In this document: piece by piece, positions 1-64,000 of the stretch | Position numbering within the stretch: position 1 is the first letter of the stretch | Layout: each line of letters begins with the position of its first letter | Origin: Squalus acanthias | Lineage: Eukaryota | DNA: 64,000 nucleotides | Assembly: GCA_030390025.1 (NCBI GenBank) | Contig: CM059431.1 | Location: 101,992,001 to 102,056,000 of the forward strand | Reading direction: 5' to 3' | The notes under the pieces: model-generated | What the model was told of the DNA's origin: nothing | The model's input: only the letters and a program-made list of their open reading frames with translations | The model's database searches: none | Position numbers and translations under genes: made by a program

Positions 1-1050
1 AACCTTCGTTGCACCCCCTCTAAGGCAAGTATATCCTTCCTTTGGTACAGAGACCAGAACTGTGCACAGTACTCCAGGTGTGGTCTCACCAAGGCCCTGT
101 ACAATTGCAGTAAGACTTCCTTACTCTTGTACTCCAACCCCCTTGCAATAAAGGCCAACATACCATTTGCCTTCTGAATTGCTTGATGTGCCTGCATGTT
201 AACTTTCTGTGTTTCGTGTACAAAGACACTAAGGTCCCTCTGAACACCAACATTTAATAGTTTCTCACCATTTAAAAAAAAAAATTGTTTTTCTATTCTT
301 CCTACCAAAGTGAATAACCTCACATTTCCCCACATTATACTCCATCTGCCACCTTCTTGCCCACTCACTTAACCTGTCTGTCTGCATTCCAGATCATAAC
401 TACTTGCTGTGTAAAATTCTTTGACATCACTTAACTCTGTGACTGCTTCTCTGACATCAAGTCCTGGGTAGAGTCCCCAGTTGCTGCTACTGCAGTGGTG
501 AGCTGTGTCTACCTGCATATTGAGTGAGCATGATCTCAACACTAGTATCTATATAGAATCCTACAACACAGCAGGAGGCCACTTGGCCCATCGTGCCTGT
601 GCCGGCTCTTTGAAAGAGCTCTCCAATTAGTCCCACTCCCCTGCTTTTTCTCCATAGCAAATTTTTCCTCTTTAAGTATTTATCCAATTCCCTTTTGAAA
701 GTTACTATTGAATCTGCTTCCACCGCCCTTTCAGGCAGCGCATTCCAGATCACAACAACTCGCTGCATGAAAACAAAAATCTCATCTCCCCTCTGGTTCT
801 TTTGCCAATTACCTTCAATCTGTGTCCTCTGGTTACCGACCCTCCTGCCACTGGAAACAGTTTCTCCCTATCTACACTATCAGAACCCTTCAGGATTTTG
901 AACCCCTCTATCAAATTTCACCTTAACCTTCTCTGCTCTGTAAGGAGAACAAGCCCAGCTTCTCCAGTCTCTCCACGTAACTGAAGCCCCTCATCCCTGG
1001 TACCATTCTAGTAAATCTCCTCTGCACCCTCTCCATGGCCTTGACATCCG
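1..1050 (-). mobile_element. Two CR1 fragments (1-380 and ~550-1050)
   Basis: CR1 ORF2 C-terminal motifs (QRVVVIWNALPE) and 3' UTR. Confidence 0.8.
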
Positions 1051-1238
1051 TGGATGATAAAATTCATAGCAGAGTTTTTACTTCAACGTGCAAGATGTTA
1101 TGTGGACCACTGGTAGTTACACCAGAACTAAAATCGGCATTTGCATATAAACACTTTGGGTGGGGGGGGCCCAAAAGAAAATCAGCTGTTCCAGTTTTAG
1201 GCTTTCTTTTTAGTCTGACTAATCCTGCATGTGTCAGC

Positions 1239-1751
1239 AACAACAACTTGTACAACAATACAGCGCCTTTAACGTAGTAAAACATCCCAAGGCGCTTCAC
1301 AGGATTGTTAGCAAAAATTTTTTTGACACCGAGCCATATAAGGAAGTATTAGGGCAGATGACCAAAAGCTTGGTTGAAGAGGTAGGTGCTAAGGAATGTC
1401 TTAAAGGAGGAAAGAGAGGTTTAAGGAGGGAATTCCTGAGCTTAGGGCCTAGGCAGCTGAAGGCCGCCTGCCAATTGTGGAGCGATTAAAATCGGGGATG
1501 TTCACAAGGCCAGAATAGGCGGAGCGCAGAGGTCTCGGGGGGGGGGGGGGGTCGGGGGGCTGGAAGAGATTACAGAGATAGAGAGGGGCGAGGCCATGGA
1601 GGGATTTAAAAACAAGGATGAGAATTTTAAAATCGAGGCGTTGCTCAACTGGGAGCCAATGTAGGTCAGCGAGCAACAGGAGTGATGGGTGAACGGGACT
1701 TGGTGCGAGTTAGGACACGGGCAGCCGAGTTTTGGATCACCAAGTTTACGG
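1239..1751 (-). mobile_element. L2-clade LINE 3' fragment
   Basis: LADLHWLPVEQRLDFKILILVFKSLHGLAP ORF2 C-terminus and (GTT)n tail. Confidence 0.82.
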
Positions 1752-2492
1752 TGAGTGTCCCTTGTAAATGTTGTCTGGTGGGAGATTCATTAGCTGTTGA
1801 AAAGCGGGTTCATGTTACAATATTTTAGTTGTGATTGTAGCTTTAAGATTAAATAGTGTATTGCAATTGGAGTAGACCGGTTTTGCAGCTGGACTGGAAG
1901 AGTAGATCCTTTGAATATTGGATATCCTCTCCAGTTTGCAAAATGTAATCACTTGCATTTTAAATATGGAACATAGTCTATATTAGAATTTTTTTTTAAT
2001 AAAGTACCCCAGGTGGTGTGCAGTGGAGCATTTTCCAGTTCTAGGTATTCGCTCAGCAAACAATTGCATCCTTTAGAGCTTTTGCAGAACAGTGTGACAG
2101 CCTCAATACTAAATTGCGGTGAAACTTCAAAAAGTAGACAGACCGTTTAAAGATTAGAGTTGTGTCCCCTTGAAGTGCAGTCCCTTGCCAGAGCAATGTA
2201 TTGCAGACAGTGAAAGTTATTTTTAAAACATTTGAGCTTGACGCCTACTTGATTTATACACATTGCGCGTAACATCTTCGTATCCGTGGTTACCATGGAG
2301 CACCTCAATAACGGTGCCAGCACTTTCTCAGCAATTGACGACTGAACAAATCCTCCCTGTTGCAGATACAAGAGCAGTGAGCTCCAGACAGCAACTGGTC
2401 GTTCTGTTGTGAAGTTCGCAAATATCATAGCAATGGACAGAAAGTGATGCATTTATAGTCTGGTGCAGTCTGAGAGTGTGTACCTATCATTC

Positions 2493-2513
2493 ATATATAT
2501 ATATATATATATA
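2493..2513. repeat. (AT)n microsatellite
   Basis: About 10 AT units. Confidence 0.9.
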
Positions 2514-4015
2514 AAATTAGCTGAGCGCGTAATCACCAATTACTGTATTGCTTTTTGCAGTGCAGATGGGGCATAGATTTAAAGTAATTGGTCGGAGGTT
2601 GAGAGAGGAGTTGAGGAGAACTTTTTTCATCCAGAGGGTGGTGGGGGTCTGGAACTCACTGCCTGAAACCCTCATCGCATTTAAAAAGTACTTGGATATG
2701 CTCTTGAAGTGCTGTAACCTGCAAGGCTACGGACCAAGAGCTGGAAAGTGGGATTAGGCTGGGAAGCCCTTTTTTGATCGGCGCAGACACGACGGGCCGA
2801 ATGGCCTCCTTCTGTGCCGTAAACTTCTATGATTTACACCAAATTGCTATCCGCATACAAATCCCAAAATGTTTGGACATCTTTAAGTTTATGATGCGAA
2901 TAGAATTCTTTGCTAAGATTATTCTGCCAGCTGTTGAGTGCCTACTGACACACAACACAAGGAGTGAAGATTATCATTAGATTGCTGTTAAGCAAAGCTG
3001 ATCAATAGCAATTCTGATAATACTCAATGGTGCATAAAATAGGATTAAAAATAGAATCTTCTACCGTCCTATGTCACCTGTACTAAGTGTAGCAGGAAGA
3101 AGATCGCAGTCCATTGACTGAGTAAAGGTTAAACATGGTAAATATAAGATAGTCAATAATAAATCCAAAAGGGAATTCAGGAGGAATTTCTTTACCCAGA
3201 GAGTGGTGAGAATGTGGAACTCGCTCCCACAGGGAGTGGTTGAGGCGAATAGCACAGATGCATTTAAGGGGAAGTTAGATAAACACACGAGGGAGAAAGG
3301 AATCGAAGGATATGCTGATGGGATGAGCTGAAGTAGTGTGGGAGGGGGCTCGTGTGGAGTTTCGACACCGGCATGGATCTGTTGGGCCGAACGGCTGCTT
3401 TCTGTGCTGTAAATGCTAGTAGATCAGTCCTGAAATTTCCTGGTATTGTCAGAAAGCTTGTTTAGCGTATTGGTCTCAGTATGTTGTTAGAAAAATCCTA
3501 CTTTGAAGCCGAGCTTTAATATGGTCCCAACACAATCACCATAGCTCAAAATACAACCCAGATGTATTTTGTCTGTTTAGAAGGACAGAATGGATAATTG
3601 TATTGCCCGGGTGCTTTACAGTTCAAGTGAAAATGCCATATCCACTGTTACACTTTACTGTAGTCCGAGTGACAACACTGCTTCCAACGCAATGAACCAT
3701 CTGCTAAAATTCTGCCCTTCAAGCAATGTCAGCACTTGCTGATCGGCCAGTATTTGTGCGTTTTGAGATTAACCCTGCTATTTTGCGCGTCGGTCTTGCA
3801 TAGCATTCGTAGCATCACAAGGTGAAAGCCTTCTCTCATTCAAAAACATTGACCGGTATAATTTTTTTTTTTTAATTGAGATGCGTCGCTATTGCATGTC
3901 GATTATGTGACGGCGAGTGAGGCACAGAGTTATGCAACTGGGAAGGAACTGGAGTTTCAGCAGACGGGTGTTGTCAGGAGGTTCTGCCTCCACCAAAGCA
4001 AAATTGGAGAACGTA

Positions 4016-4570
4016 CAACAGCAACTTGCATTTATATAGCGCCTTTAATGTAGCAAATCATCCCAAGGCGCTTCACAGGAGCGATTATCAAACAAAATTT
4101 GACACCGAGCCACACGAGATATTAGGACAGGTGACCAAAAGCTTGGTCAAAGAGGTAGGTTTTATGGAGCGTCTTAAAGGAGGAGAGAGAGACAGAGAGG
4201 GTTTAGGGAGCGAATTCCAGAGCTCAGGGCCCAGGCAGCTGAAGGCACGGCCGCCAATGGTGGAGCGATGAAATTGGGGGATGCGCAAAAGGCCAGAATT
4301 GGAGGAGCGCAGAGATCTCGGAGGGCTGTAGGGCTGGAGGAGGTTATAGAGATAGGGAGGGGCGAGGAGGCCATGAAGGGATTTGAACTCTAGGATGAGA
4401 ATTTTTAAATCGGGGCGTTGCCAGCCCGGCAGCCAATGTAGGTCAGCGAGCACAGGGGATGATGGGTGAACGGGACTTGGTGCGAGTTAGAACACAGCCA
4501 GTAGAGTTTTGGATGAGCTCAAGTTTACGGATTTTGGAAAGTGGGAGGCCGGCCAGGGGAGCGTAGAGGG
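4016..4570 (-). mobile_element. L2-clade LINE 3' fragment
   Basis: LHWLP...KILIL...GGRAFSCLGPELWNSLP. Confidence 0.82.
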
Positions 4571-5682
4571 GAAGAGATAGCTGTTCTGGAACGAAAATGT
4601 ATTGATCAGGACTACTGGAGCATTACCTGAAATACCCACCTCCTTCTGAACTCTGGCTATATAGCCTTGCAGCATTATTAGCATTCATTTCATTTAGCTA
4701 TTCCATTACAAAGATATACTAATAACCATAGAATCATAGAATGGTTACAGCACAGAAGGAGGCCATTCGAGCCTGTGCCGGCTCTCTGCAAGAGCACTTC
4801 AGCTAGTCCCACTCCCCCACCCTTTCCCCGTCTCCCTGCAAATTTCTTTCCTTCAGGTACTTATCCAATTCTCTTTTGAAAGCCACGATTGAGTCTGCCT
4901 CCACCACCCTTTCAGGCAGTGCATTCCAGATCCTAACCACTCGCTGCGTAAAAAAGGTTTTTCCTCATGTCGCCTTTGGTTCTTCTGCCAATCACCTTAA
5001 ACCAGATTCCACATTCTAAATACAGTCCATTTTAAGAGTCGGGCTTATAACCGCCGGCAAAGTATACGAGAAGATTCTTGTCCTTGTGTTAGGGAATTTG
5101 CTCAAAGTACAGGCTTCTTTCCTTTTGTATGTTTTGTGAATACAAGAAGTGCGGTTCTTTGTCTTCAAGAGTAAGTGCTATCCTTGTATGGCATTCTAAA
5201 ATTATTTATAGTATCTATAGCTATACAAAGCCCTGGTTAGACCACACCTGGAGTACTATGAGCAGTTCTGGGCATTACACCGTAGGAAGGATATATTGGC
5301 CTTGGAGAGAGTGCAGCGTAGGTTTACCAGAATGATACCCGGACTCCAAGGGTTAAATTACGAGGAGAGATTACACAAACTAGGATTGTATTCACTAGAA
5401 TTTAGAAGGTTAAGGGGTGATTTGATCGAAGTTTTCAAGATATTAAAGGGTAGGTAGAAAGAAACTATTTCCGCTGGTTGGGGAGTCTAGGACTAGGGGG
5501 CATCGTCTAAAAATTGGAGCCAGGCCTTTCAGGAGTGAAGTTAGGAAACACTTCTACACACAAAGGGTTGGAACTCCCTTCCCAAACGGCGATTGATGCT
5601 AGATCAATTGTTAATTTTAAATCTGAGATTGATAGCTTTTTGTTAACCAAAGGTAATAAGGGATATGGGGCAAAGGCGGGTA

Positions 5683-6101
5683 CAGGAAACTTTCGTTTAT
5701 CCGGCATCGACGGGACCGGCGTGGTGCCGGTTTATCGAAAGTACTGGATAACGGAGAGTTATATCTACCGAGGCTATTTTTAACAAAGAGACTCCAGGCA
5801 GCACGGGAGAATCAACTCCTGCTACTGCAGTGTTTCGGACTTCCGACAGCGCCAGGAGGCCAAGTAGTGGCACTTTTGAAAAGTACCCCTACTGACTAAA
5901 TCGGCGTTCGCGGACTCGGACTCGGGACCGGCAACATTGCCGGTTATTTGAGAGGAGTTTTCGGAGCACTCGGCGTTCGCGGAGACTCGACTGCGACTCG
6001 GCAACATTACCGGTTATTTGAGAGGAGTTTTCGGAGGATGAATTTTGCCGGTTAAGCGAGAATTCCGGATATTTGGGTGCCGGATAAACGAAAGTTTCCT
6101 G
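5683..6101 (-). mobile_element. 419-bp MITE, internal-deletion derivative of the Tigger element at 16073
   Basis: Identical 24-bp TIRs, TA duplication; made of the first ~320 bp and last ~100 bp of the full element in opposite orientation; inserted in a CR1 3' fragment. Confidence 0.95.
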
Positions 6102-6775
6102 TATATGGAGTTAGGTCGCAGATCAGCCATGATCTCATTGAATGGCGGAACAGGCTCGAGGGGCTGAATGGTGGGGCTGAATGGTGGTCTCCTGTTCTTA
6201 TGGTCAAATTTAAGGATTTGACAACGGGGTAGATTTTAACGTTCACTATCGGGTGAAAATCTATTGGTAGAATATTGGTCATGCATTACATATCCTGCCA
6301 GATTGTGGAACTCTCTCTCCCAAAAAGCAATAGATGCAAGCTCAATTAATAACTTTAAATCTGAGATTGATAGATTTTTGCTAGACAAGGGTTTAAAGGG
6401 ATATGGCGTCGAGGCAGGTGGATGGAGTCAAGATACAGATCAGCCATGATCTCATTGAATGGCGAACAGGCTCGAGGGGCTAAATTACCTACTCCTGTTC
6501 CTATTTTCCCATGTATGAAATTCCTTATTAGGGTATGCACTCCGTCTAAACAAAATTTGTTTTTCAATTATCCTTAATCTGCAGTGATTTAAGTGACCTT
6601 AAATTTTTTATCTTGTAATATTAACCTATTCTGGAAAATAAAAACCCAACTCTGCCAATAACTTATTGATAAAAGGCGAGAGCGGCTGATGTACATTACT
6701 GTCTTCATTAACAGATATGTTGGGCAAAATAGGTCTGATTTCAGACCTGTATTTCTATGTCCAATTACGACATAG

Positions 6776-7234
6776 TGTCAGCCATGGCTCAGTGGGTCTC
6801 ACTCTCGCCTCTGAGTCAGACGATCGTGTGTTCAAGTCCCACTCTAGAGACTTGAGCACAAAAGGCTGACACTCCCAGTGCAGTGCTGAGGGAGTGCTGC
6901 ACTGTCGGAGGTGTCGTCTTTCGGATGAGACATTTAAGGCGAGGCCCCACCTGCCCTTACAGGTAAAAGAGCCCAGGGCACTATTTGAAGAAGAATGGGG
7001 GAGTTCTCCCCGGTGTCCTGGGGCCAACATTTATCCCTCAACCAACATCACTAAAAACAGATTATCTGGTCGTTATCACATTGCTCTTTGTGGGAGCTTG
7101 CTGTGCTCAAATTGGCTGCTGCGTTTCCTACATTACAACAGTGACTTCACTTCAAAAAGTACTTCATTGGCTGTAAAGTGATTTGGAACATCCTGAGGTG
7201 GTGAAAGTACTATAGAAATGCAAGTTCTTTCTTT
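6776..7234 (+). mobile_element. tRNA-headed DeuSINE (SacSINE1/AmnSINE1-like), near full length
   Basis: A-box-like TGGCTCAGTGG, B-box-like GTTCAAGTCC, central conserved domain, tail ...CTATAGAAATGCAAGTTCTTTCTTT. Confidence 0.82.
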
Positions 7235-7288
7235 ACGAAGTTTACCACATTGCAGTTCTCACATTTTCTTCCCTCTTTTTTTTCTTAG

Positions 7289-7519
7289 AGTTTAAAAGCA
7301 GATCCAGAAGAACTATTTACAAAACTGGAGAAGATTGGCAAGGGCTCTTTTGGTGAAGTTTTTAAAGGAATAGACAAGCGGACTCAGAAAGTTGTGGCCA
7401 TAAAAAATATTGATCTTGAAGAAGCTGAAGATGAAATTGAAGATATTCAGCAGGAAATAACTGTCCTGAGTCAGTGTGATAGCCCGTATGTTACAAAATA
7501 CTATGGATCCTATCTGAAG
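7289..7519 (+). CDS. STK24: STK24/MST3 kinase, coding exon 2 equivalent (231 nt; Gly-rich loop, catalytic Lys, alphaC)
   Basis: Polypyrimidine tract + AG at 7287-7288; translates [77 protein letters not shown]; donor GTAAGG at 7520. Nearly identical to human MST3 as I recall it. Confidence 0.96.
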
Positions 7520-8362
7520 GTAAGGCTCATCATGTTGCATATTTTTGGAGATGGGATATGGTTTCTTTCAGGTAGAATAAAACTACGGTGGCGAGACTTT
7601 GGTAAAGCATTGTATTAAGTGGTATCAAATATTTGTTGTGTTTTTAATTATGAATTTTGAGATGAACTGAGAGCACTCCTTGATTTTTCTGCAGTTTTAA
7701 TTCACCTAAACACTTGAGATCGGTGTTTAGTTGTCCTGGTGATTGGTGGTATCGCTAATAGGATTCTACCAAGATTGATTTGCGAATTCAAATTATTTGG
7801 GGTAAGGGAGCTGGGAAAAGGGCAGCAGTCTGAATTCCCCGCTAGACTATCGCTCTCTTTTGAGGGTGGACTGTACGGATTGCAGCTGCTTCTTTGCACC
7901 CACGTGCTGCCTGGTCAAACTTCACAGGCTGTCCATGGGCCAAGTGAGATTGGATCATTCCATGCTCTTTATTCCAGTTGCTTTGAGGGAGACAGGAAGA
8001 GTTGAATTAGAAGAATGATAAAGCAACTCCTACCAGAAAAAAAAACCCCTTCCAACTGGATTGAGGGTACACGACAAAGGAAAGAAAAAGCTCTTAATTC
8101 ATCGGTTAGATTTTGGATTGTACTACACGTGACACATGAGCACCGTAGAGCTCTTTGTTACACTCCTTTTGGTAGTCAAAGTTAGGGCTACCAATTTATG
8201 GTTAATGAAGTAAGTTGTAGTGTAAAAACACACTTAATCAGACTCTGCCCGCTCGCTAGTTACATCACAGAATCCAGCTCTCTGATCCAAAAGGTTGGAC
8301 ACCCCTGATTTCAAGTTCTGGATGCTACACTATGCACCTCAAGTCCTTTTTTTTTGGACTTG

Positions 8363-8806
8363 GACTTGTATTTCTATAGCGCCTTTCACGACCACCGGAC
8401 GTCTCAAAGTGCTTTACAGCCAATGAAGTACTTTTGGAGTGCAGTCACTGTTGTAATGTGGGAAACGCAGCAACCAATTTGCGCACAGCGAGCTCCCACA
8501 AACAGCAATGTGATAATGGCCAGATAATCTGTTTTTGTGATGTTAATTGAAGGATAAATATTGGCCAGGACACCGGGGAGAACTCCCCTGCTCCTCTTTG
8601 AAATAGTGCCGTGGGATCTTTTACGTCCACCTGAGAGAGCAGACAGGGCCTTGGTTTAACATCTCATCCGAAAGATGGCACCTCTGACAGTTCGGCGCTC
8701 CCTCAGCACTGCGCTGGGAGTATCAGCCTAGATTTATGTGCTCAAGTCCCTGGAGTGGGACCACAACCTTCCGACTCAGAGGCGAGTGTGCTACCCACTG
8801 AGCCAC
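8363..8806 (-). mobile_element. DeuSINE copy, near full length
   Basis: Reverse complement of the 6776-7234 family. Confidence 0.82.
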
Positions 8807-9809
8807 AACCTTCCGACTCTTACCTCAATCCCTCTCCCTCTCTCAAAATCTATCTATGTATCTATTAGAGGGGCTGACAGCCACTGACAGCATTCCCCCC
8901 TCCCGCTCGCTCCGGCCCGAACCAAACCTTGGTGTCCTGTTCGACCCCGAGCAGAGCGTGAAACGCCACATCTGATCCATCACCAAGACTGCTTATTTCC
9001 ACCTCCACAACTTTGCCCCTCTGCTGCAGAAACCCCTGTCCATGCTCTTGTCACCTTGGCTTGATTACTCTAGCATTCTCCTTGCTGGCCTCCCATCCTC
9101 CACCCACTATCAACTCCAATTTATCCAAAATACAGTTGCTTGTATCCTGTGCTGCATTTCTATGCCCCCCACCGCCCTTCATCAACCATTGGTAGAGCCG
9201 TTCGCCCCACTCTGTGGAACTCTCCACTCACCCCCTTCCAAAACCGCTCTGCCTCTCTTCCCGCCTTCTAAAAACCTCAAAACTCATCATTTTGCTCCAT
9301 GGGTTCCTATCTATTTCCATTTCTCAAGTGACTTGGGAATTTATTTATTTTGCTTTTAAAGGCTTTATACAAATATGTAAGTTGATGACGACCGGTCTTT
9401 CAAACGGATGTTTATACCGAGACCAAGTCCAACCTGACACATAATTTGTTTTGGTTCGATAGGGTAGACCTGGAGAGGATGTTTCCACTCGTGGGGTGAG
9501 AGAGTCTAAAACTAGGGGCTGTAAATATAAGATGATCACTAATAAATCCAATAGGGAATTCAGGAGAAACATCTTTACACAGAGAGTGGTGAGAATGTGG
9601 AACTCGCTACCACAGGGAGTGGTTGAGACGAATAGCGTCGATGGATTCAAGGGGAAGCTAGATAAGCACATGAGGGAGAAAGGAATAGAAGGATACGCTG
9701 ATAGGGTGAGATAAAGTAAGGTGGGAGGAGGCTCGTGTGGAGCATAAACACCGGCACGGACAGGTTGGGCCGAGTGGCCTGTTTCTGTGCTGTAAAATTC
9801 TATGTAATA

Positions 9810-10172
9810 GACTTGTATTTATGGTAGCACCTTTCATCATCTCAGACGCCTGAAAGCACTTCACAGCCAATGAATTAATGTTGAACTGCATTCACTGTTA
9901 GGAAGCAAACACAGTGGGTAGTTTGCTCATAGCAAGATCCCACAAAAAAGCAATGAGTTGAATGACCAATTAACCTGTTTTGGTGCCGTTGGTTGAGGAG
10001 TGAGTTTTGGTCAGGACACCAGAGAACTCGCTGCTCCTCCTCCTCTTCAAAAAAAAAGTGTCATGGGATCTTTTACGTCCATCTGAAGAGGCAGGCAGAC
10101 AGGGCCTTGGTTTAATCTCTCATCCAAAAAAACCAGCACCTCCAACAATGCAGTATTCCCTCAGTGCTGCAT
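9810..10172 (-). mobile_element. Degenerate DeuSINE copy
   Basis: Recognisable blocks (CTTCACAGCCAATGAA, CATGGGATCTTTTACGTCCA) with high divergence. Confidence 0.65.
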
Positions 10173-10239
10173 GAGTGTCACACCCCCCAACAGCACTGCT
10201 CTTTCTCAGTTGAGATCCAAACATAGTGTAGATTCCTGT

Positions 10240-10744
10240 AATAAAAACAGAAACTGCTGGAAACACTCAGCAGGTCAGGCGGCATCTGTGGAGAGAGAAA
10301 CAGAGTTAACGTTTCAGGTCGATGACCTTTCATCGGAGCTGGAAGATGTTCGAGATTTAACAGGTTTTTAAGCAAGTACAGAGCCTGGGGGAAAAAAGGA
10401 GATGGGGAGGAAAGAACAAAAGAGGAAGGTTTGTGATAGGGTGGAGGGCAGGAGTGATTAAAGGACCAAAGGGGGATGATGGTGCAAGGCCAAAGGGGGT
10501 GGTAATGGGACAAGTCAAGGATGGGTCCAGCGGAGGTGTAAATGGTGACATCAGAATAGCAGTGCAGTCGGGGAAGCACGGCAAATCTGGCAAAGAGGAG
10601 AAGGCTCCCATGGCCCAGGAATGTGGCGGAGCGAGGGGGCCTGGGCCACTGGGAGTGGAGGAGACGTGTGCTGGTGTTTGGGATATCCCCTGTCAATACA
10701 CGGCCGGCGGGGTCAGATATCCAGCACCCGCACTGTTTTGCTTT
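10240..10744. mobile_element. Penelope-like family A-related insertion with an unassigned GC-rich interior
   Basis: 13-bp TSD TGTAGATTCCTGT (10227-10239, 10745-10757); minus-strand 3' end with degenerate hammerhead ~10303-10340; plus-strand tail CAGATATCCAGCACCCGCACTGTTTTGCTTT at the right end. Confidence 0.75.
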
Positions 10745-11220
10745 TGTAGATTCCTGTGGCAGGTCCCGAGTGAAGCACAAGGGCGGCGCTGCTCTGGGCA
10801 CGAGCTCCAAGTCCGTCTAATGACTTCCCGCTGACAAAGTTGATTGTGTTATCTACGATTGTTTTTTTTTCAATAAAATTCCTGCAAATCAGCAAATCCC
10901 TTGTGTTTACCTAAGCAAGGGATCAGACGATGGACTGGATACGGTCAGCAAATGAGTTGGATTTGGGCCATAGTTTGGACCTTACGCCATGCCAAATTTA
11001 CTATTTAATTAACATTTGCACTTAAATTTCAGCAAGGGATGCATTTGAAAAACACATTGCCGAATTACATTCTTTTATCATGTTGTTTATGACTTGGAGG
11101 GTTTGGGGGGGAGGGGAGGAAGTAAATAAAATATCACAGGCCAGGGCTTAGGACATAGTGTCAGCTGAGCCATCCCAGCAAACCAAAGCAAGTGGGTTTT
11201 CCAGATGAAACTGATATCAA

Positions 11221-11649
11221 GAAAAAAGAAAGACTAGTATTTCTACAGCGCCTTTCACAACCTCAAAACGTCCCAAAGCGCTTTACAGCCAATGAAGTAC
11301 TTTTGAAGTGTAGCTACTGTTGTAATGTAGAAAACTTGCATGCAGCAAGCTCCCACAAACAGATCATCTGTTTCTAATGTTGGTTGAGTGGTAAATATTG
11401 GCTGGGACACCGGGGAGAATGTCTTCAAAATAATGCCCGTGCGATCTTTTACGTCCACCTGAGAGGGCAGACGGGGCCTCGGTTTAACATCTCATCCGAA
11501 AGACGGCACCTCCGGCAGTGCAGCACTCCCTCAGCACTACACTGGGAGCGTCAGCCTGGATTTTTGTGCTTAATCTCTGGAGTGGGGCTTGAACCCACAA
11601 CCTTCTGACTCGGGCGAGAGTGCTGCCCGCTGAGCCCCCCGGCTGTGAC
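11221..11649 (-). mobile_element. DeuSINE copy
   Basis: Same family, head to tail with internal deletions. Confidence 0.8.
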
Positions 11650-13499
11650 CATCCCCATCGCAGTTTTGGGAAGCCAGACGGTGCCTGCGGTATGACAGGA
11701 ATTTTGTTTGGATACCTCAAAGAGCATCTTCCCAAACCGAGAGATTTTAAAGCAGTTGCCTGCAGTATAGTAAACAGCCCAGAAATTGCTGGAAAAATAA
11801 TGGCGAGTTCGCCATTACTAGTGCGTTTAAAAAAAAAAACCAACTCGGCAATTTGTGGCGAGGAAGAGATATGCCGTGAGTTACGAATCGCCACCAGTTG
11901 CTGGGCATTTTGCCATTAGCCTCGCAAGAGATGAGCATCTGGCCGTGAGCCTCTCCATTCTGTGTCATTGAATTGCTGGATTTGCGCCGTTAATACGAAT
12001 TCATCTCGTCACAGTCATTTAGGGCTGGTAATTCATGTCGGAAGGACCCTGTTAATGACATGAAACTCAACCTCACCCACCAGCCAAGAGAGGGAACCAT
12101 TGAAACTTTGGAGTCTCACTCCCGCAGATGGAAAATTGTTCCGAGGGGTTTTTTAAATGTAACTTTTTTTCTTACTTTTCCTTTCTGCTTTTTTTCTCTC
12201 TCTCTCTCTCTCTCAATCCAGTCTTTCTTTCCCTCTCTGTTTCTCTTTCTGTACCTGACTTGACTCTAATTCACCCCATTTCCTTCTCCATCATTCACTC
12301 TGTGTTTCTTTCTCAATCCTTAAAATTCACTGGTTAAGGAGATAGACCAGTCGTTCACTAAAGTCACAGATGCCCTGTTGACCTTGCTGCACTGTTATCA
12401 GCTCGCACTTCCAGCAATTTGCGGCACAACAATAATACGCCCTGAAGGCGAATGGGATGCTGGCCTTTATATCTAGAGGACCAGAATACAGGGGGGGTAG
12501 AAGTCATGCTGCAGCTATACAAAACCCTGGTTAGACCACACCTGGAGTACTGTGAGCAGTTCTGGGCACCACACCGTAGGAAGGATATATTGGCCTTGGA
12601 GAGAGTGCAGCGTAGATTTACCAGAATAATACCCGGACTCCAAGGATTAAATTACAAGGAGCGATTACACAAATATAGGGTTATATTCCCTGGAATTTAG
12701 AAGGTTAAGGGGTGATTCGATTGATGTTTTCAAGATATTAAGGGGTAGACAGAGAGAAACTATTTCTGCTGGTTGGGGAGTCTAGGACTAGGGGGCATAG
12801 TCTAAAAATTAGAGCCAGACCTTTCAGGAGTGAAATTAGGAAACACTTCTACACACAAAGGGTGGTAGAAGTTTGGAACTCTCTTCCACAAATGGCAATT
12901 CGTGCTAGATCAATTGTTAATTTTAAATCTGAGATTGATAGATTCCTGTTAACCAAAGGTATTAAGGGATATGGGGCAAAGGTGGGTAGAGGAGTTCGGT
13001 CACAGATCAGCCGTGATCTCCTTGAATGGCGGAACAGGCTCGAGGGGTTAAATAGCCTACTCATGTTCCTATCAAGCGTGAGGTGAAATCCAACTCATGG
13101 CGCTCGCCATGAGATAAGAACATAAGAAATAGGAGCAGGAGTAGACCCTCGAGCCTGCTCCGCCATTCAGTGCGATCGTGGCTAATCTTCCACCTCAACT
13201 CCATTTGCCACCCTGTTCCCATATCCCTTGATTCCCTTAATGTCCAAAAATCTATTGCGCTCAGTCTTGAATATACTCATCGACTGAGCCTCCACAGCCC
13301 TCTGGGGCAGAGAATTCCAAAGTTTCTCAACCCTCTGAGTGAAGAAATTTCTCCTCATTTCAGTTCTAAATGGCCGACCCCTTATTCTGAGACTATGACC
13401 CCTAGTTCTGGACTCTCCAGCCAGGGGAAACAACCTCCCAGCATCGACCCTTTGAATTTTGTACGTTTCTTGTGCTTCCTACTGTGCGTTCTGCCACTA

Positions 13500-14122
13500 A
13501 GACTGTCCATTTCCACCATCGTAATATTACCTTTACCTCAGCTCATCTGCTGCTGAAACCCTCATCCATGCCTTTATCACCTCTAGACTTGACTATTCCA
13601 ATGCACACCTGGCCGGCCTCCCTAGTTCTACACTCCATAAACTTGAGGTCATCCAAAACTCTGCCGCCCGTGCCCTAATTCGCACCAAGCCTCGCTCACC
13701 CATTTCCCCTGTGCTCACTGACCTACGCCTCGATTTAAAAATTCTCATCCTTGTTTTCAAAGCCCTCCATGGCCTCGCCCCTCCTTATCTCTGTAATCTC
13801 CTCCAGCCCTATAATCCCCCTAGACCTCTGCGCTCCGCCTATTCTGGCCTTTTGAACTTCCCCGATTTTAAATGCTCCACCATTGGCGGGCGTGCCTTCA
13901 GCTGCCTAGGTCCTATGCTCTTTCCCTCCCTAAATCTCTCCACTTCTCTTTCCTTTTTTATGACGTTCCTTAAAACCGACCTCTTCGACCAAGCTTTTGG
14001 TCATCTGCCCTAACATCTCCTTACATGGTTCGGTGTCAAATTTTGTGTTTTTTTGATAACACTCCTGTGAAGCGCCATGGGACGTTTTATTACGTTAAAG
14101 GGCTATATAAGTTGTTGTTGTT
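13500..14122 (+). mobile_element. L2-clade LINE 3' fragment inserted in a minus-strand CR1 (13115-13470, resuming 14123-14196)
   Basis: L2 ORF2 motifs and GTTGTTG tail; the CR1 sequence continues on both sides. Confidence 0.8.
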
Positions 14123-14414
14123 CGATGAGATCACCTCTCATTCTTCTAAATTCCAGAGAATATAGGCCTATTTTACTCAATCTCTCCTCATAGGACAGCT
14201 CCAGCAAAGTCTGTGCCAATGTTGTTTACCTTTTCTAACAAATACCATTTGCAGTGTGGTGTTTTCTGTGTAAGCTGTATGATAAATGTCCTCAATGCAG
14301 AATTTTTAATTAGGCACTTTAATTTCAAGTAGCTATTAACTGTGTTAGGCCCAAGAGAACGAGGCTGTGTATGCATGTTCATGCATCTTTGCTCCCTGCC
14401 CCCAACATTAATTG

Positions 14415-14583
14415 TGATGCGGAGATGCCGGTGTTGGACTGGGGTGGACAAAAGTGAGAAGTCGCACAACACCAGGTTATAGTCCAACAGTTTTATTTGA
14501 AATCACAAGCTTTCGGAGCTGCTGCTCCTTAGCAGCAGCTCCGAAAGCTTGTGATTTCAAATAAAACTGTTGGACTATAACCT
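14415..14583. mobile_element. Miniature Penelope family B fold-back insertion
   Basis: 11-bp TSD AACATTAATTG (14404-14414, 14584-14594); matches 21120-21238; perfect 53-bp inverted repeat 14474-14526 / 14531-14583. Confidence 0.85.
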
Positions 14584-14597
14584 AACATTAATTGAGT

Positions 14598-14996
14598 AGG
14601 GCTGTACCGTGGCTGCAGTGTGTACCATCTACAAAATGTACTGCAACAACTCGCCAAGGCTTATTCGACAGCACCTCCCAAACCCGCGACCTCCACCACC
14701 TAGGAGGACAAGGGCAGCAGGCACATGGGAACACCACCACCTCCAAGTTCCCCTCCAAGTCCCCCTCCAAGTCACACACCATCCTGACATGGAAATATAT
14801 CGGCCATTCCTTCATCGTCGCTGGGTCAAAATCCTGGAACTCCCTCCCTAACAACACTGTGGGAGTACCTTCACCACACGGACTGCAGCGGTTCAAGAAG
14901 GCGGCTCACCACCACCTTCTCAAGGGCAACTAGGGATGGGCAATAAATGCTGGCCTTGCCAGCGACGTCCACATCCCGTGAATGAATAAAAAAAAT
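14598..14996 (+). mobile_element. Non-LTR retrotransposon 3' fragment, clade unassigned
   Basis: ..SFIVAGSKSWNSLP...FKKAAHHHL type C-terminus, AATAAA and A-tail. Confidence 0.65.
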
Positions 14997-16139
14997 ACAC
15001 TGCCTTTACATTGATCATTTAATGCTGTGCAGACTTCTATTTGATGAAGTCTTGTCTACTTCCATAACTGAGGGGACACTTTTTCTTCTTTTCCATTTGG
15101 TATCTCTGAATTGTTTCCTTTTAAAATAAAAATAAGAGAATTAATTTTTGCCTTTTTGTTGCTTTAAGGGCATCAGTATTGTGCTCACTTGGTACTCAGT
15201 TTGGGAGTTCCTACTAATGGTTTGGAAGATCACATTAGTACTTATGTTCTGGACCAGAGCTTTAACTGAGAAAGTTTGCTTCATCTCTAGAACACCTGGT
15301 CAGTTTGGCTATTTGCCTGAAGTGCTTCATCTCTTTGGCATGTTGAGCAGAGTCTAAATTTCATAATCAAAAACACAATTTCTAAATTTGCAGATGACAC
15401 ACAAATTGGTGGGGGGGAGGGGGGGGGATAGTTAATACTGAGGAGGACTGCAACAAATTACAGGACGATGGTAATAAACTTGAAGAATGGGCATATAATT
15501 GGAAAATAAAATTCAACACAGATAAATGTGAGGTATTACATTTTGGTAGGAAGAATAGGGAGGTCACTTATTACTTGGAGGGTGTGAGTCTAGGTGGGGT
15601 AGAGGAGCAAAGGGATCTCTGAGTACAAATACACAAATCACTAAAAGTAGTGACACAGGTTAACAAGGCCATAAACCAGGCACTAGGGTTTATTTCTAGA
15701 GGGATAGAATTGAAAAGTAGTGAAGTTATGCTAAACTTGCATCGAACCTTAGTTAGACCACACTTGGAGTACTGCGTACAATTCTGGTCGGCGTATTATA
15801 AAAAGGATATAGAGGCACTGGAGAGGGTGCAGAGAAGATTTACAAGGATGATACCAGAAATGCGAGGGTATACCTATCAGGAAAGGGTGAACAGACTGGG
15901 TCTCTTTTCGCTTGAAAAATGAAGGCTGAGGGGTGACCTAATAGAGGTCTTTAAAATTATGAAAGGTTTTGATAGAGTAGACACAGAGTGTTTCCATTTG
16001 TGGGGAAGAGCAAAATTAGAGGCCATCAATATAAGATAGGCACCAAGAAATCAAATAGGGAATTCAGAAGTACAGGAAACTTTCGTTTATCCGGCACCCA
16101 AATAACCGGAATTCTCGCTTAACCGGCAAAAATCATCCT

Positions 16140-16620
16140 CCGAAAACTCCTCTCAAATAACCGGCAATGTTGCCGAGTCGCAGTCGAGTCTCCGCGAACG
16201 CCGAGTGCTCCGAAAACTCCTCTCAAATAACCGGCAATGTTGCCGATCCCGAGTCCGAGTCCGAGTCCGCGAACGCCGATTTAGTCAGTAGGGGTACTTT
16301 TCAAAAGTGCCACTACTCGGCCTCCTGGCGCTGTCGCAAGTCCGAAACATTGCAGTAGCATGAGTAGATTCTCCCGCGCTGCCTGGAGTCTCTTCGGATC
16401 GGCCATTTTGCTGGGTGTCTCCCACGATGCTGGTAGTCTCTTCTGATCCACCATTTTGCTGTGTGTCTCCCACGCTGCTGGTACTGTAGTCTCTTCTGAT
16501 ACACCATTTTACTGTGTGTCTGCCACGCTGCTGGTACTGTAGTCTCTTCTGATACACCATTTTACTGTGTGTCTGCCACGCTGCTGGTAGTCTCTTCCTA
16601 GCCACCATTGTTCTGTGTGT
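16140..16620 (+). repeat. Subterminal direct repeats in the Tigger 5' arm
   Basis: CCGAAAACTCCTCTCAAATAACCGGCAATGTTGCCGA twice (16140, 16210), then about 4-5 imperfect 47-53 bp units CCATTTT(G/A)CTGTGTGTCT..CACGCTGCTGGTA..GTCTCTTC. Confidence 0.85.
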
Positions 16621-16661
16621 CTTTCCATCTTCATCGGCAATTATCTCCTCCATCTTGCATT

Positions 16662-18395
16662 ATGGAATTCCCAAAAGCTGGTCCAAGCAAAAGGAAGAGA
16701 GTGGTCTTAACTTTAAAACAGAAAATCGAGATATGCCAACGACTAGAAAGGGGAGAGAAGCGTATCAACATTATGAATGAATTCAAAATCGGTTCGTCAA
16801 CAATCTACGACATCAAATCGCAGAAGGATAAGCTGCTCAAGTTTTATTCAAGCTCGGAGACATGCAAGAGTGTAGAGAAACGGCGTACGCTTCGTAAGCC
16901 TAAGCTTGAAGAGCTGGATACCGTGCTTTATGAATGGTTTTCTCTTAAGCGTTCAGAGGGTGTTCCAATTTCCGGACCCATGCTCATCGAGAAAGCGAAG
17001 GAATTCTACGATAGGATGGAGCTCACTGACAAGTGTGCTTTCTCCGATGGATGGCTAACGTGCTTCAAGTTACGGCACGGGATACGACGACTCGATATTT
17101 CCGGGGAGAAGAAATCAGCTGATCACGAAGCCGCAGAAGAATACTGCAATTATTTCAATCGGATTGTGCAGCAACATGATTTGTCGCCAGCACAGATCTA
17201 CAATGCCGATGAAACTGGCTTGTTTTGGAGGTTTTTGCCAGAATCAACGCTTGCTGGGGCTAGTGAGGCTAATGCTTCAGGTTACAAGAAAAATAAAGAT
17301 CGTGTAACCGTGCTAACATGTGCGAACGCTGCTGGATCACACCGGGTTAAACTTCTTGTTATCGGGAAGTATAAAAATCCCCGTGCATTTAAAAATGTGA
17401 GGCACTTACCTGTTGAGTACAAAGCTCAAAAAAATGCTTGGATGGATAAGGAAATCTTCTCCGATTGGTTCCATCATATTTTTGTTCCATCTGTGAAGGA
17501 ACATTTCCGCAGAATAGGGAAACCTGAAGATAGCAAATGCATTTTATTGCTTGATAATTGCAGAGCCCATCCGCATGAATCCCAGTTGGTTTCGGGAAAT
17601 ATTTTCACCATTTATTTGCCACCAAATGTAACTTCTCTCATCCAACCCATGGACCAGGGCGTTATCCAAAATCTGAAGTGTCATTACAAGAAAGACTTCC
17701 TACGTAAACTGCTAAGCCAAGATGAGAATATTCAAGATTTGCAGAAGGAATACAATATTAAAGATGCCATCTATAATGTTGCATGTTCCTGGAAATTGGT
17801 GAAAGGTCACACTCTGAGGCAAGCCTGGCGCAAATTGTGGCCTTCTGTAATGTTTGCTGAAGGTTCTTCTTCAGAGGAGGAATTTCATGGGTTCAGTGTT
17901 CGTCCCAAGAAGAGTACAATAATGGAAATGGCTGGAATGGTGAAAAATGCAGGCCCAGCAAACCCTCTACGTCACCTCAGTGAAAGTGATATCGAGCAGT
18001 GGGTTGATGCAGATAGAGAAGTTGGTGTTGTGCATATGCTAAGTGATGATGAAATAATTCAGAATGTTTTGAATCCAAAGAAAGAAAAGGAAAGCGAGAT
18101 GGAAAGTGAAGAGGATGAGATTTCTGAAGAAGAGAAGATTTCTTGGGCTAAAGCTGCAGAAGGATTTTCTACAATCCTCAAATTTGCACAAGAAGTTATG
18201 CAACTCCATATTCTGCATTCCTCCTTTCTACAGAAAAGGCAAGAGTCCACTAAGCAAACCGACATCCGCAACATGTTTAAGAAAGCTTCCAAAAGAGTCG
18301 CAGCAGCGGAAGTGCCTGAAGAATCGGTGGAACTGCGTGATCCTGATGACCCAGCTGGCACGGATATTTCTGATGAACCAGATGACTCTGAATAA
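16662..18395 (+). CDS. Tigger/pogo (CENP-B/Jerky-like) transposase, 577 aa from the first ATG
   Basis: N-terminal [20 protein letters not shown]-type HTH (LYEWF...GPMLIEKA...FSDGWL), catalytic NADETG / LLLDN / QPMDQG with DD32D spacing, acidic tail; no stops or frameshifts. Confidence 0.93.
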
Positions 18396-18940
18396 GTGTA
18401 CAGTCAACTACAGTACTGTAGACAGTCGTTTATAAGTTTTGTTTTACTGTTAAGTAATTAAAGAGTTATGGATTACCCTCAACTGGCAGTACTGTACTTA
18501 ATCAAGCATCTTCCACCATCCATTTAACACAACATTCTGTAGGTGAGTACCCAAATACTGTATACTGCACATTTCTTGATTTTTTTAGGTTAAAAATAGC
18601 CTCTGTAGATATAACTCTCCGTTATCCGGTACTTTCGATAAACCGGCACCACGCCGGTCCCGTCGATGCCGGATAAACGAAAGTTTCCTGTAACATCTTT
18701 ACCCAGAGAGTGGTGAGAATGTGGAACTCACTACCACAGGGAGTCGTTGAGGCAAATAGTATAGATGCATTTAAGGAGAGGCTAAATAAGCATATGAGGG
18801 AGAAGGGAATAGAGGGTTATGTTGATAGAGTTAGATGAGGAAAGAGGGGAGGAGGCTCGAGTGGAGCATAAACGCCGGCATGGACTGGTTGGGCCGAATG
18901 GCCTGTTTCTGTGCCATATATCCTATGTAATCCTATGTAA

Positions 18941-19135
18941 AAAAGAAAGACTTGCATTTCTATAGCACCTTTCAAGATCTCAGGACGTCCCAAAGCGCTT
19001 TACAGCCAATGAAGTACTTTTGAAATGTGGTCACTGTTGCAATGTAGGGAAACACAGCACCCAATGTGTGCACAGCAAGCTCCCACAAACAGCAATGTGA
19101 TAATGACCAGATAATCTCTTTTTAGTGATGTTGGT
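18941..19135 (-). mobile_element. DeuSINE 3' part
   Basis: Same family tail; truncated where the RTE fragment starts. Confidence 0.75.
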
Positions 19136-19615
19136 GTTCTCGCTCAGGCCAACATCCCCAGCATCGAAGCTTTGACCATGCTTGATCAGCTCCGATGGAC
19201 GGGCCGCATCGTCTGCATGCCCGATACGAGACTCCCAAAACAAGCGCTCTACTCGGAGCTCCGACACGGCAAGAGAGCCCCAGTTGGGCAGAGGAAACGC
19301 TTCAAGGACACCCTCAAAGCCTCCTTGAAAAAGTGCAACATCCCCACCGACACCTGGGAATCCCTGGCCCAAGACCGCACAAAGTGGAGGAGAAGCATCC
19401 GGGAAGGCGCCGAACACCTCGAGTCTCTTCGCCGGGAGCAAGTGGAAGGAGCGCACTTCAACCCAAGCACCCCACCCACCCGCCCCTTCAACCACCGTCT
19501 GCCCCACCTGTGACAGAGGCTGTAGGTCCCGCATTGGACTCATCAGTCACCTGAGAACTCATTTTTAGTGTGGAAGCAAGTCATCCTTGGTTCTGAGGGA
19601 CTGCCTAAGAAGAAG
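19136..19615 (+). mobile_element. RTE-clade LINE 3' fragment
   Basis: QLRWTGRIVCMPDTRLPKQALYSEL...RKRFKDTLK...AQDRTKWR, followed by C2H2-like CPTCDRGCRSRIGLISHLRTH. Confidence 0.8.
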
Positions 19616-20225
19616 GAAGTTCCCTCAAGCTAGTTAATTTTCATGAGGTACTGATGGGCACTAAATATGGATCTGAGTAATGAGCAGCCTTGGGAGTCTA
19701 ACGCATGGCCTGGCTAGGAGGCAAGCACAGGTGGTACTGGGTGCCAATAGTCTTCACTAATGCAAGGTGCCAATTCTCCATACATTGGCTTGCTTTACTG
19801 ATCCTACCACTTTAATTCCTTACTGTAAGGGAATGTGGCTTGGAGGTTCCCAGGGCTCACTCTCTCTCTTTGAGTGACCCAACCATTCACACCTGCCAAC
19901 AACTCTTAATCCTCTTGCATTTCTGTGGGGTGTTTATCAGCAGGAAGGCATGGAAGGAAAGTTCTTTAAAGTCATATAGTCACATCTGGTGATAAGCCAC
20001 CCTTTGATCAGGCCCGGGTAATGCAAACAAACCTACCAGATCACCACGTCACCGGACGTGTATTGTATTTGTTAGTTTTTTGTGGGGAGAGGAAGGAATG
20101 TTAACTGTGCAAGCCCAGTTCTTGGTTCAATAGCAAAATACTGCGGATGCTGGAAAACTAAAATAACAACAGAAAGCGCTGGAAAAACTCAGCAGGCCAG
20201 GCAACATCCGTGGAGAGAGAAACAG

Positions 20226-20262
20226 AGTTAACGTTTCAGGTCGAAGACCCTTCGTCAGAACT
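20226..20262 (-). ncRNA. Minimal type I hammerhead ribozyme motif (Penelope family A)
   Basis: Reverse strand reads AGTT-CTGACGA-A-GGGTC-TTC-GACCT-GAAAC-GTT-AACT: core boxes, stem II, palindromic minimal stem III, stem I AGTT/AACT. Confidence 0.75.
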
Positions 20263-21208
20263 GAGAAAAAAGCAGGAAATGAAACAGATGAAAAAGCAAG
20301 TTTGGAGGCTGGGGGAGGGAATAAAAGAACAAAAGGGAAGGTCTGTGAGACGTAGAGACATTAAGAGATACACAAGGCGAGACGAGATGGTAATAGGACA
20401 GGTTAAGAAACAAAAGATGGCTCAGAAGTGTGAAATGCGCTGGCAGGATGAAAGACAGCTGCCACGTGGGAGAGAGAAAAAAAGAGAAAAGGCACAAACC
20501 AAAAGGGGGGATAAAAATGGTAGGGGCCGAGGTTATAATCTGAAATTGTTGAACTCGATATTGAGTCCGGAAGGCTGTAAAGTGCCTAATCGGAAGATGA
20601 GGTGCTGTTCCTCGAGCTTACGCTGAGCTTCCGTGGAACAGTGCAAGAGGCCGAAGACGGTGAGGTCTGAGTGGGCATGGAGCGGTGAGTTAAAATGACA
20701 GGCGACCGGAAGCTCGGGGTCACCCTTACGGACTGAACGGAGGTGTTCCACAAAGCGGTCTCCCAATCTGCGTTTGGTCTCCACAAAGTCCTTCCGGACT
20801 CCATATCGAGTTCAACAATTTCAAATTATAACCTCGGCCCCCACCATTTTTATCCCCCCTTTTGGTTTGTGCCTTTTCTCTTTTTTTCTCTCTCCCACGT
20901 GGCAGCTGTCTTTCATCCTGCCAGCGCATTTCACACTTCTGAGCCATCTTTTGTTTCTTAACCTGTCCTATTATCATCTCGTCTCGCCTTGTGTATCTCT
21001 TAATGTCTCTACGTCTCACAGACCTTCCCTTTTGTTCTTTTATTCCCTCCCCCAGCCTCCAAACTTGCTTTTTCATCTGTTTCATTTCCTGCTTTTTTCT
21101 CAGTTCTGACGAAAGGTCATGATGTGGAGATGCCGGTGTTGGACTGGGGTGGACAAAAATGAGAAGTCGCACAACACCAGGTTATAGTCCCAACAGATTT
21201 ATTTAATT

Positions 21209-21247
21209 TTACAAGCTTTCGGAACAGTTCGCTCCTTCGTCAGGTAA
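21209..21247 (-). ncRNA. Minimal hammerhead ribozyme motif (Penelope family B, left arm)
   Basis: Reverse complement of the motif at 22005-22043. Confidence 0.72.
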
Positions 21248-22004
21248 GTTAGCAGTGAGAGAATCTTCCAGAATTCACAATTTAAACACAGACAAAATAT
21301 ATTCAAATCTTTCCCTACATCAAAGAGCATAGCCAAGACAATGAGATGTGTCCCAGGGGGTCCAACGTGTCAAACCACCTGCTGGCTGCATATCCTGTCA
21401 ATCTGTGTAGGTTCTTGTGTTAGTCTTTTTAAAAAAAAACACCTGGGAAGATGTCAAGTCACGTTCTGTATCGTGACATGAACCCGATATCGCGATTGAG
21501 GCCATCCTCATGAGTGCGGAACTTGGCTATCAGTTTCTGCTCTATGATTTTGCGCTGTCGTGTATCTCGAAGGCCGCAGGCAGGAGGGTTGCCTCCCAGT
21601 CGGGGAACACTTCAGCAGCCAGGGGCATTTAGCCTCGGATATGCGGGTAAGCGTTCTCCAAGGCGGCCTTCGAGATACACGACAGCGCAAAATCATAGAG
21701 CAGAAACTGATAGCCAAGTTCCGCACTCATGAGGATGGCCTCAATCGCGATATCGGGTTCATGTCACGATACAGAACGTGACTTGACATCATGGCTGGTC
21801 TTCCCAGGTGTTTTTTTTTTTAAAAAGACTAACACAAGAACCTACACAGATTGACAGGATATGCAGCCAGCAGGTGGTTTGACACGTTGGACCCCCTGGG
21901 ACACATCTCATTGTCTTGGCTATGCTCTTTGATGTAGGGAAAGATTTGAATATATTTTGTCTGTGTTTAAATTGTGAATTCTGGAAGATTCTCTCACTGC
22001 TAAC

Positions 22005-22043
22005 TTACCTGACGAAGGAGCGAACTGTTCCGAAAGCTTGTAA
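22005..22043 (+). ncRNA. Minimal hammerhead ribozyme motif (Penelope family B, right arm; sense to STK24)
   Basis: TTAC-CTGACGA-A-GGAGCG-AAC-TGTTCC-GAAAG-CTT-GTAA; stem I TTAC/GTAA, stem II with G-U pairs. Confidence 0.75.
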
Positions 22044-22092
22044 AATTAAATAAATCTGTTGGACTATAACCTGGTGTTGTGCGACTTCTCAT

Positions 22093-22126
22093 TTCTGACG
22101 AAAGGTCTTCGACCTGAAACGTTAAC
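22093..22126 (+). ncRNA. Hammerhead motif of family A right arm, stem I damaged by the nested insertion
   Basis: TT-CTGACGA-A-AGGTC-TTC-GACCT-GAAAC-GTT-AAC; the upstream AGTT is replaced by ATTT. Confidence 0.6.
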
Positions 22127-22458
22127 TCTGTTTCTCTCTCCATGGATGTTGCCTGGCCTGCTGAGTTTTTCCAGCGCTTTCTGTTGTTATCCCAGTTCTT
22201 GGTTGTTGCTCTTGTGACTTGGTGCAATTGATGCCTCAGTTTGAAATCTATTAGAGATCTGATTTGGTTTGTTAAGAGTGAAGCAAATCTTACAGCCTTT
22301 GTGTAAAAGCCAGTGGACTCTCTAGCAAGGCATTGGTAAATCTTATGACTCTTGTCTGAGGTTTTCATGAAACAATACTTGAATTTTAAACAGTTGCGAG
22401 ATTCTTCTGCCACCCTCCCCAAGACTCCGTGCTAAGGATAGGATAAGTGTGTATACAC

Positions 22459-22623
22459 CAATGTTCCCCCTAACTTTAAATTTGGGTGTGCGGTCCCTTT
22501 AACGGGCTGCGTGGACCATTCGAAGTTTCACGCAAGCGTGAAATTTCACATTGTAAAAGCGGGCCCCGAGCTGCACAGGACTGGCAGACAGCTGTGCGAC
22601 CCCGCAACTTAGAGGGAACGTTG
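22459..22623. mobile_element. Candidate hAT-type MITE (165 bp)
   Basis: 15-bp imperfect TIRs CAATGTTCCCCCTAA / TTAGAGGGAACGTTG flanked by degenerate 8-bp repeats GTATACAC / ATGTACAC. Confidence 0.6.
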
Positions 22624-22649
22624 ATGTACACTGAGCAAATGCTAGACTT

Positions 22650-24292
22650 TGACTGCCGCGTTTCCTGCATTACAACAGTGACTACACTTCAAAAGTACTT
22701 CATTGGCTGTAAAGCGCTTTGGGACGTCCTGAGGTCGTGAAAGGCGCTATAGAAATGCAAGTTTTTTTGCCCATCATGCAGTCTAGCCACCTGGCTTGAT
22801 TTTGTTACCTTGCTTAAGGATTCAGCACAAGTTCTCTGGTTCGTTGGCTTTTGACCTGAATGTCCTGCTTTTCGCCGACAAGTACAAATCGAGTGAGGTA
22901 ACCTCTGGTTGGCGGAAAGCTTTCAAGATTCTAACATACCTAAACCTTGGAGTCTGCAAGCTGTAATATCACTAATCATTGACAATTTCTGTCAGCCCCA
23001 CTGATTATTAGATTTTAGTTCTGTGGTTCCAGCAGCAACTCTCAGCTGCCAAGCTATGCAGCAGCACAGAGTTAGGACTTCAATCTTCTCCCTGAGTGAA
23101 TTATGTTCAGCAGGCCTGGTTTAGAGTGGCTTCAAGTTACCGGTTTAAAACTATTTAAAAAAAAAACTGAGGGGAAAATTCACAGTATCCAAACATCAAA
23201 AAATACTCTGCACACTTCAAAATGTACCGTGCTCAATTCTTAACAACTTTCCACTAGCTACTGGAATATCTAACCCATTTGATTAAATGCCATATACAGT
23301 TGCATTTAGTCAAATGAAAAGGAAAGAAAGACATGCGCCTTCCATGACCACCGGACGTCTCAAAGCGCTTTACAGCCAATGAAGTACTTTTTTGAAGTGT
23401 AGTCACTGTTGTAATGTGGGAAACGCGGCAGCCAATTTGCGCACAGCAAGATCCCACAAACAGCAATGTGATAACGACCAGGTAATCTGTTTTTTTGTTA
23501 TGTTGATTGAGGGATAAATATTGACCAGGACACCGGGAATAACTCCCCTGCTCCTCTTCGAAATAGTGCAGTGGGATCTTTTACGCCCACCTAAGAGAGA
23601 GCAGACGGGGCCTCGGTTTAACGTCTCATCCGAAATATGGCACCTCCGACAGTGCAGCACTCCCTCAGTACTGCACTGGAGTGTCAGCCTAGATTTTTGT
23701 GCTCAAATCTCTGGAGTGGGACTTGAACCCACAACCTTCTGACTCAGAGGCCACGGCTGACCACAAATGAACACCAAATCCTTTTCGTAGAAGAGCAGGG
23801 GAGTTTTCCCCGGTGTCCTGGGCCAATATTTATCCCTCAACCAACATCGCTAAAATACAGCTTTTCTGATCATTATCACATTGCTGTTTGGTTGCAGAAG
23901 CTCTTCCACGAGCCTCATGAATGAAACGGTTCGTAGTGTATGAGTGTCCTGTTTTCCTTTAACGTGGAAAGTTTATTCTTAAAACTGTTGCTTTCCAGCT
24001 AAAACCTTCCTCTTAAATAGCTGAATATCTGGTTGTATTAAAAGTAGTGTTCTGCCAAAGTGAATGCTAGTTTTAAATGCAAAGCTGCAATATTTATCCC
24101 TCTACTAATATCACTAACACCTGGTCATTATCACATTGCTGTTTGTGGGAGCTTGCTGTGCGCAAATTGGTTGCCGTGTTTCCCTACATTACAACAGCGA
24201 CGACACTTCAAAAAGTACTTCATTGGCTGTAAAGCGCTTTGGGGTGTCCTGAGGTTGTGAAAGACGTTGTGTAAATGCAAGTTCTTTCTTTC
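22650..24292. mobile_element. Cluster of DeuSINE pieces: 22650-22765(+), 23320-23761(-), 23787-23892(+), 24110-24292(+)
   Basis: Direct similarity to the 6776-7234 family. Confidence 0.75.
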
Positions 24293-25387
24293 TCTATAGG
24301 TTTATAATGACATGCAGCAGATAGAGGAAGGACCTATTTCCCTTGGCAGAGGGGTCAATAACCAGGGGGGCATAGATTTAAAGTAATTGGTCGAAGGATT
24401 AGAGGGGAGTTGAGGGGAAATTTTTTCACCCAGAGGGTGGTGGGGGTCCGGAACTCACTGCCTGAAAGGGTGGTAGAGGCAGAAACCCTCATCACATTTA
24501 AAAAGTACTTGGATGTGCACTTGAAGTGCCGTAACCTACAGGGCTACGGACCAAGAGCTGGAAAGTGGGATTAGGCTCGATAGCTCTTTCTCGGCCGGCA
24601 CAGACATGACGGCCGAATGGCCTCCTTCTGTGCCGTAAATTTTGATGATTCAGTCCTCAATTCTGTTTTACTCTGGAATGTAGTATGAGTATCTGAAGTC
24701 TCGTGCTATGAATAGGTTGAGTAACCCAGGGTGCTGTATAGGAAAGGTCACAAAGATACAAGCCATATCAATGCAAGCTCTTGGTGAATGGCTGTGATCC
24801 TGTATCAATTTTAATCTGAAGCCAATATCTTGCTGCTGCTTTATAGTGAGCAATTCAATAGACAGTATCAGTGAGGCGAAAAGGGCATCTCACTGGATAA
24901 AAGTGATTGGGAAATGCCCTCCTCTGGCCCCTCTCTTTGTCTTACTCCTTTTCTTCATCTCTTGTTCTGAAGTGTTTTTTCTTTTACCCTCATTCACAGC
25001 TCTGGGCAGGTTCTTCCGGAAAGGCAAGTGATGACAATTGCCCTTGTCTGGCAAGTTACACGACCCTTGTTTTCAGACACACTACAATCTTTTGGTGTGG
25101 TTTTAAAATCTCTTAAAGTCCAGTCATCGGTGGACTTTATAGTGCAGGTCCAGCTGAATGCTCCAGGTGTGCAAAAGATGACCCCAACAACCCCCATGCC
25201 AACAGGAATACAATGTGTATTGCAGCATTCAAGCTGATTGAGAGTTTAGTTCAGCCTGTGATCCATTATATAGATTAACATTTCTCTAATGCTTCATTTT
25301 GCGATAACATATTTGACTATTAAAGGAGTGATACACCATGGTATAGTGTTGTATAGTGATTCTACCAGTGAAAAGTTGCAAAATAAG

Positions 25388-25823
25388 GCCTTTCGGACTC
25401 AACATTGAGTTCAACAATTTCAGATCATAACCACTGCTCCCATTTTTTCAGATAGCAGGTGCTGGTAATAATTCTGCCATTCCCATTTACACCTCCTCTA
25501 GACCCATCCTTTGTTTCTTTACTTGTCCCATTACCATCTCCTTTTGTCTTGTCCCACCATCCCTTTTGTCATTTAATCTCTCCTGCCTTCCAACTTATCA
25601 CAGACCTTCCCTTTTGTTCTTTCCTCCCCACCCCTCCCCCTTTCCCTGCCCTTGCACTTGCTTAAAACCTGTTGCACCTCTAACTTTTTCCAGTGCTGAC
25701 GAAAGGTCATCGACCTGAATCGTTGACTCTGCTTCTCGCTCCACAGATGTGGCCTGAGCTGCCGAGCATTTCCAGCATTTTTTTAAATTTCAGATTTTCA
25801 GCATCTGCAGTGTTTTGCTTTTG
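25388..25823 (+). mobile_element. Penelope-like family A-related 3' end, degenerate hammerhead at ~25692-25728
   Basis: Begins with PFGLNIEFNNFRS coding; contains CTGACGAAAGGTCATCGACCTGAATCGTT; same tail as other copies. Confidence 0.75.
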
Positions 25824-27039
25824 TACCATGCCATTCTACTTCTTTTATTAAAAAGTCCTACCTCCTGCAAAATAAATCGCTGAAAGCTGATTTAGCCAGT
25901 CCCAGGGTCTTGTCCAGACTCTGTTATAACTCACTCTCTTGATGCAGGTAAAATAGCAGCTCCAATTGGGATGGCAACCACTTCCCTTGTTAGTTTTAAA
26001 CGGGTGAACTTGCATTGACAGAGTGCCTTTGTATAAAACACAAGTTAGGCCACAGCTAGAATACTGCGTGCAGTTCTGGTCACCACATTACAGGAAAGAT
26101 GTGATTGCACTAGAGAGGGTACAGAGGAGATTTACGAGGATGTTGCCAGGACTGGAGAATTTTAGCTATGAGGAAAGATTGGATTGGCTGGGGTTGTTTT
26201 CTTTGGAACACAGGAGGCTGAGGGGAGATTTAATTGAGGTGTATAAAATTATGAGGGGCCTAGATAGAGTGGATAGGAAAGACCTATTTCCCTTAGCAGT
26301 GAGGTCAATAACCAGGGGGCATAGATTTAAAGTAATTGGTAGAAGGATTAGAGGGGAGTTGAGGGGAACTTTTTTCACCCAGAGGGTGGTGGGGGGTCTG
26401 GAACTCACTGCCTGAAAGGGTGGTAGAGGCAGAAACCCTCATTGCATTTAAAAAGTACTTGGATATGCACTTGAAGTGCCGTAACCTACAGGGCTACGGA
26501 CCAAGAGCTGGAAAGTGGGATTAGGCTGGTTCACTCTTTTTCGGCCGGCACAGACACGATGGGCCAAATGGCCTCCTTCTGTGTCGTAAACTTCTATGAT
26601 TCTTTCTTATCCTCAGGATATTCCAAAGTGCTTAGTAAAATAGGAACCCTCAAGCCTGTTCTGCCATTCTATTAGATCAAAGCTAATTGGTACCTCATTT
26701 ATTTTGGGCTTTTTGCTTTGTCAGGGGCTGCTCAAATGACATCTGGTAGATATTTGCTGTTCATTTGACTAAATGCAATTGTATAAGGGATAGCGTTTAT
26801 CAAATGGGGTAGAAAATCCAGTTTGAAATGGAAAGTTGTTACGATTTGAGCACGGTACCTTCAGAAGTGCAAAAAGTATTTTTTTGAAATTTGAATGGTG
26901 TGAATTTTCCATTGAGTTTTTTATAGTCTATACCTCGAGCTGCAACAGAGTTTCCATATTTTGCTCTTGCGTGGATCAGGGGTCGCAGCCGCCTCTGAAT
27001 GAGAAGTTTCTGGGGTCAAACCTCTCTCGAAAGAAAAAA

Positions 27040-27412
27040 AAGGACTTGCATTTATATAACGCCTTTCATGACCACCGGACGTCTCAAAGCGCTTTACTGC
27101 CAATGAAGTACTTTTTGAAGTGTAGTCACTGTTGTAATGTAGGAAATGCGACAGCCAGTTTGCGCACAGCAAGCTCCCACAAACAGCAATGTGATAATGA
27201 CCAGGTCATCTGTTTTAGTGATGCTGATTGAGCGATAAATATTTAATAGGACAACGAGGATAACGCCCCCTGCTCCTCTTCGAAATAATGCCATGGGATC
27301 TTTTACGTCCACCTGAGAGAGCAGATAGGGCCTCGGTTTAACATCTCATCCTAAAGATAGCACCTCCAACAGTGCAGCACTCCCTCAGTACTGCACTAGA
27401 GTGTCAGCCTAG
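27040..27412 (-). mobile_element. DeuSINE copy lacking the tRNA head
   Basis: Same family. Confidence 0.8.
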
Positions 27413-28082
27413 TAGAGCTCATTAAAAGTATGTAGGGTTTCGCTAGGGTACACATAGAGAAGATGTTTCCACTTAGAGGCAGTCCAAAACTAGGGGCATA
27501 AATATAAGATAGTCACTAATAAATCCAATAGGGCATTCAGGAGAAACCTCTTTACCCAGAGAGTGGTGAGAATGTGGAACTCGCTCCCACAGGGAGTGGT
27601 TGAGACGAGTAGCAGAGATGCATTTAAGGGGAAGCTGGATAAACACACGAGAGAGAAAGGAATAGAAGGATATACTGACGGGGTAGATGAAGTAGGGTGG
27701 GAGGAGGCTCGTGTGGAGCATAAACACCGGCACGGACCAGTTGGGACGAATGGCCTGTTTCTGTAATGGCCTGTCGATGTAATAGTCTTTTGATTCTTGA
27801 TGTACTTCGTAGAAATTGCAGAAAACCCAGTATATTCTGAATTTAATAAGGCGCAACATTCTGGCCTTTCTTTGTCTTGACGTAATATATATATTACCCC
27901 ATGCATGTTCTAATTTGATCCTACTATAATAAATTGTTTTGCAACAGTCTTTTCACCCTTCGCATTGGTTTGTTTAATTTATAGAAATGTAAGGGTACTT
28001 GAGATCTGTTAAGGAATGTTAGCTAATAGGAACTTAAAATCCACTTGGGGTTTGTAGTGTGTTCATAGTGTGCAGCACTTTC

Positions 28083-28350
28083 AACAACAACTTGCATTTA
28101 TACAGCTCCTTTAACGTAGCAAATCCTCCCAAGGCGCTTCACAGGAGCATTAATCAGATAAAATTTGACAGCGAGCCACATGAGATATTAGGACAGGTGA
28201 CCAAAAGCTTGGTCAAAGAGGTGGGTTTTAAGGAGCGTCTTAAAGGAGGAGAGAGAGGCGGAGAGGGTTTAGGGAGGGAATTCCAGAGCTTGGGGCCCAG
28301 GCAGCTGAAGGCACGGCCCCAATACTGGAGCAGAAGAAGTGGAGGATGCC
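28083..28350 (-). mobile_element. L2-clade LINE 3' end
   Basis: Matches 4016-4290. Confidence 0.8.
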
Positions 28351-28439
28351 CAAGAGGCTAGACTTTTACGTTGCTTGTTAATGTATTGTGATTCACCCTA
28401 TAAGCAGTTTTTTTGATAAATTGTTCATTTCATGCACAG

Positions 28440-28496
28440 GATACAAAATTATGGATTATAATGGAATACCTAGGTGGTGGCTCTGCCTTAGATCTG
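28440..28496 (+). CDS. STK24: STK24 exon 3 equivalent (57 nt, hinge region)
   Basis: CAG acceptor at 28437-28439; DTKLWIIMEYLGGGSALDL; donor GTAAGT. Confidence 0.96.
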
Positions 28497-31230
28497 GTAA
28501 GTAAATTATTTTTACATTTTGCTATGGAAGATTAATTGGGAATCTTTATCCTTTTGAAAACAGGAATTTAATCACTGTGGCGAGATTGCTCTAGTGACTT
28601 TGCCCAGATTAGGTCTTGCAGGAGCTACTGTTTTATTAAATGGAAAAAATGTTGGCTAATGGCCCGGATTTTGCAGTGGTAATGACGGCGAAACTGTCGG
28701 CGTTTGCCATCATTACCCCTCTGAAATTGACTGTAACTTCAGGATTTAGTGCGTGCACAGATAAACGTGGAGATCCTGAAGTTGCAGTCAGCCATTCCCC
28801 GCTGTGCTGTGGAACTCCCCACAGCCGGCAATCAGTTGAATGGACAAAAACTTCCCCTTTTCCGCTCTAATATCGCTGTTAAACACCCCATAAAATGTTA
28901 AGCCTTGTTGAAAAAGGTGTACTGGGGTTTTAACAGCGTATTGACTGTTAAACAACTGTTCTGGCCCTGAAAAACGAATGTTTGTGGAATGTCAAATTTC
29001 TCCATTATGATAAAAGATACTAGAATTTTAAAATAATAAATATTTTTTTAAAAGTTTCTTTATGATAGTTCAGCTTCTACCTTAACCCCATGTGTATGTC
29101 CCAATCTTTATTTCGTGCTCTATAAAATTTAAAAAAAATGAATGATGAAAGCTGCTATTTATTTCCTGGTTTGCTGTCTGTGAGAATTCTTCAATGTGAT
29201 TGGCTGCTTAGACAGCTTAATGACATCACTGCTGCTGTATGCTGGAGTTCCCCTTTTGACAGCGCTACAATCAAATTAAGGTTGAGAAAGCTAAAGTTAA
29301 TAAGTTTTAGTTTAATTTTCAATTGCAATTTTCTAAACCAATTTCCTGCAATGCAGCTGAAAAATTAAGATTGTAATTTAGTGAAATATTTAGATTCCAG
29401 AAAATGCATCGGCGGTATTAAATTTGAAGCTGAAATGTTTAAGCTTTCCCCCTCCTCCATATCTGTATGGGAAATGTGCCCTCCTTCAAGTGATTTGAGC
29501 GTGTTGCAAATCTGACCTGCATCTAAAATTGTTACAAGACTGGCTAAAATTGGAATTTGGGAAATCAGGATAAGGAGACGCTAAGATAGATCTTGCAAAT
29601 CTAAAGAACTAACTGGAATATAGAACTCGTAATCAAATTAATGGCAGCTATTGAAATTCTGTGCGTTGATTAATTATTGTGCATAGGTCCCTGAAGGTGG
29701 CAGGACATATTGAGAGAGTGGTTAGCAAAGCATATGGGATCTTGGGCTTCATAAATAGAGGTATTGAGTACAAAAACAGAGAAGTTATGCTGAACCTTTA
29801 TAAAGCACTAGTTAGGCCACAACTGGAGTATTGCGTCCAGTTCTGGTCACCACACTTTAGGAAGGATGTGAAGGCTCTTGACAGGGTGCAGAGGAGATTT
29901 CCCAGAATGGTTCCGGGGATGGGAGATCTTAGTTATAAGGACAGGTTGGAGAAGCTGGATTTGTTTTCATGAGAGCAAAGGAGGTTGAGGGGTGATTTGA
30001 TAGAGGTGTACAAGATTATGACGGGTTTGGATAGGCTAGACGGGGAAAGGCTGTTCCCACTAGTTGATGGTACAAGGACTAGGGGACACAGATTTAAGGT
30101 TTTGGGCAAGAGATACAGGGGGGACGTGAGGAAAAACTTGTTTACGCAGCGAGTGGTGAGGACCTGGAACTCGCTGCCGACGGAAGTGGTGGAAGCGGAC
30201 ACACACAATGTTTTCAAGGGGAGACTGGATAGGCACTTGAGGGAAATAAACTTGCAGGGCTATGGGGATGGAGCGGGGGAGTGGGACTGACTGGATTGCT
30301 CTGCAGTGAGCCGGCACGGACTCGATGGGCTGAATGGCCTCATTCTGTGCCATTATGACTCTTGAGGAAATTTTTGTAAGATGAATTTCCTTCAGGAATT
30401 TTAGTGAAAAATCAACTCGTAAAGTAGATTGTGTCTTCCCCCTCCTGAAAAAATTCTTCAGCTTCATTATACGAATTGGAAACTTTTCCTTATCATTTTA
30501 AGTAAATGGGCAGATTTGTAAACTGCAGATGCAAGGGATATATTTTAGATAGATAAGTACATGAGGGAGAGAGGAATAGAAGGATATGTTGATAGGGTGA
30601 GATGAACTAAGGAGGGAGGAGACTCTTCCAGAGTACTGCGTTCAGTTCTGGGCCCCGCACCTCAGGAAGGTTATAACGGCCTTTGAGGGGGGGCAGCGCA
30701 GATTCACCAGAATGATACCGGAGCTAAAAGGATTAAAATATGAGGACAGGTTGCATCGACTCGTCATGTATTCTCTTGAGTTTAGAAGATCAAGGGTGAT
30801 CTAATCGAGGTGTTTAAGATGATTAAAGGAGTTGATAGGGTAGATAGAGAGAAACTATTTCCTCTGGTGGGGGGAGAGTCCAGAACAAGGGGGCATCACC
30901 TTAAAATTAGAGCCAGGCCGTTCAGGTGTGATGTCAGGAAGCACTTCTTCACACAAAGGGTGGTGGAAATCTGGAACACTCTCCCCAGAAAAAGCTGTTC
31001 AGGCTGGGGGTCAGTTGGAAATTTCAAAACTGAGATTGAGAGATTTTTGTTAGGCAAAAGTATTAAGAGATACGGAACCAAGGCGGGGAGATGGAGTTAA
31101 AATACAGATCAGCCATGATCTCATTGAATGGCGGAACAGGCTCGAGGGGCTGAACGGCCTCCTCCTGTTCCTGTGAAATATTTTGTTAAGTATTTAACTC
31201 TATAGATTTGATTGTGTGTTTTATCTCTAG

Positions 31231-31339
31231 TTAGAACCTGGTTCACTGGATGAAAACCAGATTGCAACAATACTAAGGGAAATTTTAAAAGGCCTTGAAT
31301 ATTTGCACTCTGAAAAGAAAATCCACAGGGATATCAAAG
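31231..31339 (+). CDS. STK24: STK24 exon 4 equivalent (109 nt, HRD motif)
   Basis: TAG acceptor; [36 protein letters not shown] plus 1 nt; donor GTAGGA. Confidence 0.96.
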
Positions 31340-31397
31340 GTAGGAAAGTGCACTTGTATTTTTTTAACCAAGTAATCGTGTTCGAGTCTCTCACTAA

Positions 31398-31604
<207 letters not shown>

Positions 31605-31671
31605 TGAACTGCAGATTAATACTTGGAAGTATATCTCCCATTTGAGACCTGAGGCAGAGTTTGCAGGTGTT

Positions 31672-32298
31672 CACCCGACTCTGCCCCTGCCTCAGCTCAT
31701 CCGCTGCTGAAACCCTCATCCATGCCTTTGTTACCTCTAGACACCACTATTCCAATGCTCCCCTGTTCGGCCTCCCACTTTCCACCCGCCGTAACCTTAA
31801 GCTCATCCAAAACTCTGCTGCATGTATCCTAACTCACACCAAGTTCCGTTCGCCCATCACCCCTGTGCTCGCTGACCTACATTGGCTCCCGGTCCAGCAA
31901 CTCCTCGATTTTAAAATTCTCAGCCTTGTATTCAAATTCCTCCATGGCCTCGCCCCTCCCTATCTCTGTAACCTCCTCCAGCCCCACAACCCTCAGAGAT
32001 CTCTGCGCTCCTCCAATTCTGGCCTCTTGCACATGCCTGATTTTCATCGCCCCACCATTGGCGGCCGTGCCTTCAGCCCTAAGCTCTGGAATTCCCTGCC
32101 TAAACCTCTCCGCCTCGCTACCTCTCTTTCCTCCTTTGAGACGCTCCTTAAAACCTACCTCTTTGACCAAGCTTTTGGTCACCTGTCCTAATATCTCCTT
32201 ATGTGGCTTGGTGTCACATTTTGTTGCTAACACTCCTGTGAAGCGCCATGGGACGTTTTATTACTTTAAAGGTGCTATGTAAATGCAAGTTGTTGTTG
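31672..32298 (+). mobile_element. L2-clade LINE 3' fragment
   Basis: ORF 31661-32191: ETLIHAFVTSR..YSN...IQNSAA...LHWLPV...LKTYLF. Confidence 0.85.
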
Positions 32299-32541
32299 TA
32301 GACGTACCCTGGATCTGTGTCAGTAATAAAAAAAAATTTTGGCCGAACTATTTTGGTTGACTGTGGAACTTGCTACCACATAGTTGTTGAGGCGAATAGC
32401 ATAGATACATTTAAGGGGAAGCTGGATAATCACATGAGGGAGAAATATGCTCAACCTTTATAAAACACTGGTTAGTCCTCAGCTGGAGTATTGTGTCCAA
32501 TTCTGGGCACCACACTTTAGGAAGGATGTCAAGGCCTTGGA

Positions 32542-33185
32542 ATCATAGAATCATAGAAGATAGGAGCAGGAGTAGGCCATTTGGCCCCTCTAGCCTGCTC
32601 CGCCATTCAATGCGATCATGGCTGATCATCCAAATTCAGTACCCTGTCCCTGCTTTCTCCCCATATCCCTTGATCCCTTTAGCCTTAAGAAATATATCCA
32701 ACTCCTTCTTGAATCTATTTAATGAATTGGCCTCTACTGCCTTCTGTGGCAGAGAATTCCACAGGTTCACCACTCTCTGGGTGAAGAAATTCCTCCTCAT
32801 TTCTGTCCTAAATGGCTTACCCCTTATCCTTAGACTGTGACCCCTGGTTCTGGACTCCCCGACCATCGGGAACATCCTTCCTGCATCTAGTTTGTCCTGT
32901 CCTGTCAGAATTTTATAAGTTTCAATGAGATCCCCTCTCATTCTTCTAAACTCCAGCGAGTATAAGCCCAATCGACCCAATCTCTCTTCATACGTCATTC
33001 CTGCCATCCCAGGTATCAGCCTTGTGAATCTTCGCTGAACTCCTTCCATGGCAAGAACATCCTTCCTCAGATAAGGCGACCAAAACTGCACACAGTACTC
33101 AAGGTGTGGTCTCACCAAGGCCCTGTCCAGCTGCAGCAAGACATCCTTGTTCCTGTACACAAACCCTCTCACTATGAAGGCCAAA
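32542..33185 (-). mobile_element. CR1 3' fragment nested in another CR1
   Basis: ORF 32636-33184 [15 protein letters not shown]...FFTQRVVNLWNSLP; TGGA repeated at both junctions. Confidence 0.85.
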
Positions 33186-33560
33186 TGGAGAGGGTGCAGA
33201 GGAGATTTACTGGAATGGTACCAGGGATGAGGGGCTACAGTTCTGTGGAGAGAGTAGAGAAGCTGGGGGTGTTCTCCTTAGAGCAGGGAAGGCTAAGAGG
33301 AGATTTGATAGAAGTGATCAAAATCATGTAGGGTTTATTAGAATAAATAAGGAGAAACTGTTTCGAGTGGCAGAGGGTGGGTAACCAGAGGACACAGAAT
33401 TAAGGTAATTGGCAAAAGAACCAATGGCGACGTGAGTGCATTTTATTTTAAGCAGCGAGTTGTTGTGATCTGGAATGCGCTGCCTGAAAGGACGATGGAA
33501 GCAGATTCAATAACTTTCAAAGGGGAATTGGATCAATACTTGACGGGGAAATAATTTAAG

Positions 33561-36500
33561 GACAGAATCTATTTGGTTAGAGTTGAGAAACAATAGAGGT
33601 GCCATTACACTACTCAGTGTATTCTATAGGCCACCAACTAGTGGGAAGGACATAGAGAAGCAAATTTGCAAGGAAATTACAGAGAGAGGTGCAAGAACTA
33701 TAGAGCAGTGATAATGGGGGACGTCAATTATCCTAATAGAGACTGGGATAGTAATAGTGTAAAGGGCAGAGAGGGGGAAGAATTTCTGAGGTGTGTTCAG
33801 GAGAACTTTCTTGATCAGTACGTTTCCAGCCCAATGAAGAAGGAGGCATTGCTGGATCTGGTTCTGGGGAATGAGGTGGGTCAAGTGGAGCAAGTGTTAG
33901 TCGGGGAATATTTAGTGAACAGTGACCATTGTATCATAAGGTTTAGATTAGCTATGAAAAAGGACAGGGAGCAATCTAGAGTAAAAATACTTAATTGGAG
34001 GAAGGCAAATTTCAGTGGGTTGAGAACGGATCTGGCCCAGGTAAATTGGAATCAAAGATTGGCAGGCAAAACTGTAATCGAACAATGTGCTGCCTTTAAA
34101 GAGGAGATGGTTCGGGTACAGTCGAGGTGCATTCCCACGAGGGGGAAAGGTAGGGCAACTAAAGCCAGAGCTCCCTGGATGATGAAAGAGAGAGAGAGAA
34201 AAGATGAAGCAGAAAAAGAGCGCGTATGACAGATGTTAGGTTGAGAATCAGGCTGAATATAGAAAGTTCAGAGGGGAAGTGAAAAAGAAAATGAGAGGCA
34301 AAGAGAGAGTATGAGAATAGATTGGCAGCTAACATAAAAGGTAATTCAAAAGACATAAATAATAAACGGGTAGTAAGAGGAGGGGTGGGGACGATTAGGG
34401 ACCAAAAAGGAGATCTACGCATAGAGGCAGAGGGCATGGCTGAGGTACTAAATGAGTACTTTGCATCTGTCTTCACCAAGGAAGAAGATGCTGCCAAAGT
34501 CATAGTGAAAGAGGAGGTGGTGGAGATACGGGATGAGATAAAAATTGATAGAGGAGGTACCAGAAAGGCTATCTGAATTAAAAGTATCAAAGTCATCAGG
34601 ACTGGATGGGATGCACTAGGATGCGGAGGGACGTTAAGGAGGAAATTGCGGAGGTACTGGTCATAATCTTCCAATCCTCCTTAGATACGGGGGTGGTGTC
34701 AGAGGACTGGAGAATTGTAAATGTTACACCCTTGTTCATAAAAGGGTGCAAGGATAAACCCAACAACTACAGGCCAGTCAGTTTAACCTCGGTAGTGGGG
34801 AAGCTTTTAGAATCGATAATACGGGACAAAATTAACAGTCACTTGGACAAGTGTGGATTAATTAAGTAAAGCCAGCACAGATTTGTTAAAGGCAAATCGT
34901 GATTAACTAACTTGATTGAGTTTTTTGATGAGGTAACAGAGAGGGTTGATGAGGGCAATGCGGTTGATGTGGTGTACATGGACTTCCAAAAGGCGTTTGA
35001 TAAAGTGCCACACAATAGGCTTGCCATCATAGTTGAAGCTCATGGAATAAAAGGGACAGTGGCAACATGGATACGAAATTGGCTAAGTGACAGGTAACAG
35101 AGAGTAGTTTTGAACAGTTGTTTTTTGGACTGGAGAAACCTATACACTAGTGTTCCCCAGGGGTCGGTACTAGGACCACTGCTTTTCTTGATATATATTA
35201 AAGACTTGGACTTGGGAGTACAGGGCACAACTTCAAAATTTGCAGATGACACAAAACTTGGAATGTGCTCGCTGACCTACATTGGCCCCCGGTTAAGCAG
35301 CGCCTAGATTTCAAAATTCTCATCCTTGTTTTCAAATCCCTCCATGGCCTCGCCCTCCCTATCTCTGTAATCTCCTTCAGCCCCACAACCACCCCCACCC
35401 CGAGATATCTGTGCTCCTCTAATTCTGCCCTCTTGAGCAAACCTGATTATAATCACTCCACCATTGGTGGCCGTGCCTTCTGTTGCCTGGGCCCTACGCT
35501 CTGGAATTCCCTGCCTAAACCTGTCCGCCTCGCTACCCCTCTCTCCTCCTTTAAGACGCTCCTTAAAACCTACCTCATTGACCAAGCTTTTGGTCACCTG
35601 CCCTAATTTATCTTTATGTGGATAGATGTCAAAAGTTTTTGTCTTAAAATACTCCTGTGCAGCGCCTTGGGACGTTTTACTACATTAAAGGCGCTATATA
35701 AATACAAGTTGTTGTTGTTGATAGTGATAGACTTCAAGAGGACATAGACAGGCTGGTGAAATGGGCGGACATGTGGCAGATGAAATTTAACGCAGAAAAG
35801 TGCCAAGTGATGCATTTTGGTAGGAAGAACGGAGAGGCAATATAAACTAAAGGGTACAATCCTAAAGGGGGTGCATGAACAGAGAGACCTGGGGGTATAT
35901 GTGCACAAATCTTTGAAGGTGCCAGGGCAGGTTGAGAAAGTGGTTAAAAAAGCATACAGGATACCGGGCTTCATAAATAGAAGTATAGAGTACAAAAGCA
36001 AGGAAGTTATGATGAACGTTTGTAAAACACTGGTTTGGCCTCAACTGAAGTATTGTGTCCAATTCCGGGCACTGCACTTTAGGAGGGATGTGAAGGCCTT
36101 AGAGAGGGTTCAGGAAAGATTTACAAGAATGATTCCAGGGATGAGGGACTTCAGTTACGTGGATAGACTAGAGAAGCTGGGGTTGTTCTCCTTAGAACAG
36201 AGAAGGTTGAGAGGAGATTTGATAGAGGTGTTCAAAATCATGAGGTGTCTAGACAGAGTAGATAGAGAGAAACTGTTCCCATTGGCGGAAGAGTCGAGAA
36301 CCAGAGGACACAGATTTAAGGTGATTGGCAAAAGAACCAAAGGCGACATGAGGAAAAACTTTTTTACGCAGCGAGTGGTTAGGATCTGGAATGCACAGCC
36401 TGAGAGGGTGGTGGAGGCAGACTCAATCGTGGCTTTGAAAACGGAATTGGATAAGTACCTGAAGGAAAAAAAATTCACAGGGCTGCAGGGAAAGGGCGGG

Positions 36501-36597
36501 GAGTGCGACTAGCTGAAGTGCTCTTGCAGAGAGCCGGCACGGGTTCGACGGGCCGAACGGCGGCCTCCTGTGCTGTAACTATTCTGTGATTCTGTGG
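33561..36597 (+). mobile_element. Long 5'-truncated CR1 LINE (endonuclease C-part and RT), degenerate
   Basis: IMGDVNYP, LLDLVL, SDH (APE endonuclease); YRPVSLTSVVGK, DFQKAFDKVPH, PQGSVLGP, FADD (RT); multiple stops and frameshifts; ATTCTGTG tail. Confidence 0.9.
35263..35720 (+). mobile_element. L2-clade LINE 3' fragment nested in a CR1 RT
   Basis: Interrupts CR1 just after FADDTKLG; ends in (GTT)n. Confidence 0.85.
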
Positions 36598-36967
36598 TTT
36601 GCAGGGCTCTGGGGAAAGAGCAGGGGGAGTGGGACTAATTGGAGAGCTCTTTCAAAGACAGGCACGATGGGCCGAATGGCCGCCGCCTTTGCTGCATCAT
36701 TCTATGATTCTGTGAAAGGAATAGAAGGATATGATGATAGAGTTAGATGAAGTAGGGTGGGAGGAAGCTCGTGTGGAGCATAAACACCGGCACGGACCAT
36801 AATGGCCTGGTTCGGTGCTGTGCTTTCTGTATATGCCTAATGTACCAAACCTGGTATAGATGGGTTACTTTATAAATTGGCATGTAGACATAAAAGATGT
36901 AAAGTATTTCTATTTAATATTTTGACTACTGTTTTCCCATATACGGATTGCTGACAGCAGAAATTGA

Positions 36968-37420
36968 AAGAAAGACTTGCATTTATACAGCGCCTTTCAC
37001 GACCACCGGACGTCCCAAAGCTCTTTCCAGTCAATGAAGTATTGAGGTGTAGTCACTGTTGTAATGTAGGAAATGTGGCAGCCAATTTGTGCACAGCAAG
37101 CTCCCACAGACTGCAATGTGATAATGAGTAGATCATCTGTTGATTGAGGGATAAATATTGGCCAGGACACTGGGGATAACTCCCCTGCTCCTCTTTGAAA
37201 TAGTGGCCATGAGATCTTTAACGCCCACCTGAGAGAGCAGACGGGGCCTCGGTTTAACGTCTCATCCAAAAGACGGCACCTCTGACAGTGCGGCGCTCCC
37301 TCAGTACTGCACTGGAGATTCAGCCTAGATTTTTGTGCTCAAGTTTCTGGAGTGGGACTTGAGCCCACGGGACCTTCTGACTCAGAGACGAGTGTGACCC
37401 ACTGAGCCACAGCTGACACT
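36968..37420 (-). mobile_element. DeuSINE copy, near full length
   Basis: Same family. Confidence 0.82.
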
Positions 37421-37687
37421 GAAATTGATGTGTAATCTCGCAGTAACAGAATGTAAGCTGTCCGTGACTCAGCGGGCTAATGTGCCACCCAGCGTGGTAT
37501 TGAGTCTTCTGCAGGAAGACCCTATATTTGATAAATGGTCCGTACTGAATTAATCGATGAGTACACGGGGAAGTGATCGGTACTCTTCAAGTTAACCTCA
37601 GTCCCCCTTGGTCGGTGTTGTGGGTGTGTGAAATGGTTGCTGTCGTTGGAGGCCCCAGTACATTCTGTGGGACACCATTGACTTGCA

Positions 37688-37993
37688 ACACGGTGGCATA
37701 GTGGTTAGCACTGTTGCCTCACAGCGCCAGGGACCCGGGTTCGAATCCGGCCTCGGGTGACTGACTGTGTGGAGTTTACACATTCTCCCCGTGTCTGCGT
37801 GGGTTTCCTCCGGGTGCTCCGGTTTCCTCCCACAGTCCAAAGATGTGCGGGTTAGGTTGATTTGGCTATGATAAATTGACCCTTAGTGTTAGGGGGATTA
37901 AATACGTGGGGTTACGGGGATAGGGTGGGATATGTGTCGGTGCAGGCTCGATGGGCCGAAATGGCCTCTATCTGCACTGTGGGGATTCTGTGA
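37688..37993 (+). mobile_element. HE1-type V-SINE
   Basis: A box TGGCATAGTGG, B box GGTTCGAATCC, V-domain GTGTCTGCGTGGGTTTCCTCCGGGTGCTCCGGTTTCCTCCCAC, CR1-like tail GATGGGCCGAAATGGCCTC. Confidence 0.85.
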
Positions 37994-38184
37994 ACTGGAC
38001 CAGCCGCGTAAATGCTGTGGCTACTATAGGAGAACTTGTATTTTGGCCATTATTAGAGAAAAATGTGCGGTAATCTATAATGTGGCCCAAGTGTATTGAA
38101 AGGGCTAAGCGCTACATCTGATTTAGAAACAAATCTCGAGAAACTAATACGAAATCTTTGCCTTATTTTATTCTGATTTTACAG

Positions 38185-38370
38185 GCCGATATCTGGTCTT
38201 TGGGAATAACTGCAATAGAACTTACAAAAGGAGAGCCGCCACATTCAGAGCTGCATCCAATGAAAGTTTTGTTTCTCATTCCGAAGAACAATGCACCAAC
38301 ATTGGAGGGAAACTACAGTAAACCCCTAAAAGAATTTGTGGAAGCATGCTTGAATAAAGAGCCAAGTTTT
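38185..38370 (+). CDS. STK24: STK24 exon 6 equivalent (186 nt)
   Basis: CAG acceptor; ADIWSLGITAIELTKGEPPHSELHPMKVLFLIPKNNAPTLEGNYSKPLKEFVEACLNKEPSF; donor GTAAGT. PPHSELHPMK and YSKPLKEFVE fit MST3 better than MST4 or STK25. Confidence 0.96.
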
Positions 38371-39001
38371 GTAAGTGGTTTAAAATCTAAAGGTTTTGGG
38401 TTTTTTTAAAAAAAAAAGGGGGAGTATAAGAACCTTGGCTTCTGTTCCAAACTAAATGAATTAATTTTTTCAAACCACCCATATTCCCTAAAAGTTCTTT
38501 CCTACTGCTATGTTCCCAGGTTAACCCGATTCAAGCACATCTCCAATCCAGCTGCTGTCCTCCTGTTGAGTCCCTGAGCAGTGAACTAAGTTGTTTTAAG
38601 CCCGTTGCCAACATACCCGTGGGCACAAACGAGCATTCAATCAGTTTTTAACCCCACAAAGTGACAATGCTGCAGACTCGGAGACAATAACAGAAGAAAA
38701 TCTAGATTTTAAATGCCTCATAATATTGTGACCAATCTGCTTTTGATAACTGCTGCTGCACTCAACATTTTTCAGATGGAATAGGCTTTGAGTCAGATTG
38801 CTTCAAGATTTAACACAGTTCTGGGCCTGAATGAAATCTTAAGTTATGAATGGAAAACTCAATGGATGGAGAAAGAAGAAAGAAGAGATTGCATTTCTAT
38901 AGAGTCTTTCACGACCACAGGACGTCCCAAAGCGCTTTACAGCCAATTACGTACTTTTGAAGTGTAGTCACTGCTGCAATAACAAACGCCCAACTTATTA
39001 T

Positions 39002-39882
39002 TACAATAGCAAAATACTGCGGATGCTGGAAATCTGAAATAACAACAGAAAATGAATGGTAGGACCCTAGGAAGGACAGAGGATCAGAGGGACCTTGGTG
39101 TGCATGTACATAGATCCCTGAAGGCAGCAGGACAGGTAGATAAGGTGGTTAAAAAGGCATATGGGATACTTGCCTTCATTAGCTGAGGCATAGAATATAA
39201 GAGCAGGGAGGTTATGATGGAGCTGTTCAAAACGCTAGTTAGGCCACAGCTGGAATACTGTGTGCAGTTCTGGTTGCCACACTATGGGAAGGATGTGATT
39301 GCATTGGAGAGGGTGCAGAGGAGATTCACCAGCATGTTACCTGGGCTGGAGCACTTCAGCTATGAAGAGAGACGGGACAAGCTGGGGTTGTTTTTCTTAG
39401 AGCAGAGAAGGCTGAGGGGGGGACCTGATTGAGGTGTGCAAAATTATGAGGGGCATAGATAGGGTAGATAGAAAGGAACTTTTCCCCTTAGTAGAGGGGT
39501 CAATAACCAGGGGGCATAGTTTCAAGGTAAGGGGCAGGAGGTTTAGAGGGGATTTGAGGAAAAACTTTCTCACCCAGTGGGTGGTTGGAATCTGGAACTC
39601 ACTGCCTGAAAGGGTGGTAGAGGCAGGAACCCTCACAACATTCAAGAAGCATTTCGATGAGCACTTGAAACGCCATAGCATACAAGGCTACGGACCTAGT
39701 GCTGGAAAATGGGATTAGAATAGATAGGGCTTGATGGCCGGCGCGGACACGATGGACCGAAGGTCCTCTTTCTGTGCTATATAACTCTATGACTAAAATG
39801 CTGGAAACACTCAGCAGGCCAGGCAGCATCCATGGAGAGAGAAACAGAGTTAACGTTTCAGGTCGTTTCTGTTCTGATGAAG
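39002..39882. mobile_element. Miniature Penelope family A insertion interrupted by a CR1 3' fragment (39055-39794)
   Basis: 16-bp TSD ACGCCCAACTTATTAT (38986-39001, 39883-39898); inner CR1 flanked by AAAATG duplication (39049-39054, 39795-39800). Confidence 0.82.
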
Positions 39883-40125
39883 ACGCCCAACTTATTATGT
39901 TTGTGCTTGCGCTTGGGCATAATAATGCTGAGCAACTGACTGTTGACTCCAAAGAACAACTTTCTAAAGGTCAGGCGAGAAGTGCGTCAAGTTTTAGGAA
40001 GATCATCACCCCAAGGACCCATTGCAAAGAAATGTTTTTGCTTCCTTGATGATGAGAAATGATAAGTAGGTTTTACTTTACTATTTAAGAAGGAATAGCT
40101 AATATATTTTGTTTATTTTCTTAAG

Positions 40126-40271
40126 AGACCTACAGCAAAAGAATTGCTGAAGCATAAGTTCATAATACGAAATTCCAGGAAGACCTCTTATTTGACGGAA
40201 CTAATTGACCGGTACAAGAGGTGGAAGGCGGAGCAGAACCATGATGATTCCAGCTCAGACGAATCTGACTC
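40126..40271 (+). CDS. STK24: STK24 exon 7 equivalent (146 nt; end of kinase domain, basic NLS region, acidic linker)
   Basis: AAG acceptor; RPTAKELLKHKFIIRNSRKTSYLTELIDRYKRWKAEQNHDDSSSDESD plus 2 nt; donor GTAAGT. Confidence 0.95.
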
Positions 40272-41249
40272 GTAAGTTTTCCTGTAGCATGCATTCACAT
40301 AGTTCCACTCAGAGGCTTCGATGCTTCCAATAAAACATGCTCAATTGTATTGCTAAACATGTAATATTGCATAGAGTTTACAGTACGGAAACAGTCCGTG
40401 CCGGTGTTTATATGCCACACGAGCCTCCCTCCCTACTCTATCTCACCCTATCAGCATATCCTTCTATTCCTTTCTCCCTCATGTGTTTATCTAGCTTCCC
40501 CTGAAATGCATCTGTGCTATTCGCCTCAACCACTCCCTGTGAATGTTTGGAGGATATTTGATAGATCCCACTGTGGTTGGCAGTCAGTGTTGCCCCACTT
40601 GGATTCGGCGTTATTCCCTAAAGATGAGCACGTCGCTTTTGTATCTTAAATTGGAATTATTAATTACCATTCGCCTGCTTACCAATCCGCAACTCAGTAT
40701 CTTGGGAAGCTAACTGCTTTTAGGCAAGCTTTTGCTATAAAAAAAAACCAACACATCTCAACATAGCTCCTGTCCAAGTCCGATCATGAAACAAGTGGCC
40801 AAAAATTTAGAACCCCCGAAACACACGTAGTAATTGAGAACCAGCAAAGGGTGAGAGAGCCAAACTATTTTGATTGACTATGGAACGCGCTACCACGCCT
40901 TCCACCTCTTGTACCGGTCAATTAGTTCCGCCAAGTAAAAGGGGAAGTTAGATAAACACGAGGGAGAAAGGAATAGAAGGTTATGCTGATGAGGTGAGAT
41001 AAAGAGGGGTGGGTGGAGGCTCGTGTGGAGCATAAACACCGGCACAGATCTGTTGGGCAGAATGGCCTGTTTCTGTGCTGTGTATTCTATGTAATAAGGG
41101 ATGGACGTAGCCTAAGAGAAAAAGGTAACACACAGAATAAGGTTCAAGGCTTAAAAATGTAGAAAAAAGATAAGGAAGAAGCTGGGGAACGTAAAAATAT
41201 AGCTGCTTTTTACCTGAACCAAATTATCTTTTATTCACATGCTAACAGA

Positions 41250-41856
41250 CTTGCTGAGCACAAAAATCTAGGTTGATACTCCAGTGTAGTACTGAGGGAG
41301 CGCTGCATTGTCGGAGGGGCAGTACTGAGGGAGCGCTGCACTGAGGGAGCGCTGCACTGTCGGAGGGGCAGTACTGAGGGAGCGCTGCACTGTCGGAGGG
41401 ACAGTACTGAGGGAGCGCTGCACTGTCGGAGGGGCAGTACTGAGGGAGCACCGCACTGTCGGAGGGGCAGTACTGAGGGAGCGCTGCACTGTCGGAGGGA
41501 CAGTACTGAGGGAGTGCTGCACTGTCGGAGGTGTCGTCTTTCGGATGAGACGTTAAACCGAGGCCCCGTCTGTCTCTCAGGTGGACATAAAAGATCCCAC
41601 AGCACTATTTCAACGAAGAGCAGGGGAGTTCTCCCCGGTGTCCTGGCCAATATTTATCCCTCAATCAACAGAACAAAAACAGATCATTTGGTCATTATCA
41701 CATTGCTGTTTGTGGGAGCTTGCTGTGCGCAAATGGGCTGCTGCGTTTCCTACATTACAACAGTGACTCCACTTCAAAAAGTACTTCATTGGTTGTAAAG
41801 CACTTTGGGACATCCGGTGGTCGTGAAAGGCGCTGCAGAAATGCGAGTCTGTCTTA
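41250..41856 (+). mobile_element. DeuSINE copy with internal tandem expansion
   Basis: Same family; head missing; contains the 33-bp array listed separately. Confidence 0.82.
41288..41531 (+). repeat. 33-bp minisatellite, about 7 units
   Basis: CAGTACTGAGGGAGCGCTGCACTGTCGGAGGGG repeated, with one truncated unit. Confidence 0.92.
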
Positions 41857-42027
41857 TCTTTCTTTACTACGTTAAAGGCGGTCTATAAATAGAAGTTGTT
41901 GTTTTTGCTTGTTCGTAGCCACTTTCCTAGTTGCCAAAATAGTCGTCTTTTGTTTCTGGTGGAACGATTTGCCATGAAGAGTTTTTTTGCAGGATAGTTG
42001 AAACAGTAATTTTTTTTTTACCATTAG

Positions 42028-42154
42028 CGAAGCTGAAGGACAAGCGTCGGGAGGAAACGACTCAAGTGACTGGATCTTCACAATCAGGGAGAAAGATCCA
42101 GTCAAGCTGCAGAATGGTGCTGCCCAGCCCGATGAGCATATCGAGAGGGATCAG
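42028..42154 (+). CDS. STK24: STK24 exon 8 equivalent (127 nt, WIF motif)
   Basis: T-tract + TAG acceptor; phase matches exon 7; (S)EAEGQASGGNDSSDWIFTIREKDPVKLQNGAAQPDEHIERDQ; donor GTACAA. Confidence 0.93.
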
Positions 42155-43012
42155 GTACAATCCATCATTCCCTGTTTTAATTTGACTTACGGTTTAAAAA
42201 AAAAGTCTTCAAGCCGCTCTTAAAATTGCTGGTTAGATGTCGAGATGAATCGCAACATTTTTAGCTTCAGTAACTTCAGGCCAAATTGAGATTCTATGCA
42301 GTGTAACCCTGTAATTGCCAGCGGGTTAAGGGAAATCTCATTCAGTGTTAGCAGATCAACTCGAGCAAAGAAAGACTGTACAGGCCGGGGAACTTTTCTC
42401 GAGAAAAGGGAAGACTGACTGTTGACCTGATGGAGGTCTTTAAAATTCTGAAAGAGTAGACGGATAGAAGATGTTTCCACTTGTGGGGAGAATCCAAAAC
42501 TAGAGGACATAAATATAAGACAGTCACTAATAAATCCAATAAAAAATTCAGCAGAAACTTCTTCACCCAGAGAGTGGTGAGACTGTGGAACTCGCTACCA
42601 CAGGGAGTGGGTGAGGCGAATAGCGTAGATGCATTTAAGGGGAAGCTAGATAAACACGAGGGAGAATGGAATAGAAGGTAATGTTGATGAGTAGAAATAA
42701 GGCAGGAGGAGGCTCGTGTGGAGCATAAACACCAGCATAGAGCTGTTGGGCTGCATGGCCTGTTTCTGCTCTGTAAAATTCTTCCAGCAGTTGTCTGTTA
42801 GTTTCGTGGAGAACGAACTAGTTTCTGGATTAAGAAACAAGCTACTGTTGCTGTTGAAAATAGCAGTATCTGTAAATAGAACAAGCAAGTATGTTAACCC
42901 TCCAATAGTCATTATTGCCATTACCACCGAGGTTTGGTGAGAAAGGTAAAACGTTTTATGTTGCAATATGCCATGTCTACGGTGCTTAACGTCGAACCCT
43001 TAACTTTTATAG

Positions 43013-43081
43013 GTACAAGATACTCCAAAGCAATCGCGGTCTCAGTGTTTACCTACAATTATTTCTCCATTATTTACTGAG
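43013..43081 (+). CDS. STK24: STK24 exon 9 equivalent (69 nt)
   Basis: TAG acceptor; VQDTPKQSRSQCLPTIISPLFTE (human MKDIPKRPFSQCLSTIISPLFAE); donor GTATGC. Confidence 0.92.
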
Positions 43082-43132
43082 GTATGCCAAAAGTCACTTA
43101 TTTTGTGGGCGAGGGGGGCGGGTGTGCGGGAT

Positions 43133-46100
43133 ATATTGATTGATTGACACATATTCCCAGTGTATTGATTGACACAAATTCCCGGTGTATTAATTGATTA
43201 ACACATATTCCTGGTGTATTGATTGATTGACACATATTCCCGGTGTATTGATTGATTGACACATATTCCTGGTGTATTGATTGATTGACACATATTCCCA
43301 GTGTATTGATTGACACAAATTCCCGGTGTATTAATTGATTAACACACATTCCTGGTGTATTGATTGATTGACACATATTCCTGGTGTATTGATTGATTGA
43401 CACATATTCCCGGTGTATTGATTTATTGACACACATTCCCGGTGTATTGATTGATTGACACATATTCCCGGTGTATTGATTGATTGACTCATATTCCCGG
43501 TGTATTGATTTATTGGCACATATTCCCGCTGTATTGATTAATTGACACATATTCCCAGTTTATTGATTGATTGACATATATTCCCGGTGTATTGATTGAT
43601 TGACTCATATTCCAGTTTATTGATTGATTGACACATATTCCCGGTGTATTGATTGATTGACACATATTCCCGGTGTATTGATTGACAGACTCATATTCCC
43701 GGTGTATTGATTGACACAAATTCCCAGTTTATTGATTAATTTACTCATATTCCCGGTGTATTGATTGATTGACACATATTCCCAGTTTATTGATTGACAC
43801 AAATTCCCAGTGTATTGATTGACTCATATTACTGGTGTATTGATTGATTTGACGCATATTCCCAGTTTATTGATTGACACAAATTCCTGGTGTATTGATT
43901 GATTGGCTCATATTCCCGATGTATTGATTGATTGACACAAATTCCCGGTGTATTGATTGATTGGCTCATATTCCTGGTGTATTGATTGATTGACACATAT
44001 TCCCAGTTTATTGATTGACACAAATTCCTGGTGTATTGATTGATTGACACACATTCCCGGTGTATTGATTGATTGACTCATATTCCCAGTTTATTGATTG
44101 ATTGACACATATTCCCAGTTTATTGATTGACACAAATTCCCAGATTATTGATTGACACATATTCCCAGTTTATTGATTAATTTACTCATATTCCCGGTGT
44201 ATTGATTGATCGACTCATATTCCCGGTGTATTGATTGATTGACACACATTCCCGGTGTATTGATTGATTGACACAAATTCCTGATGTATTGATTGATTGA
44301 CTCATATTCCCGATGTATTGATTGATTGACACATATTCCCGGTGAATTGATTGATTGACACAAATTCCCGGTGTATTGATTGACACATATTCCCGGTGTA
44401 TTGATTGATTGACTCATATTCCCGGTGAATTGATTGATTGACACATATTCCCGGTGAATTGATTGATTGACACAAATTCCCGGTGAATTGATTGATTGAC
44501 ACAAATTCCCTAGTATTGATTGATTGATTTATATTCCCGGTGTATTGATTGATTGACTCATATTCCCGGTGAATTGATTGATTGACTCATATTCCCGGTG
44601 AATTGATTGATTGACTCATATTCCCGGTGAATTGATAGATTGACTCATATTCCAGTTTATTGATTGATTGACTCATATTCCAGTTTATTGATTGATTGAC
44701 TCATATTCCAGTTTATTGATTGATCGACTAATATTCCAGTTTATTGATTGATTGACTCATATTCCAGTTTATTGATTGATTGACACACATTCCCAGTTTA
44801 TTGATTGACACAAATTCCTGGTGTATTGATTGATTGACACAAAATCCTGTTGTATTGATTAATTGACACATATTCCCAGTTTATTGATTGACACAAATTC
44901 CCGGTGTATTGATTGATTGGCTCATATTCCTGGTGTATTGATTGATTGACTCATATTCCCGGTGTATTGATTGATGGACACAAATTCCTGGTGTATTGAT
45001 TGATTGACACATATTCCCGGTGTATTGATTGATTGACTCATATTCCCGGTGTATTGATTGATTGACTCATATTCCCGGTGTATTGGTTGATTGACTCATA
45101 TTCCCGGTGTATTGATTGATTGACTCATATTCCCGGTGAATTGATTGACTCATATTCCCGGTGAATTGATTGACTCATATTCCCGATGTATTGATTGATT
45201 GACTCATATTCCCGATGTATTGATTGATTGACTCATATTCCCGGTGTATTGATTGATTGACTCATATTCCCGATGTATTGATTGATTGACTCATATTCCC
45301 GATGTATTGATCGATTGACTCATATTCCCGGTGTATTGATTGATTGACTCATATTCCCGGTGAATTGATTGACTCATATTCCCGGTGAATTGATTGACTC
45401 ATCTTCCCGATGTATTGATTGATTGACTCATATTCCCGGTGTATTGATTGATTGACTCATATTCCCGGTGTATTGATTGATTGACTCATATTCCCGATGT
45501 ATTGATTGATTGACTCATATTCCCGATGTATTGATCGATTGACTCATATTCCAGGTGTATTGATTGATTGACTCATATTCCCGGTGTATTGATTGATTGA
45601 CTCATCTTCCCGATGTATTGATTGATTGACTCATATTCCCGGTGTATTGATTGATTGACTCATATTCCCGATGTATTGATCGATTGACTCATATTCCCGA
45701 TGTATTGATCGATTGACTCATATTCCCGATGTATTGATCGATTGACTCATATTCCCGATGTATTGATTGATTGACTCATATTCCCGATGTATTGATTGAT
45801 TGACTCATATTCCCGATGTATTGATCGATTGACTCATATTCCCGATGTATTGATTGATTGACTCATATTCCCGATGTATTGATCGATTGACTCATATTCC
45901 CGATGTATTGATTGATTGACTCATATTCCCGATGTATTGATCGATTGACTCATATTCCCGATGTATTGATCGATTGACTCATATTCCCGGTGTATTGATT
46001 GATTGACTCAAAGTCCTGGTGTATTGATTGACACAAATTCCTGGTGTATTGATTGATTGACTCATATTCCCGGTGTATTGATTGATTGACTCAAAGTCCT

Positions 46101-49100
46101 GGTGTATTGATTGACACAAATTCCTGGTGTATTGATTGATTGACACAAATTCCCGGTGTATTGATTGACACATATTCCCGGTGTATTGATTGATTGACAC
46201 ATATTCCCGGTGTATTGATTGATTGACACATATTCCCGGTGTATTGATTGATTGACTCATATTCCTGGTGTATTGATTGATTGACACATATTCCAGGTGT
46301 ATTGATTGATTGACTCATATTCCCGGTGTATTGATTGATTGACACATATTCCCGGTGTATTGATTGATTGACTCATATTCCTGGTGTATTGATTGATTGA
46401 CACATATTCCAGGTGTATTGATTGATTGACTCATATTCCCGGTGTATTGATTGATTGACTCATATTCCCGGTGTATTGATTGATTGACACAAATTCCCGG
46501 TGTTTTGATTGATTGACTCATATTCCCGGTGTATTGATTGACTCATATTCCCGATATATTGATTGACTCATATTCCCGATGTATTGATTGATTGACTCAT
46601 ATTCCAGGTGTATTGATTGATTGACTCATATTCCCGATGTATTGATTGACTCATATTCCCGGTGTATTGATTGATTGACTCATATTCCCGATGTATTGAT
46701 TGACTCATATTCCCGGTATATTGATTGACTCATATTCCCGATGTATTGATTGATTGACTCATATTCCCGGTGTATTGATTGATTGACTCATATTCCCGGT
46801 GTATTGATTGATTGACACATATTCCCGGTGTATTGATTGACACATATTCCCGGTGTATTGATTGATTGACTCATATTCCCGGTGTATTGATTGATTGACT
46901 CATATTCCCGGTGAATTGATTGACTCATATTCCCGGTGAATTGATTGACTCATCTTCCCGATGTATTGATTGATTGACTCATATTCCCGGTGTATTGATT
47001 GATTGACTCATATTCCCGGTGTATTGATTGATTGACTCATATTCCCGATGTATTGATTGATTGACTCATATTCCCGATGTATTGATCGATTGACTCATAT
47101 TCCAGGTGTATTGATTGATTGACTCATATTCCCGGTGTATTGATTGATTGACTCATATTCCCGATGTATTGATTGATTGACTCATATTCCCGATGTATTG
47201 ATCGATTGACTCATATTCCCGATGTATTGATTGATTGACTCATATTCCCGATGTATTGATCGATTGACTCATATTCCCGATGTATTGATTGATTGACTCA
47301 TATTCCCGATGTATTGATCGATTGACTCATATTCCCGATGTATTGATCGATTGACTCATATTCCCGGTGTATTGATTGATTGACTCAAAGTCCTGGTGTA
47401 TTGATTGACACAAATTCCTGGTGTATTGATTGATTGACTCATATTCCCGGTGTATTGATTGATTGACTCAAAGTCCTGGTGTATTGATTGACACAAATTC
47501 CTGGTGTATTGATTGATTGACACAAATTCCCGGTGTATTGATTGACACATATTCCCGGTGTATTGATTGATTGACACATATTCCCGGTGTATTGATTGAT
47601 TGACACATATTCCCGGTGTATTGATTGATTGACTCATATTCCTGGTGTATTGATTGATTGACACATATTCCAGGTGTATTGATTGATTGACTCATATTCC
47701 CGGTGTATTGATTGATTGACACATATTCCCGGTGTATTGATTGATTGACTCATATTCCTGGTGTATTGATTGATTGACACATATTCCAGGTGTATTGATT
47801 GATTGACTCATATTCCCGGTGTATTGATTGATTGACTCATATTCCCGGTGTATTGATTGATTGACACAAATTCCCGGTGTTTTGATTGATTGACTCATAT
47901 TCCCGGTGTATTGATTGACTCATATTCCCGATATATTGATTGACTCATATTCCAGGTGTATTGATTGATTGACTCATATTCCCGATGTATTGATTGACTC
48001 ATATTCCCGGTGTATTGATTGATTGACTCATATTCCCGATGTATTGATTGACTCATATTCCCGGTATATTGATTGACTCATATTCCCGATGTATTGATTG
48101 ATTGACTCATATTCCCGGTGTATTGATTGATTGACTCATATTCCCGGTGTATTGATTGATTGACACATATTCCCGGTGTATTGATTGACACATATTCCCG
48201 GTGTATTGATTGATTGACTCATATTCCCGGTGTATTGATTGATTGACTCATATTCCCGGTGAATTGATTGACTCATATTCCCGGTGAATTGATTGACTCA
48301 TCTTCCCGATGTATTGATTGATTGACTCATATTCCCGGTGTATTGATTGATTGACTCATATTCCCGGTGTATTGATTGATTGACTCATATTCCCGATGTA
48401 TTGATTGATTGACTCATATTCCCGATGTATTGATCGATTGACTCATATTCCAGGTGTATTGATTGATTGACTCATATTCCCGGTGTATTGATTGATTGAC
48501 TCATCTTCCCGATGTATTGATTGATTGACTCATATTCCCGGTGTATTGATTGATTGACTCATATTCCCGATGTATTGATCGATTGACTCATATTCCCGAT
48601 GTATTGATCGATTGACTCATATTCCCGATGTATTGATCGATTGACTCATATTCCCGATGTATTGATTGATTGACTCATATTCCCGATGTATTGATTGATT
48701 GACTCATATTCCCGATGTATTGATCGATTGACTCATATTCCCGATGTATTGATTGATTGACTCATATTCCCGATGTATTGATCGATTGACTCATATTCCC
48801 GATGTATTGATTGATTGACTCATATTCCCGATGTATTGATCGATTGACTCATATTCCCGATGTATTGATCGATTGACTCATATTCCCGGTGTATTGATTG
48901 ATTGACTCAAAGTCCTGGTGTATTGATTGACACAAATTCCTGGTGTATTGATTGATTGACTCATATTCCCGGTGTATTGATTGATTGACTCAAAGTCCTG
49001 GTGTATTGATTGACACAAATTCCTGGTGTATTGATTGATTGACACAAATTCCCGGTGTATTGATTGACACATATTCCCGGTGTATTGATTGATTGACACA

Positions 49101-52100
49101 TATTCCCGGTGTATTGATTGATTGACACATATTCCCGGTGTATTGATTGATTGACTCATATTCCTGGTGTATTGATTGATTGACACATATTCCAGGTGTA
49201 TTGATTGATTGACTCATATTCCCGGTGTATTGATTGATTGACACATATTCCCGGTGTATTGATTGATTGACTCATATTCCTGGTGTATTGATTGATTGAC
49301 ACATATTCCAGGTGTATTGATTGATTGACTCATATTCCCGGTGTATTGATTGATTGACTCATATTCCCGGTGTATTGATTGATTGACACAAATTCCCGGT
49401 GTTTTGATTGATTGACTCATATTCCCAATATATTGATTGACTCATATTCCCGATGTATTGATTGATTGACTCATATTCCAGGTGTATTGATTGATTGACT
49501 CATATTCCCGATGTATTGATTGACTCATATTCCCGGTGTATTGATTGATTGACTCATATTCCCGATGTATTGATTGACTCATATTCCCGGTATATTGATT
49601 GACTCATATTCCCGATGTATTGATTGATTGACTCATATTCCCGGTGTATTGATTGATTGACTCATATTCCCGGTGTATTGATTGACACATATTCCCGGTG
49701 TATTGATTGATTGACTCATATTCCCGGTGTATTGATTGATTGACACATATTCCCGGTGTATTGATTGACTCATATTCCCGATATATTGATTGACTCATAT
49801 TCCCGATGTATTGATTGATTGACTCATATTCCAGGTGTATTGATTGATTGACTCATATTCCCGATGTATTGATTGACTCATATTCTCGGTGTATTGATTG
49901 ATTGACTCATATTCCCGATGTATTGATTGACTCATATTCCCGGTATATTGATTGACTCATATTCCCGATGTATTGATTGATTGACTCATATTCCCGATGT
50001 ATTGATTGATTGACACATATTCCCGGTGTATTGATTGACACATATTCCCGGTGTATTGATTGATTGACTCATATTCCCGGTGTATTGATTGATTGACACA
50101 TATTCCCAGTGTATTGATTGATTGACACATATTCAGGTGTATTGATTGACAGATTTTCCCGGTGTATTGATTGATTGACACATATTCAGGTGTATTGATT
50201 GACACATATTCCCGGTGTATTGATTGATTGACACATATTCAGGTGTATTGATTGACACATATTCCCGGTGTATTGATTGATTGACACATATTCAGGTGTA
50301 TTGATTGATTGACTCATATTCCCAGTGTATTGATTGACACAAATTCCCGGTGTATTGATTGATTGACACATATTCAGGTGTATTGATTGATTGACTCATA
50401 TTCCCAGTGTATTGATTGACACATATTCCCGGTGTATTGATTGACACAAATTCCCGGTGTATTGATTGATTGACACATATTCCCGGTGTATTGATTGATT
50501 GACACATATTCAGGTGTATTGATTGACACATATTCCCGGTGTATTGATTGATTGACAAATATTCCCAGTTTATTGATTTACACATATTCCCAGTGTATTG
50601 ATTGACAGATATTCCCGGTGTATTGATTGAGTCATATTCCCGGTGTATTGATTGACACACATTCACGGTGAATTGATTGACAGATATTCCCGGTGTATTG
50701 ATTGACAGATATTCCCGGTGTATTGACTGACACATATTCCCAGTTTATTGATTGATTGACACATATTCCCGGTGTATTGATTGACATACTCCTGGTGTAT
50801 TGATTGATTGATTGACTCATATTCCCGGTGTATTGATTGACACATATTCCCAGTGTATTGATTGATTGACACATATTCCCGGTGTATTGATTGACATACT
50901 CCTGGTGTATTGATTGATTGATTGACACATATTCCCGCTGTATTGATTGACATACTCCTGGTGTATTGATTGATTGATTGACACATATTCCCGGTGTATT
51001 GATTGACATACTCCTGGTGTATTGATTGATTGATTGACACATATTCCCGGTGTATTGATTGACATACTCCTGGTGTATTTATTGATTGATTGACACATAT
51101 TCCCGGTGTATTGATTGACATACTCTGGTGTATTGATTGATTGATTGACTCATATTCCCAGTGTATTGATTGTCACAAATTCCCAGTTTATTGATTGACT
51201 CATATTCCCAGTTTATTGATTGACTCATATTCCCAGTGTATTGATTGACACATATTCCCGGTGTATTGATTGACACAAATTCCCGGTGTATTGATTGATT
51301 GACTCATATTCCTGGTGAATTGATTGATTGACTCATAATCCCGGTGAATTGATTGATTGACACATATTCCCGGTGTATTGATTGACAGATATTCCTGGTG
51401 TATTGATTGACACAAATTCCTGGTGTATTGATTGACACTTATTCCCGGTGGATTGATTGACACAATTTCCCAGTGTATTGATTGATTGACACATATTCCC
51501 GGAGTATTGATTGACACAAATTCCCAGTTTATTGATTGACACATATTCCTGGTGTATTGATTGACACATATTCCTGGTGTATTGATTGATTGACACATAT
51601 TCCCGGTGTATTGATTGACAGATATTCCTGGTGTATTGATTGACACAAATTCCTGGTGTATTGATTGACACTTATTCCCGGTGGATTGATTGACACAATT
51701 TCCCAGTGTATTGATTGATTGACACATATTCCCGGAGTATTGATTGACACAAATTCCCAGTTTATTGATTGACACATATTCCTGGTTGTATTGATTGACA
51801 CATATTCCTGGTGTATTGATTGACTCTCATTCCCAGTTTATTGATTGACTCATATTCCCGGTGAATTGATTGATTGACACATATTCCCGGTGAATTGATT
51901 GATTGACTCATATTCCCAGTTTATTGATTGACTCATATTCCCAGTGTATTGATTGACAGATATTCCTGGTGTATTGATTGAGTCATATTCCCGGTGTATT
52001 GATTGACACACATTCACGGTGAATTGATTGACAGATATTCCCGGTCTATTGATTGATTGACACACATTCCCAGTGTATTGATTGACAGATATTCCTGGTG

Positions 52101-55100
52101 TATTCATTGATTGACTCATATTCCCGGTGTATTGGTTGATTGACACAAATTCCCAGTTTATTGATTGACACATATTCCTGGTGTATTGATTGACACATAT
52201 TCCCGGTGTATTGATTGACACACATTCCTGGTGAATTGATTGACACATATTCCCGGTATATTGATTGATTGACAGATATTCCCGATGTATTGATTGACAC
52301 AAATTCCCAGTGGATTGTTTGATTGACACGAATTCCCGGTGAATTGATTGACACATATTCCCAGTGTATTGATTGATTGACACATATTCCCGGTGTATTG
52401 ATTGACTCATATTCCCGATGTATTGATTGACACACATTCCCGGTGTATTGATTGACACATATTCCCGGTGTATTGATTGACACATATTCCCGGTGTATTG
52501 ATTGATTGACACATATTCCCGGTGTATTGATTGACTCATATTCCCGGTGTATTGATTGACTCATATTCCCGGTGTATTGATTGACTCATATTCCCGGTGT
52601 ATTGATTGACTCATATTCCCGGTGTATTGATTGATTGACTCATATTCCCGATGTATTGATTGACTCATATTCCCGGTGTATTGATTGATTGACTCATATT
52701 CCCGGTATATTGATTGACTCATATTCCCGATGTATTGATTGATTGACTCATATTCCCGATGTATTGATTGACTCATCTTCCCGATGTATTGATTGATTGA
52801 CTCATATTCCCGGTGTATTGATTGACTCATATTCCCGGTGTATTGATTGACTCATATTCCCGATGTATTGATTGACTCATCTTCCCGATGTATTGATTGA
52901 TTGACTCATCTTCCCGATGTATTGATTGATTGACTCATATTCCCGGTGTATTGATTGATTGACTCATATTCCCGGTGTATTGATTGATTGACTCATATTC
53001 CCGATGTATTGATCGATTGACTCATATTCCCGATGTATTGATCGATTGACTCATATTCCCGGTGTATTGATTGATTGACTCATCTTCCCGATGTATTGAT
53101 TGATTGACTCATCTTCCCGATGTATTGATCGATTGACTCATATTCCTGGTGTATTGATTGATTGACTCATATTCCTGGTGTATTGATTGATTGACACAAA
53201 TTCCCAGTGTATTGATTGACACAAATTCCTGGTGTATTGATTGAATGGCTCATATTCCTGGTGTATTGATTGAATGGCTCATATTCCTGGTGTATTGATT
53301 GATTGAATCATATTCCCGGTGTATTGATTGACACAAATTCCTGGTGTATTGATTGATTGACTCATATTCCCAATGTATTGATTGACTCATATTCCCGGTG
53401 TATTGATTGATTGACTCATATTCCCGGTGTATTGATTGATTGACAGAAATTCCCGGTGTATTGATTGATTGACTCATATTCCCGGTGTATTGATTGACTC
53501 ATATTCCCGATATATTGATTGACTCATATTCCCGATGTATTGATTGATTGACTCATATTCCCGATGTATTGATTGACTCATATTCCCGGTGTATTGATTG
53601 ATTGACTCATATTCCAGGTGTATTGATTGATTGACTCATATTCCCGATGTATTGATTGACTCATATTCCCGGTGTATTGATTGATTGACTCATATTCCAG
53701 GTGTATTGATTGATTGACTCATATTCCAGGTGTATTGATTGATTGACTCATATTCCCGATGTATTGATTGACTCATATTCCCGGTATATTGATTGACTCA
53801 TATTCCCGGTATATTGATTGACTCATATTCCCGATGTATTGATTGACTCATATTCCCGGTGTATTGATTGATTGACTCATATTCCCGGTGTATTGATTGA
53901 TTGACTCATATTCCCAGTGTATTGATTGATTGACACATATTCCCGGTGTATTGACTGACACATATTCCCGGTCTATTGATTGATTGACACACATTCCCGG
54001 TGGACTGATTGACTGGCAAATTCCTAGTTTGTTGATTGTCACATATTCCCAGTGTATTGATTGATTGACTCATATTCCCGGTGTATTCATTGATTGACAC
54101 ATATTCCCGGTGTATTGACTGACACATATTCCCGGTCTATTGATTGATTGACACACATTCCCGGTGGACTGATTGATTGACACAAATTCCCGATGTATTG
54201 ATTGATTGACTCATATTCCCGGTGTATTGATTGACAGATATTCCCGGTGTATTGATTGATTGAAACATATTCCCAGTGTATTGATTGACAGATATTCCTG
54301 GTGTATTCATTGATTGACTCATATTCCCGGTGTATTGGTTGATTGACACAAATTCCCAGTTTATTGATTGACACATATTACTGGTGTATTGATTGACACA
54401 TATTCCCGGTATATTGATTGATTGACAGATATTCCCGATGTATTGATTGACACAAATTCCCAGTGGATTGTTTGATTGACACGAATTCCCGGTGAATTGA
54501 TTGACACATATTCCCAGTGTATTGATTGATTGACACATATTCCCAGTGTATTGATTGATTGACACATATTCCCGGTGTATTGATTGACTCATATTCCCGG
54601 TGTATTGATTGACTCATATTCCCGGTGTATTGATTGACTCATATTCCCGGTGTATTGATTGACTCATATTCCCGGTGTATTGATTGATTGACTCATATTC
54701 CCGATGTATTGATTGACTCATATTCCCGGTATATTGATTGACTCATATTCCCGATGTATTGATTGATTGACTCATATTCCCGATGTATTGATTGATTGAC
54801 ACATATTCCCGGTGTATTGATTGACACATATTCCCGGTGTATTGATTGATTGACTCATATTCCCGGTGTATTGATTGATTGACACATATTCCCGGTGTAT
54901 TGATTGATTGACACATATTCAGGTGTATTGATTGACAGATTTTCCCGGTGTATTGATTGATTGACACATATTCAGGTGTATTGATTGACACATATTCCCG
55001 GTGTATTGATTGATTGACACATATTCAGGTGTATTGATTGATTGACTCATATTCCCAGTGTATTGATTGACACAAATTCCCGGTGTATTGATTGATTGAC

Positions 55101-58100
55101 ACATATTCAGGTGTATTGATTGACAGATTTTCCCGGTGTATTGATTGATTGACACATATTCAGGTGTATTGATTGACACATATTCCCGGTGTATTGATTG
55201 ATTGACACATATTCAGGTGTATTGATTGATTGACTCATATTCCCAGTGTATTGATTGACACAAATTCCCGGTGTATTGATTGATTGACACATATTCAGGT
55301 GTATTGATTGATTGACTCATATTCCCAGTGTATTGATTGACACATATTCCCGGTGTATTGATTGACACAAATTCCCGGTGTATTGATTGATTGACACATA
55401 TTCCCGGTGTATTGATTGATTGACACATATTCAGGTGTATTGATTGACACATATTCCCGGTGTATTGATTGATTGACAAATATTCCCAGTTTATTGATTT
55501 ACACATATTCCCAGTGTATTGATTGACAGATATTCCCGGTGTATTGATTGAGTCATATTCCCGGTGTATTGATTGACACACATTCACGGTGAATTGATTG
55601 ACAGATATTCCCGGTGTATTGATTGACAGATATTCCCGGTGTATTGACTGACACATATTCCCAGTTTATTGATTGATTGACACATATTCCCGGTGTATTG
55701 ATTGACATACTCCTGGTGTATTGATTGATTGATTGACTCATATTCCCGGTGTATTGATTGACACATATTCCCAGTGTATTGATTGATTGACACATATTCC
55801 CGGTGTATTGATTGACATACTCCTGGTGTATTGATTGATTGATTGACACATATTCCCGCTGTATTGATTGACATACTCCTGGTGTATTGATTGATTGATT
55901 GACACATATTCCCGGTGTATTGATTGACATACTCCTGGTGTATTGATTGATTGATTGACACATATTCCCGGTGTATTGATTGACATACTCCTGGTGTATT
56001 GATTGATTGATTGACACATATTCCCGGTGTATTGATTGACATACTCTGGTGTATTGATTGATTGATTGACTCATATTCCCAGTGTATTGATTGTCACAAA
56101 TTCCCAGTTTATTGATTGACTCATATTCCCAGTTTATTGATTGACTCATATTCCCAGTGTATTGATTGACACATATTCCCGGTGTATTGATTGACACAAA
56201 TTCCCGGTGTATTGATTGATTGACTCATATTCCTGGTGAATTGATTGATTGACTCATATTCCCGGTGAATTGATTGATTGACACATATTCCCGGTGTATT
56301 GATTGACAGATATTCCTGGTGTATTGATTGACACAAATTCCTGGTGTATTGATTGACACTTATTCCCGGTGGATTGATTGACACAATTTCCCAGTGTATT
56401 GATTGATTGACACATATTCCCGGAGTATTGATTGACACAAATTCCCAGTTTATTGATTGACACATATTCCTGGTGTATTGATTGACACATATTCCTGGTG
56501 TATTGATTGACACATATTCCTGGTGTATTGATTGACTCTCATTCCCAGTTTATTGATTGACTCATATTCCCGGTGAATTGATTGATTGACACATATTCCC
56601 GGTGAATTGATTGATTGACTCATATTCCCAGTTTATTGATTGACTCATATTCCCAGTTTATTGATTGACACATATTCCCAGTGTATTGATTGACAGATAT
56701 TCCTGGTGTATTGATTGAGTCATATTCCCGGTGTATTGATTGACACACATTCACGGTGAATTGATTGACAGATATTCCCGGTCTATTGATTGATTGACAC
56801 ACATTCCCAGTGTATTGATTGACAGATATTCCTGGTGTATTCATTGATTGACTCATATTCCCGGTGTATTGGTTGATTGACACAAATTCCCAGTTTATTG
56901 ATTGACACATATTCCTGGTGTATTGATTGACACATATTCCCGGTGTATTGATTGACACACATTCCTGGTGAATTGATTGACACATATTCCCGGTATATTG
57001 ATTGATTGACAGATATTCCCGATGTATTGATTGACACAAATTCCCAGTGGATTGTTTGATTGACACGAATTCCCGGTGAATTGATTGACACATATTCCCA
57101 GTGTATTGATTGATTGACACATATTCCCGGTGTATTGATTGACTCATATTCCCGATGTATTGATTGACACACATTCCCGGTGTATTGATTGACACATATT
57201 CCCGGTGTATTGATTGACACATATTCCCGGTGTATTGATTGACTCATATTCCCGGTGAATTGATTGACTCATATTCCCGGTGTATTGGTTGATTGACTCA
57301 TATTCCCGGTGTATTGGTTGATTGACATATATTCCCGGTGTATTGATTGATTGACACATATTCCCGGTGTATTGATTGACTCATATTCCCGGTGTATTGA
57401 TTGACTCATATTCCCGGTGTATTGATTGACTCATATTCCCGGTGTATTGATTGACTCATATTCCCGGTGTATTGATTGATTGACTCATATTCCCGATGTA
57501 TTGATTGACTCATATTCCCGGTGTATTGATTGATTGACTCATATTCCCGGTATATTGATTGACTCATATTCCCGATGTATTGATTGATTGACTCATATTC
57601 CCGATGTATTGATTGACTCATCTTCCCGATGTATTGATTGATTGACTCATATTCCCGGTGTATTGATTGACTCATATTCCCGGTGTATTGATTGACTCAT
57701 ATTCCCGATGTATTGATTGACTCATCTTCCCGATGTATTGATTGATTGACTCATCTTCCCGATGTATTGATTGATTGACTCATATTCCCGGTGTATTGAT
57801 TGATTGACTCATATTCCCGGTGTATTGATTGACATACTCCTGGTGTATTGATTGATTGATTGACACATATTCCCGGTGTATTGATTGACATACTCTGGTG
57901 TATTGATTGATTGATTGACTCATATTCCCAGTGTATTGATTGTCACAAATTCCCAGTTTATTGATTGACTCATATTCCCAGTTTATTGATTGACTCATAT
58001 TCCCAGTGTATTGATTGACACATATTCCCGGTGTATTGATTGACACAAATTCCCGGTGTATTGATTGATTGACTCATATTCCTGGTGAATTGATTGATTG

Positions 58101-61100
58101 ACTCATATTCCCGGTGAATTGATTGATTGACACATATTCCCGGTGTATTGATTGACAGATATTCCTGGTGTATTGATTGACACAAATTCCCAGTGTATTG
58201 ATTGATTGACACATATTCCCGGTGTATTGATTGACAGATATTCCTGGTGTATTGATTGACACAAATTCCTGGTGTATTGATTGACACTTATTCCCGGTGG
58301 ATTGATTGACACAATTTCCCAGTGTATTGATTGATTGACACATATTCCCGGAGTATTGATTGACACAAATTCCCAGTTTATTGATTGACACATATTCCTG
58401 GTGTATTGATTGACACATATTCCTGGTGTATTGATTGACTCTCATTCCCAGTTTATTGATTGACTCATATTCCCGGTGAATTGATTGATTGACACATATT
58501 CCCGGTGAATTGATTGATTGACTCATATTCCCAGTTTATTGATTGACTCATATTCCCAGTGTATTGATTGACAGATATTCCTGGTGTATTGATTGAGTCA
58601 TATTCCCGGTGTATTGATTGACACACATTCACGGTGAATTGATTGACAGATATTCCCGGTCTATTGATTGATTGACACACATTCCCAGTGTATTGATTGA
58701 CAGATATTCCTGGTGTATTCATTGATTGACTCATATTCCCGGTGTATTGGTTGATTGACACAAATTCCCAGTTTATTGATTGACACATATTCCTGGTGTA
58801 TTGATTGACACATATTCCCGGTGTATTGATTGACACACATTCCTGGTGAATTGATTGACACATATTCCCGGTATATTGATTGATTGACAGATATTCCCGA
58901 TGTATTGATTGACACAAATTCCCAGTGGATTGTTTGATTGACACGAATTCCCGGTGAATTGATTGACACATATTCCCAGTGTATTGATTGATTGACACAT
59001 ATTCCCGGTGTATTGATTGACTCATATTCCCGATGTATTGATTGACACACATTCCCGGTGTATTGATTGACACATATTCCCGGTGTATTGATTGACACAT
59101 ATTCCCGGTGTATTGATTGACTCATATTCCCGGTGAATTGATTGACTCATATTCCCGGTGTATTGGTTGATTGACTCATATTCCCGGTGTATTGGTTGAT
59201 TGACATATATTCCCGGTGTATTGATTGATTGACACATATTCCCGGTGTATTGATTGACTCATATTCCCGGTGTATTGATTGACTCATATTCCCGGTGTAT
59301 TGATTGACTCATATTCCCGGTGTATTGATTGACTCATATTCCCGGTGTATTGATTGATTGACTCATATTCCCGATGTATTGATTGACTCATATTCCCGGT
59401 GTATTGATTGATTGACTCATATTCCCGGTATATTGATTGACTCATATTCCCGATGTATTGATTGATTGACTCATATTCCCGATGTATTGATTGACTCATC
59501 TTCCCGATGTATTGATTGATTGACTCATATTCCCGGTGTATTGATTGACTCATATTCCCGGTGTATTGATTGACTCATATTCCCGATGTATTGATTGACT
59601 CATCTTCCCGATGTATTGATTGATTGACTCATCTTCCCGATGTATTGATTGATTGACTCATATTCCCGGTGTATTGATCGATTGACTCATATTCCCGGTG
59701 TATTGATTGATTGACTCATATTCCCGATGTATTGATCGATTGACTCATATTCCCGATGTATTGATCGATTGACTCATATTCCCGGTGTATTGATTGATTG
59801 ACTCATCTTCCCGATGTATTGATTGATTGACTCATCTTCCCGATGTATTGATCGATTGACTCATATTCCTGGTGTATTGATTGATTGACTCATATTCCTG
59901 GTGTATTGATTGATTGACACAAATTCCCAGTGTATTGATTGACACAAATTCCTGGTGTATTGATTGAATGGCTCATATTCCTGGTGTATTGATTGAATGG
60001 CTCATATTCCTGGTGTATTGATTGATTGAATCATATTCCCGGTGTATTGATTGACACAAATTCCTGGTGTATTGATTGATTGACTCATATTCCCAATGTA
60101 TTGATTGACTCATATTCCCGGTGTATTGATTGATTGACTCATATTCCCGGTGTATTGATTGATTGACAGAAATTCCCGGTGTATTGATTGATTGACTCAT
60201 ATTCCCGGTGTATTGATTGACTCATATTCCCGATATATTGATTGACTCATATTCCCGATGTATTGATTGATTGACTCATATTCCCGATGTATTGATTGAC
60301 TCATATTCCCGGTGTATTGATTGATTGACTCATATTCCAGGTGTATTGATTGATTGACTCATATTCCCGATGTATTGATTGACTCATATTCCCGGTGTAT
60401 TGATTGATTGACTCATATTCCAGGTGTATTGATTGATTGACTCATATTCCAGGTGTATTGATTGATTGACTCATATTCCCGATGTATTGATTGACTCATA
60501 TTCCCGGTATATTGATTGACTCATATTCCCGATGTATTGATTGACTCATATTCCCGGTGTATTGATTGATTGACTCATATTCCCGGTGTATTGATTGATT
60601 GACTCATATTCCCAGTGTATTGATTGATTGACACATATTCCCGGTGTATTGACTGACACATATTCCCGGTCTATTGATTGATTGACACACATTCCCGGTG
60701 GACTGATTGACTGGCAAATTCCTAGTTTGTTGATTGTCACATATTCCCAGTGTATTGATTGATTGACTCATATTCCCGGTGTATTCATTGATTGACACAT
60801 ATTCCCGGTGTATTGACTGACACATATTCCCGGTCTATTGATTGATTGACACACATTCCCGGTGGACTGATTGATTGACACAAATTCCCGATGTATGGAT
60901 TGATTGACTCATATTCCCGGTGTATTGATTGACAGATATTCCCGGTGTATTGACTGACACATATTCCCAGTGAATTGATTGACACATATTCCCGGTGTAT
61001 TGATTGATTGAAACATATTCCCAGTGTATTGATTGACAGATATTCCTGGTGTATTCATTGATTGACTCATATTCCCGGTGTATTGGTTGATTGACACAAA

Positions 61101-64000
61101 TTCCCAGTTTATTGATTGACACATATTACTGGTGTATTGATTGACACATATTCCCGGTATATTGATTGATTGACAGATATTCCCGATGTATTGATTGACA
61201 CAAATTCCCAGTGGATTGTTTGATTGACACGAATTCCCGGTGAATTGATTGACACATATTCCCAGTGTATTGATTGATTGACACATATTCCCAGTGTATT
61301 GATTGATTGACACATATTCCCGGTGTATTGATTGACTCATATTCCCGATGTATTGATTGACACACATTCCAGGTGTATTGATTGACACATATTCCCGGTG
61401 TATTGATTGACACATATTCCCGGTGTATTGATTGACTCATATTCCCAGTTTATTGATTGACTCATATTCCCGGTGAATTGATTGATTGACTCATATTCCC
61501 GGTGAATTGATTGATTGACACATATTCCCGGTGGATTGTTTGATTGACACAAATTCCCGGTGGATTGATTGACTGACAAATTCCCAGTTTATTGATTAAC
61601 TCATATTCCCGGTGTATTGATTGATTGACTCATATTCCCGGTGTATTGATTGACTCATATTCCCAGTGTATTGATTGATTGACTCATATTCCCGGTGAAT
61701 TGATTGATTGACACAAATTCCTGGTGTATTGATTGATTGACACAAATTCCTGGTGTATTGATTGATTGACACATATTCCCGGTGTATTGATTAATTGTCT
61801 CATATTCCCGGTGAATTGATTGATTGCATCATATTCCCGGTGAATTGTTTGACTCATATTCCCGGTGAATTGATTGACTCATATTCCCGCGGGGTGAATT
61901 GATTGATTGACTCATATTCCCGGTGTATTGATTGATTGACACATATTCCCGGTGTATTGATTGACTCATATTCCCGGTGTATTGATTGATTGACTCATAT
62001 TCCTGGTGTATTGATTGATTGACTCATATTCCCAATGTATTGATTAACTCATATTCCCGGTGTATTGATTGACACATACTCCCGGTGTATTGATTGATTG
62101 ATTGACATATTCCCAGTGTATTGATTGATTGACACATATTCCTGGTGTATTGATACTCCCGGTGTATTGATTGAGTGACTCATATTCCCGGTGAATTGAT
62201 TGATTTATATTCCCGGTGTATTGATTGATTGACTCATATTCCTGGTGTATTGATTGACACATACTCCCGGTGTATTGATTGAGTGACTCATATTCCCGGT
62301 GAATTGATTGATTTATATTACCGGTGTATTGATTGATTGACTCATATTCCTGGTGTATTGATTGACAGATATCTGTGTATGATATCCTGTGTATTGATCC
62401 CTGTATTGATGAGTGCTCTATTAATTGAATGATTTATATCCCGGTGTATTGATGATTGACTCATTTCCTGGTGTAATTGACACATACTCCCGGTGTATTG
62501 ATTGATTGACTCATATTCCGGTGTATTGATTGATTACATATTCCCGGTGTATGATTGATTGACACATATTCCTGGTGATGATTGATTAAGATATTCCTGG
62601 TGTATTGATTGACTCATATTCCCGGTGTATTGTTGATTGAACATACGGTGTTGATGACACATATTCCGGTGTATGTGACAATATGTGTGATTGACACATA
62701 TTCCCGGTGTATTGATTTGACACATATTCCCGTGATTGTTGATTGACACAATTCGGTGATTGATTTGCAATTTGTTGATTGACTCATATTCCCGGTGTAT
62801 TGATTGATTGACTCATATTCCCGGTGTATTGATTGATTGACACATATTCCAGGTGCATTGATTGATTGACACATATTCCTGGTGTATTCATTGATTGACT
62901 CATATTCCCGGTGTATTGGTTGATTGACACAAATTCCCAGTTTATTGATTGATTGACACATATTCCAGGTGTATTGATTGATTGAAACATATTCCTGGTG
63001 TATTGATTGACTCATATTCCCAGTTTATTGATTGACGCATATTCCCGGTGAATTGATTGATTGACTCATATTCCTGGTGAATTGATTGACTCATATTCCC
63101 GGTGAATTGATTGACACATATTCCCGGTGTATTGATTGACAGATATTCCCGGTGTATTGATTGACATATATTCCCGGTGTATTGATTGACATATATTCCC
63201 AGTGAATTGATTGATTGACACAAATTTCCGGTGTATTGATTGACACACATTCCCAGTTTACTGATTGACTCATATTCCCGGTGTATTCATTGATTGACAG
63301 ATATTCCCGGAGTATTGACTGACACATATTCCCGGTGTATTGATTGACACTCATTCCCGGTGGATTGATTGATTGACACAAATTCCCGATGTATTGATTG
63401 ATTGACTCATATTCCCGGTGTATTCATTGATTGACACATATTCCCGGTGTATTGACTGACACATATTCCCAGTGTATTGATTGATTGACACATATTCCCG
63501 GTGTATTGATTGACACATATTCCCGGTGAATTGATTGATTGACACATATTCCCGGTGTATTAATTGACAGATATTCCTGGTGTATTGATTGACACATATT
63601 CCCGTTGTATTGATTGACACATATTCCCAGTGAACTGATTGATTGACACATATTCCAGGTGTATTGATTGATTGACACATATTCCTGGTGTATTCATTGA
63701 TTGACTCATATTCCCGGTGTATTGGTTGATTGACACAAATTCACAGTTTATTGATTGATTGACACATATTCCAGGTGTATTGATTGATTGACACAAATTC
63801 CTGATGTATTGATTGACAGATATTCCTGGTGTATTGATTGACACATACTCCCGGTGTATTGATTGATTGACTCATATTCCCAGTGAATTGATTGACTTAT
63901 ATTCCCGGTGTATTGATTGATTGACACATATTCCTGGTGTATTGATTGACAGATATTCCTGGTGTATTGATATTCCTGGTGTATTGATACTCCCGTTGTA
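43133..64000. repeat. Intronic satellite array, >20.8 kb, 25/29(/33)-bp unit
   Basis: Consensus GTGT(ATTG)2-4AC(T/A)CATATTCCCG, continuous to the window end; no TE insertion or exon seen inside. Confidence 0.98.

Follow-up and report, generated by a model that had tools for sequence, protein, structure and literature searches.

Penelope-like elements (PLEs) typically occur as an inverted, truncated copy with a tail of 30-40 bp at one side only (PMC8557442), and the insertion of one such element into another has been described previously, Pen2a_Av of Adineta vaga being located within Pen3 in the opposite orientation, where it serves as an example of the typical structure (PMC3846280). Families of the Neptune/Nematis type are marked by a CX2-5CxxC motif in the RT-EN linker, which is missing from the Penelope/Poseidon clade (PMC8557442), and minimal hammerhead ribozymes (min-HHRs) come in opposite-strand pairs separated by 100-700 bp (PMC4209133). 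A PLE protein is reported to cut and extend both target strands, starting at two sites of the RNA whose interval corresponds to the tail, and the protein of the anole element is predicted to be a dimer (PMC11167929). The manner in which PLEs make their head-to-head arms is still regarded as open in both PMC8557442 and PMC11167929. A literature search, supplements not included, turned up no description of a PLE that had entered, or that targets, the hammerhead of another PLE, and a search on Penelope-like or Neptune insertion in shark returned no paper.

The locus described here was found in a 64-kb stretch of the Squalus acanthias genome (referred to as the window), where it lies, on the + strand, between STK24 (MST3) kinase exons at ~7.3-7.5 kb (E 4e-40) and 28.4 kb. 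These exons are probably consecutive, judging from the kinase sequence. Two elements, an outer one (A, 20128-22190) and an inner one (B, 21119-22092), are composed of the following features:

20114-20127: left copy of the outer target-site duplication (TSD) of A, 14 bp, from repeat comparison
20128-20162, - strand: tail of A, 35 nt, at this end only, the putative long reverse-transcription start; such a tail is described in excerpts of PMC8557442, PMC3846280 and PMC11167929
20128-20789, - strand: long arm of A, 5'-truncated, which begins at the endonuclease YIG position and continues past the stop, the 3' region and the hammerhead into the tail
20230-20262, - strand: predicted minimal hammerhead of A, left arm (core 20234-20258), with a 4-bp stem I, a 5-bp stem II and an ACGU palindrome replacing stem III, as compared with excerpts of PMC4209133; no Rfam match
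20533-20789, - strand: C-terminal piece of the GIY-YIG endonuclease of A, ~85 codons, stop at 20533-20535, 61% identical to the relative P0002
20790-21118, + strand: short arm of A, 5' part, inner TSD included, from repeat comparison
21097-21110, + strand: target stretch matching B around its short 3' end at 11/14 bases when aligned as at the actual junction
21104-21118: left copy of the inner TSD (13-15 bp), covering the CUGANGA box and the 5' strand of stem II of A; a half motif without GAAA
21119-21158, - strand: tail of B, 38-40 nt, at this end only; B ends in other copies cluster at 21118-23 and 21151-62
21119-21577, - strand: left arm of B with the tail, comprising the last ~38 endonuclease codons, the 3' region and a hammerhead core (21217-21243)
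21578-22092, + strand: right arm of B without the tail, comprising the last ~66 endonuclease codons, the stop (21779-21781), the 3' region and a hammerhead core (22009-22035, AGCU palindrome); 91% identical to P0025
22093-22107: right copy of the inner TSD, restoring the A hammerhead core at 22095-22119
22108-22190, + strand: short arm of A, 3' part, without the tail, pairing with 20163-20245
22191-22204: right copy of the outer TSD of A, from repeat comparison

A sequence-only reading of this DNA had proposed that one Penelope element was inserted into the hammerhead core of another, and all of its coordinates hold, both TSD pairs, the arms and the closing helix being recovered by repeat comparison. 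The outer TSD, CCCAGTTCTTGGTT, is identical at 14/14 positions, and the inner TSD, TTCTGACGAAAGGTC, is exact over 15 bp; because the first TT of the latter is common to B itself, the true inner TSD measures 13-15 bp. A longer inner repeat with one mismatch (21/22 over 21097-21118 and 22086-22107) was weighed as a 22-bp TSD and set aside as the less simple solution, which needs a later G-to-T change at 22092, a position at which B itself has T. The inner TSD contains TT, CUGACGA, an unpaired A and the 5' strand of stem II, so that B indeed duplicated the CUGANGA box and one strand of stem II of A's ribozyme.

Both A and B consist of two 5'-truncated sense copies whose 5' ends are joined and whose 3' ends point outward (head-to-head). 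Only the left end of each bears a tail (35 nt in A and 38-40 nt in B), and the spacers of both hairpins represent the surplus 5' length of the longer arm. The previously noted layout of two adjacent, near-perfect hairpins closed by a third helix was recovered in full: 20246-20574 pairs with 20790-21118 (324/329 identical), 21159-21577 with 21663-22092 (418 matches, no substitutions and three indels of 10, 2 and 1 nt), and 20163-20245 with 22108-22190 (82/83 identical). The lack of substitutions in 418 positions between the B arms, against 6 in 412 between the A arms (a 98.5% identical inverted repeat), fits B being younger than A. Ten extra bases at 21782-21800 of the B right arm are missing from its otherwise substitution-free left counterpart.

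Hammerheads were sought across both strands of the 64 kb as CUGANGA...GAAA with a stem of at least three pairs, and the four matches obtained are all at this locus (20234-58 and 21217-43 on the - strand, 22009-35 and 22095-119 on the + strand), in agreement with the four motifs in 2.1 kb that the sequence-only reading had counted. On inspection they carry the min-HHR features, namely, both boxes, the unpaired 5' base of stem II, a short stem I and a palindromic 15.2-16.2. An Rfam search at E<=5 returned one unrelated chance match and no hammerhead, and the hammerhead folds are not significant against shuffles (z -1.15 to -1.61; 14 to 27 of 200 shuffles as good). In the predicted folds, B holds stems I and II, and A holds stem II only, the lowest-energy fold of A being a non-hammerhead. 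The inner TSD restores the A core at 22095-22119 at the cost of one stem I pair (G to T at 22092); judged from the letters, the A motif would have been weakened by the insertion of B, not removed. A ribozyme dimer combining A with B was also weighed but discarded, because the two palindromes (ACGU versus AGCU) differ such that the two middle positions would be unpairable.

Two GIY-YIG fragments had likewise been read at this locus, and both prove to be C-terminal endonuclease pieces without the GIY half, aligning to the C-terminal end of their relatives. None of the three endonuclease fragments matched Pfam (0/3), and the assignment was therefore made through the relatives P0002 (61% identical to A) and P0028 (83% to B), which pass the GIY-YIG Pfam cut-off. 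Skate and sharks supply the best long relatives of either coding fragment, the B piece being 91% identical to a Heptranchias protein, and the order within these relatives is RT, CX4CxxC linker and GIY-YIG domain. RVT_1 scores above the cut-off in P0025 and P0040 and below it in P0002 (E 9e-5), the window copies being 5'-truncated and without RT; the linker is carried by P0025 and P0040 on the B side and by P0002 on the A side, the window pieces ending before it. Because these close relatives carry the CX4CxxC linker, A and B are classed, by that motif, as Neptune/Nematis-type elements and not as members of the Penelope/Poseidon clade. An inverted 5'-truncated copy, a one-sided 30-40-bp tail and a short TSD are found in both. 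The nested A/B arrangement is a real and fresh example of an already known architecture. Of the sequence-only reading, the assignment to PLEs, the inverted pLTR-like arms, the minimal hammerheads and the relative youth of B all stand, and its undecided alternative of chance or targeting now gives way to evidence favouring chance; the 11/14 target match, the one-sided tails, the Neptune/Nematis-type linker and the rebuilding of A's core by the TSD are additions to that account.

The placement of B within the hammerhead of A was assessed by means of contigs from four runs of two individuals, aligned at 88% likeness to 20576-21662, a stretch which includes one arm per repeat and in which an allele lacking the insertion would escape notice. 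The runs derive from two samples holding 0.68-0.73 of the sampled words, 20/24 runs with small word shares having been left out. Summed depths reach 10^5-10^6 over both families, compared to 10-55 at single joints, and these summed depths, which are not copy numbers, hint at a very high copy number for both families. Fifteen of 67 joints were listed, four representing the normal continuation of A, four being skips inside A or B and seven connecting a B end to A; a second joint table, with 12 of 31 rows listed, contributes one more of the latter, making at least eight in all. The eight listed joints between a B end and A are positioned at 20612, 20619, 20638, 20760, 20780, 20786, 20833 and 20918, that is, 188-528 nt upstream of CUGANGA, and three of them are present in both individuals. 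A clear interruption of A is apparent at 20833 and 20918 only, and the remaining six of the eight may represent truncated A beside a B end. No such joint falls in the hammerhead core among the 15 of 67 joints and 12 of 31 rows listed, a comparison which is blind to an insertion at the focal base (collinear with the reference) and which spans an aligned stretch excluding the 3' half of A's hammerhead. Within the window, a further B-like copy (14415-14583, ~87-90% alike, with an 11-bp TSD) is located in unrelated DNA. Its hairpin folds back inside hammerhead stem II, and its short end lies ~59 nt away from the end of the tail, a more internal position than in the focal copy.

A rough chance estimate was derived from one window with 4-5 A-like hammerhead ends and 1-2 B copies, age order being ignored. 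A target of 52 nt gives an expectation of 0.7-2.6 chance events over 214 windows of this genome (P(>=1) 0.50-0.92), and one of 11 nt gives 0.15-0.55 (P(>=1) 0.14-0.42). Because the other B-like copy resides in unrelated DNA, the eight joints are upstream of the core and approximately one event is expected, we consider it probable that the nesting of two 5'-truncated, head-to-head PLE insertions, with B in the hammerhead of A, came about by chance, both families being crowded in this genome. Target specificity, understood as most insertions falling at one site of the host element, is not the pattern found, the one other in-window copy being elsewhere and the eight listed joints being scattered. 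The scattered B sites and the chance estimate together argue against strict targeting and leave room for a minor hot spot.

A less plausible account, which we regard as doubtful, holds that B prefers DNA resembling its own short start site, for which the hammerhead flank and first bases of A would act as a decoy; this could operate through recognition of self-like DNA by the nuclease or through annealing of primer and RNA, the ribozyme as such being irrelevant in either case. Aligned exactly as at the observed junction, target and B agree at 11/14 bases, a score of 11 being reached over any of 12 candidate ends at 97 of 127,972 window positions, although this statistic is post hoc, having been picked after the junction was seen. 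Within A, the focal site is among the best-scoring, and one pyrimidine run scores 11-12. Two reports speak in its favour, namely, cleavage by the anole protein at the ORF-pLTR junction of its own element (PMC11167929) and the requirement of the D. virilis nuclease for the tail sequence (earlier work cited in PMC11167929); initiation by the anole PLE, however, is reported at RNA positions that share no homology with the DNA being cut (PMC11167929). Furthermore, four of the five other listed short-end joints score just 4-6/14 (the focal A having been used in place of diverged copies), the fifth scores 9 with 12 other letters at the joint and is not comparable, the B-like copy at 14.4 kb displays no such match, and 7/14 of the compared bases are upstream of the presumed nick and, hence, outside any primer. 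That the second priming site is chosen or fixed by target homology to B's own RNA, such that the hammerhead flank of A is a decoy and its catalytic box a recurrent hot spot for B, is, in our judgement, similarly unlikely. The 11/14 match may be either luck or occasional homology-assisted priming, and the latter would account for the landing site without a role for the ribozyme. If true, this would mean that a PLE can choose its target by homology, at odds with the in vitro picture, and would afford a genome-scale handle on the priming of PLE inverted arms.

It is considerably less credible that B targets the hammerhead-encoding DNA of A, for example as a safe harbour or as a means of disabling a competitor. 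The inner TSD does cover the catalytic box, but there is just this one case, the remaining B sites are spread out, the core is restored downstream by the TSD such that the motif is weakened and not removed, and no literature report of PLEs targeting hammerheads was found (supplements not included). Even slighter is the likelihood that a cruciform or DNA hairpin formed by A's 412-bp inverted repeat drew the nuclease: B does sit within an arm of this long, 98.5% identical repeat, yet at a mid-arm site, 315 nt from the 215-nt spacer and away from the loop, where single-stranded folding of the local sequence is no stronger than that of shuffled sequence (z 0.46). The least probable of all is an assembly artefact, a concern raised by the trouble which long inverted repeats cause to assemblies (PMC8557442, excerpt) and by the lack of a contig spanning the A/B junction at 21118/21119 among 32 pieces listed (48,834 others), itself uninformative either way, and countered by exact TSDs at both levels, arms differing by substitutions and indels, ends that correspond to the two standard ends of the family, a layout that recurs in other in-window copies and the presence of 0.68-0.73 of sampled words in runs of two samples.

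Each of the two elements is likely to represent one event. The GIY-YIG nuclease would cut both target strands 13-15 bp apart, both 3' ends would then be extended, one from a long start (with the tail) and one from a short start ~35-40 nt upstream, and the two truncated products would subsequently be joined at their 5' ends. Two start sites of this kind are reported from in vitro work on the anole PLE. The two-start-site reading is backed by the clustering of B ends in other copies at 21118-21123 (3 joints) and 21151-21162 (5 joints), among the joints listed in the contig alignment, and by the focal ends matching both, the focal short end (21157-21159) falling within the second cluster. In this one instance, the 11/14 match may have determined the register of B's short end. 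An alternative origin of the arms, a fold-back copy of the first cDNA, would be indistinguishable here from two-RNA priming. Bases 20879, 20917, 20992 and 20994 are common to both A arms and unlike the majority of the aligned contigs, which fits one donor for both arms. Among the joints listed, one leads back within the B end from 21190 to 21150 in both individuals, and another from 21151 to 21120 with 15 other letters (depth ~100, one individual); these are possibly tandem B ends.

The focal A short arm (20790) and an older A-like copy (25385-25390) begin at almost one base, in both cases directly after a TTTACAG resembling a splice acceptor. The near-identical start could reflect a favoured 5' end (an RNA start, a splice site or a pause), represented by two cases only. 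An A-like mini-insertion at 38988-39894 has a 16-bp TSD and non-overlapping arms that meet inside hammerhead stem II, the classic twin-priming shape, and is interrupted at 39052-39795 by a LINE-like piece with an apparent 6-bp duplication.

The A and B copies at this locus are dead fragments. The + strand of STK24 pre-mRNA would carry two sense hammerhead motifs 86 nt apart; because the B motif would, by prediction, lie inside a duplex of >400 bp and the A motif can, by repeat comparison, pair with 20234-20258, cleavage within this pre-mRNA is unlikely. The A and B hairpins could be candidate editing substrates. The B-tail pattern gave no matches in metagenome contigs or in viral contigs, and its two matches in prokaryote genomes, which share just the 20-21-nt pattern, were dismissed as chance; the A-end pattern gave no matches in metagenome contigs. 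An uninterrupted 597-codon frame is present in the same intron (16602-18395, + strand). We presume it to resemble a Tigger/pogo (CENP-B-like) transposase. A 21-kb satellite (43134-63971; 25-29-nt units, ~760 copies) is situated downstream of the last kinase exons found.

The locus offers a clean textbook case of two young PLE insertions, each displaying both reverse-transcription start sites, and it does so in Neptune/Nematis-type families as opposed to the Poseidon element studied in vitro. Its import would be wider only if the 11/14 match proved general or the site recurrent, and the very abundant shark families would permit a direct count. As far as the excerpts of PMC11167929 extend, PAc, a Poseidon element from Anolis carolinensis, cuts both strands and has two start sites, features that account for the arms as well as for the two clusters of B ends; PAc, however, belongs to the other clade (Penelope/Poseidon, without the linker), prefers ATT and starts without homology, whereas the junction described here has an 11/14 match. 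Relative to the Neptune/Nematis-type PLEs with a C-terminal endonuclease, as portrayed in the excerpts of PMC8557442, the RT-linker-GIY-YIG order of the relatives, the inverted 5'-truncated copy and the 30-40-bp tail are alike, although linker and RT are known here from the relatives, outside the window copies.

The predicted hammerheads, identified from sequence alone, resemble the metazoan PLE minimal hammerheads of PMC4209133 (excerpts) in the 4-bp stem I, the unpaired base before stem II, G10.1-C11.1, the palindromic 15.2-16.2 without stem III and the occurrence of opposite-strand pairs a few hundred bp apart; their stem II is 5 bp, in contrast to 7-8 bp in the Schistosoma min-HHR families. 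With Pen2a_Av in Pen3 (PMC3846280, excerpts), the locus shares the insertion of a PLE in another PLE, the opposite orientation and the inverted terminal copy, and the one-sided 31-bp tail and 9-bp TSD of Pen2a_Av have their counterparts in the one-sided tails and short TSDs observed here. The paper on Pen2a_Av predates the description of the hammerhead and, in the text excerpted, does not place the insertion site in one. Pen2a retains its whole ORF and direct pLTRs, whereas A and B are short 3' fragments, both in the head-to-head arrangement.

What the first reader, a model, noticed from the sequence alone, without database searches (positions are those of the whole stretch)
40896..40942. Antisense copy of coding exon 7 in intron 7: candidate ADAR editing-complementary sequence
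Seen: 40896-40930 (CGCCTTCCACCTCTTGTACCGGTCAATTAGTTCCG) is the exact 35-nt reverse complement of exon 7 positions 40196-40230. Pairing extends to 47 nt (40184-40230) with an A:C mismatch at exonic A40195, a G:U at 40191 and a mismatch at 40187. A40195 is the first base of ACG (Thr, about T285 in human isoform b numbering). Known: exon/downstream-intron duplexes are the architecture of ADAR recoding sites (e.g. GRIA2), and A:C mismatches favour editing. Inference: the pre-mRNA could be recoded Thr>Ala, or at Tyr/Lys/Arg codons of LTELIDRYKRWK in the reported MST3 NLS region, or exon 7 inclusion could change. Caveat: A40195 has a 5' G, a disfavoured ADAR neighbour; the A of TAC (40214) has a better context.
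Basis: partly seen in the sequence, partly recalled or inferred. Interest (0 to 1): 0.85.

Follow-up and report, generated by a model that had tools for sequence, protein, structure and literature searches.

The report
Antisense exon patch inside intronic repeat
A 43-47 base backwards copy of part of an STK24 (MST3) kinase exon sits inside a decayed mobile element in the next intron; it looks like a scar of a DNA copying slip, and nothing yet shows that it drives RNA editing, although it could pair with the exon.

Summary
40896-40930 is the exact reverse complement of 40196-40230, extending to 47 nt at 44 of 47. It is unique in the 3.7-Gb genome. The exon encodes STK24/MST3 residues in the mapped nuclear-localisation region.

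The copy lies inside a LINE-derived repeat copy (40859-41096). About 33-35 nt of repeat sequence were replaced by about 42 nt of antisense exon (40897-40938). The last 4 nt of the "47-mer" can be read as repeat sequence. This pattern fits a DNA template-switch or templated-repair event. Its left junction falls within 3 nt of the inner edge of an older inverted pair of repeat copies (40390-40541 and 40940-41054).

The patch's left junction is also present in an independent DNA run of the same species and in two related species about 3.3% diverged.

The exon:patch duplex is strong (-80 kcal/mol). It is the predicted best fold only until about 45 nt more RNA is made. After that the crossing repeat:repeat helix (-209 kcal/mol) wins.

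One spliced mRNA contig carries the exon with 0 differences. That argues only against majority editing.

Most likely this is a neutral scar. A functional ADAR site is unproven and unlikely.

The parts
40126..40271 (+).
   Evidence: The translation matches human STK24 chain 3ckw_A positions 247-294, E 2.9e-24. The RNA contig of X14 covers exactly 40126-40271 with 0 differences. Joined to 42028-42154 the frame is open.
40184..40230 (+). Exonic arm of the inverted repeat and source of the copy. It encodes ..TSYLTELIDRYKRWKA.
40272..42027 (+). Intron between this exon and the next (1756 nt)
   Evidence: Donor at 40272; acceptor AG at 42026-27 before the exon carrying DWIFTIREKDP
40390..40541 (-). 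Repeat arm 1: a 5'-truncated copy of a LINE 3'-end family in minus orientation. Family homology stops at 40541.
   Evidence: BLAST to 9 other places in the window, none extending beyond 40541. Alignments A1 and A2.
40859..40896 (+). Left part of the repeat copy that hosts the patch
   Evidence: 86.8% over 38 nt to 32342-32379, a copy that runs on collinearly into the family body
40896..40942 (+). Antisense copy of the exon segment. 40897-40938 is securely exon-derived. C40896 and 40939-42 are shared with the repeat (junction microhomology).
   Evidence: Unique in the genome. The left junction is present in runs X2, X6 and X8.
40939..41096 (+). Right part of the host repeat copy (arm 2). 40940-41054 is complementary to 40390-40502 (84.6% over 117 nt).
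   Evidence: 8 BLAST hits, none extending left of 40939 and 5 starting exactly there. MFE pairing of the two arms.
42028..42154 (+). Next STK24 exon (contains the WIF motif)

Best explanation
The 47-mer is the product of one DNA-level template-switch or templated-repair event. It is not a purpose-built regulatory element.

Proposed history:
1. A LINE-derived repeat copy already lay in the intron (40859-41096, plus orientation). Together with an older, oppositely oriented copy (40390-40541) it formed an imperfect inverted repeat.
2. At the inner edge of that inverted repeat, DNA synthesis left its template. It copied about 42 nt of the nearby exon in reverse-complement orientation (source 40188-40230, 665 nt away). 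It then returned to the repeat 33-35 nt further on.
3. This replaced a stretch of repeat sequence with antisense exon. In the four-point model it is order 3-2-1-4, the type that creates an inverted repeat.
4. The event predates the split of at least three related species and has since drifted.

As a by-product, the pre-mRNA can form a 47-bp exon-intron helix for a short co-transcriptional window. The stronger crossing repeat:repeat helix then competes with it. Any ADAR editing of the exon is expected to be low-level and unselected.

Shown: the sequence anatomy, its uniqueness, its presence in other runs and species, the energies, and the unedited mRNA contig. Inferred: the mechanism of origin and neutrality.
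For: 1. Replacement inside a collinear repeat copy. In alignments A1 (8 sequences) and A2 (5 sequences) the locus matches the repeat family up to ..GCTACCAC and again from AAGGGGAAG. The copy at 32338-32425 and other copies carry 33-35 nt of family sequence between those points, whereas the locus carries the antisense exon. 0 of 8 BLAST hits to arm 2 extend left of 40939.
2. Junction microhomology is 1 nt on the left (C40896) and up to AGG on the right.
3. The patch's left junction coincides within 3 nt with the family coordinate at which arm 1 is truncated. That coordinate is the inner boundary of the ancestral inverted repeat.
4. The patch occurs once in 3.71 Gb. 2 of 16 hits cover it, itself and the exon. 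It is therefore not a repeat-subfamily feature.
5. It is not an assembly artefact. The left junction 40895/40896 is spanned by contigs of an independent DNA run of the same organism (X2, 1 difference in 40513-40930) and of organisms B (X6, 40515-40925) and D (X8, 40515-40938).
6. The drift pattern is consistent with no maintenance of pairing. B and D differ from the window by about 3.3% in the intron. The exon has unmatched synonymous differences inside the duplex: 40191 T here against C in B, and 40197 G>T in B.
7. The RNA contig of X14 has 0 differences over 146 nt of the exon, with normal splice bounds.
8. Folding. The exon helix is in the MFE (41-45 of 47 pairs) only for 3' ends at 40945-40975, and has 0 pairs from 40990 on. 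Forcing it in 40126-41100 costs +79.8 kcal/mol.
9. The event type is described in print. Reverse-complement copying of a nearby fragment, type 3-2-1-4, creates an inverted repeat (PMC5453318, passages read). Template switching can create RNA stems in one step (PMC8794818, abstract read).
Against: - No outgroup with the unpatched repeat copy was seen. The ancestral state is inferred from paralogous repeat copies, not from an ortholog.
- The source lies 665 nt from the insertion point. That is far beyond the short-range events (tens of bases) the four-point model was applied to (PMC5453318).
- Neutrality is not demonstrated. 0-1 differences in 30 covered patch bases between species, against about 1 expected, has no power.
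- The 35-bp perfect core, and at least 31 exact bases in B and D (implied by the k=31 contig branching), has persisted in three species.
- The RNA evidence is one contig from one run of unknown tissue. Minority editing would be invisible.
- Nested-fold models cannot represent a pseudoknot, so coexistence of both helices is not excluded.
- The right junction (40938/40939) was not seen in the listed contig pieces of any laid run. That table was flooded by repeat contigs. This junction rests on the assembly.
Confidence: 0.7

Rival explanations
1. Active but unselected by-product. The exon:patch helix forms co-transcriptionally and is kinetically trapped, so ADARs edit exon adenosines promiscuously at low level, or splicing of this intron is slowed, without any adaptive role.
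For: The helix is -80 kcal/mol and is the MFE (45 of 47 pairs, mean pair probability 0.92) for the transcript ending at 40950. The patch is transcribed before arm 2. The 3' splice site lies a further 1085 nt downstream, which leaves time. That long near-perfect duplexes are edited non-selectively is recalled knowledge, not tested here.
Against: The mRNA contig of X14 shows 0 of 13 duplex adenosines changed, though it reports the majority base only. The window in which the helix is thermodynamically preferred is only about 30-45 nt of further transcription. The competing helix is 2.6 times as stable.
Confidence: 0.2
2. Selected ADAR editing-complementary sequence. The patch directs recoding, for example T>A at 40195 or Y>C at 40214, in the STK24 nuclear-localisation region, or regulates inclusion of the exon.
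For: It has the exon/downstream-intron duplex architecture with an A:C mismatch at 40195. It is present in at least 3 species. The paired codons lie in the region mapped as the Mst3 nuclear localisation domain (PMC4237420 passage). Long adjacent intronic stems are reported to boost site-selective editing (PMC3479170, PMC5654063; listings and abstract starts only).
Against: - No A>G was seen in the only RNA contig.
- A40195 has a 5' G, a disfavoured neighbour by recalled knowledge.
- A perfect 35-bp duplex is not the imperfect, site-selective kind of structure.
- 11 of 13 possible edits are nonsynonymous in an exon whose translation matches human at 43 of 48 aligned positions.
- Exon differences at 40191 and 40197 are uncompensated as far as could be seen.
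- The origin is a generic mutational event.
- No paper in the held library combines STK24, A-to-I and recoding (0 papers).
- The adjacent long stem here crosses the exon helix rather than standing beside it.
Confidence: 0.07
3. Origin by reverse transcription rather than DNA replication or repair. Either the LINE reverse transcriptase switched templates during insertion of the host repeat copy, or an RNA-templated repair event copied a transcript.
For: The host is a LINE-derived copy, and a family member in the window has an endonuclease-reverse transcriptase domain (PF14529, E 8.2e-10). The copied piece lies wholly within one exon, so it cannot distinguish an RNA from a DNA template.
Against: By orientation, first-strand cDNA of the plus-oriented repeat copy would have had to copy an RNA antisense to STK24, then return to the LINE RNA about 35 nt further on. 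That needs two switches and an unattested antisense RNA (inference). This model does not explain why the junction coincides with the inner boundary of the inverted repeat.
Confidence: 0.08
4. Assembly or sequencing artefact.
For: k=31 contigs do mis-join through the 35-mer. X2 record 9 and X8 record 24 jump from the exon into the intron on the opposite strand.
Against: The patch differs from the exon at 2-3 positions. Its left junction with unique intron sequence is present in 3 of 3 DNA-type runs laid, from 2 studies and 3 organisms.
Confidence: 0.01

Closest known systems
Template-switch mutations (four-point model of Loytynoja and Goldman, type 3-2-1-4 / 1-4-3-2; PMC5453318, PMC8794818)
   Same: A fragment of nearby sequence is copied in reverse complement and replaces a similar length of the original sequence. 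This creates a perfect inverted repeat, able to form an RNA stem, in a single step. There is little or no junction homology.
   Different: The source is 665 nt away and the copied fragment is about 42 nt, whereas the published scans target short-range events. One arm is a coding exon and the other lies in the downstream intron. The event sits at the inner edge of a pre-existing inverted pair of LINE fragments. The ancestral state is inferred from paralogous repeat copies, not from an orthologous outgroup.
Intronic editing-complementary sequences of ADAR recoding sites (for example the GRIA2 Q/R site; recalled from general knowledge, not from a call)
   Same: An exon pairs with a sequence a few hundred nucleotides into the downstream intron, so any editing must precede splicing. 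There is an A:C mismatch in the duplex.
   Different: No editing was observed. The duplex is a perfect 35-bp core rather than an imperfect site-selective structure. It is young and lineage-restricted as far as seen (3 close species). It is derived from a mutational patch inside a repeat. It is in crossing (pseudoknot) competition with a much stronger helix.
Inverted repeat-element pairs in introns as promiscuous ADAR substrates (the Alu-type situation; PMC4053975, listing and abstract start only)
   Same: Two oppositely oriented copies of one interspersed repeat family, 400 nt apart in one intron, are predicted to form a helix of 115-150 bp.
   Different: That helix involves only intron sequence. 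The exon is drawn in only through the patch, which replaced the inner 33-35 nt of one arm.

Membership tests
ADAR recoding site with intronic ECS | Exon adenosine lies in a double-stranded structure formed with an intronic complementary sequence | tested here: inconclusive
   The duplex is strong (-80 kcal/mol) and is the MFE for transcripts ending at 40945-40975. It is absent from the MFE and the ensemble once arm 2 is included. Pseudoknots were not modelled.
ADAR recoding site with intronic ECS | A-to-G discrepancy between RNA and genomic DNA at the site | tested here: not met
   The RNA contig of X14 has 0 differences in 40126-40271. This is one run, majority base only and tissue unknown, so minority editing was not tested.
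ADAR recoding site with intronic ECS | ECS conserved above intron background, or covarying with the exon, across species | tested here: inconclusive
   The patch is present in 3 organisms about 3.3% apart. There were 0-1 differences in 30 covered bases against about 1 expected. Exon differences at 40191 and 40197 have no visible compensation.
ADAR recoding site with intronic ECS | Dependence of the change on ADAR1 or ADAR2 | not testable with these tools
   Needs a minigene or knock-down experiment.
Template-switch mutation (four-point model) | The inserted fragment is a reverse-complement copy of nearby sequence on the same chromosome | tested here: met
   40897-40938 is the reverse complement of 40188-40229 with 2 mismatches, 35 nt exact within 40896-40930. 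It is the only other copy in the genome.
Template-switch mutation (four-point model) | Flanks collinear with the ancestral sequence, so that one switch-and-return explains the whole cluster | tested here: met
   Both flanks align in register to the repeat family, with 33-35 nt replaced (A1 and A2). The reference is paralogous copies, not an ortholog.
Template-switch mutation (four-point model) | Ancestral (unswitched) state seen in a sister lineage | not tested
   All three organisms laid carry the patch. No read-laying run was left for organisms C and E-H.
Template-switch mutation (four-point model) | Short range (source within the same replication fork, tens of bases) | tested here: not met
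   The source is 665 nt upstream. If the repeat arms were paired, the path would shorten to about 160-200 nt (inference).
LINE (APE-type non-LTR retrotransposon) 3'-end repeat family, as host of the patch | Many 5'-truncated copies sharing a 3' end, with longer members encoding endonuclease/RT | tested here: met
   There are at least 8 copies in the window with a common 3' part and variable 5' ends. PF14529 matches 33642-34229 upstream of the copy ending near 36828. The assignment to CR1 specifically rests on a recalled 3'-tail motif and was not tested.

The most novel reading that the evidence does not exclude
This would be the birth of an editing-complementary sequence caught early. A single template-switch event copied exon sequence backwards into the next intron and made a conserved kinase exon an ADAR substrate in a small clade of cartilaginous fishes. 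Detectable tissue-specific A-to-I changes would follow in the STK24 nuclear-localisation segment. The abutting long repeat helix might recruit ADAR.
Probability: 0.15. Interest if true: 0.6.

Novelty: new member of a known kind. Interest (0 to 1): 0.33.

Why it matters
How intronic editing-complementary sequences arise is rarely documented. Template switching is known to make perfect stems in one step. Here it demonstrably placed a 35-bp perfect complement of a coding exon in the adjacent intron of a conserved kinase gene.

If editing were found, this would be a dated, mechanistically explained origin of a recoding substrate. If not, it is a clean example of a tolerated exon-intron inverted repeat.

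It also carries a practical warning. k=31 assemblies mis-join through it. Reads from the patch that are mapped to an mRNA-only reference would mimic A>G at 40195 and T>C at 40191, because the patch differs from the exon at exactly those positions.

Tried and rejected
- First idea: one inverted duplication carried both the exon piece and the repeat arm. Rejected. The two arms are independent copies of a high-copy family, and the order of the pieces is permuted relative to a simple inverted duplication.
- Interim inference that organism B's patch differs at 40926. Withdrawn. The contig ends at 40201, 40230 and 40925 only mark the k-1 overlap at the branch point. They show an exact repeat of at least 31 nt, not its left limit.
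- The look-up of sequencing runs: no RNA holder listed on record. X14, X17 and X21-24 are labelled RNA only by guess.
- Parts of the laid stretch had no cover in some runs. X2 and X8 had none in 40229-40322, and no run covered 41169-41215. These gaps are not interpreted.
- Own-genome search with the left flank 40815-40895 found only itself (1 match). It gave no extra copies of that repeat subfamily.
- Rfam scan of 39800-42200 at E up to 1: 0 matches.
- Pfam on 7 ORFs of 32966-36750: 1 had a hit (PF14529) and 6 had none. No reverse-transcriptase domain was found.
- The search of earlier findings by place and by sequence: nothing held.
- Literature: 'STK24' + 'A-to-I' + 'recoding' gave 0 papers. 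The ECS-origin search gave only general ADAR papers. The shark + ADAR search listed nothing on this gene in the 8 rows shown.
- Stop-to-stop ORF listing to find all exons was abandoned as too many (409 ORFs). The next exon was found through the WIF motif instead. Exon numbering (7) was therefore not verified.

Full report
**Observation**

The region was read directly. 40896-40930 is the exact reverse complement of 40196-40230. At up to 3 mismatches the 35-mer occurs twice in the window, at the site and at its exon partner, and 0 of 100 dinucleotide shuffles gave two matches. The repeat finder extends the pair to 47 nt (40184-40230 / 40896-40942) at 94%.

- A40195 opposite C40931.
- U40191 opposite G40935.
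- C40187 opposite A40939.

A40195 is the first base of an ACG Thr codon.

**Gene and exon**

The exon translation matches human STK24 chains: 3ckw_A positions 247-294 at E 2.9e-24, and 3a7f_A positions 262-303. MST4 and STK25 score lower.

The exon is 40126-40271. The donor GTAAGT begins at 40272, one base earlier than I first assumed. The next exon is 42028-42154 and contains DWIFTIREKDP. The intron is therefore 1756 nt. Exon numbering was not verified.

The paired segment encodes TSYLTELIDRYKRWKA. A passage read in PMC4237420 says the Mst3 nuclear localisation domain was mapped to residues 278-294.

**What surrounds the 47-mer**

A BLAST of 40274-41300 against the window and two alignments (A1 with 8 sequences; A2 with 5 sequences) show that the 47-mer lies inside a copy of an interspersed repeat family.

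- The family has at least 8 copies in the window with a shared 3' end and variable 5' ends.
- A longer member lies downstream of an ORF matching PF14529, endonuclease-reverse transcriptase, at E 8.2e-10. This was 1 of 7 ORFs scanned. The family is therefore LINE-derived. Calling it CR1 rests on a recalled tail motif.

At the locus the family alignment runs up to ..GCTACCAC (40896) and resumes at AAGGGGAAG (40939). 0 of 8 BLAST hits to the right part extend left of 40939, and 5 begin exactly there. The copy at 32338-32425 shares the locus's left part (86.8% over 38 nt) and runs on collinearly through 33 nt of family sequence into the same right part. The copy at 9605 has 35 nt there.

So about 33-35 nt of repeat sequence were replaced by about 42 nt of antisense exon (40897-40938). 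C40896 and 40939-42 are shared by both sources, giving microhomology of 1 nt on the left and up to AGG on the right.

**A second repeat copy and the junction coincidence**

A copy of the same family lies in the opposite orientation at 40390-40541. It is complementary to 40940-41054 (84.6% over 117 nt). Its family homology stops at 40541 or earlier in all 9 hits (5 end exactly at 40541), at the family coordinate CAC|AGGGAG. That is the same coordinate, within 3 nt, at which the patch begins in the other copy.

Before the event the two copies would have formed an inverted repeat whose inner boundary was the patch's left junction. By a rough post-hoc estimate, a chance coincidence within +/-3 nt along a copy of about 240 nt is a few per cent.

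**Uniqueness and reality**

In the 3.71-Gb assembly a query of 40850-40970 gave 16 matches. Only 2 cover the patch, itself and the exon (94%). The other 14 cover only the repeat part.

Four runs were laid as Logan contigs at a minimum likeness of 90.

- **X2**, a different sample and study of the same coded organism A. One contig runs 39900-40195 and then continues on the opposite strand 40930-40513, with 1 difference. This is a k=31 graph walk through the 35-mer. It nonetheless contains the patch's left junction with unique intron sequence.
- **X6** (organism B). Contigs cover 39900-40230, 40201-40409 and 40515-40925, the last with 13 differences and 7 gap positions.
- **X8** (organism D). 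One contig covers 39900-40187 and then 40938-40515, with 15 differences and 9 gap positions.

The patch is therefore present in 3 of 3 DNA-type runs, from three organisms that differ by about 3.3% in this intron. The branching pattern implies an exact repeat of at least 31 nt in B and D.

The right junction was not visible in the listed pieces, because repeat contigs flooded the tables.

**Polarity of differences**

B's exon differs from the window at three positions:
- 40137, A>G.
- 40191, T>C.
- 40197, G>T.

All three are synonymous. C at 40191 matches G40935 of the patch. The 'G:U wobble' therefore comes from a synonymous exon difference that arose after the copy was made, probably C>T in the window's lineage.

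40197 G>T in B would put a mismatch into the core unless the patch compensates. B's contig stops at 40925, so that could not be seen.

Between species the covered 30 patch bases show 0-1 differences against about 1 expected. There is no power to detect constraint.

**RNA evidence**

Run X14 has no depth on unique intron. It contains a 4094-nt contig covering exactly 40126-40271 with 0 differences. This is a spliced STK24 mRNA that includes the exon, with all 13 duplex adenosines read as A.

Contigs keep the majority base, the tissue is unknown, and the run is RNA only by guess. This result excludes majority editing in that sample and nothing more.

**Folding**

| Structure or transcript | Result |
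|---|---|
| Exon:patch duplex | -80.0 kcal/mol |
| Two repeat arms | -209.3 kcal/mol (duplexfold), -218.9 kcal/mol (cofold) |
| Transcript 40126-40950 | MFE contains 45 of 47 exon:patch pairs, mean pair probability 0.92 |
| 3' end at 40945, 40960, 40975 | 41, 45 and 42 pairs in the MFE |
| 3' end at 40990 and beyond | 0 pairs in the MFE |
| Transcript 40126-41100 | MFE -356.7 kcal/mol, z -12; pairs the repeat arms, exon segment folds locally |
| Forcing the 35-bp core in 40126-41100 | Costs +79.8 kcal/mol |

The two helices cross (i<i'<j<j'). They are mutually exclusive in nested models. A pseudoknot could not be evaluated.

Kinetically the exon helix could form first, because the patch is transcribed before arm 2. 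The 3' splice site follows 1085 nt later.

**Consequences if edited**

Of the 13 adenosines in the duplex, 11 would change an amino acid: Y>C twice, T>A, E>G, I>V, D>G, K>E twice, K>R twice and R>G. The exon translation matches human STK24 at 43 of 48 aligned positions. A40195 has a 5' G. A40214 and A40190 have a 5' U. Neighbour preferences are recalled knowledge.

**Interpretation**

The anatomy has these features:
- A reverse-complement copy of nearby sequence.
- Replacement of a similar length of a collinear template.
- Minimal junction homology.
- A single occurrence in the genome.

This is what the four-point template-switch model describes. With the switch points ordered 3-2-1-4, an inverted repeat is created. 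That type and its mirror case made up 31% of high-confidence human-chimp events (PMC5453318, passages read). Such events can create RNA stems in one step (PMC8794818, abstract read).

Differences from the published events are the long range (665 nt) and the location at the inner edge of a pre-existing inverted repeat. That location suggests, by inference, a stall or break at a hairpin. A hairpin would also bring the exon to within about 160-200 nt of the fork.

A reverse-transcriptase origin is less likely. By orientation it would need an RNA antisense to STK24 and two switches.

I therefore read the patch as a neutral scar of DNA replication or repair that incidentally created a potential exon-intron duplex (confidence about 0.7). 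About 0.2 goes to low-level, unselected editing or a splicing effect. About 0.07 goes to a selected ADAR site.

**Comparison with known systems**

It works like an intronic ECS only in architecture. The defining RNA-DNA discrepancy was looked for once and not seen. Conservation is untestable at this depth, and ADAR dependence cannot be tested here.

It qualifies as a template-switch-type mutation on two of four defining features. One feature was not tested (an outgroup with the ancestral state) and one was not met (short range).

No paper in the held library combines STK24, A-to-I and recoding. Rfam has nothing in 39800-42200.

**Verdict**

The feature is real and explained in origin, and is probably functionally silent. 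It is a new member of a known kind of mutation. It is of moderate interest as a possible example of how an editing-complementary sequence could be born, and as a trap for k-mer assembly and editing calls.

Noticed in passing
window 43134-63971 (runs to the window end): A huge tandem array: 29-nt unit (also read as a 54-nt unit), about 762 copies, 82% matches, at least 20.8 kb. It starts about 1 kb downstream of the STK24 exon at 42028-42154, so it presumably lies inside the next intron.
   Followed up: partly
window 20156-22197: A nest of near-perfect long palindromes: arms of 329 nt (98%), 253 nt (100%), 140 nt (96%) and 112 nt (95%) within 2 kb (I1, I2, I6, I17). They are much younger-looking than the repeat pairs elsewhere in the window.
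   Followed up: no
window 33642-34229 (+): An ORF with an endonuclease-reverse transcriptase domain (PF14529, E 8.2e-10). It probably belongs to a longer decayed LINE whose 3' end (about 36714-36828) is of the same family as the two repeat arms in the intron.
   Followed up: partly
window 40196-40230 / 40896-40930: k=31 contigs of two public runs (X2 record 9, X8 record 24) jump from the exon into the intron on the opposite strand through the 35-mer. Short-read assemblies, and mapping to mRNA-only references, can produce false joints here and a false 'A>G' at 40195.
   Followed up: partly
window 40137, 40191, 40197: Three synonymous differences in this STK24 exon between the window's organism and related organism B. 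The one at 40137 is also seen in D.
   Followed up: yes
window 40503: Nearly all repeat-family contigs in all four runs read T where the window's arm 1 has G. This is a private substitution of this copy relative to the family (table 3).
   Followed up: no
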